Part shown: one piece after another, positions 1 through 39,710 of the stretch | Numbering within the stretch: the stretch's first letter is position 1 | Layout: every line of letters starts with the position of its first letter | IMG/VR virus record: IMGVR_UViG_2778261152_000009 | Location: 1 to 39,710 of that record | DNA from: a virus | Lineage: Duplodnaviria > Heunggongvirae > Uroviricota > Caudoviricetes | Strand: one strand, 5' to 3' | Length of the DNA: 39,710 nucleotides | Made by a program: the position numbers and the translations under genes | Notes under the pieces: generated by a model | The model's database searches: none | What the model was told of the DNA's origin: nothing | The model's input: the letters and a program-made list of their open reading frames with translations, nothing else

Positions 1-1161
1 TTACCTAACATTTAAGTAAACCACGTTCTCTTCTTGTGCCGTATTTGTGCCATTGCGACTTATAATCGCATCGATTTTGCTCGCGTGCTCGGTGAGATGC
101 CCGGCTGAAAGGTGGGCGTATCTTTGAACCATTTCGAGAGTTTCCCATCCTCCCATCTCTTTAAGTGCAAGAAGAGAGACACCGGACTGAACCAGCCAGC
201 TTGCCCAGGTATGCCTCAGGTCATGGAAGCGGAAGTTGCTAATGCCTGCCCGCTTTAACGCTCCCTTCCATGCCTTGTTGCTGTCGGTTCTCATCTTCCT
301 TACCGCTGCTGTTTTTGTTCCGTCGCTTCGGTAGGCAGGTTTGGTGTGGACAAATACCCATCTCTTATGGAGCCCCTGCTGTTTTCTTAATATCTGGCAT
401 GCGGTTTCGTTAAGAGGAACTCCGATCGCATTGCCAGCTTTTGTTTCATCAGGGTGCATCCATGCCATTTTCTTATCCAGATCGACCTGTGACCACTCAA
501 GGTCTGTAACGTTGGAACGGCGAAGGCCTGTCGTGATTGCAAACATGACCACAGGGAAGAAATGAGGAGCAATTTCTGCAAACAGGCGCTTCGATTCCTC
601 CTCTGTAAGCCATCTGATTCGTCCATTCTTAACGCGTGGTGTTGATATTTTGGGCGCCCTGTCAAGCCATCCCCATTCAACAGCCATATTGAGAATAGCG
701 CGAAGTATTGCCAGATGCCGCGTCTTCGTTCCTTTGCTTGCCAGCTTTGGTTTATACTCCGGCACCGGATTGCCAAGTCGTAAACACCTGTCCCGGCTCA
801 TCTCCCAGTTCAGGCGATGGCGGCGGTTTTCCATCCCGTCTACCGCCTCCATTATTTTTTCTGTTGTTATGTCAGAGAGAATGGCTTCTCTGAAGTGCAA
901 CATCCAGAACGATATAATGCTCTTGTCATCATCAATGGACTTCTTATCCGATTTCTCACGCAGCCACCGTATGCAGGCTTCCTTGAATAGCTTTTTCGGT
1001 GATTCCCCGAGATTTTTTACTCTCCACGCTTCTGCTTTCAGACGATCGTGAAGTTCTTGCGCTTGCCTTTTGTCCGATGTTTCAAGAGAGCGTCTAACTC
1101 TTGATCCATCTGGCGCGACGAAATCGCAGTGCCACGTGCCACCGCGTAGTTTGATTGACAT
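1..1161 (-). CDS. int: Tyrosine-recombinase integrase (P22 Int-like)
   Basis: 386-aa ORF; C-terminal catalytic region FHDLRHTWASWLVQSGV...MVQRYAHL matches the R-H-R-Y tyrosine recombinase signature; N-terminus resembles P22-type integrases from memory; lies at the prophage edge next to an excisionase. Confidence 0.9.
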   Translation of the reverse strand: MSIKLRGGTWHCDFVAPDGSRVRRSLETSDKRQAQELHDRLKAEAWRVKNLGESPKKLFKEACIRWLREKSDKKSIDDDKSIISFWMLHFREAILSDITTEKIMEAVDGMENRRHRLNWEMSRDRCLRLGNPVPEYKPKLASKGTKTRHLAILRAILNMAVEWGWLDRAPKISTPRVKNGRIRWLTEEESKRLFAEIAPHFFPVVMFAITTGLRRSNVTDLEWSQVDLDKKMAWMHPDETKAGNAIGVPLNETACQILRKQQGLHKRWVFVHTKPAYRSDGTKTAAVRKMRTDSNKAWKGALKRAGISNFRFHDLRHTWASWLVQSGVSLLALKEMGGWETLEMVQRYAHLSAGHLTEHASKIDAIISRNGTNTAQEENVVYLNVR

Positions 1162-1385
1162 GCTTTAACCTCCTGCACATCAACCGCATTCACCGCGCTA
1201 TTGTGTCTCACAGACTTAAGCGCCGCAATGCAGTCTGACTTGCAAATGCGATATGGGCTTTTAGGTTTATCTGGATTTATCTTTGCGGCCTGAAGTCGTC
1301 CACTTCGTATCCACTGCGTGATAGTGCCTTTGTCTACCTTCAGATACGACGCTGCCTCTTCACGAGTGAAGATTTCTTCTTCCAC
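1038..1385 (-). CDS. xis: Excisionase-family DNA-binding protein
   Basis: 115-aa ORF immediately upstream of int and overlapping its 5' end by 124 nt; N-terminal helix-turn-helix-like segment TREEAASYLKVDKGTITQWIRSGRL typical of the excisionase family. Confidence 0.65.
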   Translation of the reverse strand: MEEEIFTREEAASYLKVDKGTITQWIRSGRLQAAKINPDKPKSPYRICKSDCIAALKSVRHNSAVNAVDVQEVKACQSNYAVARGTAISSRQMDQELDALLKHRTKGKRKNFTIV

Positions 1386-1494
1386 CTGGAATCTCCATTT
1401 ATTGGATTGGTATTATTGCGGTAGGTCTGGATATCATTGAGCAATGAACAGGCCTCATCGAGTGTGAGGCGGTGTGATTTCTTTATTTCCACTC

Positions 1495-1710
1495 TTAATG
1501 CTTGTCAGTGAATGGTTTCTCCATCTCCATTAATGCCTTATTCATATCATTTTGTAACTCTATAGCCATCCTGACGGCTTCAACTTGTGCAGGATGTCGG
1601 TTAATTGCTGGAGAATATCGTCGGGAGCTAAGGATTGAGAAAACAAAGATAATGCAAGCAACTATCTGAATTGCATTGCATATTATTGATACAATGTGAA
1701 TTGCAGCCAT
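1495..1710 (-). CDS. Hypothetical small hydrophobic protein
   Basis: 71-aa ORF with a hydrophobic N-terminal half; starts directly downstream of a minus-strand terminator, so its expression signal is unclear. Confidence 0.3.
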   Translation of the reverse strand: MAAIHIVSIICNAIQIVACIIFVFSILSSRRYSPAINRHPAQVEAVRMAIELQNDMNKALMEMEKPFTDKH

Positions 1711-1720
1711 CTACTACCCC

Positions 1721-1745
1721 AAATAAAAAACCGCCATCAGGCGGC
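1721..1745 (-). terminator. Rho-independent terminator (minus strand)
   Basis: Minus strand reads GCCGCCTGATGGCGG followed by TTTTTTATTT: GC-rich hairpin plus T-run; the stop codon of the IS2-interrupted ORF lies in the hairpin. Confidence 0.6.
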
Positions 1746-1867
1746 TTGGTGTTCTTTCAGTTCTTCAATTCGAATATTGGTTACGTCTGCATGTGCTATC
1801 TGCGCCCATATCATCCAGTGGTCGTAGCAGTCGTTGATGTTCTCCGCTTCGATAACTCTGTTGAATG

Positions 1868-1872
1868 GTTCT
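1868..1872. repeat. IS2 target-site duplication, left copy (GTTCT)
   Basis: GTTCT immediately flanks the IS2 end at 1873 and is repeated at 3204-3208. Confidence 0.85.
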
Positions 1873-1883
1873 TGGATTTGCCC

Positions 1884-2789
1884 CTATATTTCCAGACACC
1901 TGTTATCACTTAACCCATTACTGGCTTGCTGCCGTAGATATTCCCGTGGCGAGCGATAACCCAGTGCACTATGCGGATGCCATTCGTTATAATGCTCGAA
2001 CGCCTCTGCAAGGTTCTTTGCTGCCGTTAACCCGTCTGGTTTGGGCATGACACTGATGTAGTCACGCTTTATCGTTTTCACGAAGCTCTCTGCTATGCCG
2101 TTACTCTCCGGACTCCGCACCGCCGTGCTCTTCGGTTCAAGCCCCAACATCCGGGCAAACTGCCGTGTTTCATTAGCCCGGTAGCATGAACCATTATCCG
2201 TCAGCCACTCTACTGGAGACGCCGGAAGCTCGTTGCCGAAGCGGCGTTCCACCGCTCCCAGCATGACGTCCTGTACTGTTTCACTGTTGAAGCCGCCCGT
2301 AGTGACCGCCCAGTGCAGTGCCTCACGGTCACAGCAGTCCAGCGCGAACGTGACTCGCAGTTTTTCTCCGTTATCACAGCGGAACTCGAACCCGTCAGAG
2401 CACCATCGCTGATTACTTTCTTTCACAGCCACTCTGCCTGTATGTGCCCGTTTCGATGGCGGTACAGCAGGTTTTCGCTCAAGCAACAGCGCATTCTGGC
2501 GCATGATCCGGTAAACACGTTTGGCATTGATCGCAGGCATACCATCAAGTTCTGCCTGTCTGCGAAGCAGCGCCCATACCCGACGATAACCATACGTGGG
2601 CAGCTCTCCGATAACATGGTGTATACGGAGAAGCACATCCGTATCATCAGTGTGACGACTGCGGCGGCCATCCATCCAGTCATCGGTTCGTCTGAGAATG
2701 ACGTGCAACTGCGCACGCGACACCCGGAGACAACGGCTGACTAAGCTTACTCCCCATCCCCGGGCAATAAGGGCGCGTGCGCTATCCAC
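1884..2789 (-). CDS. insD: IS2 transposase OrfB (InsD, DDE catalytic domain)
   Basis: 301-aa ORF recognised as IS2 InsD ([34 protein letters not shown]...); overlaps the upstream orfA in the -1 frame as in IS3-family frameshift-dependent transposases. Confidence 0.9.
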
Positions 2790-3112
2790 TTTTTTGCCCG
2801 TCCATATTCAACGGCTTCTTTGAGGAGTTCATTTTCCATCGTTTTCTTGCCGAGCAGGCGCTGGAGTTCTTTAATCTGCTTCATGGCGGCAGCAAGTTCA
2901 GAGGCAGGAACAACCTGTTCTCCGGCGGCGACAGCAGTAAGACTTCCTTCCTGGTATTGCTTACGCCAGAGAAATAACTGGCTGGCTGCTACACCATGTT
3001 GCCGGGCAACGAGGGAGACCGTCATCCCCGGTTCAAAGCTCTGCTGAACAATTGCGATCTTTTCCTGTGTGGTACGCCGTCTGCGTTTCTCCGGCCCTAA
3101 GACATCAATCAT
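2747..3112 (-). CDS. insC: IS2 transposase OrfA (InsC, HTH DNA-binding)
   Basis: ORF track gives 2747..3157; the recognised InsC begins at the internal Met [40 protein letters not shown] (121 aa, start 3112). Confidence 0.85.
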
Positions 3113-3203
3113 CTGTTCTCCAATGACTAGTCTAAAAACTAGTATTAAGACTATCACTTAAATAAGTGATATTGGTTGTCTGGAGATTCAGGGGGCCAGT
3201 CTA

Positions 3204-3208
3204 GTTCT
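3204..3208. repeat. IS2 target-site duplication, right copy (GTTCT)
   Basis: Direct repeat of 1868-1872 immediately after the IS2 end. Confidence 0.85.
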
Positions 3209-3328
3209 CCATTCCATTCACCTGTGACTCGGAAGTGCATTTATCATCTCCATAAAACAAAACTCGCCGTAGCGAGTTCAGATAAAAGAAATCCCCGCGA
3301 GTGCGAGGATTGTTATGTAATATTGGGT

Positions 3329-3610
3329 TTAATCATCTATATGTTTTGTACAGAGAGGGCAAGTATCGTTTCCACCGTACTCGTGATAATAATTTTGCAC
3401 GGTATCAGTCATTTCTCGCACATTGCAGAATGGGGATTTGTCTTCAGTAGACTTATAAACCTTCATGGAATATTTGTATGCCGACTCTATATCTATACCT
3501 TCATCTACATAAACACCTTCGTGATGTCTGCATGGAGACAAGACACCGGATCTGCACAACATTGATAACGCCCAATCTTTTTGCTCAGACTCTAACTCAT
3601 TGATACGCAT
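3329..3610 (-). CDS. Hypothetical Cys/His-rich small protein
   Basis: 93-aa ORF with Cys/His spacing C-x6-C-x2-HH ... C-x13-CPLC suggestive of metal binding; first gene of a leftward cluster of unknowns; no family recognised. Confidence 0.45.
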   Translation of the reverse strand: MRINELESEQKDWALSMLCRSGVLSPCRHHEGVYVDEGIDIESAYKYSMKVYKSTEDKSPFCNVREMTDTVQNYYHEYGGNDTCPLCTKHIDD

Positions 3611-3801
3611 TTATAAACTCCTTGCAATGTATGTCGTTTCAGCTAAACGGTATCAGCAATGTTTATGTAAAGAAACAGTAAGATAATACTCAACCCGATG
3701 TTTGAGTACGGTCATCATCTAACACTACAGACTCTGGCATCGCTGTGAAGACGACGCGAAATTCAGCATTTTCACAAGCGTTATCTTTTACAAAACCGAT
3801 C

Positions 3802-4536
3802 TCACTCTCCTTTGATGCGAATGTCAGCGTCAGACATCATATGCAGATACTCAACTGCATCCTGAACCCATTGACCGCCAATCCCGTAATAGCGATGCGT
3901 AATGATGTCGATAGTTACTAACGGGTCTTGTTCGATTAACTTCCGCAGAAACTCTTCCAGGTCACCAGTGCAGTGCTTGATGACAGGAGTTTTCCCAGGA
4001 TGGCGAACAACAAGAAACTGATTTCCGACTTCACGGACTTCGTTGCTTTCCAGTTCTGCAATGCGCTTCTCTGCGGATTCCAACGCCGCAACCAATTCGT
4101 CTACAGTTCCGGCAGCTTGCAGTGCGTAATCGGTAATAGCCATCTCATGATCAATTTCAGTACCGTTCTCATTCGTTGAGGTGATAGCAAAATAATCAGA
4201 GTCGATTTCGTTATCAGCTAAGTGGCGTAGCGTATCGGCAACAAGCCGGCCGTTTTCGATTAGCAGCTTCCCTACCGTTAGCGCAATATCCTCGTTCTCC
4301 TGGTCGCGGCGTTTGATGTATTGCTGGTTCCTTTCCCGTTCATCCAGCAGCGCCAGCACGGTTTCTGGTCCGGTCAGAAATTTGAAGGCGTTGAGCGCAT
4401 CAATATCCACACCGTAATCTTTAAGTTCCTGTTCACTTAACAAATCATCATCAGCTGGCAACATTAACAGGCGTTCCATTGCCGGAATTGCACGTTCTGC
4501 CGCCTCACGCAGTGCCTGATAGTTAATGTTGGTCAT
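3802..4536 (-). CDS. Hypothetical acidic protein, possibly Ead/Ea22-like
   Basis: 244-aa acidic ORF with predicted coiled-coil character (repeated AELES-type segments); position between int/xis and the recombination genes matches lambda 'ea' genes; family assignment is from memory only. Confidence 0.45.
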   Translation of the reverse strand: MTNINYQALREAAERAIPAMERLLMLPADDDLLSEQELKDYGVDIDALNAFKFLTGPETVLALLDERERNQQYIKRRDQENEDIALTVGKLLIENGRLVADTLRHLADNEIDSDYFAITSTNENGTEIDHEMAITDYALQAAGTVDELVAALESAEKRIAELESNEVREVGNQFLVVRHPGKTPVIKHCTGDLEEFLRKLIEQDPLVTIDIITHRYYGIGGQWVQDAVEYLHMMSDADIRIKGE

Positions 4537-4537
4537 A

Positions 4538-4837
4538 TCACATCACCCTGAAGCCGTTGCATTTACGTAAAAAATCGCAGATATAGCCCTTCATTTTTTC
4601 GTGCCAATCTCGATCATTCCCATTGCACCAACCATCAGGTGGAGTCCAGTTTTCTATCAGAGCAGCCATTTTCTTTGCTTTCGCCGGAGTAGCTGTTGCG
4701 GTATCGCAGTAATGACGAGTGTCAACCAACGTATCCATACCATCGATATCAAGTACGCAAAACCATGTGTGATTCGGCATTTCAACAGATGGTATTTGTT
4801 GCCCACGTCGACGTTTATCAATAAGACATACAGTCAC
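4538..4837 (-). CDS. Hypothetical protein
   Basis: 99-aa ORF whose stop abuts the next gene's start; several Cys residues; no family recognised. Confidence 0.45.
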   Translation of the reverse strand: MTVCLIDKRRRGQQIPSVEMPNHTWFCVLDIDGMDTLVDTRHYCDTATATPAKAKKMAALIENWTPPDGWCNGNDRDWHEKMKGYICDFLRKCNGFRVM

Positions 4838-5334
4838 TGGTTGCCTCCTTTGCGAAGCTGTTCAGCAATACTTACGCATATCTCTGCGCCTCTAATCAGC
4901 CCCGGAACGTTCTTGTTTGGCCCAACTTCACCATCGACAAAATCAATCATCGCGTTACGAGCCATATCCACGCCCTGCGCACGTACTTCAGCCAGAAAAG
5001 CATCGGTGGCTGGGGTTTTGATTTCGTTAAGCGCATCACTGAATCCACCACGCTCCATACCTAGCTCTGCTTCGTAATCGGCATCGAATGCAGCGTCTTT
5101 GCAGAACTTCTTCATCCCCGCACTCTCCGCTGCCAGCGCCACGCACTTGGCCTCAAGGTTATCAATCGTGATTCCAGCAGAACGACACTCCCGCAACGCC
5201 GTTTCCAGTTTTGATTCAAGTTCACCGAACTTACGCACCAGATATTCAGCGTTTGTTTCGTTAACCTTTAAATCTTGTGGGATGCATTTACCTTTCAGAA
5301 AACCATCCATCTCAATTAGTGACATTTGTTTCAT
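4834..5334 (-). CDS. Hypothetical protein
   Basis: 166-aa ORF overlapping its neighbours by 4 nt at both ends (operon-like coupling). Confidence 0.5.
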
Positions 5335-5495
5335 TTTTTCCCACTCCGCAACATCGCATTCAGATATTTGTTTTGATTTACTGACGGAAAAGAATTTCTC
5401 TTAAGCAATTCCTCTCTCGATGACATTGGCTTTACGCGTTGGCGAATAATCATTTCTGCCGGAAGAATGCCGGGATTGTATGCAAGTCCTCTCAT
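5331..5495 (-). CDS. Hypothetical small protein (start uncertain)
   Basis: ORF track gives 5331..5645, which overlaps the upstream gene out of frame by 140 nt; the internal ATG at 5495 with GAGG 8 nt upstream gives a 54-aa product starting just after the upstream stop. Confidence 0.3.
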
Positions 5496-5505
5496 GGTAA
5501 ATTCC

Positions 5506-5799
5506 TCAGTCATTACTGATAGCACCATAGCGTGAGCGGTAATTACGCAGGCGCGGGTCAATTTCAGGGAAGTGGGTATATGTGGCTTTGCGGAATGGTC
5601 GGATTGATGTCTGGTAAATTCGCTCGCGTTCTTCTTTCTCTGCAAGCCATATACAGTGGCGAAATTCCTTTTCCTCTTTCGTTTCCTGCGGTAGCGACAT
5701 TATCCGATCGTAGTTTTTTCTGAATTTATCCAGCACCTCCGATACGGAATTGCCGGAACAGCGGCGCGGGTCATCCGCACCATACAGAGGCGCTGGCAT
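5506..5799 (-). CDS. Hypothetical protein
   Basis: 97-aa basic ORF immediately downstream of the exonuclease gene on the minus strand. Confidence 0.45.
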
Positions 5800-5815
5800 G
5801 TTTTTCTCCTGTTGA

Positions 5816-6364
5816 TTATTTAGCTAACTTTTTCCAGATCGCTGAAACGTATTTGGCTTGGTGAATGGCATCATCAAGAGCGTTGTGGCGAGTTCCTTTG
5901 AATGGCATATCTCGCTTAGGGTCGAATCCTATTGCCTTCCCAAGTTCGACGATTGTTCTTACGTCGCGGTCATTCCACCACTGCCACGGAACTGGCTGCC
6001 CTGTCAGCGAATAACTGTTGCGGAGAATAACGCAGTCAAATGATGCTCCATTCCCCCAAACCTGAACGAATTTGTGGTTAGCGTTCTTTATGATGAATTC
6101 AGATAACCATGAAAGAGCCGTTGAAAGCTCCTGAGTGTTGCTGGTTAGCGATTTTCTGGCTTCTTCACTCTGTTCCAGCCACCATAAAATCGTTGAAGCG
6201 TCAGGACGCGCCCGATATCGCATTGATGACTCAAGCGAGATATTTACCGAGAACTCTTCTCCTGTTTCTCCGGTATTCGGGTCAAAGAATACTGCCCCAA
6301 TAGAAATAACTGGCGCGTATGGCCCGTTGCCCATTGTTTCAAGGTCAACCATCAAGTGATTCAT
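5816..6364 (-). CDS. DEDD-type 3'-5' exonuclease (DnaQ-like fold)
   Basis: 182-aa ORF with N-terminal Exo I-like motif MVDLETMG (D-x-E), a later HNALDDA segment resembling the Exo III H-x4-D motif, and predicted acidic residues between. Confidence 0.65.
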   Translation of the reverse strand: MNHLMVDLETMGNGPYAPVISIGAVFFDPNTGETGEEFSVNISLESSMRYRARPDASTILWWLEQSEEARKSLTSNTQELSTALSWLSEFIIKNANHKFVQVWGNGASFDCVILRNSYSLTGQPVPWQWWNDRDVRTIVELGKAIGFDPKRDMPFKGTRHNALDDAIHQAKYVSAIWKKLAK

Positions 6365-6372
6365 GTAAGTCC

Positions 6373-6852
6373 TTAAATTGCGTGAATAGCGTGATGAGGG
6401 AAAGGGAGAGTTACTGGTTCCTCGTCTGGGTAGATAGGTTTGTTATGTTTGTGCCACTCGACATGACATGACTTGCAGAGCCACATTACATCGGTTGGTT
6501 TGCTGTAGTCGCAGTGGTGCGCCTGTGGTTTACATTCTGATCCGCAGCACTCACATTGTGGTGGTCGGATTAGCTTACCGTCGCGCAAAAAATTACCCAC
6601 GATGATGTGGGCTTTTCTTTTCCATGGGTTGCTCTGAATGAACCGCTTTTTGGCTGCGTTACACCGTTCTCTGCCGCGTTCCGATGATTGATATTCTCTC
6701 CTTGCTGATACTCGATGTGGCAATCCCGCGCGCTCTTTGTCGTATTCAGCCAGGCAAGCCCGGCAAGCGGCAGTTAATCCATCTCTGGATGCTCTTCTGA
6801 TTTGAAAGTCCCTTTCTTCCTTCTGTTGATGACATCTTGAGCAGATTTTCAT
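6373..6852 (-). CDS. HNH-family endonuclease
   Basis: 159-aa ORF with paired CxxC motifs (CSRCH, CRAC, CECC, CKSC) and the HNH-like segment AHHCDYSKPTDVMWLCKSCHVEWH. Confidence 0.65.
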   Translation of the reverse strand: MKICSRCHQQKEERDFQIRRASRDGLTAACRACLAEYDKERAGLPHRVSARREYQSSERGRERCNAAKKRFIQSNPWKRKAHIIVGNFLRDGKLIRPPQCECCGSECKPQAHHCDYSKPTDVMWLCKSCHVEWHKHNKPIYPDEEPVTLPFPHHAIHAI

Positions 6853-6861
6853 ATTCAGCTC

Positions 6862-7335
6862 CTAGAACGGAATATCCGAATCGTCGAAGTTCATAGGTGG
6901 TTCGCTGTGATTTCCATGCTGCTGAGGTTGCTGTCTTTGTTGCTGACCATTATTTCGCTGAGGTGAAGACTGTTCATTGCCTCCTTGCTTGCCACCAAGC
7001 ATTTGCATGGTTCCACCAACGCCCACGATGACTTCGGTAGTGAACCGATCCTGTCCGCTTTGATCCTGCCATTTTCTTGTCCGCAATTTGCCTTCAAGAT
7101 AAACCTCAGAGCCTTTTCGCAGATATTCGCTGGCAATTTCTGCCAGTTTCCCGCTCATTACCACGCGGTGCCACTCCGTCTGCTCCTTTTGCTCTCCAGT
7201 TTGCTTATCACGCCATTGTTCTGACGTGGCTATTGTCAGGTTAGCGAACGCTGTTCCTGATGGTGAGTATCGAACTTCCGGGTCTTGTCCTACCCGACCA
7301 AGGATAATCACCTTATTTACGCCTCTGCTTGCCAT
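6862..7335 (-). CDS. ssb: Single-stranded DNA-binding protein
   Basis: 157-aa ORF with an OB-fold N-terminus ([18 protein letters not shown]), Gly/Gln-rich linker and acidic C-terminal tip DDSDIPF, the hallmark of bacterial/phage SSB. Confidence 0.9.
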
Positions 7336-8043
7336 TTATGCCGCCTGTTTTAGTTCGTCAACTCTGATGTTCATTACCTGAACGCATTTAGCCTGCGCCT
7401 CCTCGTTGCCAGCCATTAATTGCCAGTCATGCTGATAACGTTCGATGAGTTTTTTCTTGTCAGTTTCTGTTGACGCATAATCGCTGAAGTCTTTCAGGAT
7501 TTGTTCGCAGTCAACCGATGGAGATTTCTGGTTGGTATTTTCTGGTGATGGTTTGTTATCTGATGCTGGGATTGCCCATCCCGGCAGCGATGGAGGGAGC
7601 CAGTAAAATCCTGTTCCATCCTTGAGTTTTGCCCTGTGCCATCCCTGCTTTTTGTCGAGAGATGTTTGTGCGAAACCTTCCTCAAGGTTATACAGATACC
7701 GACCGATTCCCCACTGAACGGCAGCGCGCTTCATTGCACCTGAACGACCACCTTTGACGGCTTCTACCTGCGTGTTTTCAGCAGCATCCCATTTGGTTAC
7801 CCATTCGGAATCAATCTTTATTGATATGCCGCATTCAACGCCGCCGTTGTTGGGAATATCGCGGTATTCATTGCGCCATCCTGCTTTGCCACAAACATCG
7901 TCCAGGCGTTTCATGATTGCCCGGTTCGTGACATAAGCCAGCACCATAGCCCACACCTTGCCATCGCGTGTTTTACCGCTTTGCTGTATTCGCCATTCGA
8001 TATCTTCAGGGCTGAATGGCTCATCGAATTTGTTCAAATCCAT
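7336..8043 (-). CDS. Single-strand annealing protein, Rad52/22-like (recombinase)
   Basis: 235-aa ORF directly upstream of and abutting ssb; N-terminal region with conserved-looking KxDGxxxWA and GRYLYNLEEG segments resembles Rad52/Sak-type annealases as I recall them. Confidence 0.6.
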   Translation of the reverse strand: MDLNKFDEPFSPEDIEWRIQQSGKTRDGKVWAMVLAYVTNRAIMKRLDDVCGKAGWRNEYRDIPNNGGVECGISIKIDSEWVTKWDAAENTQVEAVKGGRSGAMKRAAVQWGIGRYLYNLEEGFAQTSLDKKQGWHRAKLKDGTGFYWLPPSLPGWAIPASDNKPSPENTNQKSPSVDCEQILKDFSDYASTETDKKKLIERYQHDWQLMAGNEEAQAKCVQVMNIRVDELKQAA

Positions 8044-8051
8044 AATTCACC

Positions 8052-8223
8052 TCAGAATGGACATGGCCCAAGGAAATAACGCTGATTTAATACTTCAGTC
8101 TTTGCCGCATTTAAAAATACGCGAACACCTTCACGATCTCCCTTCTGGCGATACATTAACGCCTGCTGCGTGTACATGCGTCTCTGTAACTTGCTCTCCT
8201 TCACTGTGGTTGCAAGTGACATG
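8052..8223 (-). CDS. Hypothetical small basic protein (56 aa)
   Basis: Not in the ORF track (under 60 aa); minus-strand ATG at 8223 preceded by AAGGAG 7 nt upstream; translation MSLATTVKESKLQRRMYTQQALMYRQKGDREGVRVFLNAAKTEVLNQRYFLGPCPF; overlaps the listed 8131..8316 ORF, which uses a GTG start. Confidence 0.3.
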
Positions 8224-8434
8224 AATATCTCCTTCGTTACCGATTAAATCTTTCATCTGACGAATGAATTCTTCGTCTGACCAGTTATCTGTAAAACTCA
8301 TTTCCTGCGATACCACGGAAGGTTGATAGCTGACTTCATCGCTTTATTTGCTTCAAGCCACATTTTAGAATCACCAATAAATCTGGCTATTACTGCTTTG
8401 TTCTGTGCAGCACGAAGCATCTGGTGATTAATGG

Positions 8435-8620
8435 CTATTTCATTGCGCATAACGCCTCCAGTTGTTTCTTTGCTGCTCTGATTAATTGTTTAACTCGGCG
8501 TGATAATTCAGATTCGTGCGGGTAGAAAGCGGACATGACGCCGCTACCCGCGAGCTGAAAGTGCATCATGGGTAACTCCTTATATTTGATTGCATAACGA
8601 AAATGCCTCTCGTGAAGCAT
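8435..8620 (-). CDS. Hypothetical small protein
   Basis: 61-aa ORF in the early-left operon where lambdoid phages carry kil/cIII-type small genes; no family recognised. Confidence 0.35.
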   Translation of the reverse strand: MLHERHFRYAIKYKELPMMHFQLAGSGVMSAFYPHESELSRRVKQLIRAAKKQLEALCAMK

Positions 8621-8652
8621 TATTGGTATGCGGTAAAGCCGCGCTCAGGCGG

Positions 8653-8901
8653 CTACTCTATTTCTTCTTCGAATGATTTTATTAGTCGGTCAATAACATC
8701 ATCCGTTTCAATATCATTTCCGTCTGATTGCTTTAATACATCTATTGATTCTGCAGCGGTAAATTCCATCGCTGTGAGAAACTCGACAATTGTACACTCA
8801 ACGACATATCGTTCTTCATCTGTACGACATGAGATAAAAGAGCATTTAATTGCTGTTATTACTTTTTGTTTAAGCTCTGCAGGGTAATCAGTTTTTATCA
8901 T
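8653..8901 (-). CDS. Hypothetical acidic protein
   Basis: 82-aa strongly acidic ORF (C-terminus SFEEEIE); preceded on the minus strand by a terminator-like hairpin. Confidence 0.45.
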   Translation of the reverse strand: MIKTDYPAELKQKVITAIKCSFISCRTDEERYVVECTIVEFLTAMEFTAAESIDVLKQSDGNDIETDDVIDRLIKSFEEEIE

Positions 8902-8913
8902 CGTTTACTCCGT

Positions 8914-8942
8914 CAAAAAAACTGCCCTCACATTGGAGGGCA
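8914..8942 (-). terminator. Internal rho-independent terminator of the leftward early operon
   Basis: Minus strand reads TGCCCTC-CAATGT-GAGGGCA (7-bp stem) followed by TTTTTTT; lies between two same-strand genes, implying antitermination-dependent read-through. Confidence 0.55.
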
Positions 8943-9080
8943 AAGAAGATTTCCAATAATCAGAACAAGTCGGCTCCTGTTTAGTTACGAGCGACATTGC
9001 TCCGTGTATTCACTCATTGGAATGAATACACAGTGCAGTGTTTATTCTGTTGTTTATGCCAAAAATAAAGCCCCCCCCCA

Positions 9081-9332
9081 TCAGGCAGCCTTGTTGTAAA
9101 TGTTGCAGGTATCAAGTAAGTAATTAGATGGAGCGCCATAAATTATGAATTCATCGTTTGTCGGGTCCATCTCCATCTCTTGGCCTATTGCCATTCTTGC
9201 GTCAGTGTCATCAGAGGCGAAGCATAAAACAGCCCACGCACCCATTGTTTTAAAAAGAACTGCAATTGGCTGTGGTTTTACTGAATTTGCGTTAGCGCGA
9301 AAATCACAAATCGCACTTTCATGAAACTCCAT
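9081..9332 (-). CDS. Hypothetical protein
   Basis: 83-aa ORF; stop directly abuts a C9 homopolymer tract. Confidence 0.45.
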   Translation of the reverse strand: MEFHESAICDFRANANSVKPQPIAVLFKTMGAWAVLCFASDDTDARMAIGQEMEMDPTNDEFIIYGAPSNYLLDTCNIYNKAA

Positions 9333-9394
9333 ATCTCACCTCAAATAAGTGGTTTGCTGCCAAAACAATGAACCATCCGGAAATTCCAGATAGT

Positions 9395-9622
9395 TCATAA
9401 TTCACTCTTCAATACTTCCAACTTACTAATCGCCGATAGATATCCGCGCTGATAGGGCATCATCATTCCTTCGAGCTTGCCACTTCTTAACTCCTTCCTG
9501 AGCAATTGTATTGCTTGATCAATAACCTCTGCCTTAGCGTCCTTTATGGCTTGCTTGCGGGGCTTTGCTTTCTGCTTTGGCAGATTTCTCAAGCATGATG
9601 GAATGTATGTCTGATTCATCAC
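9395..9622 (-). CDS. Hypothetical basic protein
   Basis: 75-aa Lys/Arg-rich ORF starting 1 nt after the N-like gene stop (tight coupling). Confidence 0.45.
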   Translation of the reverse strand: MMNQTYIPSCLRNLPKQKAKPRKQAIKDAKAEVIDQAIQLLRKELRSGKLEGMMMPYQRGYLSAISKLEVLKSEL

Positions 9623-9895
9623 TTACCTCGCTGTCAGTTGTTTTGATTTCCGGTAGCCTGCCGCGTAAATGGCTACGTTTGGCAGGCAAATACTTCCACT
9701 GCATTCATCTACCTTCTTGCAGCGAAGGCTTCCGAGTGATGCTGCTTTATCTGCCCTGACGCAACCAGAGAGCTTTAGCGCAATTTTTCGTGCCAATCGC
9801 TGTTCTTGCATTGCCTGTTCACGTTGAGCCTGTCTGCGTGCTCTGCGGCGATTTCTGGCGTTATCGTCAGCCAGATATGTAATGACTACTGTCAT
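9623..9895 (-). CDS. N-like transcription antiterminator (P22 gp24-like)
   Basis: 90-aa ORF with an N-terminal arginine-rich motif NARNRRRARRQAQREQ and C-terminal ...AIYAAGYRKSKQLTAR resembling P22 gp24 from memory; first gene downstream of the pL/nutL region. Confidence 0.7.
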   Translation of the reverse strand: MTVVITYLADDNARNRRRARRQAQREQAMQEQRLARKIALKLSGCVRADKAASLGSLRCKKVDECSGSICLPNVAIYAAGYRKSKQLTAR

Positions 9896-10002
9896 GTTGA
9901 CCTCCGATGATTGACTTTGGCGGTGACGCGCCGGGTGCTTATCTTCCGGTTGCCGTCGTGCAGCTGCACTTCACGTCACCCCAAAGCCAACTACTCTTTG
10001 GT

Positions 10003-10044
10003 TCCCGCATTTCGGCGGGACAATCCCATCAATGTTAAAGAGCC
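10003..10044 (-). promoter_or_regulatory. nutL site (boxA + boxB)
   Basis: Minus strand reads GGCTCTTTAACA (boxA-like, close to rrn boxA GCTCTTTAACA) then 12 nt then TCCCGCCGAAATGCGGGA (boxB hairpin); the boxB is identical to the one downstream of cro. Confidence 0.65.
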
Positions 10045-10090
10045 TGCCAATCTGTTCCGTTTGGCTTCCAGCGTCCTGCTGATGGCTAAA

Positions 10091-10177
10091 GAATACTGTA
10101 GGTATTTTATTGTGTAAATACCCAAGGTATTTATTTTTGATGAAATAATGATAAACAAATGAATACAAAGGATATTT
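10091..10177. promoter_or_regulatory. OL operator cluster / pL region
   Basis: Three imperfect palindromes of form ATAC-N5-GTAT: GAATACTGTAGGTATT (10091-10106), AAATACCCAAGGTATTT (10116-10132), GAATACAAAGGATATTT (10161-10177); same motif family as in the cI-cro intergenic region. Confidence 0.5.
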
Positions 10178-10262
10178 ATTTTTTCGCTGTCTGCTTGTTC
10201 AGTGATTTTTATGCGGGATATGTGAAGTGGATCCCGATAGCTATTGCTGCCGGGATTATGGG

Positions 10263-10652
10263 TTAGTCAGCGAAGGTTAAGACGAGAATTACCTTAATGA
10301 TGTCTGCTACAACAGACACGGCCATAGATAAACCAAAGACGATCCAAGCCACAGTGATGTCTTCACTACCATCGTATAGAGTTCCGTAATCACTGGTGTA
10401 AGGCGTAAATGTCGCGCCTTGATACAATAGGTATAAGCTTGATCCATAGAGGATAAATGCAGATATCCCTTGTATTGCTATGATCACAAGAATCATGAAA
10501 CGAGCTGATCTATGCGCCCAAGCCTGGCTTATTTTTTCTGATAGAGATTTCGCAATAAAAGCATGCGCTAAGCCGTAAATTGTCGAGATTGCCAACATCC
10601 CAAAAAAGCTTGCTATAGCGGTTCCAACCATAATCGCCCCTTGCGTGATCAA
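10263..10652 (-). CDS. Small integral membrane protein coupled to cI (rex-position gene)
   Basis: 129-aa ORF with about three hydrophobic helices; ORF-track start is a TTG overlapping the cI stop by 4 nt, alternative ATG at 10631 with AAGGGG upstream; lies between cI and OL where lambda carries rexAB. Confidence 0.6.
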   Translation of the reverse strand: MITQGAIMVGTAIASFFGMLAISTIYGLAHAFIAKSLSEKISQAWAHRSARFMILVIIAIQGISAFILYGSSLYLLYQGATFTPYTSDYGTLYDGSEDITVAWIVFGLSMAVSVVADIIKVILVLTFAD

Positions 10653-11365
10653 ACCAGCCTTAGTTTTGTCTCAATTGCAACGCCTATAATCTTGCAGTTT
10701 CCATTGATTGGCACGAGAGGCCATGCAGGATTAAGTCCCTTGAGGTATTTATTTCCGCCGTCGATTATCAGCTTCTTGAATGTTGCTTCGTTAGAGTCAG
10801 AAAGTTTTGCTATGACCAAGCTGCCGTTGATCGCCTCTCTTCCGGTATCGAAAAGAACGAATGTTCCCTCTGGAATGCTTAACCCAACCGGTGCCGTCAT
10901 TGAATCACCTTCCACTTTAAGCCAAAACGCATTACCTTGAATATGCGCGTCAGACTCAAGCCAAACATCTATGTCTTTAATGGTGTATGGTTCGCATGCT
11001 TCACACCACGAGCCAGCCTGGATACTGCTTAACACCGGATACCTCTTTCCTGCTCTGTATTCCCCTGCATACCTTACGTTGGCATCGCTCTTAAGGCTTT
11101 CTGCCTGTTCTGCAACCTTGGCAGCAATTGACTGGCTAAAATCAGCAATTGAGACTTGCAACAATCGTGCAAAACCAGATGCAACCTCAACGTTTAGCGC
11201 GTTTCTGCCATTAAGATAATGCCCTACCGCTCCTTGGGTGATACCCAGTTCATCAGCGATTGAGTATTGGGTTATTCCCAATTCTTTCTTTTTTGACTCA
11301 TACAAAGCCTTAAGCCGCTTAGCGTCTTCGAGCTGTTCTGTCGTCAGTGATTTTTTATTTTCCAT
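10649..11365 (-). CDS. cI: CI-type prophage repressor (HTH + S24 LexA-like autopeptidase domain)
   Basis: 238 aa; N-terminus LTTEQLEDAKRLKALYESKKKELGITQYSIADELGITQGAVGHYLNG parallels lambda CI; C-terminal FWLKVEGDSMTAPVG...FKKLI carries the S24 Ser/Lys region; divergent from cro across an operator region; no obvious SD upstream (possibly leaderless as for lambda PRM). Confidence 0.9.
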   Translation of the reverse strand: MENKKSLTTEQLEDAKRLKALYESKKKELGITQYSIADELGITQGAVGHYLNGRNALNVEVASGFARLLQVSIADFSQSIAAKVAEQAESLKSDANVRYAGEYRAGKRYPVLSSIQAGSWCEACEPYTIKDIDVWLESDAHIQGNAFWLKVEGDSMTAPVGLSIPEGTFVLFDTGREAINGSLVIAKLSDSNEATFKKLIIDGGNKYLKGLNPAWPLVPINGNCKIIGVAIETKLRLV

Positions 11366-11471
11366 AGCTTAATTCTAATAGCTAAGGTACTTAAACTAAA
11401 AATACCCTGAGTATTGATTGTCTTGAATACCTGTAGTATTCTTTGTTCATGGTTAATAACGGAGAGTGCAT
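11366..11471. promoter_or_regulatory. OR operator / PRM-PR divergent promoter region
   Basis: Intergenic region between divergent cI and cro containing palindromes AATACCCTGAGTATT (11401-11415) and GAATACCTGTAGTATTC (11425-11441), centres about 25 bp apart. Confidence 0.6.
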
Positions 11472-11666
11472 ATGATTCGAATGACACTTGCCGATTACGC
11501 CAAAATCCATGGACAGGCTAAAGCAGCCAGTGACTTTGGTGTAATCCAGTGCGCTATCAGCAAGGCCATTCTGGCAGGCCGTAACATCATGGTTACGGTA
11601 AAGCCTGATGGCAGTGTGATTGGAGAGGAAGTTCGTCCTTTCCCAAGCAACAAGAAAAACAAATAG
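11472..11666 (+). CDS. cro: Cro repressor
   Basis: ORF track starts at a GTG (11466); first ATG at 11472 has GGAGAG 5 nt upstream; product [62 protein letters not shown] closely parallels lambda Cro. Confidence 0.85.
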
Positions 11667-11672
11667 TAACAC

Positions 11673-11716
11673 CGCTCTTTAACAGTCATGGTCCTCATTC
11701 CCGCCGAAATGCGGGA
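11673..11716 (+). promoter_or_regulatory. nutR site (boxA + boxB)
   Basis: CGCTCTTTAACA (11673-11684) followed 14 nt later by the hairpin TCCCGCCGAAATGCGGGA (11699-11716), between cro and cII. Confidence 0.7.
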
Positions 11717-11774
11717 ATACAACGCGCATCAGTTGGTGCGTATAACTTCTTATTTGTTAAGGAAATACTTACAT

Positions 11775-12053
11775 ATGCAACTTACAAGTACTCGCAAGAA
11801 AGCGAATGCAATCACAAGCAACATCCTAAATCGAATTGCTGTACGTGGTCAGCGAAAGGTTGCTGATGCATTAGGGATTAATGAATCGCAAATTTCGCGA
11901 TGGAAAGACAGCTTTATCCCAAAGATGGCCATGCTTCTGGCTGTGCTGGAGTGGGGTGTTGAAGACGAGGAATTAGCAGAGCTGGCAAAGAAAGTAGCCA
12001 TGGTGCTGACAAAAGAAAAGCCTCAAGACTGCTGCAACAGTTTTGAGGCCTGA
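11775..12053 (+). CDS. cII: CII-like transcriptional activator
   Basis: ORF track starts at 11688; the internal Met at 11775 (AAGGA upstream) gives a 92-aa product whose core GINESQISRWKDSFIPKMAMLLAVLEWGVEDEE parallels lambda CII (VDKSQISRWKRDWIPKFSMLLAVLEWGV). Confidence 0.8.
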   Translation: MQLTSTRKKANAITSNILNRIAVRGQRKVADALGINESQISRWKDSFIPKMAMLLAVLEWGVEDEELAELAKKVAMVLTKEKPQDCCNSFEA

Positions 12054-12087
12054 TGTAGAAAGACTGGATCAATCCACAGGAGTAATT

Positions 12088-12249
12088 ATGACAAAACGTC
12101 GTAAGAAATACCAGGAAAAAGAAGAGATTCGACACCCTGATTCACCTGAGGGATTAGTGGTAGCCGCAGCAAATAACAGGGCGTTCGCAGAGCGCCTTGT
12201 TGGTGTTTACAGGCTAGCCAAAGCAGGAGTGAAACATGGGCGTCGTTAA
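12088..12249 (+). CDS. Hypothetical small basic protein
   Basis: ORF 12043..12249; Met at 12088 preceded by AGGAG; 53 aa Lys/Arg-rich; overlaps the O-like gene start by 14 nt. Confidence 0.35.
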   Translation: MTKRRKKYQEKEEIRHPDSPEGLVVAAANNRAFAERLVGVYRLAKAGVKHGRR

Positions 12250-13057
12250 GTTAGCTGATTACAGGCCTCAACTGGAGGTCGTGGAGCATCGCGTGGCAGA
12301 TACCGAAGATGGTTTCATGCGCGTTGCTAACGAGATTACCGACAGTCTGCTGATGGCTGATTTAACCGTCCGGCAGTTGAAGGTGATGCTCGCTATCATG
12401 CGCAAGACATACGGATTCAATAAGCCGATGGATCGACTCACAAACACGCAGATAGCAGCCATGACAGGTATTCATCACACTCATGTTTGCGCTGCCAAGC
12501 GCCAGCTTATCGAGCGTAAATTCCTCATTGCTGATGGCGTGAAAATCGGAGTGAACAAGGTGGTTTCTCAGTGGATTAGCCAGGACAGCTTAACATTAGC
12601 TAAAACAGCTAATAAAACATTAGTCAAGTCGGCTAATGGGTATAAGCCAAGTCAGCTAAACACAAAAGACAATATACAAAAGACAATAAATACAAATACC
12701 CCCTTACCCCCTAACGGGGGCGGCGATGGGCAGGTTAAACCTGAACGTCGCAAGGCAGAACGAATCGACTACGAATCCTTCCTGAACGCCTACAACACCG
12801 AAGTCGGTGACAGACTGCCACACGCTGTTGCGGTCAACGAGAAACGCAAACGCCGCCTGAAGAAAATCATCCCGCAACTGAAAACGCCAAACGTGGACGG
12901 TTTCAGAGCGTATGTCAGGGCGTTTGTACATCAGGCCAAGCCGTTTTACTTCGGAGACAACGACACTGGCTGGACGGCCGATTTTGATTACCTGCTGAGG
13001 GAAGATTCGTTAACGGGAGTTCGGGAAGGGAAGTTTGCAGACAGGGGGATTGCATGA
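12236..13057 (+). CDS. O: Replication initiator, lambda O-like
   Basis: 273 aa; N-terminal segment [37 protein letters not shown] parallels lambda O (ADLTKRQFKVLLAILRKTYGWNKPMDRITDSQLSEIT); internal repeat/AT-rich ori-like region; overlaps the helicase gene start. Confidence 0.85.
12590..12725 (+). repeat. Putative origin of replication (iteron-like repeats + AT-rich tract) within the O-like gene
   Basis: Several AGCTAA-containing repeats, a tandem 13-bp direct repeat ACAAAAGACAATA x2 in an AT-rich stretch, and the palindrome CCCCCTTACCCCCTAACGGGGG; lambda ori lies at the equivalent place inside O. Confidence 0.4.
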
Positions 13058-14430
13058 AACAGGATATCGAAGCGAGCGTTATCGGTGGCCTGCTGATTGG
13101 TGGATTAACACCAACCGCCAGCGACGTTCTGGCAACGCTGGAGCCGGAAGCGTTTTCAATTCCGCTCTACCGGAAAGCCTTCGAGGTTATCCGGAAGCAG
13201 GCGAGAAACAGAAACCTAATCGACGCGCTGATGGTTGCCGAGGCGTGCGGAGAGGAGCATTTCACGTCAATCCTGATGACCAGCAAAAACTGCCCGAGTG
13301 CCGCAAACCTGAAGGGATATGCCGGAATGGTCGCGGATAATTATCACCGCCGTCTGGTGCTGGAAATCATGGATGAAATGCGTGAACCAATTCAGAGCGG
13401 AACCATCGACGCATCGAGTCAGGCGATGGATGAGCTTGTAAAGCGTCTTTCAGCCATCAGAAAGCCCCGTGACGAGGTTAAACCTGTACGGTTAGGGGAA
13501 ATCATTACTGACTACACTGACACGCTTGACAGGCGTCTGAGGAACGGAGAAGAGTCCGATACCCTGAAGACCGGAATCGAAGAACTTGATGCCATCACCG
13601 GAGGGATGAACGCAGAAGACCTGGTGATAATCGCTGCTCGTCCTGGTATGGGGAAAACCGAACTGGCGCTGAAGATTGCCGAAGGCGTTGCAAGCCGCGT
13701 TATTCCTGGTTCTGACGTCCGGCGCGGGGTATTGATTTTCTCAATGGAAATGAGCGCATTGCAGATTGCAGAGCGAAGCATTGCCAACGCCGGGAGGATG
13801 TCGGTTAGTGTGCTGCGAAATCCTGCAGCGATGGATGACGAAGGCTGGGCACGTGTTGCTAACGGCATGAGTCAGCTTGCAGATTTGGATGTATGGGTTG
13901 TCGATGCCTCGCGGTTATCGGTCGAAGAAATACGCTCAATCGCAGAACGGCACAAACAGGAAAACCCAAACCTGTCACTCATCATGGCGGATTATCTTGG
14001 CCTGATTGAGAAGCCGAAAGCAGACCGCAACGACCTTGCAATTGCTCACATCTCCGGAAGCCTGAAGGCGATGGCGAAGGACCTGAAAACGCCTGTTATC
14101 TCCCTGAGTCAGCTTTCGCGCGATGTTGAGAAGCGACCAAACAAACGCCCGACAAACGCAGATTTGCGTGATTCAGGAAGCATTGAACAGGACGCAGACT
14201 CAATCATCATGCTCTATCGGGAAGCGGTATATGACGAGAACAGTAGCGCCGCGCCATTTGCTGAAATCATCGTGACGAAAAACCGTTTTGGCTCGCTTGG
14301 TACGGTTTACCAGCGGTTCTGTAACGGACACTTTGTTGCATGTAACCAGGATGAAGCCAGACAGATTTGCACAGCATCAAATGCACCTGCTGCGCGTGGC
14401 AGACGATATGCACAAGGGGCGGACGTATGA
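13054..14430 (+). CDS. Replicative DNA helicase, DnaB family
   Basis: 458 aa; Walker [16 protein letters not shown], Walker B-like [10 protein letters not shown] context, and SxSQLSR / arginine-finger-like segments typical of DnaB-type hexameric helicases; immediately follows the initiator. Confidence 0.9.
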
Positions 14431-14502
14431 CCATCTACATCACTGAGCTAATAACAGGCCTGCTGGTAATCGCAGGCCTTTTTATTTGGGGGAGGGTAAA
14501 TC

Positions 14503-14709
14503 GTGGCTGAGTTAATTTTCTCTGCATTGAGGATTCTCGGTGCTATGTGGATGGTGGTGACGTTCATTGTGGTTGCCAGCAGTTTTATCCGGTTGGTGGG
14601 TGAAGGTAAAGACATGGTGGGTGTGCTTTTCGGTAGCATTCTCATGTGGGTGATTATCGGTGTTGCGCCTGTCGCTGTAGCAAAAATGGCGTGGCGTTTT
14701 GTGAGTTGA
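14503..14709 (+). CDS. Hypothetical small membrane protein
   Basis: 68-aa ORF with two hydrophobic helices, between helicase and nin genes. Confidence 0.4.
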   Translation: MAELIFSALRILGAMWMVVTFIVVASSFIRLVGEGKDMVGVLFGSILMWVIIGVAPVAVAKMAWRFVS

Positions 14710-14726
14710 ACTGAGGGTAAGTATCG

Positions 14727-14996
14727 ATGGACGAATCAAGAAAGCAGTTTGAAGAATGGTTTGAAAATTACACCGGATGTGATCATAAAAATAAAATATA
14801 CGCCAATATGGTTGAGATGTATTGGCAAGCGTGGCAGGCATCGCGAGCAGCTATTGAAATAACCGCGCCAAAGTTTATCGACAGCAGAGAAGCATTAACC
14901 AAAGGGTTTACTGTTGATTATTCCAATGGCTTCGGCGATGGAATGGATGCTTATGAGGAAAACATCCGCGCCGCTGGAATAAAAGTGAAGGAGTGA
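14727..14996 (+). CDS. Hypothetical protein
   Basis: 89-aa ORF; stop overlaps the next start by 4 nt. Confidence 0.5.
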   Translation: MDESRKQFEEWFENYTGCDHKNKIYANMVEMYWQAWQASRAAIEITAPKFIDSREALTKGFTVDYSNGFGDGMDAYEENIRAAGIKVKE

Positions 14997-15241
14997 GTAT
15001 GAGCGAGTTAAAGCCGTGCATATTTTGCGGTTCCGGAATATCTACATTCGACGAAACGAAGCACTGGACGGGTCAGCGTTACATCGTGCTGAAAGTTTAC
15101 CTTCGCCACTGGTGTGAAGGTGAGAAAACGAAGATAGAGGTTACGCGAAATAGCCACCAAGAATGCATGGATGCATGGAACGAGATGATGAAGCATGACA
15201 AAACAAACTTTTCTGCTTCGCAACGAAGCAATCAGAAATAA
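14993..15241 (+). CDS. Small Cys-containing protein, possibly Lar-family restriction alleviation
   Basis: 82 aa; N-terminus MSMSELKPCIFCGSG resembles the MSELKPCPFCG start I recall for Lar-family proteins; assignment is from memory only. Confidence 0.4.
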   Translation: MSMSELKPCIFCGSGISTFDETKHWTGQRYIVLKVYLRHWCEGEKTKIEVTRNSHQECMDAWNEMMKHDKTNFSASQRSNQK

Positions 15242-15644
15242 CGCCATAGACGCCATTCTCTCACTACCCATCGACGACAAGTCACCCCACGAAGTCCACG
15301 TTAAAGAACCCAAGCGCAGCAAAGCGCAGAATGACCGCATGTGGTCGATGCTGAACGATGTTTCGCGTCAGGTGCTATGGCATGGTCAACGGCTGGCGCC
15401 GGAAGACTGGAAAGACCTGTTCACTGCCCTGTGGCTTAAGACCAAAAAAATGGAGCAACGAAGTGTGCCTGGTATCGACGGTGGCGTTGTTATGCTTGGC
15501 GTTCGTACCAGCAAAATGCGAAAGGCCAGCATGACTGAGCTTATCGAAATCATGTTCTGGTTCGGCTCAGAGCGCAACGTGCGGTGGAGTGATGACTCCC
15601 GGCGAGAGTATGAATGGTCACAACGAAAAGGGAAGGCTGCATGA
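15195..15644 (+). CDS. ninB: NinB (Orf) recombination protein
   Basis: 149 aa; segment QNDRMWSMLNDVSRQVLWHGQRLAPEDWKDLFTALW parallels lambda NinB (QNRKLWACLGDVSRQVEWHGRWLDAESWKCVFTAAL). Confidence 0.8.
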   Translation: MTKQTFLLRNEAIRNNAIDAILSLPIDDKSPHEVHVKEPKRSKAQNDRMWSMLNDVSRQVLWHGQRLAPEDWKDLFTALWLKTKKMEQRSVPGIDGGVVMLGVRTSKMRKASMTELIEIMFWFGSERNVRWSDDSRREYEWSQRKGKAA

Positions 15645-16168
15645 CTATCAAATCAAATACGCCAGCACACGACAAGGACTGCTGGCAAACGCCGCTTTGG
15701 CTTTTTGATGCACTGGATATTGAGTTTGGATTCTGGCTGGATTCGGCAGCGAGCGACAAAAACACTCTGTGCGCTCACTGGCTAACTGAGGCCGACGACG
15801 CGCTCAATTCTGAGTGGTTAAGCCACGGTGCAATCTGGAATAACCCACCGTACAGCAATATCAGGCCGTGGGTGGAAAAAGCCGCTGAGCAGTGCATACA
15901 ACAGCGACAGACGGTAGTTATGCTTGTGCCAGAGGATATGTCAGTCGGATGGTTCAGCAAGGCTCTGGAGAGTGTCGACGAAGTTCGCATTATCACTGAT
16001 GGACGGATTAATTTTATCGAACCATCGACAGGGTTGGAGAAGAAGGGAAACAGCAAAGGCTCCATGCTGCTGATTTGGCGACCGTTCATCAGTCCTCGAC
16101 GGATGTTTACTACCGTATCCAAAGCGGCATTGATGGCGATCGGGCAGGGCGTCAGGAGGGCGGCATGA
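15641..16168 (+). CDS. Phage DNA N6-adenine methyltransferase (orphan, Dam-like)
   Basis: ORF track starts at 15614; ATG at 15641 has an AAGGGAAGG RBS and overlaps the ninB stop; product carries the amino-methyltransferase catalytic motif NPPY (IWNNPPYS); no restriction partner adjacent. Confidence 0.75.
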
Positions 16169-16341
16169 GGCGACAGCGACGAAGTATCACCGACATAATC
16201 TGTGAAAACTGCAAATACCTTCCAACGAAACGCTCCAGAAATAAACGCAAGCCAATCCCAAAAGAATCTGACGTAAAAACCTTCAATTACACGGCTCACC
16301 TGTGGGATATCCGGTGGCTAAGACATCGTGCGAGGAAATGA
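16165..16341 (+). CDS. ninE: NinE
   Basis: Internal Met of ORF 16075..16341; product [58 protein letters not shown] matches lambda NinE from memory. Confidence 0.7.
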
Positions 16342-16745
16342 CAATGCTTTTAATTCAACCTGGATTTGGCCTTAGCATCAAAAAATGGCACATGTTTGGC
16401 GAGAAAGAGTCTCAACGAAAAATGGTGCTTATCAAGTTGCCATTTATCAGTATTTGTTGGCCAAACAGGGAGGCCGCAAATTATTTGTCTACATGCGCCA
16501 GAGCAGCATTTAACGACCCTGAGTGGTTTGTAGAAAACCATCACGCTGTTCGTCAGGCAAAGAGAAAGGCCAAAACGACATACATGAAGGCGTATCGAAA
16601 AGCATGGAAAGAACACCACGAACGATACCAACAAGACATGGAAAAGCTTGAATCAGAAAACATGGAATTAAGACGAAAGCTTGGTGAGGCAAAACGAGAT
16701 ATTGATGCTTACAAGCGACTTTTTAATGGTGAAAGCCATGCTTAG
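16338..16745 (+). CDS. Hypothetical protein (nin region)
   Basis: ORF 16302..16745; start placed at ATG 16338 (overlaps the ninE stop; alternative ATG at 16344 with GAGGA upstream); C-terminal half is Lys/Glu-rich and likely coiled-coil. Confidence 0.4.
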
Positions 16746-16914
16746 CCCATCCCAATCCCTTCAATACCAGAAAGAAAGCGTCGAGCGAGCTTTAACGTGC
16801 GCTAACTGCGGTCAGAAGCTGCATGTGCTGGAAGTTCACGTGTGTGAGCACTGTTGCGCAGAACTGATGAGCGATCCGAATAGCTCAATGTACGAGGAAG
16901 AAGACGATGGCTAA
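16741..16914 (+). CDS. ninF: NinF
   Basis: Internal Met of ORF 16681..16914; product [58 protein letters not shown] matches lambda NinF from memory. Confidence 0.7.
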
Positions 16915-17518
16915 ACCAGCGCGAAGACGATGTAAAAACGATGAATGTCGGGAATGGTTTCACCCTGCATTCGCTAATCAGTGGTGGTGCTCTCCAGAGT
17001 GTGGAACAAAGATAGCACTCGAACGACGAAGTAAAGAACGCGAAAAAGCGGAAAAAGCAGCAGAGAAGAAACTACGACGAGAGGAGCAGAAACAGAAAGA
17101 TAAACTGAAGATTCGAAAACTCGCCTTAAAGCCCCGCAGTTACTGGATTAAACAAGCCCAACAAGCCGTAAACGCCTTCATCAGAGAAAGAGACCGCGAC
17201 TTACCATGTATCTCGTGCGGAACGCTCACGTCTGCTCAGTGGGATGCCGGACATTACCGGACAACTGCTGCGGCACCTCAACTCCGATTTGATGAACGCA
17301 ATATTCACAAGCAATGCGTGGTGTGCAACCAGCACAAAAGCGGAAATCTCGTTCCGTATCGCGTCGAACTGATTAACCGCATCGGGCAGGAAGCAGTAGA
17401 CGAAATCGAATCAAACCATAGCCGCAATCGCTGGACTATCGAAGAGTGCAAGGCGATCAAGGCAGAGTACCAACAGAAACTCAAAGACCTGCGAAATAGC
17501 AGAAGTGAGGCCGCATGA
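16907..17518 (+). CDS. ninG: NinG (Rap) recombination endonuclease
   Basis: 203 aa; N-terminus [22 protein letters not shown]... and Cys-rich core match lambda NinG as recalled. Confidence 0.85.
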
Positions 17519-17721
17519 CGTTCTCAGTAAAAACCATTCCAGACATGCTCGTTGAAGCATACGGAAACCAGACAGAAGTAGCACGCAGACTGAAATGTAG
17601 TCGCGGCACGGTCAGAAAATACGTTGATGATAAAGACGGGAAAATGCACGCCATCGTCAACGACGTTCTTATGGTTCATCGCGGATGGAGTGAAAGAGAT
17701 GCGCTATTACGAAAGAATTGA
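17515..17721 (+). CDS. ninH: NinH
   Basis: 68 aa; [37 protein letters not shown] (HTH-like) matches lambda NinH as recalled. Confidence 0.8.
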
Positions 17722-18370
17722 TGGCAGCAAATACCGAAATATTTGGGTAGTTGGCGATCTGCACGGATGCTACACGAACCTGATGAAAAAACTGGAGACG
17801 ATAGGATTCGACACCAACAAAGACCTGCTTATCTCGGTTGGCGATTTGGTCGATCGCGGTACAGAGAACGTCGAATGTCTGGAATTAATCACATTCCCCT
17901 GGTTCCGAGCTGTACGTGGAAACCATGAGCAAATGATGATTGATGGCTTATCAGAGCGTGGAAACGTCAATCACTGGCTGCTTAATGGCGGTGGCTGGTT
18001 CTTTAATCTCGATTACGACAAAGAAATTCTGGCTAAAGCTCTTGCCCATAAAGCAGATGAACTTCCGTTAATCATCGAACTGGTGAGCGAAGGTAAAAAA
18101 TATGTCATCTGCCACGCCGATTATCCTTGTGACGAATACGAATTTGGAAAGCCAGTTGATCATCAGCAGGTAATCTGGAACCGCGAACGAATCAGCAACT
18201 CACAAGACGGGATCGTGAAAGAAATCAAAGGAGCGGACACGTTCATCTTTGGTCATACGCCAGCAGTGAAACCACTCAAGTTTGCCAACCAGATGTATAT
18301 CGATACCGGCGCAGTGTTCTGCGGAAACCTCACATTGATTCAGGTACAGGGAGAAGGCGCGTGGGCATAA
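17699..18370 (+). CDS. Ser/Thr protein phosphatase (lambda PPase / NinI-like)
   Basis: Internal Met MRYYERIDG... of ORF 17624..18370; calcineurin-like metallophosphatase motifs GDLHG, GDLVDRG, GNHE. Confidence 0.85.
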
Positions 18371-18879
18371 GAGAACTAAACCTCACCAAAGAGCAGCACG
18401 AGTGGCTGAATGGCTGGCTTGAACTGTGGGGCGCATGGGTTTATTCAGGTCGTCTGGAAAAGCGCATGAGCAGCGTAATAGCGAAGTTCATGGAGAGCGT
18501 AGAGCCGGGAAGAGTTATAACAAGGCCAATGTGCAATGATGATGATGGAATGTTGATTTCTCAGGTCGTCGATTCCGTCATGTACATTGACAAGAAAGCC
18601 TTTGGCATCCTCCTCAGCTACTACGCTCATGGTTCATCTAAGCGAGCAATTGCATCCTACTATCACGCGACTGCAAAGCCACGCAAGATGTGTGGACGTG
18701 GTGGCGAGGGATGGAGAAAACCTTCACTGGCAACCTGTAGAAACGAAATTGACGACATCCTGAAAGCGTCATTATTTGTTTTATACCAGCCAATGCAAAA
18801 TGCTTTCAAAATGCGTAAACGTGTTGAGAAAATTAAGCATGTTGCTGTTAAAAGCCTTGACATGCAATTAGCCATTTAG
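18361..18879 (+). CDS. Putative late-gene antiterminator Q (non-lambda type)
   Basis: 172-aa ORF in the canonical Q position (after the phosphatase, before the lysis genes); not similar to lambda Q as recalled, so the call is mainly positional. Confidence 0.5.
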
Positions 18880-18895
18880 CCATAATTAGAGGGTA

Positions 18896-18940
18896 AGCTG
18901 CCGTTAGTGACTCTTAAGTTGCAACGGTGGCTTTTTTATT
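18896..18940 (+). terminator. Putative intrinsic terminator downstream of the Q-like gene
   Basis: AGCTGCCGTT ... AACGGTGGCT stem (10 bp with two G-U pairs, 17-nt loop) followed by TTTTTTATTT; the large loop makes this tentative. Confidence 0.35.
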
Positions 18941-18941
18941 T

Positions 18942-19016
18942 GGGTCAGTCGTATAAAGGTCATTACGGAAGGCTGTTAACCTTCTTATCGTGGTTCGAGT
19001 CCACGCTGTCCCGCCA
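18942..19016 (+). tRNA. tRNA-like gene, anticodon GUU (Asn-like), imperfect cloverleaf
   Basis: Manual fold: perfect T-arm CGTGG-TTCGAGT-CCACG, perfect anticodon arm GAAGG-CTGTTAA-CCTTC with U33/A37, D-loop with GG, encoded CCA; acceptor and D stems each have one U-U mismatch. Confidence 0.4.
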
Positions 19017-19021
19017 AATAT

Positions 19022-19097
19022 GTTGGTTTAGCTCCAATGGTAGAGCAGTCGCCTTGTAAGCGAATGGGTAGCGGTTCAAGTCCGTTAACCAGCACCA
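19022..19097 (+). tRNA. tRNA, anticodon UGU (Thr)
   Basis: Manual fold: acceptor GTTGGTT/AACCAGC (one G-U), U8, D-arm GCTC-CAATGGTA-GAGC, anticodon loop CTTGTAA, T-arm AGCGG-TTCAAGT-CCGTT, discriminator A, encoded CCA; 5 nt after the first tRNA-like gene. Confidence 0.5.
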
Positions 19098-19339
19098 TAA
19101 CTGAGCCGTAGCCACTGGCTATCCTGAATTCATCAGTGATAGTTACGCTGCGGCCTTCTACACATGATCTTCGTGAAAGCGGGTGGCAAGAGGTTGCGCT
19201 AACAACCTCCTGCCGTTTTGCCCGTGCATATCGGTCACGAACAAATCTGATTACTAAACACAGTAGCCTGGATTTGTTCTATCAGTAATCGACCTTATTC
19301 CTAATTAAATAGAGCAAATCCCCTTATTGGGGGTAAGAC

Positions 19340-19663
19340 ATGAAGATGCCAGAAAAACATGACCTGTTAGCCGCCATTCTCGCGGCAAAGGAACAAGGCA
19401 TCGGGGCAATCCTTGCGTTTGCAATGGCGTACCTTCGCGGCAGATATAATGGCGGTGCGTTTACAAAAACAGTAATCGACGCAACGATGTGCGCCATTAT
19501 CGCCTGGTTCATTCGTGACCTTCTCGACTTCGCCGGACTAAGTAGCAATCTCGCTTATATAACGAGCGTGTTCATCGGCTACATCGGTACTGACTCGATT
19601 GGTTCGCTTATCAAACGCTTCGCTGCTAAAAAAGCCGGAGTAGAAGATGGTGGAAATCAATAA
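19340..19663 (+). CDS. S: Holin, lambda S type (dual-start motif)
   Basis: 107 aa, essentially identical to lambda S as recalled ([34 protein letters not shown]...), including the Met1-Lys2-Met3 dual start. Confidence 0.9.
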
Positions 19664-20123
19664 TCAACGTAAGGCGTTCCTCGATATGCTGGCGTGGTCA
19701 GAGGGGACTGATAACGGACGTCAGAAAACCAGAAATCATGGTTATGACGTCATTGTAGGCGGAGAGCTATTCACTGATTACTCAGATCACCCTCGCAAAC
19801 TTGTCACGCTAAACCCCAAACTCAAATCAACAGCTGCAGGCCGTTACCAGCTTCTTTCCCGTTGGTGGGATGCCTATCGTAAGCAGCTTGGCCTGAAAGA
19901 TTTCTCTCCGAAAAGCCAGGACGCTGTGGCATTGCAACAGATTAAAGAGCGTGGCGCTTTACCGATGATTGATCGCGGTGATATTCGTCAGGCTATCGAC
20001 CGTTGCAGCAATATCTGGGCTTCACTGCCTGGCGCTGGTTATGGTCAGTTCGAGCATAAGGCTGACAGCCTGATTGCAAAATTCAAAGAAGCAGGCGGAA
20101 CGGTCAGAGAGATTGAGGCATGA
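19647..20123 (+). CDS. R: Endolysin, lambda R type (lytic transglycosylase)
   Basis: 158 aa, near-identical to lambda R as recalled ([45 protein letters not shown]...). Confidence 0.9.
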
Positions 20124-20557
20124 GCAGAGTCACCGCGATTATCTCCGCTCTGGTTATCTGCATCATCGTCTGTCTGTCATGGGCTGTTAATCATTACCGT
20201 GATAACGCCATCGCATACAAAGAGCAACGTGATAAAGCCACATCCACAATCGCTGACATGCAGAAGCGTCAACGTGATGTAGCAGAACTCGACGCCAGAT
20301 ACACAAAGGAGCTTGCTGATGCTAATGCGACTATCGAAAGTCTCCGTGCTGATGTTTCTGCTGGGCGTAAGCGCCTGCAAGTCGCCGCCACCTGTGCAAA
20401 GTCAACGACCGGAGCCAGCAGCATGGGCGATGGAGAAAGCCCAAGACTTACAGCAGATGCTGAACTCAATTATTACCGTCTCCGAAGTGGAATCGACAGG
20501 ATAACCGCGCAGGTTAACTACCTGCAGGAGTACATCAGGACTCAGTGCCTGAAATAA
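20120..20557 (+). CDS. Rz: Spanin, inner-membrane subunit (Rz)
   Basis: 145 aa; N-terminus [31 protein letters not shown] matches lambda Rz; the rest is a diverged coiled-coil. Confidence 0.85.
20313..20504 (+). CDS. Rz1: Spanin, outer-membrane lipoprotein subunit (Rz1), embedded in Rz in the +1 frame
   Basis: Embedded ORF with lipobox-like LLGVSAC followed by a proline-rich segment [13 protein letters not shown]; exact start among the N-terminal Met codons is uncertain. Confidence 0.65.
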
Positions 20558-20588
20558 TTTTTTTGCAAATCACAAAGTCCATTTAATG

Positions 20589-20616
20589 AGCCTCGCGATG
20601 CGGGGCTTTTTTATGT
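20589..20616 (+). terminator. Rho-independent terminator after the lysis cassette
   Basis: GCCTCGC-GAT-GCGGGGC hairpin followed by TTTTTTA. Confidence 0.55.
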
Positions 20617-20759
20617 CCGCAGTAAACGCGCTTCACACGCGCGACTTATGAACACAGAACCTTTCAGGATGACCCTTGAGGATGCCGGTTTGGTGATCGG
20701 TGCCTTTCTGTGGGCCGGAATCCTGTGTGACAAGGTTCATCACTAAAAGGTGATCACTG

Positions 20760-21290
20760 ATGAAGTACCCAACAGTTATTGTCAATGGTGTGTCCGTTCG
20801 TGTTGATGAGGATGGACGCTACAACTTAAACGATCTCCATGCAGCAGCAGTTGCAAATGGAGAGGCTACAGAGCAACAGCGCCCAAGCCAGTTTTTGCGT
20901 AGCGCGCAGATAAAACGCTTCATAAAAGCACTGGAGGCCAAAGTGCAAAAAAGCACTTTGGAACAAATTCAACCACTTAAAATAATCAAAGGTGGTGCAG
21001 AACCAGGTGTGTGGGGTGTTGAACTTCTGGCAATCAGATATGCAGCATGGATTAAGCCGGAATTTGAAATCGAAGTTTATGAAGTTTTCAAAACGGTTGT
21101 CCGTCTCGGCGTTGGCGCAATGTCCCGTCTGAATAGAATCGATCACATCATCAATACTGAAACCAAAGCGATAAGCCAGTGCGCAAGCCAAATGGCTAAG
21201 TGGGGCGTTGGTGGGCGAAAAAGATTGCTTCATGTTGCACGTGAGAGAGCGGCAAATGAAGTGCAAATGTATTTGCCCGGAATGGTGTGA
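20760..21290 (+). CDS. Hypothetical protein, possibly KilA-N / Bro-N-type DNA-binding domain
   Basis: 176-aa ORF between the lysis cassette and the packaging genes (a common moron site); N-terminal beta-rich segment with YNLNDLH resembles KilA-N domains as I recall them; tentative. Confidence 0.4.
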   Translation: MKYPTVIVNGVSVRVDEDGRYNLNDLHAAAVANGEATEQQRPSQFLRSAQIKRFIKALEAKVQKSTLEQIQPLKIIKGGAEPGVWGVELLAIRYAAWIKPEFEIEVYEVFKTVVRLGVGAMSRLNRIDHIINTETKAISQCASQMAKWGVGGRKRLLHVARERAANEVQMYLPGMV

Positions 21291-21546
21291 TTTTGCAGAT
21301 TAATCCAGTTTTTGCATTACGGCAGTACCGCGAAACAACCCAAGCCAGTAAGTGGGGAAATAACACTGGCAGCCACTGAAAGATGAACCTCCTGCCTTAT
21401 GGCAAAAAAGATTCTTTGTGGTGGCGGACTGATGGAAAGACATCGGTTATTGCAGAGACCATTCAATGAGTGGTCTCGACAATGGCTTATACCCTACACG
21501 GGATAACTTAACTGATATCCCTTTTAACGGATAAACGGAGCCAACA

Positions 21547-21789
21547 ATGGCAGAGATTATTCCCATGACTGAAGAACAGAAATTCCAGTTAGAGATTTAC
21601 AAGCTGGTCATGAACCAGAACGCAGCCGCAGAAGAAGCATTTCAGTTCATTGGCACTGACGAGCTGAAGCTTGAGCTATTCAAAATTCACTTCCAGTCAG
21701 GTGGCGCTAATTCAGATATCACGACCCGCACTATCGAAGCGGTGCGTAAATCTAAGGAAGCGTTAGACCTGTTCACCACCGGAGCATAA
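21547..21789 (+). CDS. Hypothetical protein
   Basis: 80-aa ORF immediately upstream of the small terminase gene. Confidence 0.45.
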   Translation: MAEIIPMTEEQKFQLEIYKLVMNQNAAAEEAFQFIGTDELKLELFKIHFQSGGANSDITTRTIEAVRKSKEALDLFTTGA

Positions 21790-21791
21790 AC

Positions 21792-22232
21792 ATGGCGCGC
21801 CCAACGAAGTATCAAGAGGCGTATGCCGAACAGGCACGCAAACTGTGCTTGCTGGGCTATACAGACGCCGAACTCGCGGACTTCTTTGAAGTGAGCGAGG
21901 CAACAATCAACAATTGGAAATTGGAATATCCGGAGTTTTTAGAGTCCATAAAAAAGGGTAAGGACGTCGCTGATGCAGAAGTTAGTGATCGTCTTTATCA
22001 ACGCGCTATGGGCTTCGTGGCTCCAGACATCGATATTCGTGTTATTGAAAACAGAATTGTCGAAACTCCGCTTGAGAAGTATTACCCGCCTGATACAACA
22101 GCTGCCATCTTCTGGCTTAAGAACCGACAGAAGGATAAATGGCGCGACAAGGTTGATCACGAGCTAACAGGCAAAGACGGCGGCGCAATTCAGATTGAAA
22201 CATCACCGATGAGCACTCTATTCGGGAAATGA
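21792..22232 (+). CDS. Terminase small subunit
   Basis: 146-aa ORF directly upstream of and overlapping the large terminase; HTH-like N-terminus (LGYTDAELADFFEVSEATINNWK); call is by position and size. Confidence 0.65.
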   Translation: MARPTKYQEAYAEQARKLCLLGYTDAELADFFEVSEATINNWKLEYPEFLESIKKGKDVADAEVSDRLYQRAMGFVAPDIDIRVIENRIVETPLEKYYPPDTTAAIFWLKNRQKDKWRDKVDHELTGKDGGAIQIETSPMSTLFGK

Positions 22233-23644
22233 CCTCGATTAATCCTATCTTTGAACCGTTCATTGAGGCGCATCGCTACAAAGTCGCCAAAGGCGGTCGA
22301 GGTAGCGGTAAGTCATGGGCAATTGCGAGGCTGCTTGTTGAAGCGGCGCGTCGGCAGCCAGTGCGTATTCTCTGCGCTCGTGAACTGCAAAACAGTATCA
22401 GCGATTCGGTAATCCGGTTGCTTGAAGATACCATCGAGCGTGAAGGATATTCGGCTGAGTTTGAAATTCAGCGTTCAATGATTCGTCATCTCGGAACGAA
22501 TGCTGAATTCATGTTCTACGGCATCAAAAACAACCCGACGAAGATTAAATCGCTCGAAGGTATTGATATCTGCTGGGTGGAAGAAGCGGAGGCGGTAACG
22601 AAGGAATCATGGGATATCCTGATACCAACCATCCGTAAGCCGTTCTCTGAAATATGGGTGAGCTTTAACCCGAAAAACATCCTCGACGATACCTATCAGC
22701 GATTCGTTGTAAATCCTCCCGATGATATTTGCCTGCTGACGGTGAACTACACCGACAACCCGCACTTTCCTGAAGTTCTCCGTCTGGAGATGGAAGAGTG
22801 CAAACGCAGAAATCCGACACTGTATCGTCACATCTGGCTTGGTGAGCCGGTAAGCGCAAGTGATATGGCAATCATCAAACGTGAATGGCTTGAAGCCGCA
22901 ACCGATGCGCACAAGAAACTCGGATGGAAAGCGAAAGGCGCTGTTGTCTCTGCGCATGACCCATCAGATACAGGGCCAGATGCTAAAGGTTATGCATCGC
23001 GTCACGGTTCGGTAGTTAAGCTCATTGCCGAAGGTCTGCTGATGGACATCAATGAAGGTGCTGACTGGGCAACTTCGCTGGCTATTAAAGACGGCGCTGA
23101 CCACTATTTGTGGGATGGTGATGGTGTTGGTGCGGGGCTGCGCAGACAGACAACGGAAGCATTCTCCGGTAAGAAAATCACCGCCACGATGTTCAAGGGC
23201 AGCGAATCGCCATTCGATGAAGATGCACCGTATCAGGCCGGAGCATGGGCTGATGAAGTCGTACAGGGCGACAACGTTCGCACTATTGGCGATGTGTTCC
23301 GCAATAAGCGAGCGCAATTCTATTACGCGCTGGCTGACAGGCTGTATCTGACATATCGGGCGGTTGTTCATGGTGAGTATGCAGACCCCGACGACATGCT
23401 GAGTTTCGACAAAGAAGCGATAGGCGAGAAGATGCTGGAGAAGCTGTTTGCAGAACTGACGCAGATTCAGCGCAAATTCAATAACAACGGGAAGCTGGAG
23501 CTAATGACTAAGGTCGAAATGAAGCAGAAGCTCGGTATTCCATCTCCTAACCTGGCTGATGCGCTGATGATGTGTATGCATTGCCCGGAGTCGGCTGCGC
23601 AACCCGACTATTCCAGTTACTCAATTCCTTGTGGTGTAGGTTGA
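22229..23644 (+). CDS. Terminase large subunit (ATPase + nuclease)
   Basis: 471 aa; Walker A AKGGRGSGKS near the N-terminus, Walker B-like DICWVEEAE; size and position match Sf6/P22-type large terminases. Confidence 0.9.
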   Translation: MTSINPIFEPFIEAHRYKVAKGGRGSGKSWAIARLLVEAARRQPVRILCARELQNSISDSVIRLLEDTIEREGYSAEFEIQRSMIRHLGTNAEFMFYGIKNNPTKIKSLEGIDICWVEEAEAVTKESWDILIPTIRKPFSEIWVSFNPKNILDDTYQRFVVNPPDDICLLTVNYTDNPHFPEVLRLEMEECKRRNPTLYRHIWLGEPVSASDMAIIKREWLEAATDAHKKLGWKAKGAVVSAHDPSDTGPDAKGYASRHGSVVKLIAEGLLMDINEGADWATSLAIKDGADHYLWDGDGVGAGLRRQTTEAFSGKKITATMFKGSESPFDEDAPYQAGAWADEVVQGDNVRTIGDVFRNKRAQFYYALADRLYLTYRAVVHGEYADPDDMLSFDKEAIGEKMLEKLFAELTQIQRKFNNNGKLELMTKVEMKQKLGIPSPNLADALMMCMHCPESAAQPDYSSYSIPCGVG

Positions 23645-23645
23645 T

Positions 23646-25844
23646 ATGGCAGAAAAAAAGATGGCTGACTGGCATCGCAAGGTGCTGTGCAACTTTGATA
23701 ATGCCTGGTCGGCAACGCAGGATATGCGTGAGCAGATTATTGAGGCTCAACGTTTCGTCAGGGTGTCCGGCGCACAGTGGGAAGGCAGCACAAACGCTGG
23801 TTACTCATTTGATGAAGGCAGGTTTGAGCATTATCCGCGCTTTGAACTGAATAAGATTGCCCGTGAATGTGATCGCATCATTGGCGAGTATCGACAGAAT
23901 CGCATAAGCGTTAAATTCAGGCCGAAGGATGACAAGGCATCGGAAGCGTTAGCCGAAAAGATGAACGGCAAATTCCGCGCTGACTATCAGGAAACATCCG
24001 GCGGCGAAGCGTGTGATAACGCATTTGATGATGCTGTAACGGGCGGATTCGGTTGTTTCCGCATGTGTGCCGATTACGAAGATGAAATGGATCCGAGTAA
24101 CGAGCAGCGACGCATCAGCCTTCTTCCTGTTTACGACCCAGCGACATGCGTCTTCTTCGATCAGGACAGCAAGCAATATGACCGCTCTGATGCTATGTGG
24201 GCTATGGAAATGTTCTCCATGACGCCTAAAGCGTTCGAGGCTGAATACCCTGATTCCATCGCGGCAAGCCTTTCTCGTGATGACACTGGCACTCAATATG
24301 ACTGGTCAACTCCTGATGCTATCTATGTTGGTCGCTACTACGAAGTTCGCATAGAGAAGGTGAAGCTCACAGCATGGCGTAACCCTGTTAGCGGAGAAAC
24401 GGCAATCTATGATGAAGAGCAAATCAAAGATATTGTCGACGAGCTGACCGATGGCGCATTCGAACTGATTGGCGAGCGGACAGTGAAGAAACGCCGCGTT
24501 TATTGCGGTCTTCTGTCTGGCGCTGAATGGCTGGAAGAACCGAAGCGTATTCCGGGTGAACATATTCCTCTCATCCCGGTATATGGGCGTCGCTCATTTG
24601 TTGATAATCAGGAGCGAATCGAAGGCCACGCTGCAAAAGCGATGGATGCACAGCGTCTTGAGAACCTGATGGTTTCCATGATTGCAGATAATGCTACTCA
24701 GGCTGGCGGTGATGGCATTCCTATCGTGGATGTTGATTTCATTCCCGGTCCATTAATGAATCACTGGGCAGAGAGGAATAAGAAAAGACCTGCAGTTCTT
24801 CCCATGACCAGCAAGAAGGACAAAAACGGAACGGTCATTTCAGAGGCTCAGGTTGCTGGCTGGACACCTCCTACACAAATGCCTCCTGCTCTTGCCGGGC
24901 TATTGCAGTACACCGGAACGGCTATTCAGCAAATTACAGGTGCGTCTCAGCTTGAGAACATGCCGAGCAACGTCGCTACCGATACCGTTGATAGCATCTT
25001 TAACCGGATGGACACGCAGTCCTATATCTACATGGACAACATGGCTAAATCCATGCGCCGTGCTGGCGTCGTGTGGCTTTCTATGGCGCGTGAGGTCTAT
25101 GGCAGTGATACGCCGATGCGTATCGTTAATGAGGACGGCAGCGATGACGTGGCGCTGATGACTGGTGAAGTTGTTGACCGTCAGACAGGGCAGGTTATCG
25201 CGCTTAATGACCTTTCGCAGGGCAACTATGAAGTGACTGTCGATGTTGGTCAGTCGTTCGCTACTCGCCGTGATGCAACGGTTAAGTCGTTACTTTCCAT
25301 GCTGGCACTTATCCCACCAGGAACGCCGAAGCACGACCTTGTATCGTCGATGATTCTCGACAATATGGACGGCGAAGGGATGGACGACCTTAAAGAATAC
25401 AACCGCAATCAGTTGCTTCTGTCTGGAGTTATCAAGCCGAGAACACCAGAAGAACAGAAGATGGTTGAGCAGGTGAAACAACAACAGGCCAGTCAGCCAG
25501 ATCCGGCTATGGTTGCTGCGCAAGGTCAGCTTCTTGCTGGCCAGGCTGAATTGCAGAAAGCGCAGAACGAACAGGCAGCCATTCAGGTTAAAGCATTCCA
25601 GGCACAGACTGATGCTCAGGTTGCAGCGGCAAATGTTGTGAAAATACTCGCATCTGCCGATAGTCAGCAGAAATCTGATATCCGCGAGGCTCTGAAACTG
25701 CTCGGACAGTTCCAGCAACAGCAAGGAGACAATGCCCGTGCTGATGCAGAGCTTGTCCTGAAAAGTCAGGCACAGGGTCATGCGCAGCGCATGGACATCA
25801 GCAGCATCCTGCAAAAATCAACTCAGCAACAACCACAGCAGTAA
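23646..25844 (+). CDS. Portal protein (P22 gp1-like)
   Basis: 732 aa, immediately after the large terminase; size and a C-terminal Gln-rich helical barrel-like tail (...QQQGDNARADAELVLKSQAQGHAQ...) are as in P22-like portals. Confidence 0.85.
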   Translation: MAEKKMADWHRKVLCNFDNAWSATQDMREQIIEAQRFVRVSGAQWEGSTNAGYSFDEGRFEHYPRFELNKIARECDRIIGEYRQNRISVKFRPKDDKASEALAEKMNGKFRADYQETSGGEACDNAFDDAVTGGFGCFRMCADYEDEMDPSNEQRRISLLPVYDPATCVFFDQDSKQYDRSDAMWAMEMFSMTPKAFEAEYPDSIAASLSRDDTGTQYDWSTPDAIYVGRYYEVRIEKVKLTAWRNPVSGETAIYDEEQIKDIVDELTDGAFELIGERTVKKRRVYCGLLSGAEWLEEPKRIPGEHIPLIPVYGRRSFVDNQERIEGHAAKAMDAQRLENLMVSMIADNATQAGGDGIPIVDVDFIPGPLMNHWAERNKKRPAVLPMTSKKDKNGTVISEAQVAGWTPPTQMPPALAGLLQYTGTAIQQITGASQLENMPSNVATDTVDSIFNRMDTQSYIYMDNMAKSMRRAGVVWLSMAREVYGSDTPMRIVNEDGSDDVALMTGEVVDRQTGQVIALNDLSQGNYEVTVDVGQSFATRRDATVKSLLSMLALIPPGTPKHDLVSSMILDNMDGEGMDDLKEYNRNQLLLSGVIKPRTPEEQKMVEQVKQQQASQPDPAMVAAQGQLLAGQAELQKAQNEQAAIQVKAFQAQTDAQVAAANVVKILASADSQQKSDIREALKLLGQFQQQQGDNARADAELVLKSQAQGHAQRMDISSILQKSTQQQPQQ

Positions 25845-25934
25845 TTAACCCATAACGTGCAATGGCTGTCTTTATGAGGCCTGGCACCCTATTGCCTTCC
25901 GATGGGCTGAACATCGAGTAAACAGGGGTAACAA

Positions 25935-26828
25935 ATGGACCAGATGGCAGAAAACACACCAGAAGTTGAAATCGAAACCGACGCGTCAGAGCAGATTCCT
26001 GATGATGTCGAACTGGCTGAAGAAGTCGAAACAGAAGATGGCAGTGAGTCCTCCGGCAATGATGTAGAGGAAGATACTGAAACTGATGCCGACGAATCAG
26101 AACAGGAATTCTACTTTGGTGACGAAAAGCTGGATTCGCCAACCAGCGAAGATGGCGCAGAGCATGGACTGGTAAAACACCTGCGCAAGACGATTAAAGA
26201 GAAAGACCGTGAGCTGAAAGAGCTGATGCGTCAGTCTCAGAAACCCGTCGAGCAGCAGCCGGTAATCACTCAACCACCGCGAATGCCAAAACTGGATGAT
26301 GAGGACATCGGTTTCGATGAAGAAATCTACCAGCAACGCATGGCTAAGTGGGCAGAGGATAACGGCAAGTACCAGCAACAGGAGATGGCTCGCAAGCAGA
26401 AGGAGCAGGAGCTTCAGGCTGCCTATCAAGAGCGATTATCCAAATATCAGCAACGTGTTAAGGCTCTCAAAGTTCCTGGCTATCAGGAAGCTGAGCAGGC
26501 CGTACTCGAGGAAATCCCCATCGAGACACAAAACGCGATCCTGTTTGAGTCAGAGAAGCCGGAAATCGTTGTTCTGGCACTCGGTCGCAACGCTGAACTG
26601 CGCAAGCAACTGGCAGAAGCTACCAACCCCGTAGCAATTGGTCGTCTGCTGGAACGTATCGAATCGAAGGCCAGAATCATGCCAAAAGCAAAAACCACGG
26701 CAGCCACAACCCCGACAGTTAAGGGGAGCAACGGCGCAGTAATCAATAACCTCGACAAACTGAAAGCCAAGGCGCTGGAAACTGGTGACTGGACGCCGTA
26801 TTTCGCCGCTAAAAAGGCAAAAAAATAA
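25935..26828 (+). CDS. Scaffolding protein
   Basis: 297 aa between portal and coat; strongly acidic N-terminal ~65 residues, charged helical middle, basic C-terminus (AAKKAKK). Confidence 0.65.
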   Translation: MDQMAENTPEVEIETDASEQIPDDVELAEEVETEDGSESSGNDVEEDTETDADESEQEFYFGDEKLDSPTSEDGAEHGLVKHLRKTIKEKDRELKELMRQSQKPVEQQPVITQPPRMPKLDDEDIGFDEEIYQQRMAKWAEDNGKYQQQEMARKQKEQELQAAYQERLSKYQQRVKALKVPGYQEAEQAVLEEIPIETQNAILFESEKPEIVVLALGRNAELRKQLAEATNPVAIGRLLERIESKARIMPKAKTTAATTPTVKGSNGAVINNLDKLKAKALETGDWTPYFAAKKAKK

Positions 26829-26846
26829 CCTATCGGAGCATTAAGC

Positions 26847-28100
26847 ATGGCTAACCAATTAGCAAAAGACCTTGAAATCATGTTCGAAAACTACGTTGAA
26901 GGCTTTGAGGCCGCCTGCGTAGTTTCCCGTAACGCTAAAAAATTCCGTCCCGGTGATACAGCAATGCAGCGAGCAGGTGATGTTCTGTATCGTCCGCAGC
27001 ATTACCACATGAATATTGAGGAAGGCCTCGACCTCAGCAGCAAAACGCCAACAGCACTGGTTCAGCGCCTTGTTCCTTCTGTGTTCAAGGAGCCGAAAAA
27101 CATTCTGTACACTCTGGATGCGCGTGAAATGCGTGACCCGGAACATAAAACTGAAGCTGGTCGCGCCGCAGGTATGCGCCTTGCTGCACAGATTGACTCT
27201 GACCTGATTTCCATGGTCACGCAGCGTGCTACTAACGTGATCACAATGGCTGACTCAACCACTGGTTCACAGGGCCGTGATTTGTGGAACTGTGCGGCAG
27301 GTATTGATGCCACCATGACGGCGATTGGTGTACCTCAGGGTATCAACCGTCGCTCTTTCTGGAACCCCTTCAACTACAAAGACCTTGCTGGCGAGCTTGG
27401 TCACCGTGCCTATGCTCAGGGCGCAACCCTGACAGCATACGAAAAAGCGCAGATCCCTCCAGTTGCGTCCTTCGATAGCTACAAGACCGATATTTCCGGT
27501 CGTGTTCCGAAGGGTACAGCAACTTCCATTACGCTGGCAGCAGCACCTGCGCACAAGGTTGAAGCGAAAGATGCTAACGATATGCCAGTGGATAACCGAC
27601 AGGGGACCATTACGGTATCTGCTGAAGGTTTGCAGGTTGGCGATGCGTTTACCATCGCAGGGGTGAATTCCGTACACCAGATCACCAAAGATACCACTGG
27701 GCAGCCGCAGGTATTCCGCGTTCTGGCAGTTAGCGGAACGACAGTAACTATATCCCCGAAAATTCTGCCGCCTGACAACGCGGATGTCGCCAGCCGTCCA
27801 TATGCAAACGTTGATGCTAATGCGGCAAGTAGCGCAGCAATCACCATTCTCAACAAAAATGCCGCACCGGCTAACCTGTTCTGGGCTGATGGTTCTGTTG
27901 AACTGATGTACGGCAAACTGGCGTTCCCGACTGGTCAGGGTCCACAGGTAATGACAGCAACCACCGAGCAGGGCGCTACGCTGATCATGTCTTACGCCTT
28001 CGACCACATCAAAGGTGTAACCACTGCGCGTTTCACCACCCTGTACGGTTGCTCTGTACTTGTTCCTGAATATACGGGCATCGTTATTGCCGGGCAGTAA
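26847..28100 (+). CDS. Major coat protein (P22 gp5-like)
   Basis: 417 aa; segments such as NLFWADGSVEL parallel P22 coat (NVFWADDAIRI) as recalled; followed by a strong terminator. Confidence 0.8.
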   Translation: MANQLAKDLEIMFENYVEGFEAACVVSRNAKKFRPGDTAMQRAGDVLYRPQHYHMNIEEGLDLSSKTPTALVQRLVPSVFKEPKNILYTLDAREMRDPEHKTEAGRAAGMRLAAQIDSDLISMVTQRATNVITMADSTTGSQGRDLWNCAAGIDATMTAIGVPQGINRRSFWNPFNYKDLAGELGHRAYAQGATLTAYEKAQIPPVASFDSYKTDISGRVPKGTATSITLAAAPAHKVEAKDANDMPVDNRQGTITVSAEGLQVGDAFTIAGVNSVHQITKDTTGQPQVFRVLAVSGTTVTISPKILPPDNADVASRPYANVDANAASSAAITILNKNAAPANLFWADGSVELMYGKLAFPTGQGPQVMTATTEQGATLIMSYAFDHIKGVTTARFTTLYGCSVLVPEYTGIVIAGQ

Positions 28101-28106
28101 TTTTGG

Positions 28107-28133
28107 TGGGGCTTCGGCCCCATTTTTATTTGG
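28107..28133 (+). terminator. Rho-independent terminator after the coat gene
   Basis: GGGGC-TTCG-GCCCC hairpin followed by ATTTTTATTT. Confidence 0.65.
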
Positions 28134-28141
28134 AGAAGACA

Positions 28142-28330
28142 ATGGCACGAACAATGCTCTATAAGCCTGGCAACATGATCACCTGTGGTCAGTTTGCTGT
28201 CGATTACATCATTGTTGATGACGAAGAAGTTAAATCTCACCTGAAAAAAGGCTGGGTAAAAACTCCTGAAGAAACCGCAACGAAGCATAAAGTGGCTAAG
28301 GCGGAAGAAGATGGCGAAAACGAAGGGTGA
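28142..28330 (+). CDS. Hypothetical small protein
   Basis: ORF 28103..28330; Met at 28142 has GGAG 7 nt upstream; 62 aa with an acidic C-terminus. Confidence 0.4.
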   Translation: MARTMLYKPGNMITCGQFAVDYIIVDDEEVKSHLKKGWVKTPEETATKHKVAKAEEDGENEG

Positions 28331-28772
28331 TCTCGTTCTTAAGGCTTTACGAAAAGCCGGGCTGTATTCCAATGCCACGTTGACAGATGCCGACCCTCAG
28401 GCAATAGAAGATGCCATTAATGACCTCGAAGACATGATGGCAGCATGGCAGGCGAAAGGTATCGAGCTTGGATATCAGTTTGCTGATACAGAAAACGGCA
28501 TCATGCCGTTACCTGACGATGATTCAGGTATCCCTGCATGGGCAAATGATGGCGTCGCTTTGAAACTCGCTGTGCAAGTGTGCATGGATAACGTCATTCA
28601 GCCGTCAGATGCTCTCCTTACCGCTGCTGACAGCGCATATCAGACAATCTGCATCGCTTTAACCAAAATACCACCACTTGAGCGGCGAAATGACATGCCT
28701 CGCGGTAGTGGTAACAAAAGCGCGTTTACGTGGAATCGGTTTTACATCGAGAAAGATGATCCGAGTACGTGA
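28311..28772 (+). CDS. Head-completion / portal-plug protein (P22 gp4-like)
   Basis: 153-aa ORF in the gp4 position of the P22 gene order; positional call. Confidence 0.55.
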   Translation: MAKTKGDLVLKALRKAGLYSNATLTDADPQAIEDAINDLEDMMAAWQAKGIELGYQFADTENGIMPLPDDDSGIPAWANDGVALKLAVQVCMDNVIQPSDALLTAADSAYQTICIALTKIPPLERRNDMPRGSGNKSAFTWNRFYIEKDDPST

Positions 28773-28781
28773 GGTGAATAA

Positions 28782-30200
28782 ATGCCGATTCAGCAACTTC
28801 CGCTTATGAAAGGTGTCGGCAAAGACTTTCGAAACGCCGACTATATCGACTATCTGCCAGTGAATATGCTGGCTACACCCAAAGAAATCCTCAACAGCAG
28901 CGGATATCTTCGCTCATTCCCGGGCATTGCCAAACGTTCTGATGTGAACGGTGTATCTCGAGGCGTCGAGTACAACATGGCGCAGAATGCTGTCTATCGT
29001 GTGTGTGGCGGCAAGCTCTACAAAGGCGAAAGCGAGGTCGGTGATGTTGCCGGAAGTGGTCGCGTATCAATGGCGCATGGTCGAACATCTCAGGCGGTAG
29101 GCGTTAATGGTCAACTGATCGAGTATCGCTATGATGGCACGGTTAAAACAGTCTCAAACTGGCCTACAGACAGCGGATTCACTCAGTATGAGTTAGGTTC
29201 GGTTCGCGACATTACGCGTTTACGTGGGCGTTATGCGTGGTCAAAAGACGGTACTGATTCATGGTTTATCACTGACCTTGAAGACGAATCGCACCCTGAC
29301 CGATACAGCGCACAATATCGCGCAGAATCGCAGCCGGACGGTATCATCGGCATCGGAACATGGCGAGACTTCATCGTCTGCTTTGGCTCATCGACGATTG
29401 AATATTTTTCCCTGACTGGGGCAACCACCGTTGGTGCCGCTTTGTATGTTGCACAGCCATCGCTGATGGTGCAGAAAGGCATTGCCGGGACTTACTGCAA
29501 AACGCCGTTTGCTGATTCGTATGCGTTCATCAGCAATCCGGCAACAGGTGCGCCGTCTGTATACATCATCGGATCCGGTCAGGTGTCACCAATCGCCAGC
29601 GCGAGCATTGAGAAAATACTACGCTCCTACACTGCTGATGAACTGGCTGATGGCGTGATGGAATCGCTGCGGTTTGATGCGCATGAGTTGCTGATTATCC
29701 ACCTTCCGCGCCATGTTCTCGTGTACGACGCATCTTCAAGCGCCAATGGTCCGCAATGGTGTGTGCTGAAAACAGGCCTGTATGACGATGTGTACCGCGC
29801 TATCGACTTCATTTACGAAGGCAATCAGATAACGTGCGGCGATAAGCTGGAGTCCGTGACCGGGAAATTGCAGTTCGATATCAGCAGCCAGTATGGGCTT
29901 CAACAGGAACACCTGCTGTTTACTCCACTGTTCAAAGCGGATAACGCCAGATGCTTCGATCTGGAGGTGGAATCATCCACTGGCGTAGCTCAGTACGCCG
30001 ACCGCCTGTTCCTCTCTGCAACCACTGACGGCATAAATTACGGACGTGAGCAGATGATTGAACAGAATGAACCGTTCGTTTACGACAAACGTGTTTTGTG
30101 GAAGCGAGTCGGGCGCATCAGGAAAAATGTCGGCTTCAAATTGCGCGTTATCACGAAGTCACCTGTAACTCTTTCTGGCGCTCAGATAAGGATTGAGTAA
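28782..30200 (+). CDS. Head-completion / tail-hub protein (P22 gp10-like)
   Basis: 472 aa, the same length I recall for P22 gp10, in the syntenic position. Confidence 0.65.
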
Positions 30201-31048
30201 TGGCGGATTCGAATCTCAACACTCCTGTTATTGTGCAGGCGACGCGGCTCGATACATCAATCCTTCCACGCAATATCTTCTCGCAGTCGTATCTGCTTTA
30301 CGTTATCGCACAGGGCACTGATGTTGGTAACGTGGCTAACAAGGCCAACGAGGCCGGACAGGGCGCTTATGACGCACAAGTCAGGAACGATGAGCAGGAT
30401 GTGATTCTCGCTGACCATGAGCAGCGAATTTCTGCTGCGGAAGCAACGCTTGTTAATCATGAGGAGCGAATCAGCCAGGCAGAATCAACTCTTCAGGAAC
30501 ATGAAACGCGAATCGCTCAGAATGAAAGCGATATTGCGTCTCTTGATACCAGAGTTCAGTCGCTGGAGTCGCAGGTTTCAGACCATGAAACGCGCATCGA
30601 TGCCCTGGAGTATGCCACTACTCGCAAGACGTCAGAGGTTGTTTACTCTGGCGTATCTGTAACCATCCCGACAGCGCCGACCAACCTTGTTAGCCTGCTG
30701 AAAACGCTCACGCCGTCATCAGGCTCGTTGGCACCATTCTTCGACACCGTTAACAACAAGATGGTTGTGTTCAACGAGAACAAAACCTTGTTCTTCAAGC
30801 TGTCGATCGTCGGGACGTGGCCCAGCGGAACCGCCAACAGGTCAATGCAGCTAACCTTTTCCGGCTCTGTTCCTGACACACTGGTAAGCAGTCGCAACTC
30901 GGCGACAACAACCGATAACATCCTGTTAGCTACGTTCTTCAGCGTGGATAAAGACGGCTTTCTTGCCACAAATGGCAGCACGTTAACCATTCAGTCAAAT
31001 GGTGCGGCGTTTACTGCCACAACCATCAAGATAATCGCGGAGCAGTGA
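30200..31048 (+). CDS. Tail needle (P22 gp26-like) with extended C-terminal domain
   Basis: N-terminus [43 protein letters not shown]...NDEQDV parallels P22 gp26; then heptad repeats ([43 protein letters not shown]); about 50 residues longer than P22 gp26. Confidence 0.8.
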
Positions 31049-31503
31049 TGATTCAGTTCAAACCAACGCGAAACATCGACCTGATCGAAGCAGTAGGAAA
31101 TCACCCTGACATTATTGCCGGAAGCAACAACGGTGATGGATACGACTACAAGCCTGAATGCCGTTACTTTGAGGTTAACGTGCACGGTCAGTTTGGCGGC
31201 ATTGTTTACTATCAGGAAATTCAGCCGCTTACATTCGATTGCCACGCCATGTACCTGCCAGAGATTCGCGGCTTCAGCAAGGAAATCGGGCTGGCGTTCT
31301 GGAGATACATTCTGACTAACACCACCGTTCAGTGCGTCACATCGTTCGCTGCACGCAAATTCCGCCACGGTCAGATGTACTGCGCAATGATTGGCCTTAA
31401 TCGTGTAGGAACCATCAAGAAATACTTCAAAGGCGTGGATGACGTGACGTTTTACAGCGCAACACGCGAAGAACTAATCGACTTCCTGAATCACGGGAGA
31501 TAG
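31045..31503 (+). CDS. Virion/ejection-associated protein (P22 gp14-like position)
   Basis: 152-aa ORF between the tail needle and the gp7-like gene; positional call. Confidence 0.5.
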
Positions 31504-31505
31504 CC

Positions 31506-32201
31506 ATGTTATATGCATTTAAGCTGGGCAGAAAACTGCGCGGCGAGGAACCTTATTGCCCTGAAAAAGGCGGGAAAGGTGGCAGTTCTGATAAAAGCGC
31601 AAAGTATGCCGCAGAAGCTCAGAAGTATGCAGCAGACCTGCAAAATCAGCAGTGGCAGACGATCATGAAAAACCTTGCTCCGTTCACGCCTCTTGCGGAG
31701 CAGTATGTTAACCAGCTTCAGAACCTTTCCAGTTTAGAAGGTCAGGGGCAGGCACTTAATCAGTATTACAACTCTCAGCAGTATAAAGACCTTGCAGGGC
31801 AGGCGCGTTACCAGAGTCTTGCTGCTGCGGAGGCGACTGGGGGACTTGGCTCGACAGCCACAAGCAATCAACTGGCCACGATTGCCCCGACTCTCGGTCA
31901 GTCGTGGTTGTCAAACCAGATGAGCAACTACAACAATCTGGCAAACATTGGCCTTGGTGCGCTGCAAGGTCAGGCGAACGCCGGGCAGACATACGCCAAC
32001 AACATGAGCAGCATTGCGCAGCAAAGCGCAGCACTTGCCGCTGCTAACGCCAATAAACCATCAGGCCTTCAGACAGCAATTAGCGGCGGAGCTTCAGGGG
32101 CTATGACTGGCGCTGCTCTTGGCTCTATTGTTCCCGGACTTGGCACTGGATTAGGTGCGGCAATTGGCGGCGGACTTGGCCTGCTTGGCTCGTTGTTTTA
32201 A
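31506..32201 (+). CDS. Ejection (internal virion) protein, P22 gp7-like
   Basis: 231 aa; N-terminus MLYAFKLGRKLRGEEPYCPEKGGKGGS, Gln/Ala/Gly-rich body, Gly-rich hydrophobic C-terminus. Confidence 0.65.
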   Translation: MLYAFKLGRKLRGEEPYCPEKGGKGGSSDKSAKYAAEAQKYAADLQNQQWQTIMKNLAPFTPLAEQYVNQLQNLSSLEGQGQALNQYYNSQQYKDLAGQARYQSLAAAEATGGLGSTATSNQLATIAPTLGQSWLSNQMSNYNNLANIGLGALQGQANAGQTYANNMSSIAQQSAALAAANANKPSGLQTAISGGASGAMTGAALGSIVPGLGTGLGAAIGGGLGLLGSLF

Positions 32202-32210
32202 GGGGTAATC

Positions 32211-33506
32211 ATGGCTACTTGGCAAGGATCAAATGGCGGACTGTTGGCTGGTATCGGTGGCGTCAACTCAAACGCCCCTAGCGTAAATGACATCGGAAAT
32301 ACGCTTCAGCTTATCAGGCAGAACAATGATATTGAGCGCTCAGGCGCTAACAATGTTGGACTGACGGCCTTGCAAGGTCTTTCAGGTATTGCTGGTGTTT
32401 TTCAGCAGGAAAAGCAGGCTCAGCGGCAGAAAGAATTTCAGCAGGCATACGCTAATGCTTATGCGTCTGGTGATCGCGGTGCTTTGCGTCAGTTAGCTAC
32501 TCAATATCCAGACCAGATTGAATCCGTTCGTAAAGGCATGGGATTCATTGATGAAGATCAGCGTAATTCTATCGGCACATTAGCGGCTGGCGCTCGCCTT
32601 GCGTCATCATCTCCAGAAGCGATGCAATCATGGCTGCAAAACAACGCCAAGGAACTGACTCGCGTCGGTGTTGACCCTAACAGCGTTGCTCAGATGTATC
32701 AGCAGAACCCTTCAGGATTTGGTGAGTTTGTTGATCACCTTGGAATGGCTGCTCTTGGTCCGATTGATTACTTCAATGTTCAGGACAAGATGGCAGGTCG
32801 TGAGATTGACCGAGGCAGGCTGGCAGAGACAATCCGCAGCAATCAGGCTGGAGAGGCGCTAACAGCGCGTGGTCAGGACATCCAGATACGTGGACAGAAC
32901 ATCAGCGCACAGAATGCTGCTCTTTCCCGCGAAATACAAAGAGCAGAATTACAAGAAAAGGCTCTGGACAGACAAATAGCCAGAGAAAGCAATCAGTTAA
33001 AGCTTGAAGAGCTAAAACAGAAACAGGCAGATGTTCGGCAAAAGGCTGACATAGCCCGCGCTGACAGGCAGGCCGCCGCTCAGGGTGCAGTTGATACATT
33101 CAGCACCGCGCTTGATTCTCTCAACGAGATAGAGCAAAGCCCCGGCCTTTCAAAAGCAGTAGGAATTCGCTCAGCGTTTCCGACAGTTCCTGGCTCTGAT
33201 GCGGCTAACTTTGAAGCAAGGCTCGACACCTTTAAAGCTCAAACATTCCTTCCTATGGTGCAGTCCCTTAAGGGTATGGGGGCTCTTTCAGATGCTGAGG
33301 GTAAAAAATTATCCGATGCGGTTGGTGCCCTAAGCCCCAAAATGAGTGAAAAGGCTTTTCGTGACTCTATCGGAAAGATTAGAAATCAGCTTGAAAGCAA
33401 GTTGAGCACTGTTAAAAAACAGTTTGATTATCAGGAGCCGGTGCAGAATATGCCAGGGCAACAATCTACTACTGGCAGTAACTTTTCTTCACTATGGGGT
33501 GATTAA
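32211..33506 (+). CDS. Ejection protein, P22 gp20-like
   Basis: 431-aa ORF in the gp20 position; low-complexity Gln/Ala-rich helical sequence. Confidence 0.6.
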   Translation: MATWQGSNGGLLAGIGGVNSNAPSVNDIGNTLQLIRQNNDIERSGANNVGLTALQGLSGIAGVFQQEKQAQRQKEFQQAYANAYASGDRGALRQLATQYPDQIESVRKGMGFIDEDQRNSIGTLAAGARLASSSPEAMQSWLQNNAKELTRVGVDPNSVAQMYQQNPSGFGEFVDHLGMAALGPIDYFNVQDKMAGREIDRGRLAETIRSNQAGEALTARGQDIQIRGQNISAQNAALSREIQRAELQEKALDRQIARESNQLKLEELKQKQADVRQKADIARADRQAAAQGAVDTFSTALDSLNEIEQSPGLSKAVGIRSAFPTVPGSDAANFEARLDTFKAQTFLPMVQSLKGMGALSDAEGKKLSDAVGALSPKMSEKAFRDSIGKIRNQLESKLSTVKKQFDYQEPVQNMPGQQSTTGSNFSSLWGD

Positions 33507-35503
33507 TGGCTAAAGCATGGAAAGATGTTATCGCCTCTCCACAGTATCAGGCGTTAGCACCAGAACAAAAAGCGCAGGCTCAGGAGCAATACTTCAATGA
33601 AGTCGTGGCCCCGCAAGCCGGAGAAAATGCAGAGCAGGCTAAGCAAGCTTTCTATGCTGCCTATCCATTGCCATCTGTGCAGACAGTGGAGACACAACAA
33701 CCAGTATCACAGCAACAACCACAGCAAAGTGGATTTATGTCTGATCTTGGCGAAGCAGTAAAAGAGACTGGTCGCGGACTGGTGCAGGCTGGCGTGAACG
33801 TGGCAAACATACCTGCATCAGTTGCCGATGCTGTAACAAGCGCGGCGGCTTGGGCTGGCGGTAAACTCGGTATTGGCGATGGGACATATCAACCAGCACC
33901 ACGAGTAACAACGCAGGGATTAGAGCAGGACTTTGGCCTTCAGCAAGGTGTGCTGACTCCACAAACGACAGAGGGAAGGGTATTTGCTGAAGCATTGCCT
34001 TACCTCACTCCTGCTGGCGTTGAGAGAGCGGCGGCACAGGCACCAACACTTGCTGGTCGAATTGCTCAGGGGGCAACTCGACTTCTCGCAGAAAACGCAG
34101 TTGGATCACTTGCTGCAAACAGTATGAAAGATGATGCGGAAGCACTCGCTACCGATTTAGGTGTTGGCGTTCTGGCAGGCGGCGCTATTAACGCTGCTGG
34201 ACGTGGATTAGGTGCTGCTTATCGTGGCGTTCGCGGTGCTATTGCGCCAGAAGCGCAGCAAGCTATCAGATTTGCAGAGCGTGAAGGAGTTCCTCTGCAC
34301 ACCACAGACCTGTTACAACCCACTTCCCGCGTCGGAAAAATGGCGCAGACTACAGCAGAAAATATCCCTCTGGCTGGCACAAGCGGAATGAGAGCAACGC
34401 AACAGGAAGCGAGAAGCCAGTTGGTGCAGAGATTTGCCGATAAATTCGGTGAGTATGATCCAGCGGTTGTTATTGACAGCCTTAAAGCGAAAACATCAGG
34501 AATTCGTCGTGCCGCCGGTAATCGACTGGAGCAGGTTCAGAATGCTATGGCTGGAGTAAACATTCAGCCTGCGCGAGCAATGCAGCAGATTGATACAGAA
34601 ATATCTAACCTGCAGAAGCTTGGTAAGGTTGCTGATAACGAGACTATTTCAAAACTTCAGTCCTATCGTGATGAGCTTGTTCGCAATGCTGGTCCTGATG
34701 GTCCGGTAAATCTGGATTTGAAGCAATTAAGCGATCTGCGCAGCCAGTTCAGAATGGACGTGAAGGGGGAACGACCAGTGCTACCAAACCGTTCCGATGC
34801 TGCCATTCAGCGCGTTTACAAGGCGATGACAGACGATATCAATGGTGCCATTGGTCAGAATCTTGGCAACGATACTCTCCGTAAATATCAGCAGGCCAAT
34901 GCCGTATACGCTGACGAAGCGGCGAAACTAAAGAATACCAGGCTGAAGAATGTTCTCATGAAAGGCGACCTGACGCCGGAAGTTGTCAACAACATGCTAT
35001 TCAGCAAGAACAAATCGGAAATTAAGACGCTGTATAACTCAGTTGGTCGTGTTGGCAGGGCGCAAATGCGCAATGGCATCATTGGAAAGGCGATGGAGAA
35101 ATCTGGCGGATCCCCTGACCAGTTCCTTCGGCAGCTTAACATCCTGCAAAACCAGACTGGCATCACATTTAAGGGGCAGGACGCTGCTTATCTGAAAGGA
35201 TTGAAAAACTACTTGCAATCCACGCAGCAGGCTGCAAAAGCGGCAGTAACAACACCAACAGGGCAGCAAACCATCCCGTTCATTATTGGATATGGGACGG
35301 CAATGAACCCGGCGACAACTGGCGCAGCGGTAAGCTACGGACTTCTTACTCGCGCCTATGAGAGCGAACCATTCAGAAATGCAATGCTCCGAATGGCAAA
35401 CACCCCGCGCGGATCAACAGCGTTTGAGAAAGCCATGCAGCAGGCGCAAAAGGCCATTAACGCCCTGACTCAAGGTGCCAAGTCTGATGCGTTGTCAGAA
35501 TAG
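33506..35503 (+). CDS. Ejection protein, P22 gp16-like
   Basis: 665-aa ORF in the gp16 position, last of three consecutive ejection-protein genes. Confidence 0.6.
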   Translation: MAKAWKDVIASPQYQALAPEQKAQAQEQYFNEVVAPQAGENAEQAKQAFYAAYPLPSVQTVETQQPVSQQQPQQSGFMSDLGEAVKETGRGLVQAGVNVANIPASVADAVTSAAAWAGGKLGIGDGTYQPAPRVTTQGLEQDFGLQQGVLTPQTTEGRVFAEALPYLTPAGVERAAAQAPTLAGRIAQGATRLLAENAVGSLAANSMKDDAEALATDLGVGVLAGGAINAAGRGLGAAYRGVRGAIAPEAQQAIRFAEREGVPLHTTDLLQPTSRVGKMAQTTAENIPLAGTSGMRATQQEARSQLVQRFADKFGEYDPAVVIDSLKAKTSGIRRAAGNRLEQVQNAMAGVNIQPARAMQQIDTEISNLQKLGKVADNETISKLQSYRDELVRNAGPDGPVNLDLKQLSDLRSQFRMDVKGERPVLPNRSDAAIQRVYKAMTDDINGAIGQNLGNDTLRKYQQANAVYADEAAKLKNTRLKNVLMKGDLTPEVVNNMLFSKNKSEIKTLYNSVGRVGRAQMRNGIIGKAMEKSGGSPDQFLRQLNILQNQTGITFKGQDAAYLKGLKNYLQSTQQAAKAAVTTPTGQQTIPFIIGYGTAMNPATTGAAVSYGLLTRAYESEPFRNAMLRMANTPRGSTAFEKAMQQAQKAINALTQGAKSDALSE

Positions 35504-35592
35504 CTTCGCAAACACCAGGAACGTGCAAAAACCAAATATGTAGAACGCAATATTCAGCATATCTCTTTGCATAAATCCTCCGTAACTGATAG

Positions 35593-35853
35593 TTAGCTGC
35601 TGTCTTTTTTATATAGCTCTTTGAGCGTATCAAAGACAATTTTCTTAACCATATCGGATTGTTGTTCTGCCATACGCTCTGCATCGTCAATGTAAACTGA
35701 TGCAGAGTTTTGTTTATCCAGTGATTCTTCAATCGCTGCAATTATCTCTGAGTTCAGAGACCTGTTATTCATCTTCGCACGCTGTTTAATTTTCGCGTGG
35801 AGTTCATGCGGAAGTCTCAAGTGAAACTGCGCCTCGTCGTATTTGCTGTACAT
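35593..35853 (-). CDS. mnt: Mnt-like ribbon-helix-helix repressor
   Basis: ORF 35593..35886; internal Met at 35853 gives 86 aa; FHLRLPHELHAKIKQRAKMNNRSLNSEIIAAIEESL and DDAERMAEQQSDMVKKIVFDTLKELYKK parallel P22 Mnt (FNFRMPMEVREKLKFRAEANGRSMNSELLQIVQDAL...NDAERLADEQSELVKKMVFDTLKDLYKK). Confidence 0.75.
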   Translation of the reverse strand: MYSKYDEAQFHLRLPHELHAKIKQRAKMNNRSLNSEIIAAIEESLDKQNSASVYIDDAERMAEQQSDMVKKIVFDTLKELYKKDSS

Positions 35854-35974
35854 CCTTGATGCCTCACCAGGTGGGTGGAATGGCATCGTAACTTACTGGA
35901 TAAATACTCAATAGTACCATTTCGGTATGCAATCACATCATGGTTGCATCATATCATTCGTCTGGAGCAATGAA

Positions 35975-38155
35975 ATGTCAGATATCACCGCAAATATTGT
36001 GGTAAGCATGCCTTCGCAACTCTTCACTATGGCTCGTTCTTTTAAAGCCGTAGCCAATGGCAAAATTTATATCGGTAAAATTGACACTGACCCGGTAAAT
36101 CCTGAAAACCAGATTCAGGTTTATGTGGAGAACGAAGACGGTTCTCACATTCCTGTTGCACAGCCAATCATCATTAACGTTGCCGGATATCCTGTATATA
36201 ACGGACAGATTGCCAAATTCGTTACCGTGCAAGGTCATTCGATGGCTGTTTATGATGCATATGGCACGCAGCAGTTCTATTTCCCTAATGTGCTGAAGTA
36301 TGACCCTGACCAGTTAAGACAGAATCTGCTTGATCGTCCTCTTACTATCAGGAATGGTAAGCTTGCGCTAGCTGATTTCATTAATGTCCGTGATTATGGG
36401 ATTATGGGTGACGGCACTGACGAGAGTTCCTTATGGGCAGCAATGATTGCTGCGCTTCCTTCCGGTTGCACAACACTATATGTTCCTGCTGGTAATTATG
36501 TATGCAATACTCCTATCGCCCTGGTGTGGGCAAAACTACCCACGTTAATTGTTGACTCTGAGGCAATATTAACACCAGCCATATCCTTTTCTGCATTTTT
36601 AAACGTTCAGTACCGCCGAAGAGACGAAACTAAATTCGGTGCGGGAATTGTTTCTGCGGGAACAACTGCGAATATGGGTGGCTTTAAAGTTGGTGGAGGC
36701 GCTCTTATGGATTCTGGTGATGGAATGTTCTTATCATCAGATGGGCACGCTAACTGGATGCGCATTCAAACTAGCAAAAATTATAACCCATCAGAAGTTG
36801 CTATTTATGGCTCTGCGGCACAAGGTCAACTTGTACATCAGTCACAGAACGTACTGATACGTGAAAGTGGCTCGCTTTTCGACATTACTAATTGGGCAGT
36901 AGGTGATGCAATTTATGCTTTTGACAGGGCCCTGGTAATTACTGCATTAACCTCAGCAGACCAGATTTCTGTTACAGAAATTGGAGGGGGAAACCTTACT
37001 GCTGCCATAGGTGCTCATTCTAGATACCATTACGTATATACCACAGGTGGGGGTATATGCGACGTGGTAAATGGGGTATGTACAAGAAAATCAGGAGATC
37101 CATTCTTTTTCTTCGGATATGGAAATGGTACGTATAAATTCTGGCTTAACGGAACACTTCGTACCGTCGTCAGTATATCTAATAAAGGCAATACGTGCAC
37201 TTTGCAGGATACCTCTATAAATGCCACAAACGCGCAATACAAAATGAGGGATGATATTAACTCACAAATAAGTACATTGCGTGTGCAGAAAACTACAGGC
37301 GTGGATGAGGAGAATTTAACTATCTCTGCTAAAGCAGTTGGTGAATACGAAATAAGGGCAGGAATTTCCGGGGATGGTAAATATTATCCTATCCGTTTTT
37401 ATAACGGTGACGATGGTGCCTATAAACCGCATAAAGTAATGGAGATTACACCAAGCGGCCTTGTTGGGATTATGAATGATGGGTCATCTCCATCTGCACT
37501 TTTATATGCTAGTAATAAAACCAATGCACCAATGTCAGATGGCACAATGTTTAAGCTAGGTTCTTTCAGGACGCAATACACAGACGGTGCTAGAGAGCTA
37601 CAGTTTGGATGTTTGAGCAACTCTGGCTCTAACGGCGGCTTTATTCAGGGGAGTGATGCATCCGGCAATAACTACCAAGTAGTTATTAATCCTCGCGGTG
37701 GTAACGTTGGTGTTAATACAGATAATCCAGTATTTCCCCTAGACATTAATGGCGCTTGCGGGCCTCACATAAGCAACACATATACCAACGGTGACTCAAC
37801 TCGTTTATGGAAACTTGTGTATTCCGCAGGTGGGGTTTTAACAACATCTGATGAACGCAAGAAAACCAAGCTTAAGAAATTTACAGAGAATGAAATCGCT
37901 GCTGCACAAGAGCTTGCACTATGCTCTGGTACATTCATGTGGCTTAAAGATTGTGAGGAAATGGGCGATGACTCACCTATTAATATCGGGTACATAGTTC
38001 AAGATGTAATAAAAGTAATGGAAAAACATGGGCTTAATTACAGAAAATACAAAATGATAGACCATGATGAAGTGAATGATGCATACGCACTTAATTATGA
38101 CCAGATAATCGTTTTTGTTATGGCTGGTATTGTTGCTAGATTAGCATCAGGCTAA
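35975..38155 (+). CDS. Tailspike: P22-like head-binding N-terminus, distinct receptor-binding body, C-terminal chaperone-like domain
   Basis: ORF 35927..38155; Met at 35975 gives [58 protein letters not shown]... paralleling the P22 tailspike N-terminus; body unrelated to P22 as recalled; C-terminus has [11 protein letters not shown] resembling the S-D-x-R-x-K autoproteolysis motif of intramolecular chaperone domains. Confidence 0.8.
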
Positions 38156-38193
38156 ATTTCTGTTCATAATAAAAAGTTTGGTTGATTTTGTAA

Positions 38194-38227
38194 GGCAAGA
38201 GGTAGAAACCACCTCTTGCCATTTATT
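38194..38227. terminator. Bidirectional terminator between convergent tailspike and membrane-protein genes
   Basis: Perfect 10-bp stem GGCAAGAGGT / ACCTCTTGCC with 7-nt loop, followed by ATTTATT on the plus strand and preceded by an A/T-rich run on the minus strand. Confidence 0.6.
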
Positions 38228-39710
38228 AATCTCCTAGCTTAATGAAATAAATTCCATTCATAACTGTTATTGAGTCCGCGTCAGGCCATGACGGAATGAG
38301 TTTTAATTTTTCTTTTTCGTCGTTACTTGCAATGTGTAAATTTAAAGAAAACCCACTTATCATTGCTGCATATTTTGTAATTCTACGAGGATCTCCTCCT
38401 GAAAAACTAAACATTGACTCACCAAAGGTGTCAGAATTATTTTTTTTCCAAGGGTTGTATGTGGGATACGCACCGATGAAACTTACGACATCCGTTGACG
38501 GATTAAAGTTACCATACTTACTTTGTAGTTGGGACAATATCCTGTTAGTTATGTTGGAATCTATCTCTCTTGCCATTGCATCAGAGTAAAAGAGCATATT
38601 TACTGTTGATGCACTATAGTAAACTACAATTGTGCAAATTAGGGCTGACAGTGTGCTTTTTACTTTGCTGCATGTTTTTAATTTTTCTATAGCGAAAGCA
38701 AATAGAAAAGCGAATGTTGCAGATAACCCAAGCAAAACTCTGGGTCCCTGTATGCCCCCGAGTCCGATAACCACAAAGAAGGGGCTGATTGCTAATGTTA
38801 ATATTGATATTAATTTTATAATATTTTTATCATGATTGATTACCTGACTATAGGAAAGAAAAACAACGGGAACCACCATGAACGGAATAATGCTAGCCCC
38901 AAAATAATAATCACCTGTGAGTGTTGATATCACAACCTCACTCACCCTTTGAAGCGTTTCGTATACAGGTTCTTTTAGCCAGTGAAAGGTGTCTTTAAGA
39001 TATGTGGGTGTGGTTACGTTGAATATAGCATGACTTAAAAAAACTATTATATAATAAATGGATGTAGCAAGTATTATTGCAAACGAAAATATTGAAAAAC
39101 ATTTAATGATTCTCTTTTTGCATTCTTCATTACATTTTGCAATGAATTGCATTAAAAATACAACGACAGGGAAAGAGATTAGTGATTGATATATTCCTAG
39201 TGAAAAGGTAAGCACTAAAACCCCAATAAATAGAAGTTTTATATTTACTTTGTCTTTTCCAAAGATTGAAGAATAAAGTATCAGACCTGATATACATGCG
39301 AGAAGTTGACCTAATGCAACGGTATCGGACTGCTGAGCAAACTCAGCTTGATAAGCAAATTGCGGAAATGATACAAAAATAATAGCAAACATTATCCTTG
39401 TACTAAGGAGCTTAAACGTGTTTACAGCTAATAAGAAAGCAGTTATAACATTAAGCGCTAACATTACGAGAGTTGTAAACCCCGGCGTGTAGGCGTTTAC
39501 CCTAAATATATAGTCGATTATTGCTGAACCCCACCGCCCTAGAGAAATCCACCATAAAATACCTTCATTAGGCCATGAAAAAAAAGCGTACTCTGTGTCT
39601 ATTGATATAGAAAAGTTGGTTAGGTTTTGAAAATAAACGAGTAAAGACGTTATAAATGCTATAACCATTATCTTAATGCTATTGGCGTTTATTTCTTTTT
39701 TTAAATTCAT
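38226..39710 (-). CDS. Polytopic membrane protein, candidate O-antigen-modifying GtrC-like (serotype conversion)
   Basis: 494 aa with many hydrophobic helices over ~380 residues then a hydrophilic C-terminal domain; markedly AT-rich compared with the rest of the window; convergent with the tailspike at the prophage edge; start codon is at the last bases of the window, so any upstream partners are not visible. Confidence 0.45.
   Translation of the reverse strand: MNLKKEINANSIKIMVIAFITSLLVYFQNLTNFSISIDTEYAFFSWPNEGILWWISLGRWGSAIIDYIFRVNAYTPGFTTLVMLALNVITAFLLAVNTFKLLSTRIMFAIIFVSFPQFAYQAEFAQQSDTVALGQLLACISGLILYSSIFGKDKVNIKLLFIGVLVLTFSLGIYQSLISFPVVVFLMQFIAKCNEECKKRIIKCFSIFSFAIILATSIYYIIVFLSHAIFNVTTPTYLKDTFHWLKEPVYETLQRVSEVVISTLTGDYYFGASIIPFMVVPVVFLSYSQVINHDKNIIKLISILTLAISPFFVVIGLGGIQGPRVLLGLSATFAFLFAFAIEKLKTCSKVKSTLSALICTIVVYYSASTVNMLFYSDAMAREIDSNITNRILSQLQSKYGNFNPSTDVVSFIGAYPTYNPWKKNNSDTFGESMFSFSGGDPRRITKYAAMISGFSLNLHIASNDEKEKLKLIPSWPDADSITVMNGIYFIKLGD

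Follow-up and report, generated by a model that had tools for sequence, protein, structure and literature searches.

An IS2 insertion disrupts the homologue of lambda orf55 in a P22-like prophage integrated at thrW

An insertion sequence lies between ea8.5 and the excisionase gene in the window, by which we mean the whole 39,710-nucleotide stretch of DNA analysed here. Its presence raises the questions of which gene it interrupts, how recently it arrived, and whether it alters transcription into xis and int. We show here that the element is an IS2, that it inserted precisely and recently, and that the gene it disrupts is a homologue of lambda orf55. Its effect on xis and int is probably little, a lack of strong polarity that we infer from the sequence, and the insertion is likely neutral. 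We give this reading as a whole a probability of about 0.9. Element and gene are both already known, and the event is an ordinary IS-mediated disruption of a prophage gene with little significance beyond annotation.

Judged from its sequence, the window is a P22-like lambdoid prophage integrated at thrW. It encodes a P22-type portal and a tailspike with a P22 head-binding domain, and its closest phage relatives are 720R6, CUS-3, Kapi1, and Sf101. The integrase ORF occupies 1-1161 on the minus strand, position 1 being the last base of its stop codon, and the start codon of a GtrII-type glucosyltransferase gene forms the far end of the window. Read leftward, a cI-like repressor gene (10649-11365) is followed by an N-like gene (9623-9895), the recombination and exo-xis genes, ea8.5, and orf55::IS2, and then by a hairpin, a 71-aa ORF, the excisionase gene, and the integrase gene. 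The genes on either side of orf55::IS2 are:

3329-3610: Ea8.5, 93 aa (Pfam Lambda_ea8_5, E = 4.8e-48)
1495-1710, minus strand: 71-aa ORF (phrog_15342), its N-terminal half strongly hydrophobic
1038-1385: excisionase (phrog_2907)

Adjacent genes for tRNA-Asn(GTT) and tRNA-Thr(TGT) lie in the late-regulatory region (18942-19097); these two tRNAs were the only Rfam matches, with none in the insertion region.

The inserted element is an intact IS2 of 1331 bp (IS3 family), with the following parts:

1873-3203, minus strand: complete IS2, running from IRL (3203) to IRR (1873)
3162-3203, minus strand: IRL, 42 bp; TAGACTGGCCCCCTGAATCTCCAGACAACC... matches the IRL of K-12 IS2A, with the weak transposase promoter inside
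2747-3112, minus strand: orfA (insC), 121 aa, intact; NCBIfam NF006928 and Pfam HTH_Tnp_1
1884-2789, minus strand: orfB (insD), 301 aa, intact; NCBIfam NF006918 and Pfam rve, rve_3, and HTH_21
1873-1913, minus strand: IRR, 41 bp, with an outward-facing -35 element, TGGAAA, at 1894-1889

Alignment of 1873-3203 with IS2A of K-12 MG1655 (NC_000913.3 381260-382590) gave 98.0% identity, with 27 mismatches over 1331 bp, no indels, and the same termini. The ends read TGGATTTGCCCC... at 1873 (IRR) and TAGACTGGCCCCC... inward from 3203 (IRL); in the orientation of the element, the 1331 bp run from IRL TAGACTGG... to IRR ...CAAATCCA. A preliminary description of this locus had placed the IS2 ends at 1873 and 3203, and the IS2A alignment bears this out. 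The two NCBIfam IS2 models agree on the identity of the element: orfA scored 276.4 bits against NF006928 'IS2 repressor TnpA' (cut-off 229) and orfB 713.1 bits against NF006918 'IS2 transposase TnpB' (cut-off 597). An A6G -1 frameshift motif at 2795-2789 links the overlapping orfA and orfB. IS2A shares with the window copy its length, termini, insC/insD layout, and A6G -1 frameshift, and is likewise flanked by a 5-bp target duplication, its own being ATTAC/ATTAC. Of the 27 substitutions that separate the copies, two affect IS positions 42-43 and lie on the inner boundary of the 42-bp IRL or immediately past it; the imperfect inverted repeats of IS2 are described as 41/42 bp (PMC3299598).

The window copy is, by sequence comparison, an isoform present at 100% identity in other E. 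coli genomes. Identical copies occur in many of them, annotated as IS3-family transposase, and the sequence was matched in 4,899 of 5,426 complete E. coli genomes, at a median of 4 places per genome; in phage records the same sequence carries the label IS2. All sequence requirements for transposition (minicircle formation, Pjunc) are intact, and the copy is active-looking. Its insC and insD genes run on the minus strand, as do orf55, xis, and int.

The insertion is precise, as judged from its junctions and from the corresponding empty site. Both ends of the element abut a copy of the same pentanucleotide:

1868-1872: target-site duplication GTTCT, IRR side, exact repeat
3204-3208: target-site duplication GTTCT, IRL side, exact repeat

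On the plus strand, the left junction (1868-1873) reads ...GTTGAATG-GTTCT/TGGATTTGCCCCTATATTTCC... and the right junction (3203-3208) ...GGGGGCCAGTCTA/GTTCT-CCATTCC.... The repeat is exact at 5 bp and the sixth base differs, the chance of a 5-bp match being 1/1024; the perfect GTTCT repeat noted previously is confirmed as the duplication expected of IS2. A reconstructed empty site with 400 bp on each side was found at 100% identity over 800 bp in E. coli 19451123 and in ES9. In 19451123, whose prophage adjoins tRNA-Thr (thrW) and proA, the uninterrupted ORF carries an annotation as an intact CDS of 168 nt. The window aligns to this prophage in two blocks (1-1872 at 99.95% and 3204-4368 at 99.1%), which overlap by exactly 5 bases, the duplicated target. 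Given that the flanks are nearly identical to the empty prophage, the insertion must be younger than that very small divergence. The intact duplication and IS reading frames agree with this, and the earlier proposal of a recent insertion holds.

Once 1873-3208, the element plus one copy of the repeat, is removed, the minus strand again has an ORF of 168 nt (55 codons), with its ATG at 3240-3238 and its TGA at 1739-1737. A GGAG ribosome-binding site (3251-3248) precedes the ATG by 7 nt, and every coordinate in the preliminary description proved correct. The product, MHFRVTGEWNGEPFNRVIEAENINDCYDHWMIWAQIAHADVTNIRIEELKEHQAA, matches phrog_676 over residues 1-55 of 55 (E = 6.6e-40) and has no Pfam or NCBIfam family match. 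It has 99 homologues at 65-98% identity, and most of the named ones are from Escherichia, with one entry each for E. albertii, Klebsiella, and an Stx phage, indicating a narrow family. On sequence and position, the restored ORF is a homologue of lambda orf55 (lambdap35, NP_597778.1; phrog_676), the last exo-xis gene. The DNA from the terminator rightwards is 98.9% identical to lambda 29103-29651 (549 bp), and lambdap35 occupies lambda 29118-29285 on the complementary strand, encoding 55 aa between xis and ea8.5. The window gene likewise lies on the pL strand, with ea8.5 on one side and the excisionase gene on the other, and it shares with lambdap35 its 55 codons and a stop within a hairpin. 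Unlike its lambda counterpart, the window gene is interrupted by IS2 and accompanies an int/xis module that is P22-like and located at thrW.

The name orf55 is that of the literature, where the gene is described as uncharacterised (PMC8614690), and it was left out of a CRISPRi screen for essential lambda genes (PMC10695390). AlphaFold2 modelling of a 95%-identical family member with 20 homologues predicted a beta-beta-alpha-beta arrangement at a pLDDT of 91.6; by this model, Orf55 is a real protein fold. A kinship with T7 Gp2-like RNA polymerase inhibitors has been proposed for Orf55 (PMC8614690). The predicted fold is a generic one, and the similarity to Gp2 may not be specific.

IS2 enters the gene after codon 12, which the model places in the turn between beta1 and beta2, and leaves two fragments:

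3204-3251, minus strand: orf55 5' fragment, with GGAG at 3251-3248, ATG at 3240-3238, and 12 native codons
1737-1872, minus strand: orf55 3' fragment, codons 13-55 plus TGA at 1739-1737, with no start codon of its own

The frame of the 5' fragment continues into IRL and encodes a 28-aa chimeric peptide. With 12 codons left on the ribosome-binding site and 43 lacking a start, the gene is inactivated, as had been proposed. The fragments at 1737-1872 and 3204-3240 are best annotated together, as a single IS2-interrupted orf55 pseudogene. As a separate observation, insD and the 3' fragment share a frame, a 1-in-3 coincidence; the gap between them consists of the insD TAG and four codons (..RCLEI*GQIQEPFNRV.., 1873-1899 on the minus strand), and readthrough of the insD TAG would append residues 13-55 of Orf55 to the transposase.

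We favour a simple course of events. An active-looking IS2 transposed into codon 13 of orf55 in a P22-like, thrW-integrated lambdoid prophage, producing the usual 5-bp duplication. The gene was thereby knocked out, with the chimeric peptide encoded on the ribosome-binding-site side and the remaining 43 codons left without a start. Genes xis and int would be reached from pL only by N-antiterminated transcription, which is expected to cross IS2 as well. Since orf55 belongs to the non-essential, accessory genes of the exo-xis group, the insertion is most likely neutral or nearly so. The window holds a P22-like prophage that appears complete except for its naturally knocked-out orf55, and the IS-free prophage of 19451123 offers a counterpart for comparison.

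Transcription towards xis and int meets hairpins on both sides of orf55:

3260-3311, minus strand: two further terminator-like hairpins (3311-3290 and 3279-3260), upstream of the insertion in the spacer that separates ea8.5 from orf55
1718-1747, minus strand: intrinsic-terminator-like hairpin with a T-rich tail, 8-bp stem, orf55 stop in the loop

The downstream hairpin (1747-1728, minus strand) has an 8-bp stem with 5 G-C pairs, a 4-nt UGAU loop, and the tail TTTATTT. Its centroid fold is -13 kcal/mol, with a z-score of only -1.48 for the 54-nt stretch. The preliminary description had put the orf55 TGA inside a terminator hairpin; the stop does lie in the UGAU loop, and the hairpin is terminator-like by sequence. 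Positions 1000-4000 contain 8 terminator-like sites, compared with 2.2 +/- 1.6 in shuffled sequences. The hairpins flanking orf55, two upstream and one downstream, are native and common to lambda. We did not assign the name lambda tL3 to the downstream hairpin, as tL3 presumably lies just downstream of exo and not at this hairpin.

Similarity to lambda begins at about window position 1722 (query position 250), within the tail of the terminator, so that the hairpin is also a mosaic joint. On its right the DNA is 98.9% lambda-like, and on its left lies a P22/Sf101-like int-xis module, with the 71-aa ORF, which separates orf55 from the excisionase gene, beginning 7-8 nt past the T-run of the terminator. 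Other genomes have the same unit of orf55 and hairpin followed by lambda xis or by torI. In E. coli SY038 (L015 1088-1888), the spacer that in the window holds only two hairpins contains an additional hypothetical gene of 266 aa, indicating that the spacer between orf55 and ea8.5 acquires genes.

It had been suggested that the insertion probably inactivates transcription into xis and int, and of the alternatives to our reading, a polar block of this kind survives best. IS2 would end leftward transcription from pL, xis and int would stay silent on induction, and the prophage would be locked in the chromosome. This scenario would gain from the lack of an independent xis/int promoter downstream of the IS: no sigma-70-like promoter was recognised on the minus strand of 1000-4000, and xis and int may therefore depend fully on transcription that crosses the 1.3-kb IS2. 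A lambda-type, cII-dependent pI near xis was also considered and rejected, as no TTGC-N6-TTGC motif lies near xis/int, the sole well-placed copy being a pRE-like site at 11808-11821. Against a block, the three native terminator-like hairpins on the path mean that only antiterminated transcription would reach xis and int even without IS2, and the window encodes an N-like antiterminator at 9623-9895 (phrog_271, E = 2.4e-34). N-modified RNA polymerase overrides both Rho-dependent and intrinsic terminators, IS polarity included. Incoming transcripts would moreover be sense to insC and insD and translatable, which should disfavour Rho action, and the scan found no intrinsic-terminator-like site on the minus strand of 1873-3203. 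The classical 'orientation II' of IS2 (non-polar, sometimes activating), which we take to be the arrangement seen here, offers a further lead. In a galEP3 reporter, the polarity of IS2 was due to Rho-dependent terminators (PMC3737525). We consider a block unlikely, and the earlier suggestion is unsupported in view of the native hairpins and the N-like antiterminator. A partial polar effect on xis and int may nevertheless exist, with nothing in the sequence pointing to polarity.

Further IS2 insertions near this site in other prophages raise the possibility that the locus attracts the element or that its disruption is selected. The search of the junction region joins only same-strand pieces, and a query with the IS flipped served as control. 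Full-length IS2 was found near the site in seven copies, each with its own 5-bp duplication, including:

MB53: TCTGT, lambda 29238-42, inside orf55, orientation as in the window
DLI.6n: CTGAT, lambda 29215-19, inside orf55, orientation as in the window
USMARC-51688: GATTT, lambda 29480-84, in ea8.5, orientation as in the window
FDAARGOS_1249: CAACC, lambda 29736-40, intergenic, orientation as in the window
RL465 and PI12: nearby, orientation as in the window

These copies differ from that of the window in target and isoform (96.5-99.7% identity), and none of the insertions shares the window junction. The single orientation returned by the first search is an ascertainment artefact of joining same-strand pieces: the flipped query found at least as many insertions in the opposite orientation (among them loci L012-L014 and the APEC O78 lineage, HCP6S3_I2, and GPEC1405), and we rejected an orientation bias. 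Two prophages with the same thrW-type integrase module carry other IS insertions nearby. In E. coli LR-28 (L005 1505-2835), the integrase gene is split by ISEc36, an element with 81% identity to IS2, and in ETEC1703 (H76) an IS2 of opposite orientation lies within ~600 bp of the site.

The number of insertions provides little reason to invoke a hot spot. IS2 occupies 24,455 places in 28.0 Gb (8.7e-7 per bp), and 4,065 places hold the region. From this density, 0.6 insertions would be expected in orf55 (168 bp), where 2 were observed, and ~10 in the ~3 kb region, where ~20 were seen, many of them clonal. These counts are of the same order as the genome-wide density predicts, and a regional hot spot is not demonstrable. 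On a finer scale, three independent IS2 copies (that of the window plus L002 1638-2968 and L007 1615-2945, the copies inside orf55 of MB53 and DLI.6n) lie within 38 bp of orf55 (lambda 29215-29252), in one orientation, with the duplications CTGAT/TCTGT/GTTCT and as different isoforms. Taking the window insertion as seed, ~0.3 further insertions would be expected within +/-40 bp and 2 were observed, a nominal P of ~0.03 for an interval chosen post hoc, calculated from the genome-wide density and uncorrected for the greater tolerance of insertions by accessory prophage DNA. IS2 is reported to insert non-randomly. The 5'-proximal half of orf55 could be a preferred micro-target, or loss of Orf55 could be selected in lysogens; we find either quite improbable, and the clustering is a mild curiosity that is not statistically robust.

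The reverse of a polar block, an activating insertion, would have the outward -35 element of IRR, or read-out from the transposase promoter, drive the 71-aa ORF, xis, and int constitutively. IRR does face the downstream genes, and its outward -35 can form fusion promoters (PMC9330008, PMC3299598), ampC being an example (Jaurin and Normark 1983, as cited in PMC9330008). The ampC arrangement resembles the window in having this -35 directed towards downstream genes. It differs in that the window lacks a usable -10 at the spacing needed, and a terminator-like hairpin (1747-1728) separates the IS from the genes in question. Pjunc geometry requires an obligatory 17-bp spacer (PMC3299598), and from TGGAAA (1894-1889) this spacing leads to GAACCA, which matches TATAAT at 1/6 positions; spacers of 16 bp and 18 bp give 1/6 and 3/6. 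The absence of any minus-strand promoter-like site in 1000-4000 also speaks against activation, and the opposite-orientation insertions, at least as frequent nearby in other prophages, give no sign of selection for orientation. We rejected an IS2-derived fusion promoter towards xis/int on the lack of a -10 at the required spacing, and regard activation in general as very improbable. On the plus strand, a promoter-like TTGAAT-18-TATATT (9/12) at 1861-1890 spans the junction of flank and IRR and points into IS2, antisense to insD. Since 1000-4000 holds 2 promoter-like sites where 4.8 are expected, it is probably a chance match.

The exact junction was absent from 5,426 complete E. coli genomes and from phage records, and its 38-nt sequence was not found in species-representative genomes or metagenome contigs. 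The insertion should thus be a useful strain or lineage marker. A repeat-induced misjoin that placed IS2 here during assembly is the least probable alternative of all: the junctions are known from assembled sequence alone and have no match in any other public record searched, and a multicopy IS2 is a classic source of misassembly, but neither a perfect 5-bp target duplication on both sides of a full-length element nor its exact placement in an otherwise 99.1-99.95% identical prophage would result from a misjoin. The disruption of orf55 by a genuine transposition event remains our preferred reading.

At the other end of the window (35927-39710), the tailspike combines its P22 head-binding domain with a C-terminal Peptidase_S74 chaperone domain, and the GtrII-type glucosyltransferase gene (38226-39710) lies on the opposite strand; gtrA and gtrB would fall beyond the window. 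Together, the tailspike and the GtrII-type gene suggest an O-antigen-modifying (serotype-converting) prophage.

Follow-up and report, generated by a model that had tools for sequence, protein, structure and literature searches.

The six leftward genes at positions 3329-5799 of the window (the entire 39,710-nt stretch of viral DNA analysed here) very probably constitute the accessory genes at the distal end of the early-left (pL) operon in a P22-like Escherichia coli prophage, a gene set that was built through recombination of lambda, CUS-3, HK620 and P22 modules; we assign this reading a probability of about 0.88. Its counterparts are the 'ea' region of P22 and the exo-xis region of lambda. 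It is an ordinary lambdoid accessory region, and the roles known for genes of these families are RecBCD takeover by Abc2 and the modulation of lysis and lysogeny by Ea22 and Ea8.5.

Gene organization of the segment

The earlier note had described six consecutive minus-strand ORFs between int/xis and the recombination module. The ORF listing for 3329-5799 confirmed all six at their coordinates and with their sizes, and the location was right. Features are given below in the direction of transcription.

5506..5799, minus strand: abc2, predicted anti-RecBCD protein Abc2, 97 aa (PF11043, phrog_656)
5331..5495, minus strand: DUF2737 gene, basic protein of 54 aa (pI 11), homologue of P22 orf56 (PF10930, phrog_1117)
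4834..5334, minus strand: gene for an acidic helical protein of 166 aa, HkaH/EaE type (phrog_614)
4538..4837, minus strand: DUF7739 gene, 99 aa, GTG start preceded by AAGGAGG (PF24881)
3802..4536, minus strand: gene for an acidic protein of the Ead/Ea22 family, 244 aa (PF13935, PDB 8dsx match)
3611..3801, minus strand: intergenic spacer of 191 nt, common to lambda
3329..3610, minus strand: ea8.5, equivalent to lambda ea8.5, homeodomain/zinc-finger hybrid protein of 93 aa (PF20735)
3260..3311, minus strand: two terminator-like hairpins in tandem, closing the tightly packed unit (terminator scan)

The DUF2737 ORF was listed as 5331-5645 (104 aa, TTG start); since the PF10930 match falls at residues 51-103 of this long ORF, the ATG at 5495 is taken as the start of a 54-aa protein. 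A 10-nt gap separates abc2 from DUF2737, the next two junctions are 4-nt overlaps (ATGA between DUF2737 and the 166-aa gene, GTGA between the latter and DUF7739), and 1 nt separates DUF7739 from the Ea22-like gene. The description of the cluster as 'tightly packed' thus stands for five of the six genes (gaps of 1-10 nt, 4-nt overlaps) and fails for ea8.5, which follows the Ea22-like gene after a 191-nt gap. Five of the six genes have a Shine-Dalgarno-like motif ahead of the start (AGGAG, GAGGA, GGAG, AAGGAGG, AAGGAG), with AGGAG located 6 nt upstream of the abc2 ATG and AAGGAG 7 nt upstream of the ea8.5 ATG; the Ea22-like gene has a poor Shine-Dalgarno sequence. Absent from the earlier note are a 1331-bp IS2 copy between xis and ea8.5 and the gene that it disrupts. 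None of the complete E. coli genomes searched contains the IS2 junction at 100% identity.

The view that none of the ORFs has an assignable family was not sustained. Five proteins exceed Pfam gathering scores (Lambda_ea8_5, Ead_Ea22, DUF7739, DUF2737 and Anti-RecBCD_p2) and the sixth belongs to phrog_614, of the HkaH/EaE type, with Pfam or PHROG E-values for the six ranging from 1e-21 to 1e-64; a search of NCBIfam matched none of them. Profile searches for each ORF, as the earlier note had suggested, thereby placed all six in described phage families, and comparison of the same locus among relatives gave a gene-by-gene correspondence to P22, lambda and CUS-3. Three proteins (Abc2, the Ea22-like protein and Ea8.5) have solved structures of themselves or of close homologues. 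As to whether all six might belong to well-characterised families of mundane function, the outcome is divided: Abc2 represents a well-characterised family and Ea22 and Ea8.5 partly characterised ones, whereas DUF2737, DUF7739 and the 166-aa protein represent named but uncharacterised families. The more general expectation, that such a variable lambdoid region (here P22-like) houses host-takeover or anti-defence genes, is borne out by one gene of the six, that of the anti-RecBCD protein Abc2.

Transcription and the early-left operon

No sigma-70-like site was found on either strand of 3100-6000, versus 5.1 +/- 2.2 in shuffled sequences, and the only terminator-like hairpins in this interval are the two at 3311-3260, directly past ea8.5. 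The lack of internal promoter-like sites and the position of these hairpins fit the single leftward transcription unit proposed earlier. The 191-nt spacer between the Ea22-like gene and ea8.5 lies inside a block 97.9% identical to lambda; it showed no Rfam match, no promoter-like site and no excess of structure (fold z-score +0.54).

The surrounding prophage has P22-like structural genes and a pL operon layout comprising N-like, anti-restriction-like, cIII, kil, Arf-like and annealase genes. The Rad52-type annealase gene (7336-8043) lies upstream of abc2 on the same strand, in a recombination module that also includes SSB, HNH-like and DEDDh exonuclease genes. The annealase has an Erf-like C-terminal tail, which might connect it to Abc2-modified RecBCD. 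Given this gene order and the lambda/P22 paradigm, loss of repressor would allow leftward transcription, made terminator-resistant by the N-like protein (9623-9895), to run through cIII, kil and the four genes of this recombination module and then into the six genes, which on the same grounds would be translationally coupled.

The Abc2 protein

The 97-aa protein matches PF11043 over residues 1-97 of 97 (6.1e-64, 212.7 bits against a cut-off of 25) and phrog_656, 'abc2 anti-RecBCD'. It is 93.8% identical to P22 Abc2 and 99% identical to HkaJ of CUS-3, and it matches PDB 8b1t/8b1u at 2.2e-58. A close homologue of this protein attaches to RecBCD through its RecC subunit, close to the Chi-recognition domains, so that the enzyme no longer responds to Chi and assists the phage annealase; residues 3-66 form the helical segment lying on RecC and the host protein PpiB engages Pro68 (PMC9836394). 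Alignment to the 8b1t chain revealed that Pro68 is conserved here, with two substitutions within residues 3-66. Judged from this sequence similarity, the protein is most likely an anti-RecBCD Abc2 and, by analogy, would bind RecC together with PpiB at Pro68 and abolish the response to Chi, leaving RecBCD to assist the phage annealase.

An Erf or Rad52-type module lies upstream of abc2 in every locus sampled. Sequence comparison with the P22 proteins found no homologue of Abc1 or of the P22-type Erf core in this prophage. The 39.7 kb contain no Chi site where about 1 is expected, a difference that is not significant alone but is in line with the Chi avoidance reported for Abc2 phages (PMC3784561).

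The Ea22-like protein and Ea8.5

Residues 3-163 of the 244-aa protein match PF13935 (1.8e-26, 93.8 bits against a cut-off of 27), whereas residues 164-244 match PDB 8dsx, the structure of lambda Ea22, at 4.6e-47 and are nearly identical to lambda Ea22. Overall identity to lambda Ea22 is 57%, the lambda protein showing 62 gap positions in several blocks that correspond to extra residues here, and the first 94 residues share 94.7% identity with CUS-3 0059. By sequence comparison, the protein is thus a composite of a CUS-3-like N-terminus, a lengthened central region and the C-terminal domain of lambda Ea22. Its pI of 4.5 and its length agree with the 'long acidic' protein noticed earlier.

Ea8.5 matches PF20735 over its full length (4.8e-48, 162.2 bits against a cut-off of 27), is 97.8% identical to lambda Ea8.5 and matches PDB 2m7a at 1.5e-17, with conservation of C27, H30, C84 and C87, the probable zinc ligands. 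With 5 Cys and 4 His, it fits the 'Cys/His-rich' description, as does DUF7739 with 6 Cys and 3 His. In lambda and Stx phages, Ea22 is a tetrameric coiled coil that favours lysogeny and host survival, while Ea8.5 is a homeodomain/zinc-finger protein that reduces the activity of cII-dependent promoters (PMC7093339, PMC10834534). The published effects are small and come from lambda and Stx phages rather than from a P22-like phage; in lambda, both genes are non-essential (PMC10695390). By analogy, the Ea22-like protein would favour lysogeny and host survival, and Ea8.5 would reduce cII-dependent promoter activity.

The DUF2737, HkaH/EaE-type and DUF7739 proteins

DUF2737 matches PF10930 over profile positions 1-53 of 53 (3.2e-30, 104.2 bits against a cut-off of 25) as well as phrog_1117, and is 75% identical to P22 orf56. 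The 166-aa protein matches phrog_614 over residues 1-166 at 5.8e-58 and has no Pfam match at E <= 0.1. It is 56% identical to CUS-3 HkaH and 45% identical to P22 EaE over 62 aa, and has more than 7,700 homologues. Its alignment is modular, and it has the conserved features of the HkaH/EaE group, namely the conserved N-terminal 40 aa, a 16-residue motif and a C-terminal QLRKGG motif. RefSeq names it a 'YfdS family phage-associated protein'. Similarity to K-12 YfdS is confined to residues 3-42 (73% identity), and membership in the YfdS family was rejected, as DUF551, present at residues 50-117 of K-12 YfdS, is absent here. The AF2 model, built from a 20-sequence alignment, is all-helical with a pLDDT of 43.6. 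The 166-aa and 244-aa proteins share no direct similarity and were rejected as paralogues; both match the composite PHROGs 368, 14548 and 492, a sign that other phages may carry these modules in fused form.

DUF7739 matches PF24881 over its full length (77.3 bits against a cut-off of 27) and is 99% identical to CUS-3 ECRS218_0058. An exhaustive profile search revealed a small family of 72 clusters, from which two long multi-stretch matches were set aside as seemingly compositionally odd sequences rather than true relatives. Across 20 homologues, 21 alignment columns are invariant; since only one of the six cysteines is among them, a zinc site was rejected. Sequence searches of the PDB returned no match for either the 166-aa or the 99-aa protein. 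DUF2737, the 166-aa protein and DUF7739 look non-enzymatic and would most likely act as dispensable modulators that bind host or phage proteins.

Alternative interpretations

The notion that chance reading frames are included among the ORFs finds its sole foothold in the poor Shine-Dalgarno sequence ahead of the Ea22-like gene; every ORF has a family match at E <= 1e-21 and hundreds to thousands of homologues, and this conservation refutes it. Temperate-phage accessory regions often carry defence or exclusion genes, and this general tendency is what would favour a role in prophage defence or superinfection exclusion, with expression in the lysogen. Such a role is nonetheless highly improbable here, as PADLOC models match none of the six proteins, no promoter-like site lies in or beside the cluster, and a position deep in the repressor-controlled pL operon would argue against expression in a lysogen. 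An anti-defence island extending beyond Abc2, in which DUF7739 and perhaps the 166-aa protein are undescribed inhibitors of defence systems or host proteins, is unlikely. The predicted DUF7739 structure bears a weak resemblance to small inhibitor or immunity proteins (DMP12, CdiI and YfbM folds); Foldseek comparison of the model yielded no PDB match with E below 0.1 and, in BFVD, uncharacterised proteins only. A literature search on DUF2737, DUF7739 and hkaH returned nothing useful, its results being dominated by the unrelated term 'EAE'.

Instead of being an independent accessory gene, DUF2737 could encode a dedicated partner of Abc2 and thus the second component of a RecBCD-hijack module, which we consider quite improbable. 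Its gene lies directly downstream of abc2, at about 10-13 nt, in 79 of 80 IMG/VR loci while flanking genes vary, and directly behind abc2 in all six genome loci, including those of Shimwellia and Intestinirhabdus. This adjacency persists where Abc2 identity drops to 63-75%, is found in P22 (orf56), and is matched by the numbers of phage-collection records with full-length Abc2 (224) and full-length DUF2737 (223), whose counts per organism group agree. On the other hand, the two proteins show no covariation in identity (63% for Abc2 and 89% for DUF2737 in Stx2a phages, 94% and 75% in P22), and a gene of roughly 95 aa intervenes in about 18 of the 80 loci. Shorter DUF2737 relatives exist in virulent Jersey-type phages, and the one such locus examined, in FSL SP-101, has no abc2 in its 2.5-kb flanks. 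The adjacency may reflect no more than a common mosaic block. In Murphy's work, recombination was reportedly obtained from Abc2 alone with a heterologous annealase, which also counts against a dedicated partner. As a functional link, the adjacency is a weak lead. It is likewise rather doubtful that a new host-takeover factor is encoded among the uncharacterised genes that accompany abc2, be it DUF2737 as a RecBCD-hijack co-factor or DUF7739 as an inhibitor of host proteins or defence. If functional, the abc2-DUF2737 linkage would add a component to a RecBCD-hijack system that is understood only in part, notably as regards Abc1, Arf and PpiB (PMC9836394). The assignment of the segment to the distal pL accessory region is the reading that we retain.

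Comparison with known lambdoid regions

Of 5,426 complete E. coli genomes, 3,365 contain parts of the 2.7 kb segment and one only contains at least 80% of it, that of strain ES9, where a thrW prophage remnant is identical over 3204-5580. The modules are common and their present combination is rare. The discovery value of this textbook-type accessory segment, parts of which most complete E. coli genomes contain, is small. The gene set would have arisen as lambda-like and CUS-3/HK620/P22-like phages recombined at the boundaries of their modules.

YfdS of the K-12 element CPS-53 resembles the 166-aa protein over its first ~40 residues, beyond which the two differ, the 166-aa protein having another helical remainder in place of the DUF551 region. 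CUS-3 and HK620 (hkaJ = abc2, hkaH, ECRS218_0058/0059) have the same gene order, and DNA at 4263-4868 is 98.7% identical to CUS-3; HkaJ, ECRS218_0058 and the N-terminus of 0059 are close to their counterparts here, whereas HkaH is only 56% identical. CUS-3 also differs in lacking ea8.5 and the C-terminal domain of lambda Ea22, and in carrying Erf and a 127-aa protein upstream of abc2.

The lambda order is orf60a-orf63-orf61-orf73-ea22-ea8.5-orf55-xis. Lambda shares 97.9% DNA identity over 3206-4068, a block that spans ea8.5, the 191-nt spacer and the stretch encoding the C-terminal domain of Ea22, and an orf55 homologue follows here as well; by contrast, orf60a, orf63, orf61 and orf73 are missing, the N-terminal and central parts of Ea22 diverge with 62 extra residues, and RecBCD, which is handled by Gam in lambda, would be handled by Abc2 here.

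In P22, the early-left order is erf-abc1-abc2-orf56-eaE-orf45-eaF-eaD-eaI-eaA-eaG-eaC-xis-int. The segment shares its position and orientation, Abc2 (93.8%), orf56/DUF2737 (75%), a partial EaE-type protein (45%) and an Ead/Ea22-family protein, but has DUF7739 and Ea8.5 instead of homologues of Abc1, EaF (DUF5448), EaA, EaI, EaG and EaC. Where P22 carries Erf and Abc1, Abc2 is paired here with a Rad52-type recombination module of annealase, SSB, HNH-like protein and DEDDh exonuclease. The segment thus provides an annotated example of extreme mosaicism, in which lambda and P22/CUS-3 blocks are joined both inside and between genes.

Organization and Expression of the Cluster

The six minus-strand ORFs that the earlier note had read from the sequence are all present in the ORF listing, exactly where it placed them. 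They lie downstream of a recombination set and of an antiterminator gene on the same strand:

9623-9895, minus strand, N-like antiterminator, upstream of the cluster
6373-6852, minus strand, Cys/His-rich HNH-like protein, 159 aa (phrog_2340, no Pfam match)
5816-6364, minus strand, Rv2179c-like DEDDh 3'-5' exonuclease, ahead of abc2
5506-5799, minus strand, abc2, 97 aa
5331-5495, minus strand, DUF2737 gene, 54 aa counted from the ATG (104 aa with a TTG start in the ORF listing)
4834-5334, minus strand, gene of the 166-aa protein
4538-4837, minus strand, DUF7739 gene, 99 aa, GTG start
3802-4536, minus strand, Ea22-like gene, 244 aa
3329-3610, minus strand, ea8.5, 93 aa

Read along the minus strand, the first five genes are joined by a 10-nt gap, 4-nt overlaps (ATGA and GTGA) and a 1-nt gap, as the tight packing described earlier implies, but a 191-nt gap that had gone unmentioned precedes the last gene, ea8.5. 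Good Shine-Dalgarno motifs stand at five of the six starts. A consensus scan of both strands over 3100-6000 returned no promoter-like site (5.1 +/- 2.2 in shuffles) and only two terminator-like hairpins, at 3311-3260, immediately 3' of ea8.5. Given these results and the tight junctions, the proposed single transcription unit is reasonable.

The window carries the portal, scaffold, coat, ejection-protein, tailspike and O-antigen glucosylation genes of a P22-like prophage, with integrase and excisionase at its left end. Upstream on the strand of the cluster are also found the Rad52-type annealase (7336-8043) and SSB of the recombination set, cIII, kil, an Arf-like small gene and an anti-restriction-like gene. 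The latter (8653-8901), upstream of cIII in the early-left operon, encodes an 82-aa acidic protein (phrog_14587, 'anti-restriction protein') and is likely a second counter-defence gene, outside the cluster. Gene order and the lambda/P22 paradigm suggest pL-type expression: when the prophage is induced or a cell is infected, the N-like protein would render early transcription to the left resistant to terminators, and this transcription would reach the cluster after the recombination module.

In lambdoid phages, the position downstream of the repressor houses exclusion genes, rexB and sieB being examples. Here, the gene immediately downstream of that for the cI/C2-type repressor (10649-11365) encodes a 129-aa hydrophobic, membrane-protein-like product (10263-10652; phrog_6534). 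The late region carries tRNA genes for Asn(GTT) and Thr(TGT) at 18942-19097.

Abc2, Ea22-Like and Ea8.5 Proteins

The view that none of the six genes could be assigned to a family did not survive profile searches, which gave a family to each. The product of 5506-5799 is Abc2 (PF11043, 212.7 bits), 93.8% identical to P22 Abc2 and 99% to CUS-3 HkaJ. Its sequence aligns with that of Abc2 in the RecBCD-Abc2 cryo-EM structures 8b1t/8b1u (2e-58), with conservation of Pro68 and segment 3-66. [quoted passage not shown] Avoidance of Chi is a trait of Abc2-bearing phages (PMC3784561); the 39.7-kb window contains no Chi site, only about one being expected.

No abc1 stands beside abc2 in the window. The annealase is a chimera, with a Rad52/22-type N-terminal domain (PF04098, residues 4-136) and a final 79 residues 63% identical to the P22 Erf C-terminus. 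Since Abc2 is kept alongside both Erf and the chimeric annealase, the tail that these two have in common may be what connects them to Abc2-modified RecBCD. Phages with Abc2 were remarked to be without exonuclease (PMC9836394); the enzyme encoded at 5816-6364 is of the 3'-5' type, not a resection nuclease.

The product of 3802-4536 is an Ead/Ea22-family protein, CUS-3-like over residues 1-94, that ends in the C-terminal domain of lambda Ea22 over its final 81 residues (PDB 8dsx, 4.6e-47; aligned to lambda Ea22). The last gene encodes lambda Ea8.5 (97.8% identity), related to NMR structures 2m7a and 2m7b. In the close homologues studied, Ea22 forms a tetramer built around a coiled coil and promotes lysogeny and host survival, and Ea8.5, of homeodomain/zinc-finger fold, reduces cII-dependent promoter activity (PMC7093339, PMC10834534, PMC8614690). 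Neither is needed for lambda plaque growth (PMC10695390).

DUF2737, DUF7739 and the 166-aa Protein

The DUF2737 product is 75% identical to P22 orf56. The 166-aa protein (phrog_614; no Pfam domain found) shares 56% identity with CUS-3 HkaH and resembles P22 EaE in part. RefSeq names an identical protein 'YfdS family', but K-12 YfdS shares only its first ~40 residues (73% identity) and has a DUF551 domain that it lacks. Across aligned homologues of the 166-aa protein, the first 40 residues are fixed, the helical middle varies, and a 16-residue motif and a C-terminal QLRKGG motif are again fixed, a modular build resembling that described for Ea22; structure prediction for this protein gave no usable model (pLDDT 43.6). 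The DUF7739 product, 99% identical to CUS-3 ECRS218_0058, belongs to a small family (72 representative clusters among 1.84 billion proteins) of nearly always stand-alone members of ~95 aa. A zinc protein was ruled out, as just one cysteine is invariant across homologues. All three proteins are small, no enzymatic signature was found in them, and we infer that they act through binding other proteins.

The abc2-DUF2737 Pair

Among 80 IMG/VR loci carrying near-identical Abc2, the module 5' of abc2 is either Erf with a 127-aa protein or a Rad52-type set, and downstream genes differ widely (DUF7739 in 15/80, lambda-type ea8.5 in 4/80). DUF2737 lies downstream of abc2 in 79 of them, in most starting ~10 nt past the abc2 stop codon. 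Six genomes, Shimwellia and Intestinirhabdus among them, keep the adjacency, as do P22 and the Stx2a phages with their 63% identical Abc2. The pair (5331-5799 in the window) is almost always adjacent across 87 loci (L007-L092, L094) and P22, though flanks vary. A phage collection holds full-length Abc2 in 224 records and full-length DUF2737 in 223.

Such constancy could suggest that DUF2737 is an obligatory partner of Abc2. Three findings argue against this: their identities do not covary, and about 18 of the 80 loci have a ~95-aa gene inserted between them (for example MKTMKLNIDLGKYVITGTKHDL..., at 6305-6590 of locus L013). Moreover, virulent Jersey-type phages have shorter DUF2737 relatives, and the one such locus examined had no abc2 in its 2.5-kb flanks.

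IS2 and the Left End

A complete IS2 copy (1331 bp, 1873-3203) lies between xis and ea8.5, flanked by the target duplication GTTCT (1868-1872 and 3204-3208), with its transposase genes oriented as the early-left operon. It breaks a lambda orf55 homologue after codon 12 (ORF start 3240, rest at ~1737-1872) that is uninterrupted in lambda and in E. coli ES9. With IS2 in place, int/xis is separated from early-left read-through, and excision may be affected. A 71-aa hydrophobic ORF (1495-1710; phrog_15342) that lies between xis and what is left of orf55 is unannotated in the identical ES9 RefSeq region; the adjoining 63 nt (1722-1784) are 100% identical to a P22 segment with the antisense aI RNA terminator.

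Relation to Known Phages

Parts of the 2.7 kb of the cluster occur in 3,365 of 5,426 complete E. coli genomes, and at least 80% of it at one place, with the same six-gene arrangement, in ES9 alone. The ES9 copy, identical over 3204-5580, belongs to an identical left end (int, xis and cluster up to 5580) adjoining tRNA-Thr, next to proA. ES9 harbors a deletion remnant (L001, 8303-9062), in which abc2, at its 3' end, runs into the interior of a gene for an ejection protein of P22 gene-16 type.

What remains from the cluster are two weak, testable leads, DUF2737 behind abc2 and DUF7739. Its DNA is a patchwork of lambda-like and P22/CUS-3-like blocks, with 97.9% identity to lambda over 3206-4068, 98.7% to CUS-3 over 4263-4868, and a P22/CUS-3-like abc2 block. 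The gene order parallels both erf-abc1-abc2-orf56-eaE-...-eaD-...-xis-int of P22 and ea22-ea8.5-orf55-xis of lambda. The earlier note was right to see here the variable region of a lambdoid phage, and the cluster falls within lambdoid and P22-like biology that is already known.

Follow-up and report, generated by a model that had tools for sequence, protein, structure and literature searches.

The two overlapping small ORFs described here lie in a P22-like prophage that occupies the window, by which we mean the whole analyzed stretch of 39,710 nucleotides. Landmarks of this prophage are int (1-1161), cI (~10.6-11.4 kb), and the portal gene (23.6-25.8 kb). Both small ORFs are encoded on the minus strand, as are their neighbors, in the order cIII, kil, acidic ORF, basic ORF, Rad52/Rad22-family recombinase, and SSB. 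The upstream neighbor cIII (8435-8569), part of the early-left operon, encodes 44 aa (MMHFQLAG...), matches Pfam PF08134 (cIII) with E=2e-30, and has a counterpart annotated CIII in HK97, mEpX2, and HK022; kil (8298-8450) encodes 50 aa and matches both PF06301 (Lambda_Kil, E=1.7e-20) and phrog_2055 (E=1.2e-35). On the other side, 8 nt beyond the stop of the basic ORF, begins the gene for a single-strand-annealing recombinase of the Rad52/Rad22 family (7336-8043; the near-identical copy in mEpX2 matches Pfam PF04098 with E=5e-26), followed by a putative phage SSB (6862-7335, 157 aa ending in ...DDSDIPF). The latter was assigned by ORF translation and position: in Sf6 (gene 27, 'putative') and in mEpX2, the gene at the corresponding place is named as that of a single-stranded DNA-binding protein. 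The original prediction, made from the DNA alone, had assigned the two ORFs to a kil/cIII-equivalent region; this was right as to location but not as to identity, because the Pfam cIII and Lambda_Kil models match the two upstream ORFs, and searches of the acidic and basic ORFs with Lambda_Kil, cIII, and Lambda_CIII returned no match. The stretch occurs in 1160 of 5426 complete E. coli genomes (about a fifth) and in 145 phage records, and the locus recurs in many lambdoid, P22-like, and Stx phages. Chance alone readily yields ORFs of this size, a stretch of 3.5 kb containing 61 that are 25 aa or longer; it is their conservation, not their mere existence, that sets the acidic and basic ORFs apart from chance.

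The acidic ORF, read from a GTG at 8316-8314 to a TGA at 8133-8131, encodes 61 aa with a pI of 4.5. That ORF had been predicted correctly, but the GTG start is less well supported than an in-frame ATG five codons downstream (8301-8299), which overlaps the kil TGA (8300-8298) as ATGA in the context aggaaATGAgt. Inspection of the sequence before GTG 8316 found no Shine-Dalgarno element, and the acidic start overlaps the stop of the preceding gene, be it kil or a cIII-like gene, in 10 of 10 loci examined, as ATGA or, in loci L186 and L016, as GTGA. The acidic gene thus most likely starts at ATG 8301 on the kil stop, and so would span 8131-8301 and encode 56 aa, the equivalent of Sf6 gene 30, mEpX2_036, and phrog_2123. 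A profile search matched its residues 1-52 to phrog_2123 with E=6.3e-40. The profile itself spans 52 residues, the C-terminal half of which is an unconstrained out-of-frame tail, so the match is informative only over about residues 1-27.

Conservation in the acidic ORF is confined to the first ~26 codons (8224-8301; MSFTDNWSDEEFIRQMKDLIGNEGDI, pI 4.05), which include the motif WSDEEFI and in which residues 9-20 are modeled by AlphaFold2 (AF2) as a short helix (pLDDT 61-73). All indels found in the acidic ORF are multiples of three: a loss of 15 nt in phiKp_30, gains of 21 and 42 nt that are duplications of EFIRQMK (P0029 and P0036), and a 3-nt indel that separates the Enterobacter subtypes. 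Part of the amino acid conservation, namely that of the E-G codons (NEGD or SEGG), has another source, because the Shine-Dalgarno element of the basic gene (GAAGGAG or GAAGGAGG) overlies those codons. Scans of both ORFs with Pfam, NCBIfam, and PADLOC found no meaningful family; the only family-library matches, to FmdE (E=0.11) and to a tail-domain model (E=0.045), fell far below the cut-offs. In the RefSeq genome examined, PGAP leaves the acidic ORF uncalled and annotates the basic ORF as WP_000050554.1.

The basic ORF (8052-8222) encodes 56 aa with a pI of 10.1, one nucleotide shorter at its 5′ end than the predicted 8052-8223. Its ATG (8222-8220) is preceded, with a 6-nt spacer, by the Shine-Dalgarno element GAAGGAG (8229-8235), read from the sequence, which lies inside the acidic-ORF codons N-E-G-D; the basic ORF does therefore have the better translation signal of the two, as had been claimed. 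A strong Shine-Dalgarno element stands at the same spacing before the basic ATG in every context, including unrelated upstream DNA (L121/L122, L006, L007, and L178). The protein belongs to the family of HkaM, Sf6 gp29, and HK97 gp42 (phrog_1723; E=4.5e-34, residues 1-56 on profile positions 3-58 of 58) and is a constant 56 aa across ~190 loci. Family length is about 54-62 aa, and an alignment of 14 diverse members showed S10, A21, E43, F50, and the C-terminal P55-F56 to be invariant, all six residues being present in the window's protein; the family C-terminus is an invariant FLGxxPF. An exhaustive profile search of 1.84 billion proteins retrieved 22 representatives at E<=0.001, of which the full-length relatives are 56-60 aa. 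AF2 models the protein as a two-helix hairpin (helices 7-27 and 30-51, pLDDT 89), and a fold search with this model against PDB and BFVD found no match at E<=0.001, all structures returned being helical hairpins of a generic kind.

On its 3′ side the basic gene is followed by a gene for a Rad52-like protein, for Erf, or for an AAA_24 ATPase (Sak4 belongs to this family); in one locus, L006, an HNH gene stands between it and the Erf gene. Because the downstream gene varies in this way, the basic protein is not tied to one recombinase family. We found nothing to support the label 'recombinase' that PHROG gives to phrog_1723 and that RefSeq phage records have taken over.

The two ORFs had been described as overlapping out of frame on the same strand, and both parts of that description hold: the basic frame (frame B) is +1 relative to the acidic frame (frame A), and the two share 92 nt (8131-8222), in which the acidic tail is superimposed on codons 1-30 of the basic gene and a further 2 nt. 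The arrangement is already known. The same out-of-frame pair is annotated in Sf6 (genes 30/29), mEpX2 (_036/_035), HK022, and the mEp phages, and falls within existing PHROGs. Sf6-type phages have the order seen in the window, with kil, the acidic ORF on the kil stop, the 56-aa basic ORF, the Rad52-like recombinase, and SSB, and Sf6, mEpX2, and HK022 are 93-99% identical to the window at the DNA level. The window carries the 'HK022/mEpX2' allele of the C-terminal half of the basic gene (QQALMYRQKGDREGVRVFLNAAKT) in place of the Sf6 allele (QKALWYRHNGDREGMRVCLNLSRV); this is why its frame-A stop falls 92 rather than 80 nt after the basic ATG. A literature search on gp42.1, WP_000050554, and Sf6 genes 29/30 found no paper on either ORF.

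In order to see which frame is under constraint, and where, we drew on annotated phages, species-representative genomes, and IMG/VR for a set of ~200 loci. Among these were 107 distinct sequences with both ORFs, of which 95 belong to an E. coli type and 12 to a diverged Enterobacter type. Between the acidic and basic ATGs, variants in the E. coli clade fell at frame-A codon positions 1, 2, and 3 in the proportions 4/8/18 (p=0.0055). The corresponding periodicity in the Enterobacter-type clade (19/16/28) ran in the same direction but was not significant (p=0.16). Between clades, pN/pS over this segment, by the Nei-Gojobori method, was 0.50 for frame A against 1.14 for frame B. The constraint on the acidic N-part, over its 26 codons, is only moderate.

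Each gene also occurs without the other. Salmonella phage ABTNLsp11242 (L006) and L112/L113 have a basic gene but no acidic ORF; the Shine-Dalgarno element of the basic gene marks the exact point of junction with unrelated upstream DNA in L121/L122; Erwinia phage 59 (L007) and L178 have a different upstream ORF, ending at +4 or +10; and in HK620 the basic-family gene comes straight after kil. Conversely, the acidic N-part in HK140 belongs to a 35-aa acidic protein (MSFTDNWSDEEFIRQMNKMLNQHKEQEKDDDSDSE) with a different tail, which stands upstream of a 103-aa ORF and RecT, with no basic gene; P0073-P0076 have the same 35-aa form, also without a basic gene.

These observations bear on the suggestion that only the basic ORF is functional and that the acidic ORF is untranslated, or is a functionless leader that tunes access to the basic ribosome-binding site, translation from the kil stop keeping that site accessible or occluding it. 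Such a reading would fit the self-contained nature of the basic gene, with its own Shine-Dalgarno element in unrelated upstream contexts, as well as the omission of the acidic ORF by PGAP, the pN/pS of only 0.5 in the acidic N-part, and the coincidence of the conserved E-G codons with the Shine-Dalgarno element. It does not readily account for the third-position periodicity of frame A upstream of the basic ATG, for the finding that four of four acidic indels preserve the frame, for the start/stop overlap that is kept after different upstream genes, or for the N-terminal peptide that is kept with another acidic tail in HK140 and P0073-P0076, where there is no basic gene whose translation could be tuned. 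Nor was RNA structure around the basic ribosome-binding site significant (z=-1.6). We consider a single functional gene unlikely, while allowing it a modest chance of being correct.

Past the basic ATG the pattern is reversed. Variants within the overlap fell at frame-B codon positions 1, 2, and 3 in the proportions 5/2/17 in the E. coli clade (p=0.0004) and 18/10/28 in the Enterobacter clade (p=0.013). Counted as synonymous/nonsynonymous, the variants of the E. coli clade were 2/22 when read in frame A and 15/9 when read in frame B, and those of the Enterobacter clade 6/50 and 25/31, respectively. The between-clade pN/pS over the overlap was 1.5 in frame A and 0.30-0.34 in frame B, and over the remainder of the basic gene it was 0.15-0.29 in frame B (again by Nei-Gojobori). 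Constraint thus passes from the acidic to the basic frame exactly at the basic ATG, and the acidic tail within the overlap lacks selection in its own frame. The original prediction had named synonymous-site conservation in favor of neither frame as grounds for its rejection; what the synonymous sites give is support for each frame in its own segment.

The position of the frame-A stop is variable. Counted in nucleotides after the basic ATG, it lies at +92 in 83 loci, +80 in 76, and +86 in 16, with single loci at +32 and +137; in three further loci it lies at +14, the frame-A ORF there being unrelated sequence (e.g., L112). The +32 stop, in L064, results from one C>T substitution, which leaves the frame-B amino acid as it was (AGC>AGT) and converts CAA to the stop TAA in frame A. 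When synonymous codons of the basic protein were resampled, the median position of the first frame-A stop was +74 to +80, and the simulated stop lay at or beyond the observed one with P=0.25-0.46; the overlap is therefore about as long as chance gives, with no stop avoidance in frame A by this test. A terminator-like hairpin at the acidic stop (8135-8120) was also considered and set aside as weak, given that 7 such hairpins were found against 3.8 +/- 1.9 after shuffling and that its T-run is absent from the Sf6 allele.

True dual coding, in which the acidic C-terminal tail is functional and both frames are selected, would be in keeping with the persistence of an overlap of +80 to +92 in both the E. 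coli-type and the Enterobacter-type clades and with a PHROG 2123 profile that covers 52 residues. The variation described above speaks to the contrary: only 2 of 24 variants in the E. coli clade and 6 of 56 in the Enterobacter clade are synonymous in frame A, with the pN/pS of 1.5 to match; the tails of the two clades cannot be aligned beyond what frame-B conservation imposes; stops vary, are not avoided, and in the natural allele L064 truncate the tail at +32 by a change that is silent in frame B. Dual coding is accordingly given only a slender chance.

The annotation of HK97 raises a third possibility. HK97 has homologous DNA (93% identity) in the same place after kil, and it is annotated there with gp42.1 (83 aa) and gp42 (58 aa) in one frame, gp42 being an internal start. 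Owing to two extra bases (CATGTcACACGCgAG), the acidic frame continues there into the C-terminal two-thirds of the basic one. If the real product were an ~82-aa fusion like gp42.1, made by programmed +1 frameshifting or disguised by a frameshift error in the window, then the in-frame arrangement of HK97 and several 82-aa fusions in public assemblies, one of which (P0056) occurs on 36 contigs, could be taken as its traces. The HK97 state, however, needs two nucleotides that set HK97 apart from the other 201 of the 202 loci and from all other phage records, and these may reflect a strain mutation or a 1990s sequencing error. The junctions of the 82-aa forms also differ (GDI/MSLATT, HVT/STTVKE, AHV/PQKALW, HAE/ALWY, ESSL/YRHN, and LVS/HNGD); because the frame switches at such scattered positions, these forms are independent 1-nt deletions or assembly errors and do not point to a common shift site. 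About 170 loci, the window included, keep the two-frame arrangement. The codon at which frame A ends is not the same in the two alleles, which by eye share no slippery or prfB-like site, and if the shift came late, frame A ought to be constrained within the overlap, where it is not. Given the lack both of that constraint and of a shared shift motif, programmed frameshifting is very unlikely, and we regard a fusion product of either origin as the least credible reading of the locus.

The reading that we favor, and consider probable, is that the acidic and basic ORFs are two genuine, independently mobile small genes of the early-left (pL) operon whose overlap is incidental. Between the alternatives originally offered, one real ORF or a genuine pair, the pair is thus the better supported, with the qualification that support for the acidic member covers only its first ~26 codons. 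The acidic gene would initiate at ATG 8301, probably by translational coupling to kil through the ATGA overlap, and its functional part would be the first ~26 residues, forming an acidic amphipathic helix with the WSDEEFI motif. Having no in-frame stop at the end of this part, ribosomes would continue out of frame over 30 codons of the basic gene to the chance stop at 8133-8131. The basic gene would initiate on its own at ATG 8222, from the strong Shine-Dalgarno element inside the N-E-G-D codons, and yield the 56-aa basic helical hairpin of the HkaM family. That both ORFs are translated is what we infer from these sequence features. An overlap would then arise without being selected, because a downstream gene with its own ribosome-binding site sits +1 to an upstream ORF that lacks a nearby stop.

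A named relative of the basic protein outside the overlapping pairs is HkaM of phage HK620 (NP_112046), whose homology is supported by hhalign (probability 98.6%, E=7e-16, with a profile that includes the window's basic protein) and by a match to phrog_1723 (E=3.6e-33). HkaM shares with the basic ORF its small size, its basic character (pI 9.6), the C-terminal -PF, and a gene position directly upstream of a recombinase gene. Unlike the basic ORF, HkaM is 62 aa long and its gene follows kil with an ATGA overlap, no acidic ORF intervening; the recombinase 3′ of HkaM is Sak4, whereas that in the window is Rad52-like. HkaM was first annotated 'arf' by position and later termed an orphan of unknown function (PMC5928155). 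In the same study, HK620 sak4 and ssb alone gave the recombineering level of the whole module, HkaM being dispensable for oligonucleotide recombineering, and the SSB tip NDYPPF was what stimulated Sak4 (PMC5928155).

For the acidic ORF, the comparison that suggests itself is with P22 Arf (PF17585, phrog_2445), a 47-aa protein that aids recombination by an unknown mechanism (PMC12315714). Arf has a pI of 4.05, as does the acidic N-part; both have SDEEFI near the N-terminus; the P22 order kil-arf-erf matches kil-acidic-(basic)-recombinase in the window; and in one nr source the acidic ORF goes by the name 'accessory recombination function protein'. Sequence comparison gave little more. The acidic ORF had no match to Pfam PF17585 (Phage_Arf) at E<=1 and matched phrog_2445 only with E=0.013 over 22 residues, hhalign of the acidic family against the Arf family reached a probability of 24% over 16 columns, and the conserved C-terminal two-thirds of Arf has no counterpart in the acidic ORF. 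Homology of the acidic ORF to P22 Arf is therefore not established.

Position suggests a possible role for both products as accessory factors of the recombination module, because the acidic ORF is Arf-like and the basic gene, the HNH gene of L006 aside, always lies immediately 5′ of the recombinase gene. AF2 modeling of a natural fusion of the acidic N-part to the whole basic protein (P0010) gave no confident packing of the two, with pLDDT 61-73 for the acidic part and pTM 0.62, versus 0.69 for the hairpin alone.

A more specific idea, which we put forward as speculative and think rather improbable, is that the C-terminal FLGxxPF of the basic protein mimics or competes with the C-terminal tip of SSB. 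The terminal P-F is invariant in 14 of 14 aligned members of the basic family and in HkaM, and the SSB tips compared, DDDIPF (E. coli), NDYPPF (HK620), and DDSDIPF (this prophage), end in the same two residues; the published stimulation of Sak4 by the NDYPPF tip (PMC5928155) also lends the idea some weight. Against it, the residues preceding the P-F of the basic protein are not acidic, and the P0010 model showed no confident acidic-basic packing. Were the idea correct, the basic protein would dock into SSB-tail pockets on the phage recombinase or on host proteins such as RecO, PriA, ExoI, or RecQ; its association with three unrelated recombinase families would then be accounted for, and the acidic Arf-like peptide could be its partner or antagonist.

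None of these results would surprise a phage specialist, and their main value lies in annotation, that is, in how to call this recurrent locus. The basic gene is to be called as real and placed with HK620 HkaM. The acidic gene is best started at the ATG that overlaps the kil stop, with its C-terminal half regarded as meaningless read-through, and the gp42.1/gp42 annotation of HK97 is to be treated as an outlier. Called in this way, three separately named 'orphans', Sf6 gp29, HK97 gp42, and HK620 HkaM, are united in one family, and this HkaM family, encoded just upstream of the phage recombinase, becomes a defined candidate accessory factor for studies of phage recombination modules.

In phage HK97 (locus L002, AF069529.1), gp42.1 and gp42 are annotated in the same frame because two extra nucleotides (CATGTcACACGCgAG) are present at locus positions 1254-1268. 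These nucleotides were found nowhere else among the 202 collected loci, nor in other phage records, and stem either from a double insertion specific to the strain or from an error in the old sequence. Proteins of 81-82 aa that fuse the acidic and basic reading frames (homologs of window 8052-8301) are also present in public assemblies (P0010, P0013, P0016, P0040, P0048, P0049, P0056, and P0057), and the position of the frame switch differs among them. P0056 occurs on 36 NCBI contigs; at least one fusion therefore seems to result from a genuine, clonal deletion of 1 nt in a prophage rather than from an assembly error.

In P0029 and P0036, homologs of the conserved N-terminal part of the acidic ORF (window 8224-8301), the seven-residue unit EFIRQMK, which lies in the conserved helix, is tandemly duplicated in-frame to give one or two extra copies. 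In some prophages, the acidic ORF has been joined by deletion, at ...NWSDEEF, to the N-terminus of a different gene of the early-left region (proteins P0059, P0064, and P0051; loci L175 and L041). One such partner is an N-protein N36 peptide (PF11438), and another is a cIII-like ORF. These fusions look like a recurrent deletion junction or the decay of defective prophages.

The stop codon of the acidic ORF coincides exactly with a weak terminator-like hairpin on the minus strand, CGTGAAGGTGTTCGCG followed by TATTTTT (8120-8135), within the basic gene. The hairpin is probably due to chance because it is not kept in the Sf6-type allele, and because the number of such matches is near that expected from shuffled sequence.

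Re-annotated RefSeq records of phages (NC_019705, NC_002167, NC_005344, NC_002730, and others) give 'recombinase' as the product of both small ORFs and of HK620 hkaM. This name apparently derives from the labels of PHROGs 1723 and 2123; Pfam, NCBIfam, and fold searches gave no support for it.

Elsewhere in the window, two adjacent plus-strand tRNA genes (18942-19013 and 19022-19094; Rfam RF00005, 55-57 bits) lie upstream of a run of ORFs whose last members probably encode terminase and portal proteins. Directly after the SSB gene is a minus-strand ORF for a Cys/His-rich protein of 159 aa (6373-6852); the equivalent position in locus L004 is annotated 'HNH endonuclease' by PGAP. An HNH gene also separates the basic gene from erf in Salmonella phage ABTNLsp11242 (L006), interrupting the recombination module.

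Among the recombinases encoded downstream of the basic gene, members of three unrelated families (Rad52-like, Erf, and AAA_24 ATPase) have a similar C-terminal tail of ~60 aa. In the window's Rad52-like protein the tail is encoded by 7336-7520, with similar tails in HK97, Erwinia phage 59 (L007), and loci L099 and L108. Alignment of five sequences gave the pattern ...L..F...A......L....W...G.......R..EL..AA, with 10 invariant columns. The 228-aa AAA_24 protein of locus L008 lacks the tail. The common tail suggests a portable C-terminal interaction module.

Follow-up and report, generated by a model that had tools for sequence, protein, structure and literature searches.

HkaS, a predicted three-helix membrane protein in the repressor operon of HK620-type prophages, as a candidate phage-exclusion factor

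Introduction

The interval between the repressor gene cI and the OL operators is transcribed in every lysogen and houses classic, still poorly understood defence genes, among them rexAB and bstA. In phage lambda, rexA and rexB occupy this slot downstream of cI and upstream of OL/pL, and RexB is a protein of 144 residues that is described with four helices. Phage BTP1 carries bstA in the corresponding interval between cI and N, a hotspot of mosaic diversity, where the gene lies directly downstream of cI, is presumed to be read from the cI promoter, is highly expressed in the lysogen and keeps its position across prophages (PMC8585504). [quoted passage not shown] In the LF82 prophage Perceval, the slot (CU651637.1, 1178432-1179982) holds a 340-aa gene and a 168-aa transmembrane gene, both uncharacterised; lysogen RNA-seq places the transmembrane gene 81-fold above the prophage background and above cI itself, and the 340-aa gene, which lies between the transmembrane gene and cI, is also expressed in the lysogen (PMC9928086).

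Small membrane proteins that act on incoming phage DNA provide a second point of comparison. [quoted passage not shown] T4 Imm, cited in PMC11436027, is a tiny protein, embedded in the membrane over nearly its whole length, that prevents phage DNA from being injected at the inner membrane.

Here we describe the occupant of the cI-OL slot in IMG/VR virus record IMGVR_UViG_2778261152_000009, a stretch of 39,710 nt that we refer to as the window. The window is a mosaic prophage in which an integrase and an early region of mEpX2-like type are joined to CUS-3/P22-like virion genes. A gene in the cI-OL slot will be no surprise to a specialist; the gene found here, hkaS, is notable for being conserved, for being common in E. 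coli prophages, including those of Stx phages, and for its presence in the model phage HK620.

Results

The open reading frame at 10263-10652 (minus strand) is hkaS of coliphage HK620, whose GenBank record gives the product as "unknown"; the HK630 record has "HkaS protein", and RefSeq lists the same 369-bp coding sequence as a "hypothetical protein". The window protein is 99.2% identical to HK620 HkaS and matches PHROG 6534, a family of unknown function, at E=2.9e-79 over residues 8-129 of the 129-aa reading frame and positions 1-122 of the 122 in the profile. The original prediction had seen in the gene a candidate for an undescribed function; as an open reading frame the gene is not undescribed, having been named hkaS since the HK620 record and being represented in HK630 and PHROG 6534 as well. 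Over the surrounding 1.8 kb (9900-11700) the window aligns free of indels with coliphages HK620, HK630, HZ41 and mEpX2 at 99.6-99.7% identity, and operator and promoter coordinates were carried over from the HK620 annotation through an indel-free match of 1801 of 1801 bases at 99.6% identity.

Two starts had been proposed for the gene, a TTG overlapping the cI stop and an ATG at 10631 with an AAGGGG ribosome-binding site, giving a polytopic protein of 122-129 residues. Homologues at 52-83% identity all start at the ATG equivalent to 10631, and all have 122 residues that align without gaps. The Salmonella locus carries an in-frame TAA directly 5' of the hkaS ATG, and the equivalent of the TTG in the Hafnia-like locus is out of frame with hkaS; the TTG at 10652, and with it the stop-start overlap with cI, therefore fails in the diverged homologues and is rejected. 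The ATG start, on which the homologues and the HK620 and RefSeq coding sequences agree, places hkaS at 10263..10631 (minus strand; 122 codons and a stop), so that the shorter, 122-residue form of the proposed protein stands and the 129-residue form does not. This assignment of a predicted three-TM inner-membrane protein draws on the HK620, HK630 and RefSeq coding sequences, PHROG 6534, the homologue starts, dN/dS and an AF2 model.

The spacer from the cI stop to the hkaS ATG is 17 nt in the window and 17-20 nt in homologues, with no overlap between the genes. Within it a Shine-Dalgarno sequence, AAGGGG at 10637..10642 (minus strand), can be read directly from the sequence 5 nt 5' of the ATG; AAGGA is its equivalent in the Salmonella, metagenomic and Hafnia-like loci, and a conserved AAGG(A/G) is found 5-7 nt 5' of the ATG. 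Folding of the junction RNA gave no significant or conserved structure (z-scores -1.2 to +0.9), and structure-mediated translational coupling of hkaS to cI is rejected on this ground. With its own Shine-Dalgarno and an unstructured junction, hkaS is probably translated independently, or aided merely by ribosome proximity. The translational coupling that had been suggested thus survives only in the loose sense of close spacing, and strict coupling is not supported given the failure of the TTG start, the 17-nt spacer, the separate Shine-Dalgarno and the lack of junction structure. Three database alleles of hkaS (P0006, P0007 and P0009) read out of frame through the TM1 region between homopolymer runs and then return to frame; the runs concerned are the G-run of the Shine-Dalgarno, a T6 and an A6, and the shifts represent either sequencing errors or slippage-prone runs.

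The immunity region of the window runs in the order cro (plus strand), OR, cI, hkaS, a hairpin, OL3-OL1/pL, nutL and N, with cI through N on the minus strand. The upstream gene of the operon, cI (10649..11365, minus strand), encodes a 238-aa repressor with HTH_3 and Peptidase_S24 domains and is supported by the ORF list, Pfam, PHROG and the HK620 annotation. OR3-OR2-OR1 and pR (11376..11449, no strand assigned) follow the HK620 annotation, in which pRM is unannotated; the pRM that would serve cI and hkaS is placed here by analogy with lambda and P22. OL1-OL2-OL3 and pL (10083..10154, minus strand; transferred from HK620) form the downstream border of the slot, and the OL3 core AAAAATAAATA..TATTCAT is conserved in four of four lineages. 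On the far side of the cI-N interval lies the antiterminator gene N (9623..9895, minus strand), the first gene of the pL operon (Pfam N_peptide, E=1e-15; PHROG 271). The cI domains and the HK620-derived operator coordinates confirm that hkaS lies between cI and OL/pL, as had been proposed, and the lambda record likewise bears out that rexA-rexB occupies the same slot.

Six nucleotides after the hkaS stop, folding identified a hairpin (10231..10256, minus strand) that is the likely 3' end or terminator of the immunity transcript and hence a tIMM candidate. The fold of 10140-10275 (minus strand) gave this hairpin a z-score of -2.8, and in each lineage a strong hairpin begins 6-25 nt past the hkaS stop; the hairpin sequence is common to the window and the Hafnia-like locus and is unrelated in the Salmonella and metagenomic loci, where it holds the same position. 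The window hairpin lacks a U-tract and none of the others has a good one, which is why the terminator scan missed them. The HK620 GenBank record puts tIMM on the AT-rich OL3 palindrome (window 10151-10181, minus strand); as a candidate for the end of the immunity transcript, the hairpin after hkaS appears the more plausible of the two. Between cI and hkaS the terminator scan found no terminator-like site, no internal hkaS promoter analogous to pLIT was found at the scan threshold, and an Rfam scan of the window returned two tRNAs only, both away from hkaS. From this operon anatomy, which is conserved in every homologous locus examined, we strongly infer that cI and hkaS are co-transcribed in lysogens. 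Expression of hkaS in lysogens is accordingly rated as probable, and the anatomy and the membrane location of the gene product as very probable. A hydrophobic plus-strand reading frame of 35 aa at 10159-10266 (MNTKDIYFFAVCLF...), convergent to hkaS, was considered as a possible small toxin and rejected, because its ATG falls within OL3, the frame runs across the hairpin downstream of hkaS, and in the Hafnia-like locus it breaks off after 12 codons. It is probably spurious.

Hydropathy analysis of HkaS gave three hydrophobic segments, which are matched by three long helices (residues 2-29, 41-73 and 89-121) in an AF2 model with a mean pLDDT of 92 that was built from a seven-sequence input, and the earlier description of a polytopic membrane protein is upheld by this agreement. 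The model further contains a short amphipathic helix at 31-38 and a small beta-hairpin in the 74-88 loop. No signal peptide, lipobox or soluble domain was found in the sequence. Loop 1 carries a net charge of +3 to +5 in all lineages and loop 2 a net charge of -1 to -4, and because loop 1 is basic and loop 2 acidic, the positive-inside rule predicts an N-out/C-in inner-membrane protein with a cytoplasmic loop 1 and a periplasmic loop 2. Only about 20 residues would face the periplasm.

Sequence conservation across the family is distributed unevenly over this predicted topology. The cytoplasmic loop has 71% mean pairwise identity with W38, H40 and R44-F45 invariant, and the last ten residues, K-x-I-L/F-V-L-T-F-A-D, are nearly invariant at 88% identity; the most conserved surface is cytoplasmic and consists of W38-x-H40-R-x-x-R44-F and this C-terminal motif. 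TM3a and the periplasmic loop are the least conserved parts, at 47-54%. Such a face is suggestive of a conserved partner, from the host or the membrane, at the cytoplasmic surface. In TM3, D110 and K113 form a buried pair that is invariant in six lineage representatives, and a single allele among 15 from E. coli has D110G. Lineages differ from one another in the periplasmic loop, and within the E. coli alleles one of its 22 positions is variable; an arms-race signature in this loop was considered and is unsupported, the loop not being hypervariable within these alleles.

A word-indexed search of 5.8 billion proteins with HkaS recovered 12 clusters, all of them members of the family, and an exhaustive HMM profile search of 1.84 billion representative proteins gave two matches, one full-length and one a fragment; at this depth the family appears to be without detectable distant relatives. 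Its hosts are prophages of Escherichia, Salmonella, Enterobacter and Hafnia only, and every member is listed as a hypothetical protein. At least 1000 contigs carry the exact window protein, and hkaS is present in 146 of 5426 complete E. coli genomes (~2.7%), always on the chromosome and at 95-100% identity. In the phage collection 16 records carry this cI at 99% identity or above and 16 records carry hkaS, and the 12 records named in both the cI and the hkaS listings are the same records. The backbones that carry hkaS include P22-like (HK620 and the window), lambda-like (HK630) and Stx2c-converting phages, and mEpX2 and HK140 have the gene as well. In the Salmonella, Hafnia-like, metagenomic and E. 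coli loci the order is fixed, with cro divergent from cI and cI followed by hkaS, OL and N, and the replication and recombination modules of the diverged loci differ.

The dS that separates the window from the Hafnia-like locus is 0.67 in hkaS and 0.73 in cI, and since these values are alike the two genes share one history; the corresponding dN/dS is 0.14 for hkaS and 0.03 for cI. Wherever dS is measurable, the dN/dS of hkaS lies at 0.14-0.20. In deeper comparisons synonymous sites are saturated, and pN is 0.27-0.33 for hkaS and 0.07-0.08 for cI. These substitution patterns indicate that hkaS is under purifying selection, with protein change about four times faster than in cI, and that it has been co-inherited with its cI type past synonymous saturation as virion and replication modules were swapped around the pair. 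GC content is 42% in hkaS, 45% in cI, to which hkaS is thus close, and 34.5% in a clearly foreign gtrC-like gene that lies at the right-hand end. We conclude that the HK620-type immunity operon has in hkaS a genuine accessory gene.

Profile, defence-model, PDB and fold searches all ended without a specific match, in keeping with the original prediction that no family could be recognised. The best Pfam match, TssN at E=0.043, is far under the cut-off and no significant family was found; NCBIfam likewise returned nothing significant (TIGR01593, E=0.08, 12.9 bits against a cut-off of 40.2), PADLOC-DB 2.0.0 gave zero families at E<=10 for three diverged HkaS members, the PDB sequence search gave no match, and fold searches retrieved generic helical bundles only. 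The hhalign probabilities were 0.7% for RexB, 0.3% for SieA, 0.1% for SieB and 0.45% for the P22 gp13 holin. As far as these comparisons reach, HkaS is without relation to RexB, SieA, SieB, holins or any Pfam, NCBIfam, PADLOC or PDB entry. Searches of the window by tblastn with RexA, SieB and hkaP were empty, and the window contains no SieA, SieB/hkaP or RexAB homologue, that is, no alternative exclusion gene. The absence of a RexA-like partner that had been remarked on earlier is thus confirmed, both by the empty RexA search in the window and by the succession of cI, hkaS and operators in all loci. The literature searched on hkaS, HK620 lysogen exclusion, mEpX2 and HK620 transcriptomes gave no function or expression data for hkaS.

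Set beside the described systems, HkaS finds its closest architectural match in P22 SieA: for HkaS, three TM helices are predicted, no partner gene accompanies it, and the most conserved surface is predicted to be cytoplasmic. SieA differs in its length of 162-164 aa, in having its own promoter and in lying beside ejection-protein and immI genes rather than in a cI operon, and its motif FnRYPnEAnnFNK is absent from HkaS. Lambda RexB occupies the same slot in the cI immunity transcript and is, like HkaS as predicted, a small polytopic inner-membrane protein; it has no sequence relation to HkaS, however, and it has a RexA partner, which is found in no hkaS locus. BstA is set apart by the small size and predicted membrane character of HkaS and by the aba element, for which no counterpart was identified at hkaS. 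T4 Imm resembles HkaS in being tiny and nearly all membrane, but it has two helices, is shorter and comes from a lytic phage, and HkaS matches no significant Pfam family. Class I holins such as lambda S and P22 gp13 share with HkaS, as predicted, three TM segments, an N-out/C-in orientation and a similar size, whereas they carry a charged cytoplasmic C-terminal tail and HkaS ends ...ILVLTFAD in or just after TM3. Holins moreover belong to the lysis cassette, and hkaS belongs to the immunity operon, so that its expression would be expected in healthy lysogens.

The same slot is filled differently in other phages. It is empty in P22 and in the HK620-like LF82 prophage Gally, which has a P22-type c2 repressor; with this repressor and an empty slot, the Gally RNA-seq is uninformative on hkaS. 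The Enterobacter phage BHUENT3 has a cI whose C-terminal domain is nearly identical to that of the window cI, and its slot holds a Zn-ribbon-like 127-aa CxxC...CxxC protein and a 109-aa protein with a C-terminal TM helix, a two-gene cassette with a sensor-plus-membrane layout resembling Rex. The BHUENT3 cassette and the Perceval pair LF82_153/LF82_152 are, like hkaS, uncharacterised slot cargo that includes a membrane protein; they consist of a larger soluble protein and a membrane protein, are set apart from HkaS by description and are absent from the matches of the HkaS homologue searches. In Sf6, gp38 follows directly after the repressor; it has 134 aa, begins with a signal peptide and lacks an annotated function, and gene 38 is another envelope-directed occupant of the slot. 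In the NC-SV prophage of E. coli NC101, the anti-phage sRNA svsR has been assigned to the 3' end of a lambdoid cI in a 2026 paper (PMC12803456); if NC-SV had an HK620-type cI-hkaS junction, hkaS could confound the svsR assignment.

Elsewhere in the window, a 494-aa highly polytopic membrane reading frame of 34.5% GC (38226-39710, minus strand) lies after the tailspike at the position of P22 gtrC. It is probably an O-antigen-modifying lysogenic-conversion gene, and its start codon forms the last three bases of the window. A 97-aa reading frame (35593-35886, minus strand) is flanked by the gene-16 homologue and the tailspike, an interval that in P22 contains sieA, mnt, arc and ant; its sequence looks Mnt/Arc-like, and no SieA homologue is present in this interval. 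Adjacent tRNA-Asn(GTT) and tRNA-Thr(TGT) genes lie at 18942-19097 (plus strand) in the late-regulatory region.

Discussion

The cI-OL slot is a well-known variable and defence-associated site, and the rex-slot analogy for hkaS holds. Our best explanation, taken entire, is that hkaS is an accessory gene made in lysogens whose product provides single-component exclusion, most likely by blocking entry; we advance it tentatively, its chance of being correct in every part falling somewhat short of even. Under this explanation hkaS would share its transcripts with cI, begun at pRM in the lysogen and at pRE while lysogeny is being established, HkaS would insert into the inner membrane, and it would shield the lysogen from superinfecting phages as a single-component system. 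It would do so by obstructing genome translocation across the cytoplasmic membrane in the manner of P22 SieA or T4 Imm, abortive infection being the less likely mode. The first of these steps gains support by analogy from Perceval, whose slot genes are expressed at or above the cI level in the lysogen. That HkaS has any phage-exclusion role is the side to which we lean slightly, the slot being a known home of lysogen-expressed defence in lambda (rexAB) and BTP1 (bstA), and that it acts on its own at the inner membrane to keep phage genomes from entering is, by analogy again, possible rather than probable.

An entry block is preferred because HkaS has neither an infection-sensing domain nor a partner gene, because P22 SieA is the best architectural precedent, and because hkaS coexists with many unrelated lytic modules. 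Varied backbones are tolerable for an entry blocker since the induced prophage never has to enter. Several observations nevertheless weigh against an entry block. In the searches above HkaS matched no exclusion protein, whether by homology or by a specific fold, it would expose little to the periplasm, and it has no hypervariable loop among E. coli alleles. Known entry blockers, for example sieA and HK97 gp15, sit beside virion genes, and hkaS is tied to the repressor, not to virion genes. Its strict linkage to one cI type could, in addition, reflect a role in the phage's own regulation.

A different mode of exclusion, which we consider unlikely, is that of a RexB-like abortive-infection effector without a dedicated sensor, in which HkaS would oligomerise into a latent ion pore that is triggered by a phage or host cue at its conserved cytoplasmic face, collapses the membrane potential and aborts the infection. 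The location of hkaS in the rexB slot fits such an effector, as do an almost purely transmembrane protein with polar stripes on its helices, the buried Asp110/Lys113 pair of TM3 with its invariance in six representatives, the cytoplasmic face as the most conserved region, and the two-gene sensor-plus-membrane cassettes that fill the slot in BHUENT3 and LF82 Perceval. Set against these features, a partner gene is found in no hkaS locus, RexB homology is absent (probability 0.7%), and HkaS has three helices rather than four and no cytoplasmic sensing domain. Abortive infection is further disfavoured because self-immunity would be needed against each backbone, that is, each of the many unrelated lytic modules would be obliged not to trigger HkaS upon induction.

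The function may also lie apart from phage defence, with HkaS acting on a transporter of the host, on an envelope stress pathway or on membrane homeostasis as a lysogen fitness factor in the sense of lysogenic conversion. We judge this improbable as matters stand, since nothing points positively to any particular host pathway, the characterised slot occupants are defence genes, and an evolutionary rate some four times that of cI between lineages is met more typically in genes engaged in conflict than in one whose product modulates a conserved host protein. It would nonetheless accord with the inferred co-expression with cI, with conserved cytoplasmic and membrane faces that could bind a conserved host membrane protein, with the lack of an arms-race pattern in the periplasmic loop within E. 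coli, and with how common hkaS is among natural isolates, being present in 146 of 5426 complete E. coli genomes and having its exact protein encoded by at least 1000 contigs.

We give little credence to a role in the lysis-lysogeny circuitry of the phage itself, in which HkaS would act on FtsH/HflKC or tune CII/CI stability or prophage induction. Its appeal lies in the equal numbers of cI-type and hkaS records (16 and 16), the pairing of the genes at every examined locus with equal dS, the expression that would come from pRE during establishment too, and a GC content close to that of cI and unlike that of a recent moron such as the gtrC-like gene. A gap of 17 nt is, however, enough to account for the co-inheritance, P22, Gally, Sf6 and BHUENT3 have related repressors that function with the slot empty or filled by another cassette, hkaS phages already carry cIII, and no regulatory motif is recognisable in HkaS. 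Lastly, the notion of a non-functional or spurious reading frame that chanced to lie between cI and OL, to which the lack of known homologues, the hypothetical annotations throughout and a few database variants with frame-shifted N-termini might lend colour, is effectively refuted by a dN/dS of 0.14-0.20 with saturated synonymous sites and is countered also by a length fixed at 122 aa, a conserved start and Shine-Dalgarno, a confident structure prediction from seven sequences alone, and the 146 of 146 genome copies that cover at least 80% of hkaS at 95% identity or above.

Returning to exclusion, a more far-reaching form of this interpretation is that HkaS is the founder of a new family, narrow in its taxonomic range, of membrane immunity proteins that are encoded by a single gene in the repressor operon, need no sensor and exclude heterologous phages alone, a proposal that we regard as doubtful at present. 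HkaS would work through its invariant cytoplasmic face, made up of WxHRxxRF and the C-terminal KxILVLTFAD, and would either target a conserved inner-membrane component of the host or serve as a gated pore. If this proposal is true, HkaS would be a minimal, partner-free counterpart of Rex.

In summary, our analysis presents HkaS as an uncharacterised and narrowly distributed accessory membrane protein of the repressor operon, for which an exclusion interpretation, grounded in the analogies of slot and architecture, is reasonable and consistent with all findings. The gene lends itself readily to testing, at 369 bp, with phages available in culture collections and with standard E. coli phage panels. 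If HkaS does something other than exclude phages, it would still be a conserved membrane factor that is probably expressed in lysogens. If it does exclude phages, it would be among the smallest self-sufficient prophage defences known and would bear on phage-therapy host range and on competition among Stx phages.

Follow-up and report, generated by a model that had tools for sequence, protein, structure and literature searches.

Mnt is a textbook ribbon-helix-helix repressor whose only known job is, to our knowledge, the silencing of the antirepressor of phage P22. A mnt gene standing without arc and ant, such as the one found in the viral DNA stretch of 39,710 nucleotides analysed here in full (the window), raises the question of whether it is a relic or a working regulator. 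Regions with mnt alone in the interval from gene 16 to the tailspike gene have already been described, and the genome papers left open whether an ant-less mnt is a relic (PMC2629481, PMC8022706). Added here are the purifying selection acting on the orphan mnt, a promoter and a class-specific predicted operator placed to the base, and a decayed rightward promoter; 'relic or regulator' thereby becomes a testable question for orphan mnt genes.

The preliminary description of this DNA placed the gene in the position of the P22 immI region and about 120 bp from the tailspike start. Both points hold, as mnt lies between a gp16-type gene and the tailspike gene (Table 1), and the start codons of mnt and tailspike are separated by a gap of 121 bp (35854-35974). 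The tailspike has the P22 head-binding domain (PF09008, 7e-67), is 73% identical to the N-terminus of P22 gp9, and its gene is preceded by the Shine-Dalgarno sequence GGAG at 35964-35967. Phage Sf6 has both flanking genes, 16 and tailspike, but no mnt.

Table 1. Features of the mnt cassette and of its two neighbours in the window
Feature	Position	Strand	Basis or remark
gp16-type DNA injection protein gene	33506-35503	+	Left neighbour, last late-operon gene before the cassette; Sf6 and PGAP annotations of near-identical genes
mnt cassette, insertion/deletion relative to phage Sf6	35576-35957		Megablast pieces, Sf6 annotation, pairwise alignment
mnt, 86-aa Mnt-family repressor	35593-35853	-	Pfam, structure matches, P22 identity, selection
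Conserved hairpin-forming inverted repeat	35858-35887		Repeat search, folding, covariation
mnt Shine-Dalgarno GAGG	35862-35865	-	Read from sequence; 8 nt before ATG 35853
Vestige of Pant, ATGGCA-17-AATACT	35880-35908	+	Weight matrix; probably inactive
Putative Pmnt -10, TACGAT	35885-35890	-	Invariant in 53 unique sequences
Putative Pmnt -35, TTGAGT	35906-35911	-	At the site of TTGAGA, annotated as Pmnt -35 in P22; immediately follows the operator
Predicted Mnt operator (Omnt homologue), TACC-ATTTC-GGTA	35915-35927		Position of P22 Omnt, class covariation, conservation
Second inverted repeat, ATGCAATCA/TGGTTGCAT	35927-35949	+	Repeat search; in the leader of the tailspike gene, immediately beyond the operator
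Tailspike gene	35975-38155	+	Right neighbour; Pfam: P22 head-binding domain, pectate-lyase-like region, Peptidase_S74 chaperone domain

The product of the gene (ORF-list translation MYSKYDEAQFHLRLPHELHAKIKQRAKMNNRSLNSEIIAAIEESLDKQNSASVYIDDAERMAEQQSDMVKKIVFDTLKELYKKDSS) is a full-length member of the Mnt family, and the likeness to Mnt noticed earlier extends to both domains. Residues 7-48 correspond to Pfam Arc (PF03869, 2.3e-14), an N-terminal ribbon-helix-helix of the Arc/MetJ type, and residues 57-82 to Repressor_Mnt (PF11423, 3.4e-14). The protein also matches the solved N-terminal structure of Mnt, 1MNT (1.3e-18), and, at residues 56-84, the Mnt tetramerisation domain 1QEY (1.6e-8), while tblastn gives 47.5% identity with P22 Mnt along residues 6-85. 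The recognition strand reads Q9-F-H11-L-R13, and the C-terminal tetramerisation helix is P22-like. From these resemblances the protein is predicted to form tetramers, to bind an operator and to repress transcription. Pfam matches to HicB and FitA are weak and cover the ribbon-helix-helix alone. The name 'partition protein ATPase', attached to such proteins in RefSeq and PHROG (from phrog_795), is a naming error, as there is neither an ATPase domain nor a parA neighbour; the protein was also considered as the ribbon-helix-helix antitoxin of a type II toxin-antitoxin pair, and this was rejected since no adjacent toxin ORF fits in the 90 bp between the stop codons of mnt and gene 16.

The start codon of the 86-aa frame is favoured over that of the 97-aa ORF annotated in phage Sf101 for three reasons: the GAGG lies 8 nt 5' of the ATG at 35853; codon 35869-35871, within the 97-aa extension, is hypervariable and its changes are non-synonymous every time; and in the L class an in-frame stop comes after the upstream ATG (read by eye). 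The GAGG is kept in the leaders of the window, JEP4, VSe13, L, Gally and Buttiauxella, and Serratia has CAGG in its place.

No match to P22 Arc or Ant was obtained by tblastn anywhere in the window, and Pfam scans of 30 early-region ORFs revealed no Ant, KilA-N, Bro-N or Rha domain, which bears out the absence of arc and of an antirepressor ORF reported at first reading. Within the 121-bp gap there is no ribbon-helix-helix ORF that could be an arc divergent from mnt, and region 35300-36200 contains neither sar RNA nor any other Rfam family at E ≤ 1; nor is there an arc-ant junction to encode sar. Comparison of the same locus in related P22-like prophages, proposed in the preliminary description, showed that arc and ant are absent from 80/80 IMG/VR loci of the window class and, likewise, from 80/80 loci of the L and Gally class. 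Where the mnt-tailspike gap of related loci is larger, it is filled by HNH homing-endonuclease genes or by an AT-rich insert, not by a hidden arc or ant. The cassette is matched in 411 of 5,426 complete E. coli genomes (about 7.6%). The window locus, part of a P22-like E. coli prophage, fits the mnt-only 'ant moron' of Villafane et al. (2008), a variable non-structural insert with mnt but neither arc nor ant, placed between homologues of gene 16 and of the tailspike gene. The orphan-mnt arrangement is common among P22-like prophages rather than unusual, it has already been published (ST64T, ST104, L), and the locus reveals no new kind of system.

The preliminary description found no clear palindromic operator in the gap, but this is wrong, because a palindrome, TACC-N5-GGTA, occupies the position of P22 Omnt. 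On the mnt strand it can be extended to ATACC-N5-GGTAC, a palindrome of 13-15 bp. It lies 3 bp upstream of the Pmnt -35 element, its centre is at about -43 from the presumed Pmnt start, and its distance from the tailspike ATG is 48 bp in every orphan class. In a sequence comparison at the annotated Omnt position, TATATTCTCAATAG-GTCCAC of P22 is opposed to TAAATACTCAATAG-TACCAT of the window, with the same junction, CTCAATAG, in both. The pattern TACC-N5-GGTA occurs a single time in the 39.7-kb window; the looser YACC-N5-GGTR occurs twice, both times inside the 121-bp gap. In a set of 53 unique sequences gathered through protein or DNA similarity, the arms are the same in 50, with spacer and flanks varying, and three have a substitution in one arm together with an intact mnt. 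The palindrome is retained in Serratia, Buttiauxella and Escherichia sp.; in Citrobacter one arm is mutated and the mnt frame stops after four codons. All this points to 35915-35927 as a putative operator beside the gene's own leftward promoter.

Across four classes the operator sequence co-varies with the recognition residues of Mnt. In the P22 class the residues H-F-N-F-R go with AGGTCCAC-C-GTGGACCT; in the L and Gally class Q-F-N-L-R goes with AGACCAC-N-GTGGTCT; in the class comprising the window, JEP4 and VSe13 Q-F-H-L-R goes with ATACC-N5-GGTAY; and in a fourth class, that of locus L311, Q-I-N-I-R goes with GGTATAAC-G-GTTATACC. The palindromes of all four abut ATTG(A/T)G. JEP4 and VSe13 have the operator in common with the window although only the N-terminal domain of Mnt is shared. 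Homology and conservation suggest that Mnt would occupy this site. These pairs of recognition strand and operator form a natural series usable for the study of ribbon-helix-helix specificity.

The leftward promoter, Pmnt, and its start site are likewise assigned from homology and conservation, and should be regarded as putative. Equivalents of its -35 hexamer in other classes are TTGTTG, TTGTGG and TTGAGG, and those of its -10 hexamer are TATGAT (L), TAAGAT (Gally) and TATCAT (P22). The spacer measures 15 bp in the window allele; JEP4, VSe13, Serratia, Buttiauxella and the alternative allele all have 17 bp. The window Pmnt scores 7.8, under the 90th percentile of the background (8.6), and its conserved homologues score 7.7-10.2 on the sigma-70 weight matrix. 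The search of the gap for a promoter and an operator, recommended in the preliminary description, gave the putative Pmnt and the predicted operator and no promoter directed at the tailspike. With the same weight matrix the two P22 control promoters score 16.3 and 12.8 and the tailspike-directed candidates 5.1-6.0, with a background median of 5.8; no tailspike-facing sigma-70 promoter rises above background. The vestige of Pant itself equals that median at 5.8, against 16.3 for P22 Pant, and its homologue is lost in the alternative allele (spacer of 19, -10 AATCAA) and in the L and Gally classes, with scores of 2.9-6.0. A consensus scan of the 121-bp gap gave no rightward promoter either. The strong rightward promoter Pant has been lost from the window.

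Purifying selection on mnt is clear. Of 59 distinct alleles of the gene 57 are intact, its mean pN/pS is 0.148, and polymorphic sites are distributed 13/12/39 over the three codon positions. Between the N-terminal DNA-binding domains of the window and JEP4, pS is 0.70 and pN is 0.064.

The locus is best explained, with a probability of roughly 60%, as the smallest form of 'ant moron', a cassette of about 380 bp that has lost arc-ant and Pant and has kept a functional mnt, Pmnt and one operator. Most likely it is a self-contained orphan repressor cassette whose product would bind beside its own promoter. Mnt would be made from Pmnt in the lysogen, and its tetramer would bind the single operator at about -43; judging from homology and conservation, binding may autoregulate mnt with either sign, and bound Mnt would cover the DNA of the former rightward transcription start towards the tailspike. 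By analogy with P22, the tailspike is most likely transcribed by late-operon read-through across the antisense mnt. In many relatives mnt heads a leftward unit that also has a lipoprotein gene; this unit is prophage-expressed, and the window is left with the regulator only. In P22, Mnt bound at Omnt is not known to repress Pmnt directly in vitro; if it does not, plain negative autoregulation from -43 may not apply here. As a sole visible target beside its own promoter offers no obvious selective value, a further target is probably missing from this account.

A tentative alternative, held at well below even odds, is that the orphan Mnt-operator module has a function of its own apart from antirepressor control, either the gating or insulation of tailspike transcription together with the hairpin, or a target in trans. 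Such a function would explain why mnt without ant has been kept by both the Q-F-H-L-R/TACC and the Q-F-N-L-R/GACCAC classes, in each of which, as it appears, Mnt and operator evolved together towards a specificity of their own during a long orphan history.

The reading in which Mnt still gates a weak remnant of Pant that leads into the tailspike gene, keeping it off in the lysogen and tuning the amount of tailspike after induction or infection, is doubtful. The constant 48 bp between operator and tailspike ATG is consistent with it, as is the remnant itself, which matches 8/12 promoter positions and would start transcription at the operator edge, the P22 geometry. An effect of Mnt and Arc on transcription into the tailspike gene was suggested by Villafane et al. 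(PMC2629481). The remnant, however, scores no higher than the background median, is destroyed in the alternative allele, L and Gally, and was not recovered as a promoter by the consensus scan. The direct control of a promoter in front of the tailspike, one of the two options of the preliminary description, is thus unsupported.

Also doubtful is the view that Mnt uses two operators, 35865-35877 and 35915-35927, placed 50 bp apart, the promoter-distal one, within the mnt leader, serving negative autoregulation or looping. Both fit YACC-N5-GGTR, as the sole two such sites in the window, and the arms of 35865-35877 (CACC-N5-GGTG) are invariant, with the first three spacer bases hypervariable. This operator-like sequence is nevertheless the inner stem of a conserved hairpin and not a required operator. 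The hairpin consists of outer arms GATGCC/GGCATC, inner arms TCACC/GGTGG and a loop at 35869-35873; the + strand RNA folds with -14.9 kcal/mol (z -2.3) and the - strand with -7.8 (z about 0). Over 18 distinct sequences 95.9% of the cells are paired, a C-G pair of one class being U-A in another, and wobble substitutions indicate both strands. A hairpin of other sequence is present at the same place in L and Gally, whose Mnt recognises another operator. Buttiauxella, with the same Mnt class and Omnt, has GTCC-N6-GGAC there (inner stem GTCC/GGAC), the spacer is 4 nt long in locus L147 and Citrobacter, and Serratia shows no match to the operator pattern. Moreover, the bases that match (TCCAC, GTGAGG) are for the most part ancestral and also present in the L class. 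The second inverted repeat of the gap, in the tailspike leader, forms in the minimum-free-energy fold of 35920-35975 with a z of just -0.95, and in the other leader allele the corresponding place is taken by another inverted repeat, CCGTAGC/GCTGCGG. At the other end of mnt, a terminator-like hairpin at about 35526-35571 (- strand), followed by a U run, was discarded, as its z of -0.8 is no better than that of shuffled sequence.

It is rather unlikely that Mnt acts in trans on the ant promoters of incoming or co-resident P22-like phages with the same operator, thereby shielding the main repressor of the prophage against antirepressor from outside. P22 Mnt does repress ant of superinfecting P22, mnt is selected here although its own ant is absent, and antirepressor-bearing relatives are common (456 IMG/VR stretches with a relative of P22 Ant). 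Yet in the best 80 of the 456 Ant loci a TACC-type or L-type operator precedes arc/ant in none, and the P22-type operator is present in 46. Among the matches listed, all 44 operator-pattern loci with Mnt adjoin a tailspike gene or a homing-endonuclease insertion and never arc/ant, and the orphan classes have diverged in specificity from the ant-linked class. A cognate ant-bearing phage was found neither by the DNA pattern scan, nor in the best 80 of the 456 Ant loci, nor by the genome contig scan. The one TACC-N5-GGTA near an ant gene, in locus L311, was set aside as a cognate operator because it lies inside an arc-like coding sequence.

The remaining option, a decaying immI remnant without present function, was one of the two in the preliminary description and was raised for L mnt by the authors of the phage L genome (PMC8022706), but it is highly improbable: arc, ant and Pant are all gone and disrupted copies occur (2/59 alleles, and Citrobacter), whereas pN/pS stays at 0.15, the DNA-binding domain has changed little in protein (pN only 0.06) at a synonymous divergence near saturation, and promoter, Shine-Dalgarno sequence and operator are conserved across genera out to Serratia and Buttiauxella.

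Compared with known systems, the cassette has in common with P22 immI both Mnt domains, the slot that follows gene 16 and precedes the tailspike gene, the leftward orientation and an equal spacing between the operator and the homologous Pmnt -35. It differs in the absence of arc, ant, sar, sieA and orf59a, in the eroded Pant, and in an operator of the type ATACC-N5-GGTAC instead of that of P22; P22 Mnt has H-N-R and Arg2, in contrast to Q-H-R and Tyr/Lys in the window. Arc shares the ribbon-helix-helix fold, and its strand Q-F-N-L-R resembles the Q-F-x-L-R of the window protein, but Arc has 53 aa and no Mnt tetramerisation helix, and the window lacks an Arc-type operator between the promoter hexamers. 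ST64T, ST104 and L from Salmonella and Gally from E. coli have an orphan mnt divergent from the tailspike gene, no arc or ant, and a retained Pmnt and palindromic operator. They belong to the Q-F-N-L-R class with GACCAC-N-GTGGTC, and most often mnt is accompanied there by a further gene (orf62 in L; two genes in Gally), whereas the window has mnt alone.

JEP4 and VSe13 share with the window the N-terminal DNA-binding domain of Mnt, the operator, the promoter, the hairpin and the adjacency to the tailspike gene, and differ in having another C-terminal oligomerisation domain. In loci of their type, antirepressor-like genes (Rha, KilA; Ant in locus L126) lie on the far side of mnt and converge on it, and in L126 a separate pair of ribbon-helix-helix genes is divergent from, and just upstream of, the ant genes.

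Phages Sf101 (gp14) and IME10 have the same cassette, which occupies the same position and is 96-97% identical in DNA and 96.5-97.7% in protein. The 97-aa ORF of Sf101 bears the RefSeq label 'partition protein ATPase' and the IME10 copy is without annotation; a literature search for the Sf101 mnt gave only unrelated MNT/Mnt papers. It is also worth noting that strain ES9 matches the window at 100% along 471 bp, only a prophage remnant being present in that strain, and that window positions 1-24000 are covered to at most 64% by any complete E. coli genome.

The window consists of an almost complete E. coli prophage that is P22-like (Lederbergvirus-type). Lambda-like early genes, among them those for a CI-type S24 repressor, Cro, CII, O, and a DnaB-type helicase, are followed by nin genes, lysis genes, and then morphogenesis genes of the P22 type. 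Also worth mentioning is the prophage remnant in E. coli ES9 (NZ_CM184323.1, 3612385-3621520; L092), which retains the C-terminus of gene 16, mnt, the tailspike, gtr, and integrase genes, and a few early genes, the head, lysis, and replication genes having been deleted.

Features of the window relevant to the mnt locus
Feature	Position	Strand or direction	Remarks
Integrase gene	left end		
IS3-family element	1884-3157		HTH_Tnp_1 ORF and rve integrase ORF; left prophage arm, near integrase end
CI-type S24 repressor gene	10649-11365		within lambda-like early genes
gp16-type injection gene	end 35503		left neighbour of mnt
mnt	35593-35853	leftward	86 aa; single ORF between gene 16 and tailspike gene
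Inverted repeat GATGCC...GGCATC	35858-35887		hairpin-forming; between Pmnt -10 and mnt Shine-Dalgarno, overlapping the latter
Inner palindrome CACC-N5-GGTG	35865-35877		inner stem of the 35858-35887 repeat
Predicted Mnt operator TACC-N5-GGTA	35915-35927		at Omnt position, by comparison with P22
Tailspike gene	35975-38155		P22 head-binding domain, pectate-lyase-like region, C-terminal Peptidase_S74 intramolecular chaperone domain
GtrII-type glucosyltransferase gene	38226-39710	opposite to tailspike gene	right end; converging on tailspike gene

The preliminary description of an orphan Mnt homologue beside the tailspike gene, with about 120 bp between the two starts and neither arc nor ant, holds except for the missing operator. 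As a full-length Mnt-family member, the protein has both of the domains that define the family: it matches the Pfam families Arc (2.3e-14) and Repressor_Mnt (3.4e-14), as well as the solved structures of the N-terminal (1MNT, 1.3e-18) and tetramerisation (1QEY, 1.6e-8) domains, and is 47.5% identical to P22 Mnt; comparison adds a predicted operator of the kind expected for the family. The mnt and tailspike ATG codons are 121 bp apart. Queries with P22 Arc and Ant found no match within the window, none of 30 early-region ORFs encodes an antirepressor-type domain, and neither sar RNA nor any other Rfam family is present at the locus. Since arc, ant, Pant, and sar were all looked for and not recovered, the locus does not qualify as an immI region.

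Among phages, Mnt occurs with shuffled combinations of DNA-binding and oligomerisation domains. An N-domain with the recognition strand Q-F-H-L-R and a P22-like C-domain make up the window protein, JEP4 Mnt (L005) pairs that N-domain with a different C-domain, and the Mnt of locus L301 joins the P22 N-domain to the JEP4 C-domain. In RefSeq, Mnt homologues are named 'partition protein ATPase' (NC_027398 of Sf101, NC_014900, NC_011802, NC_004348, and others), a label in line with phrog_795, and an erroneous one for an RHH protein of 82-97 aa.

The region between gene 16 and the tailspike gene has already been named a hypervariable 'ant moron', with mnt-only versions on record for ST64T, ST104, and Para1 (PMC2629481) and for phage L (PMC8022706); the window locus is a member of this type. 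Phages IME10 and Sf101 carry the same 471 bp (35504-35974) at 96-97% identity, including unstudied mnt genes essentially identical to that of the window, and matches occur in 411 of 5,426 complete E. coli genomes, 80% or more of the length being covered in 159. In Sf6 both flanking genes are present and approximately 380 bp (35576-35957) are missing, thus the unit behaves as a cassette. The locus was compared among relatives, as proposed earlier: all 80 IMG/VR loci listed as encoding the window Mnt (identity 94% or higher) have the tailspike gene as divergent neighbour, and the few larger gaps among them hold no arc or ant, but HNH homing-endonuclease genes or an AT-rich insert instead. Likewise, all 80 loci listed for the L/Gally-type Mnt are orphans adjoining the tailspike gene. 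New here are the operator and promoter predicted to the base, the protein-operator co-variation series, the selection result, and the conserved hairpin.

Along the mnt strand of P22, the annotated Omnt (AGGTCCAC-C-GTGGACCT) leads into A-TTGAGA, the Pmnt -35; on the opposite strand TATATT-CTCAATAG, holding the Pant -10, comes before it. The window reads TAAATA-CTCAATAG-TACCATTTCGGTA on the + strand and ATACCGAAATGGTAC-TA-TTGAGT on the mnt strand. As these junctions line up, TACC-N5-GGTA sits exactly at the Omnt position, in a gap where no clear palindromic operator had been recognised before.

Mnt recognition strands, palindromes, Pmnt homologues, and hairpin inner stems (L and Gally form one class; window, JEP4, and VSe13 another)
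Source	Recognition strand	Palindrome	Pmnt homologue	Score	Hairpin inner stem
P22	H-F-N-F-R	GTCCAC-N-GTGGAC			
L	Q-F-N-L-R	GACCAC-N-GTGGTC	TTGTGG-17-TATGAT	8.6	TCACTT/AAGTGG
Gally	Q-F-N-L-R	GACCAC-N-GTGGTC	TTGAGG-17-TAAGAT	10.2	TCGCTT/GAGTGG
Window	Q-F-H-L-R	ATACC-N5-GGTAY	TTGAGT-15-TACGAT	7.8	TCACC/GGTGG
JEP4	Q-F-H-L-R	ATACC-N5-GGTAY	TTGTTG-17-TACGAT	7.7	
VSe13	Q-F-H-L-R	ATACC-N5-GGTAY			
L311	Q-I-N-I-R	GGTATAAC-G-GTTATACC			
Buttiauxella					GTCC/GGAC

The palindrome co-varies with the recognition-strand residues across four classes, and ATTG(A/T)G abuts it in all of them. When set in register, the P22, L/Gally, and window classes share C-C at -4/-3 and G-G at +3/+4. JEP4 and VSe13 (L006) differ from the window in the C-terminal domain and share its N-terminal domain and operator. 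The base-contacting residues of P22 Mnt are reportedly Arg2, His6, Asn8, and Arg10 (Knight and Sauer). In the 1MNT alignment they correspond to Tyr5 (with Lys4 beside it), Gln9, His11, and Arg13 of the window protein, changes that would fit an altered operator specificity. Both arms are unchanged in 50 of 53 unique sequences gathered by protein or DNA similarity, the other three having ATACA in one arm, and the spacer and flanks are variable; (A/G)TACC-N5-GGTAC is retained in Serratia, Buttiauxella, and another Escherichia species. The 39.7-kb window has a single TACC-N5-GGTA and two copies of YACC-N5-GGTR, both inside the 121-bp gap, with about one copy expected per whole window; the count is only supportive because the motif was set after the sites had been seen. 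Taken at the sequence level, the comparison shows a class-specific putative operator at the Omnt position beside a conserved Pmnt.

The second palindrome, CACC-N5-GGTG, has invariant arms, its first three spacer bases being hypervariable. It was rejected as a second required operator, as it is the inner stem of a hairpin that has other sequences in L, Gally, and Buttiauxella. The larger inverted repeat is found in all classes examined but P22. In an alignment of 18 sequences 95.9% of the cells pair, with one C-G to U-A change between classes and several wobble changes. The + strand RNA folds at -14.9 kcal/mol (z -2.3) and the mnt-strand RNA at -7.8 (z about 0); single substitutions point to both strands. 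The loop is of 4 nt in L147 and Citrobacter, and the Serratia locus has no operator-pattern match there. Omnt is intact in L147 and Serratia despite the altered second palindrome, while in Citrobacter, where the mnt reading frame ends after four codons, one Omnt arm is mutated. The repeat, which has no Rfam entry, is treated here as a conserved hairpin, not a required operator.

Promoter scoring used a simple sigma-70 weight matrix on the two strands; it recovered the P22 controls Pant (16.3) and Pmnt (12.8). As background, the best score per 181 nt of the window has a median of 5.8 and a 90th percentile of 8.6. Positional Pmnt homologues are conserved among the window, JEP4, L, and Gally, and the -10 is invariant across the 53 unique sequences. 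With the start set about 7 nt past the -10, near 35878, the operator centre falls at about -43, as in P22. The search of the gap for a promoter and an operator, proposed earlier, yielded the predicted operator and the Pmnt homologue. The tailspike-directed Pant homologue, ATGGCA-17-AATACT, scores 5.8, the same as the background median; the other allele and the L/Gally classes (2.9-6.0) have lost it, and a consensus scan of the gap found no rightward promoter. This argues that the strong promoter controlled by Mnt in P22 is gone, with the predicted Pmnt and Omnt retained.

The mnt gene is under long-standing purifying selection. Among 59 distinct nucleotide alleles 57 are intact, the polymorphic sites are distributed 13/12/39 by codon position, and the mean pairwise pN/pS is 0.148; in comparison with JEP4 and VSe13, limited to the DNA-binding domain as the only part in common, pS is 0.65-0.70 and pN 0.064-0.074. 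The earlier suggestion of a relic is therefore not supported.

We favour, with a probability of roughly 0.6, a self-contained regulatory cassette. Mnt would be made from Pmnt in the lysogen, and its tetramer would bind the single operator and regulate its own promoter; P22 Mnt at Omnt is not known to repress Pmnt directly. Transcription of the tailspike gene would come, as in P22, from the late operon reading through the antisense mnt gene. The mnt promoter may, in many relatives, also drive a downstream lipoprotein gene, the window keeping the regulator only. Some relatives (L008, L009, and L011; E. coli, including O26) have a same-strand gene for a 161-aa lipoprotein (MKKSLLIIPFLLVGC..., phrog_6067) downstream of mnt, and the Buttiauxella relative (L377) has a different one, of 127 aa; this recurrent arrangement suggests a prophage-expressed cargo gene transcribed from Pmnt.

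There are two candidate sources of the selection on mnt. One is a remaining influence on transcription that runs into the tailspike gene. The other is action in trans, the orphan Mnt shielding the lysogen from foreign antirepressors, which predicts phages whose ant gene lies behind the same operator. In the best 80 of 456 Ant-encoding IMG/VR stretches the P22-type operator lies upstream of arc/ant in 46, and a TACC- or L-type operator in none. In at least 44 operator-pattern loci also encoding Mnt, either the tailspike gene or a homing-endonuclease insertion lies next to the operator in each case. Both sets are samples, so the absence is no proof. The Rha, KilA, or Ant genes of JEP4-type phages lie on the opposite side of mnt. 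In locus L126 a separate RHH gene pair is divergent from, and just upstream of, the antirepressor genes. Two such tandem 'mnt' genes of different classes, divergent from the antirepressor gene, occur in both L126 and CUS-3 (L093), and a third mnt of L126, JEP4-type, adjoins the tailspike gene.

The HNH endonucleases inserted between mnt and the tailspike gene in relatives are of 164-179 aa, with a C-terminal part that looks AP2-like by eye, and are encoded opposite to the tailspike. At least three different genes (L015/L017/L038; L016/L027/L040/L054/L073/L088; L062; L378) share one insertion point, directly after tailspike codon 5 (ATGTCAGATATCACC), at about 35989 in window numbering, and the tailspike start is duplicated there. 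A vestigial tailspike start (ATGACAGATATTATAAATAG) and the real one are separated in JEP4 (2082-2497) and L025 by some 280 bp of AT-rich inserted sequence. This insert contains a strong sigma-70-like sequence directed toward the tailspike gene, TTGATC-17-TAAAAT (score 13.7), and an in-frame extension of 31 codons, MNRRLFFKTIASLSAVIPFSS..., with a twin-arginine-like motif, which the JEP4 annotation counts as tailspike.

Follow-up and report, generated by a model that had tools for sequence, protein, structure and literature searches.

The window analysed here, a stretch of 39,710 nt taken at its full length, ends with a tailspike gene followed, on the opposite strand, by an AT-rich gene coding for a membrane protein and referred to below as gtrC. 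The following features were delineated in this region:

35975-38155, plus strand: tailspike gene, 726 aa (Pfam Head_binding, Pect-lyase-like and Peptidase_S74)
38194-38220, no strand assigned: GC-rich hairpin in the spacer between the tailspike gene and gtrC (terminator scan; RNA fold)
38226-39710, minus strand: gtrC CDS, 494 codons plus a TAA stop at 38226-38228 (Pfam PF14264, GtrII-family GT-C glucosyltransferase)
38229-38588, minus strand: C-terminal hydrophilic domain, residues 375-494, predicted to be periplasmic (hydropathy; confident mixed alpha/beta model)
38709-39626, minus strand: transmembrane GT-C core, residues 29-334 (Glucos_trans_II match)
39591-39602, minus strand: codons Ile37-Asp38-Thr39-Glu40, acidic motif opening the first periplasmic loop, predicted catalytic or donor-binding site (alignment)

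The original prediction, made from the window's sequence, had described the last gene as a strikingly AT-rich ORF at positions 38226-39710 with its start codon at the window end, and this observation is confirmed. The ORF is real and codes for 494 residues, with an ATG that makes up the last three bases of the window. In identical loci found elsewhere, an AAGGA Shine-Dalgarno sequence is present 6 nt 5' of this ATG, and an in-frame TAA lies one codon 5' of it, so that the ATG is the true start and the gtrC CDS is complete in the window; the ribosome-binding site, the promoter and the upstream genes lie outside. The base-composition comparison gave a G+C content of 0.345 for gtrC versus 0.482 for the remainder of the window, which is the lowest value among all windows of 1485 bp (z of about -4), and the GC3 of the gene is 0.30. 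The low-GC island starts at about position 37450, within the 3' end of the tailspike gene. The gene is intact in all 15 copies compared, which differ at eight sites (four synonymous and four non-synonymous), too few for inferring selection.

With regard to its family, the gtrC product has a single significant Pfam match, PF14264 (Glucos_trans_II; Glucosyl transferase GtrII), which scores 73 bits against a cutoff of 30 and spans positions 3-316 of the 317-position profile. It also matches PHROG 4829, annotated as 'GtrC-like' O-antigen conversion (E 2e-11), and the NCBIfam scan returned nothing above cutoff. A megablast search of the region against 50,697 phage records found no match, and tblastn against the phage records retrieved SfII GtrII, weak Enterococcus phage matches and nothing else, SfII GtrII being the only characterised relative found in the 50,697 records. 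The two proteins share 25% identity by BLASTP over 487 residues (99% of the length, E 1e-27). Since a word-indexed protein search recovered only 16 homologues, even with a 45-sequence profile, the alignment used throughout (A1, 45 homologues) was built from an HMMER search that exhaustively covered 1.84 billion cluster representatives and yielded 659 homologues, the nearest distinct one being 37% identical. Used as a profile, A1 aligns with SfII GtrII along the entire length (probability 100%, E 1e-74) and with P22 GtrC over the membrane domain only (residues 3-406, probability 96.4%); no relationship to SfV GtrV was detectable with it. By scan, SfII GtrII and P22 GtrC are members of PF14264, and SfV GtrV falls outside this family.

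An identical protein is annotated at NCBI as 'MULTISPECIES glucosyltransferase domain-containing protein' (E. coli). The exact sequence is found on 97 contigs, the corresponding 90%-identity cluster has 83 member sequences, and the allele is rare, being carried by 4 of 5426 complete E. coli genomes. A literature search with the accessions of the allele found no publication on this gtrC. The gene is already generically annotated in RefSeq, and it adds a member of uncharacterised specificity to the well-known gtrC kind; a specificity cannot be transferred to it, because it shares no more than about 25% identity with any characterised GtrC.

The N-terminus of the protein is Lys-rich, and a Kyte-Doolittle scan delineated some 11 hydrophobic segments, the first loop having 45 residues and the hydrophilic C-terminal domain 120, in agreement with the secondary structure of the AlphaFold model. 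The original prediction of about 10 helices plus a hydrophilic C-terminal domain was essentially right, apart from the helix count, which is closer to 11 in the topology prediction. The predicted arrangement is the polytopic inner-membrane topology of the Gtr(type) kind, with 9-11 helices, a cytoplasmic N-terminus, a large loop 1 and a periplasmic C-terminal region. [quoted passage not shown] The C-terminal domain encoded here is homologous to the C-terminal tail of GtrII, sharing conserved DTFG-S and P-WP motifs, and could not be aligned with the C-terminus of P22 GtrC. As judged from sequence, it is the probable acceptor-recognition domain of the enzyme.

In the PDB, no related chain was found by sequence, and structure prediction was therefore needed. 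AlphaFold2 run on alignment A1 produced a confident model (mean pLDDT 92.6, pTM 0.92), the strong structural matches of which are all GT-C enzymes. The model has a predicted GT-C membrane core, the first external loop of which contains an acidic residue, and this fold supports the assignment as a putative periplasm-facing glycosyltransferase dependent on a lipid-linked sugar. Among the BFVD viral models, Foldseek found no useful match, and the matches included no Gtr(type) protein.

The model also bears on two other readings of a polytopic protein in this position. Foldseek additionally lists MFS and other transporters (probability 0.1-0.5, TM-scores below 0.2), as might be expected if the gene coded for an unrelated membrane transporter carried as AT-rich cargo. 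We give this possibility hardly any credence: it is excluded by the GT-C fold, and homology to an unrelated transporter family, which the original prediction had regarded as incompatible with its proposal, was not seen, the profile search giving Glucos_trans_II. A phage O-antigen polymerase or ligase (Wzy- or WaaL-like), changing the linkage between repeat units, would likewise span the membrane several times and have a large periplasmic region, and wzy-type genes occur in some temperate phages (PMC4815439). Such an enzyme is very improbable here and was rejected, since no Wzy-type Pfam family figures among the matches and the strong structural matches are all GT-C.

In the 45 homologues of A1, Asp38 is invariant and Glu40 is conserved in at least 90%, the start of loop 1 having the consensus LSIDEE; residues R59, P116, F124, Y174, R324 and P476 are invariant as well. 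Glu40, Phe414 and Lys478 are reported to be critical residues of GtrII (PMC8509367, citing Lehane et al. 2005). Glu40 of the gtrC product aligns with Glu40 of SfII GtrII, and GtrII Phe414 aligns with Met433, adjacent to Phe434. GtrII Lys478 has no counterpart, as the last residue of the present protein pairs with GtrII residue 477. Among the three critical residues, only Glu40 is thus clearly conserved.

The 39,710 nt of the window harbour neither gtrA nor gtrB, and the original prediction had expected such partners to lie outside. In related loci, where gtrC is 99.7-100% identical at the DNA level, gtr-like genes, whose absence would have counted against the original prediction, do flank it: gtrA and gtrB are present directly upstream, i.e., at the point where the window stops, on 10 out of 10 contigs and in 4 out of 4 complete genomes (14 of 14 loci). 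From these near-identical relatives, both genes presumably lie just past the window end in the source genome. In the relatives, gtrA codes for a 120-aa protein (PF04138) and gtrB for a 305-aa protein (PF00535), the stop codon of the latter overlapping the gtrC start as ATGA. Their GtrB is 87% identical, and their GtrA 78-89% identical, to the P22, SfV and SfII proteins, and conserved gtrAB genes followed by a divergent third gene form the classic pattern of these operons (PMC2629481, PMC7685785). The G+C contents also correspond, with 0.32-0.33 for gtr(type) and 0.43 for gtrAB of known phages, and here 0.345 for gtrC and 0.41-0.435 for the relatives' gtrAB.

This operon structure is relevant to the choice among the O-antigen modification enzymes that had been proposed for the gene, namely, a GtrC-type glucosyltransferase, an acetylase or a polymerase. 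Acetylases of the Sf6 Oac or Salmonella BTP1 'GtrC' type fill the same genomic slot in some prophages. The position downstream of the tailspike and near att, the AT-richness and the polytopic topology are features shared with phage acetylases, in line with the argument of the original prediction. The translational coupling of gtrB and gtrC in relatives argues against an O-antigen O-acetyltransferase, and this candidate, to which we attach very little probability, was rejected because the Pfam, NCBIfam and PHROG scans contain no acyltransferase-3 match and the fold matches GT-C. Out of the options first put forward, the GtrC-type enzyme is thus the one that stands, by PF14264, the PHROG match, the homology to SfII GtrII and the GT-C fold, and the acetylase and the polymerase do not.

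The region upstream of gtrA in the relatives contains a conserved block, AGTATCGATCGATTGAGACTTGGATGATAGA, and a single GATC in the conserved promoter-proximal region; in one locus, a second GATC is found 106 bp further upstream. In the gtr operon of P22, four GATC sites, arranged as two pairs within OxyR half-sites, drive phase variation (PMC2909390). A search for a P22-like Dam/OxyR switch in this region of the relatives did not find these two GATC pairs, and no phase switch is evident from the sequence.

The closest full-length relative of the window is a P22-like prophage inserted at thrW in E. coli strain 19451123, with the order proA, thrW (attL), int, ..., tailspike, [IS1], gtrC, gtrB, gtrA and a 47-bp thrW repeat (attR). 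The boundaries of the window itself coincide exactly with the stop codon of the integrase gene on one side and with the gtrC start codon on the other. Such ends look like gene-boundary trimming of a prophage call, which would leave about 1.6 kb (gtrB, gtrA and attR) outside. The location at the prophage edge proposed initially is therefore correct in that gtrC is near the edge, but the gene lies about 1.6 kb inside attR in this relative rather than at the edge itself. The gene is thus carried by a prophage near att/int, and its G+C content is below those of gtrAB and of the backbone (0.48).

The block formed by the tailspike gene and gtrC was found at three chromosomal sites: thrW, the lambda attachment site and argW/intS. 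The copy at the lambda site lies between ybhB/bioA and ybhC, with the TTAGTATAAAAAAGC core visible, and the copy at argW/intS is that of strain 74-2, in which gtrA and gtrB are annotated yfdG and yfdH and the tailspike gene is interrupted. The prophage is decayed in three of the four complete genomes, where int, the tailspike gene, gtrCBA and a few genes of early or regulatory function are left. The O-antigen loci of the carriers are O32 in 74-2, O4 in ES9 and, in 19451123, an untyped rml-containing locus present in 2 of the 5426 genomes. No O-serogroup common to 74-2, ES9 and 19451123 was found, and, the carriers having different O-antigen loci, no single acceptor is evident.

In the tailspike, the N-terminus is of the P22 head-binding type, the receptor-binding body is divergent, and an S74 chaperone domain forms the C-terminal part. 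Its N-terminus is up to 93% identical to those of P22-like phages, and its body is at most about 25% identical to anything in sequenced phages. In P22-like phages, the tailspike is an O-antigen-binding protein. As first described, the gene is convergent with gtrC, the two being separated by a spacer of 70 bp. The hairpin in this spacer has a stem of 10-12 bp and, according to the terminator scan, a T-rich tail on the plus strand; its folding energy is -22.7 kcal/mol (z -3.7), and it is probably a transcription terminator shared by both genes.

Of the 5426 complete E. coli genomes, the 4 that carry gtrC are also precisely those in which the tailspike body is present. Loci in which the adjoining genes share only some 88% identity, or are unrelated, have the 3751-bp block of tailspike gene and gtrC at 99.4-99.6% identity, and gtrAB reach 99.9% identity between two such prophage contexts. 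These data establish that the tailspike gene and gtrCBA are genetically linked and have been co-transferred as one cassette between prophage backbones. The original prediction of a receptor-modification and receptor-recognition pair fits the data: linkage is borne out by the occurrence in the same four genomes and by the joint movement, and the modification introduced by GtrC may in turn match the receptor of the linked tailspike. Co-evolution of gtrC and the tailspike was also sought in distant homologues, but none was usable, one being a Kosakonia copy in a chromosomal gtrABC operon without a phage and another standing alone without gtrAB.

Taken as a whole, we consider it highly probable that the gene is gtrC, the third, serotype-specific gene of a gtrABC operon for O-antigen glucosylation, carried by a P22-like E. 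coli prophage. What has been documented above is the family and fold of the protein, its conserved motif, the prophage setting of the gene and, from relatives, its operon. From sequence comparison, we infer that the transferred sugar is glucose, that the acceptor is the O-antigen, that the C-terminal domain has the role proposed for it and that the outcome includes superinfection exclusion.

An alternative would be a Gtr-type GT-C enzyme that acts on an acceptor other than the O-antigen, e.g., enterobacterial common antigen, capsule, LPS core or a periplasmic protein, or one that is idle in most carriers. The unrelated O-antigen loci of the carriers (O32, O4 and untyped), the location of three of the four complete-genome copies in decayed prophages and the solitary distant homologue without gtrAB are consistent with it, as is the fact that the eight variable sites do not clearly signal purifying selection. 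Against this stand the intactness of 15 out of 15 gtrC copies and of gtrAB, and the tight linkage of gtrC to the tailspike, an O-antigen binder in P22-like phages. Furthermore, every characterised phage gtrABC cassette modifies the O-antigen (PMC7685785, PMC2629481), and we regard a different acceptor, or an idle enzyme, as unlikely.

For O-antigen glucosylation by gtrABC, a three-step Gtr model has been described in the literature (PMC7685785, PMC11194591, PMC2629481). [quoted passage not shown] The 11-helix GT-C protein GtrC, with Asp38 and Glu40 of loop 1, would then transfer the glucose in the periplasm onto one defined sugar of the O-antigen repeat, the choice of this acceptor being expected to depend on its C-terminal periplasmic domain. 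The O-antigen of the lysogen, and with it the serotype, would thereby be changed, which should decrease adsorption or cleavage by O-antigen-specific phages, the prophage's own tailspike included.

In Shigella, Salmonella and E. coli, phage gtrABC operons are the classic mechanism by which the O-antigen serotype is converted and lysogens are protected against superinfection, and the current understanding of Gtr systems is left unchanged by this allele. Somewhat speculatively, we can propose that the GtrC allele and the divergent tailspike together constitute a new E. coli serotype-conversion system, in which glucose would be added as a branch to an O-antigen that is rare or untyped, and a matching O-antigen-specific depolymerase would go with it. 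The cassette would be passed on whole from one P22-like prophage to another (at thrW, att-lambda and argW), and selection would keep it after prophage decay. If so, a single 5-kb module could serve to define both a new O-factor and a new tailspike specificity. The gene and its linked tailspike also offer a pair with which to study how a modified receptor escapes recognition, the practical value of which is modest.

Among known systems, the closest is SfII GtrII, the serotype 2 glucosyltransferase of Shigella flexneri. Both proteins belong to PF14264 and can be aligned throughout, C-terminal periplasmic domain included, and both possess the IDxE motif with Glu40. Each is encoded third in its operon, behind gtrA and gtrB, with a stop/start codon overlap (here in relatives), and both genes have a low G+C content (0.32 in SfII and 0.345 here). 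They differ in that the identity is only 25%, GtrII Phe414 aligns with Met433 and Lys478 lacks a counterpart. Furthermore, SfII is not a P22-like podovirus, and its cassette directly follows int, without an adjacent tailspike gene. As the O-antigen of the SfII host is different, the same acceptor and linkage cannot be assumed.

With regard to gene order, the locus resembles that of Salmonella phage P22, in which the tailspike gene 9 is convergent with gtrC (ORF485), followed by gtrB, gtrA, att and int. P22 GtrC is a PF14264 member too, and P22 GtrB is 87% identical to that of the relatives. However, the homology to P22 GtrC is limited to the membrane domain, the C-terminal domains not being alignable, and the conserved region upstream of the relatives' gtrA has one GATC, compared with four such sites in the P22 operon (PMC2909390).

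In E. coli, comparable gtr cassettes include CPS-53 (yfdG-yfdH-yfdI at argW) and the gtr prophages of O17/O44/O73/O106, and the present cassette is itself found at argW/intS in strain 74-2. For the E. coli cassettes, the addition of a glucose side branch by genes outside the O-antigen cluster has been proposed (PMC7685785). Unlike in these cassettes, the third-gene allele described here is rare (4/5426), its nearest distinct relative being 37% identical. Finally, the GT-C enzymes that use polyprenyl-phosphate sugars, i.e., ArnT, PglB/STT3, PMTs, ALG mannosyltransferases and mycobacterial Aft/Emb, are more remote: identity to them is 6-13%, the C-terminal domain of the gtrC product is much smaller, and their acceptors belong to another class.

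The cassette formed by the tailspike gene, the convergent glucosyltransferase gene gtrC, and then gtrB and gtrA, is found, more than 99.4% identical, at three chromosomal attachment sites, namely, thrW, att-lambda, and argW (loci L001, L002, and L018 of ES9, 74-2, and E89, respectively, and contigs L003-L012). Three of the four complete genomes carry it inside heavily decayed prophages, and its survival there suggests that the cassette is retained once the phage has been lost. In most of the draft-genome copies, the cassette adjoins TTAGTATAAAAAAGC, the core of the lambda attachment site, situated between ybhB/bioA and ybhC (L003 6340-6400); thus, att-lambda is a further integration site of a P22-like prophage carrying it.

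With regard to the window itself, its left end is exactly the stop codon of the minus-strand integrase gene (1-1161), and its right end exactly the ATG of gtrC (39708-39710). Since both termini coincide with codons delimiting genes, they look like the product of a prophage prediction trimmed to gene boundaries. The closest relative (locus L013 of E. coli strain 19451123) has its true attL, in thrW, immediately to the left of int, and its attR at L013 2807-2853, about 1.6 kb to the right of the position equivalent to the window end.

Strain 19451123 is the sole complete genome holding a full-length copy of the prophage, and an IS1 element inserted there (L013 5955-6652) interrupts the 70-bp spacer that separates the tailspike gene from gtrC. 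This host of the intact relative harbours a rare O-antigen gene cluster (L017 20442-38015), found in 2 of 5426 complete genomes, to which the annotation pipeline assigned no type. The cluster comprises rmlBDAC, a flippase, a DUF6337 protein, and glycosyltransferases, with a gne-like epimerase upstream; the chain-length regulator gene wzzB of the strain is disrupted by IS26.

Four further features lie within the window:
1884-3157, minus strand, IS3-family insertion sequence, with the int/xis region on one side and the early genes on the other
18942-19097, plus strand, adjoining phage-borne pair of tRNA-Asn(GTT) and tRNA-Thr(TGT) genes, mid-prophage
35593-35886, minus strand, Arc/Mnt-type ribbon-helix-helix repressor gene, directly upstream of the tailspike gene and divergent from it
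35975-38155, plus strand, tailspike gene

The IS3-family element, which looks IS2-like, carries two overlapping ORFs, one with an HTH_Tnp_1 domain and the other with an rve integrase core; no transposase is annotated in the equivalent int-proximal region of the strain 19451123 relative.

Residues 1-113 of the tailspike form a head-binding domain of the P22 type, and residues 625-687, towards the C-terminus, an intramolecular chaperone domain (Peptidase_S74). The body that binds the receptor gives only a weak pectate-lyase-like signal and shares no more than about 25% identity with proteins of sequenced phages. Between the repressor and tailspike genes, the window lacks an antirepressor gene, whereas the relative in strain 19451123 possesses one. 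The placing of the repressor gene, upstream of the tailspike gene and divergent from it, is the same as in the immI region of P22.
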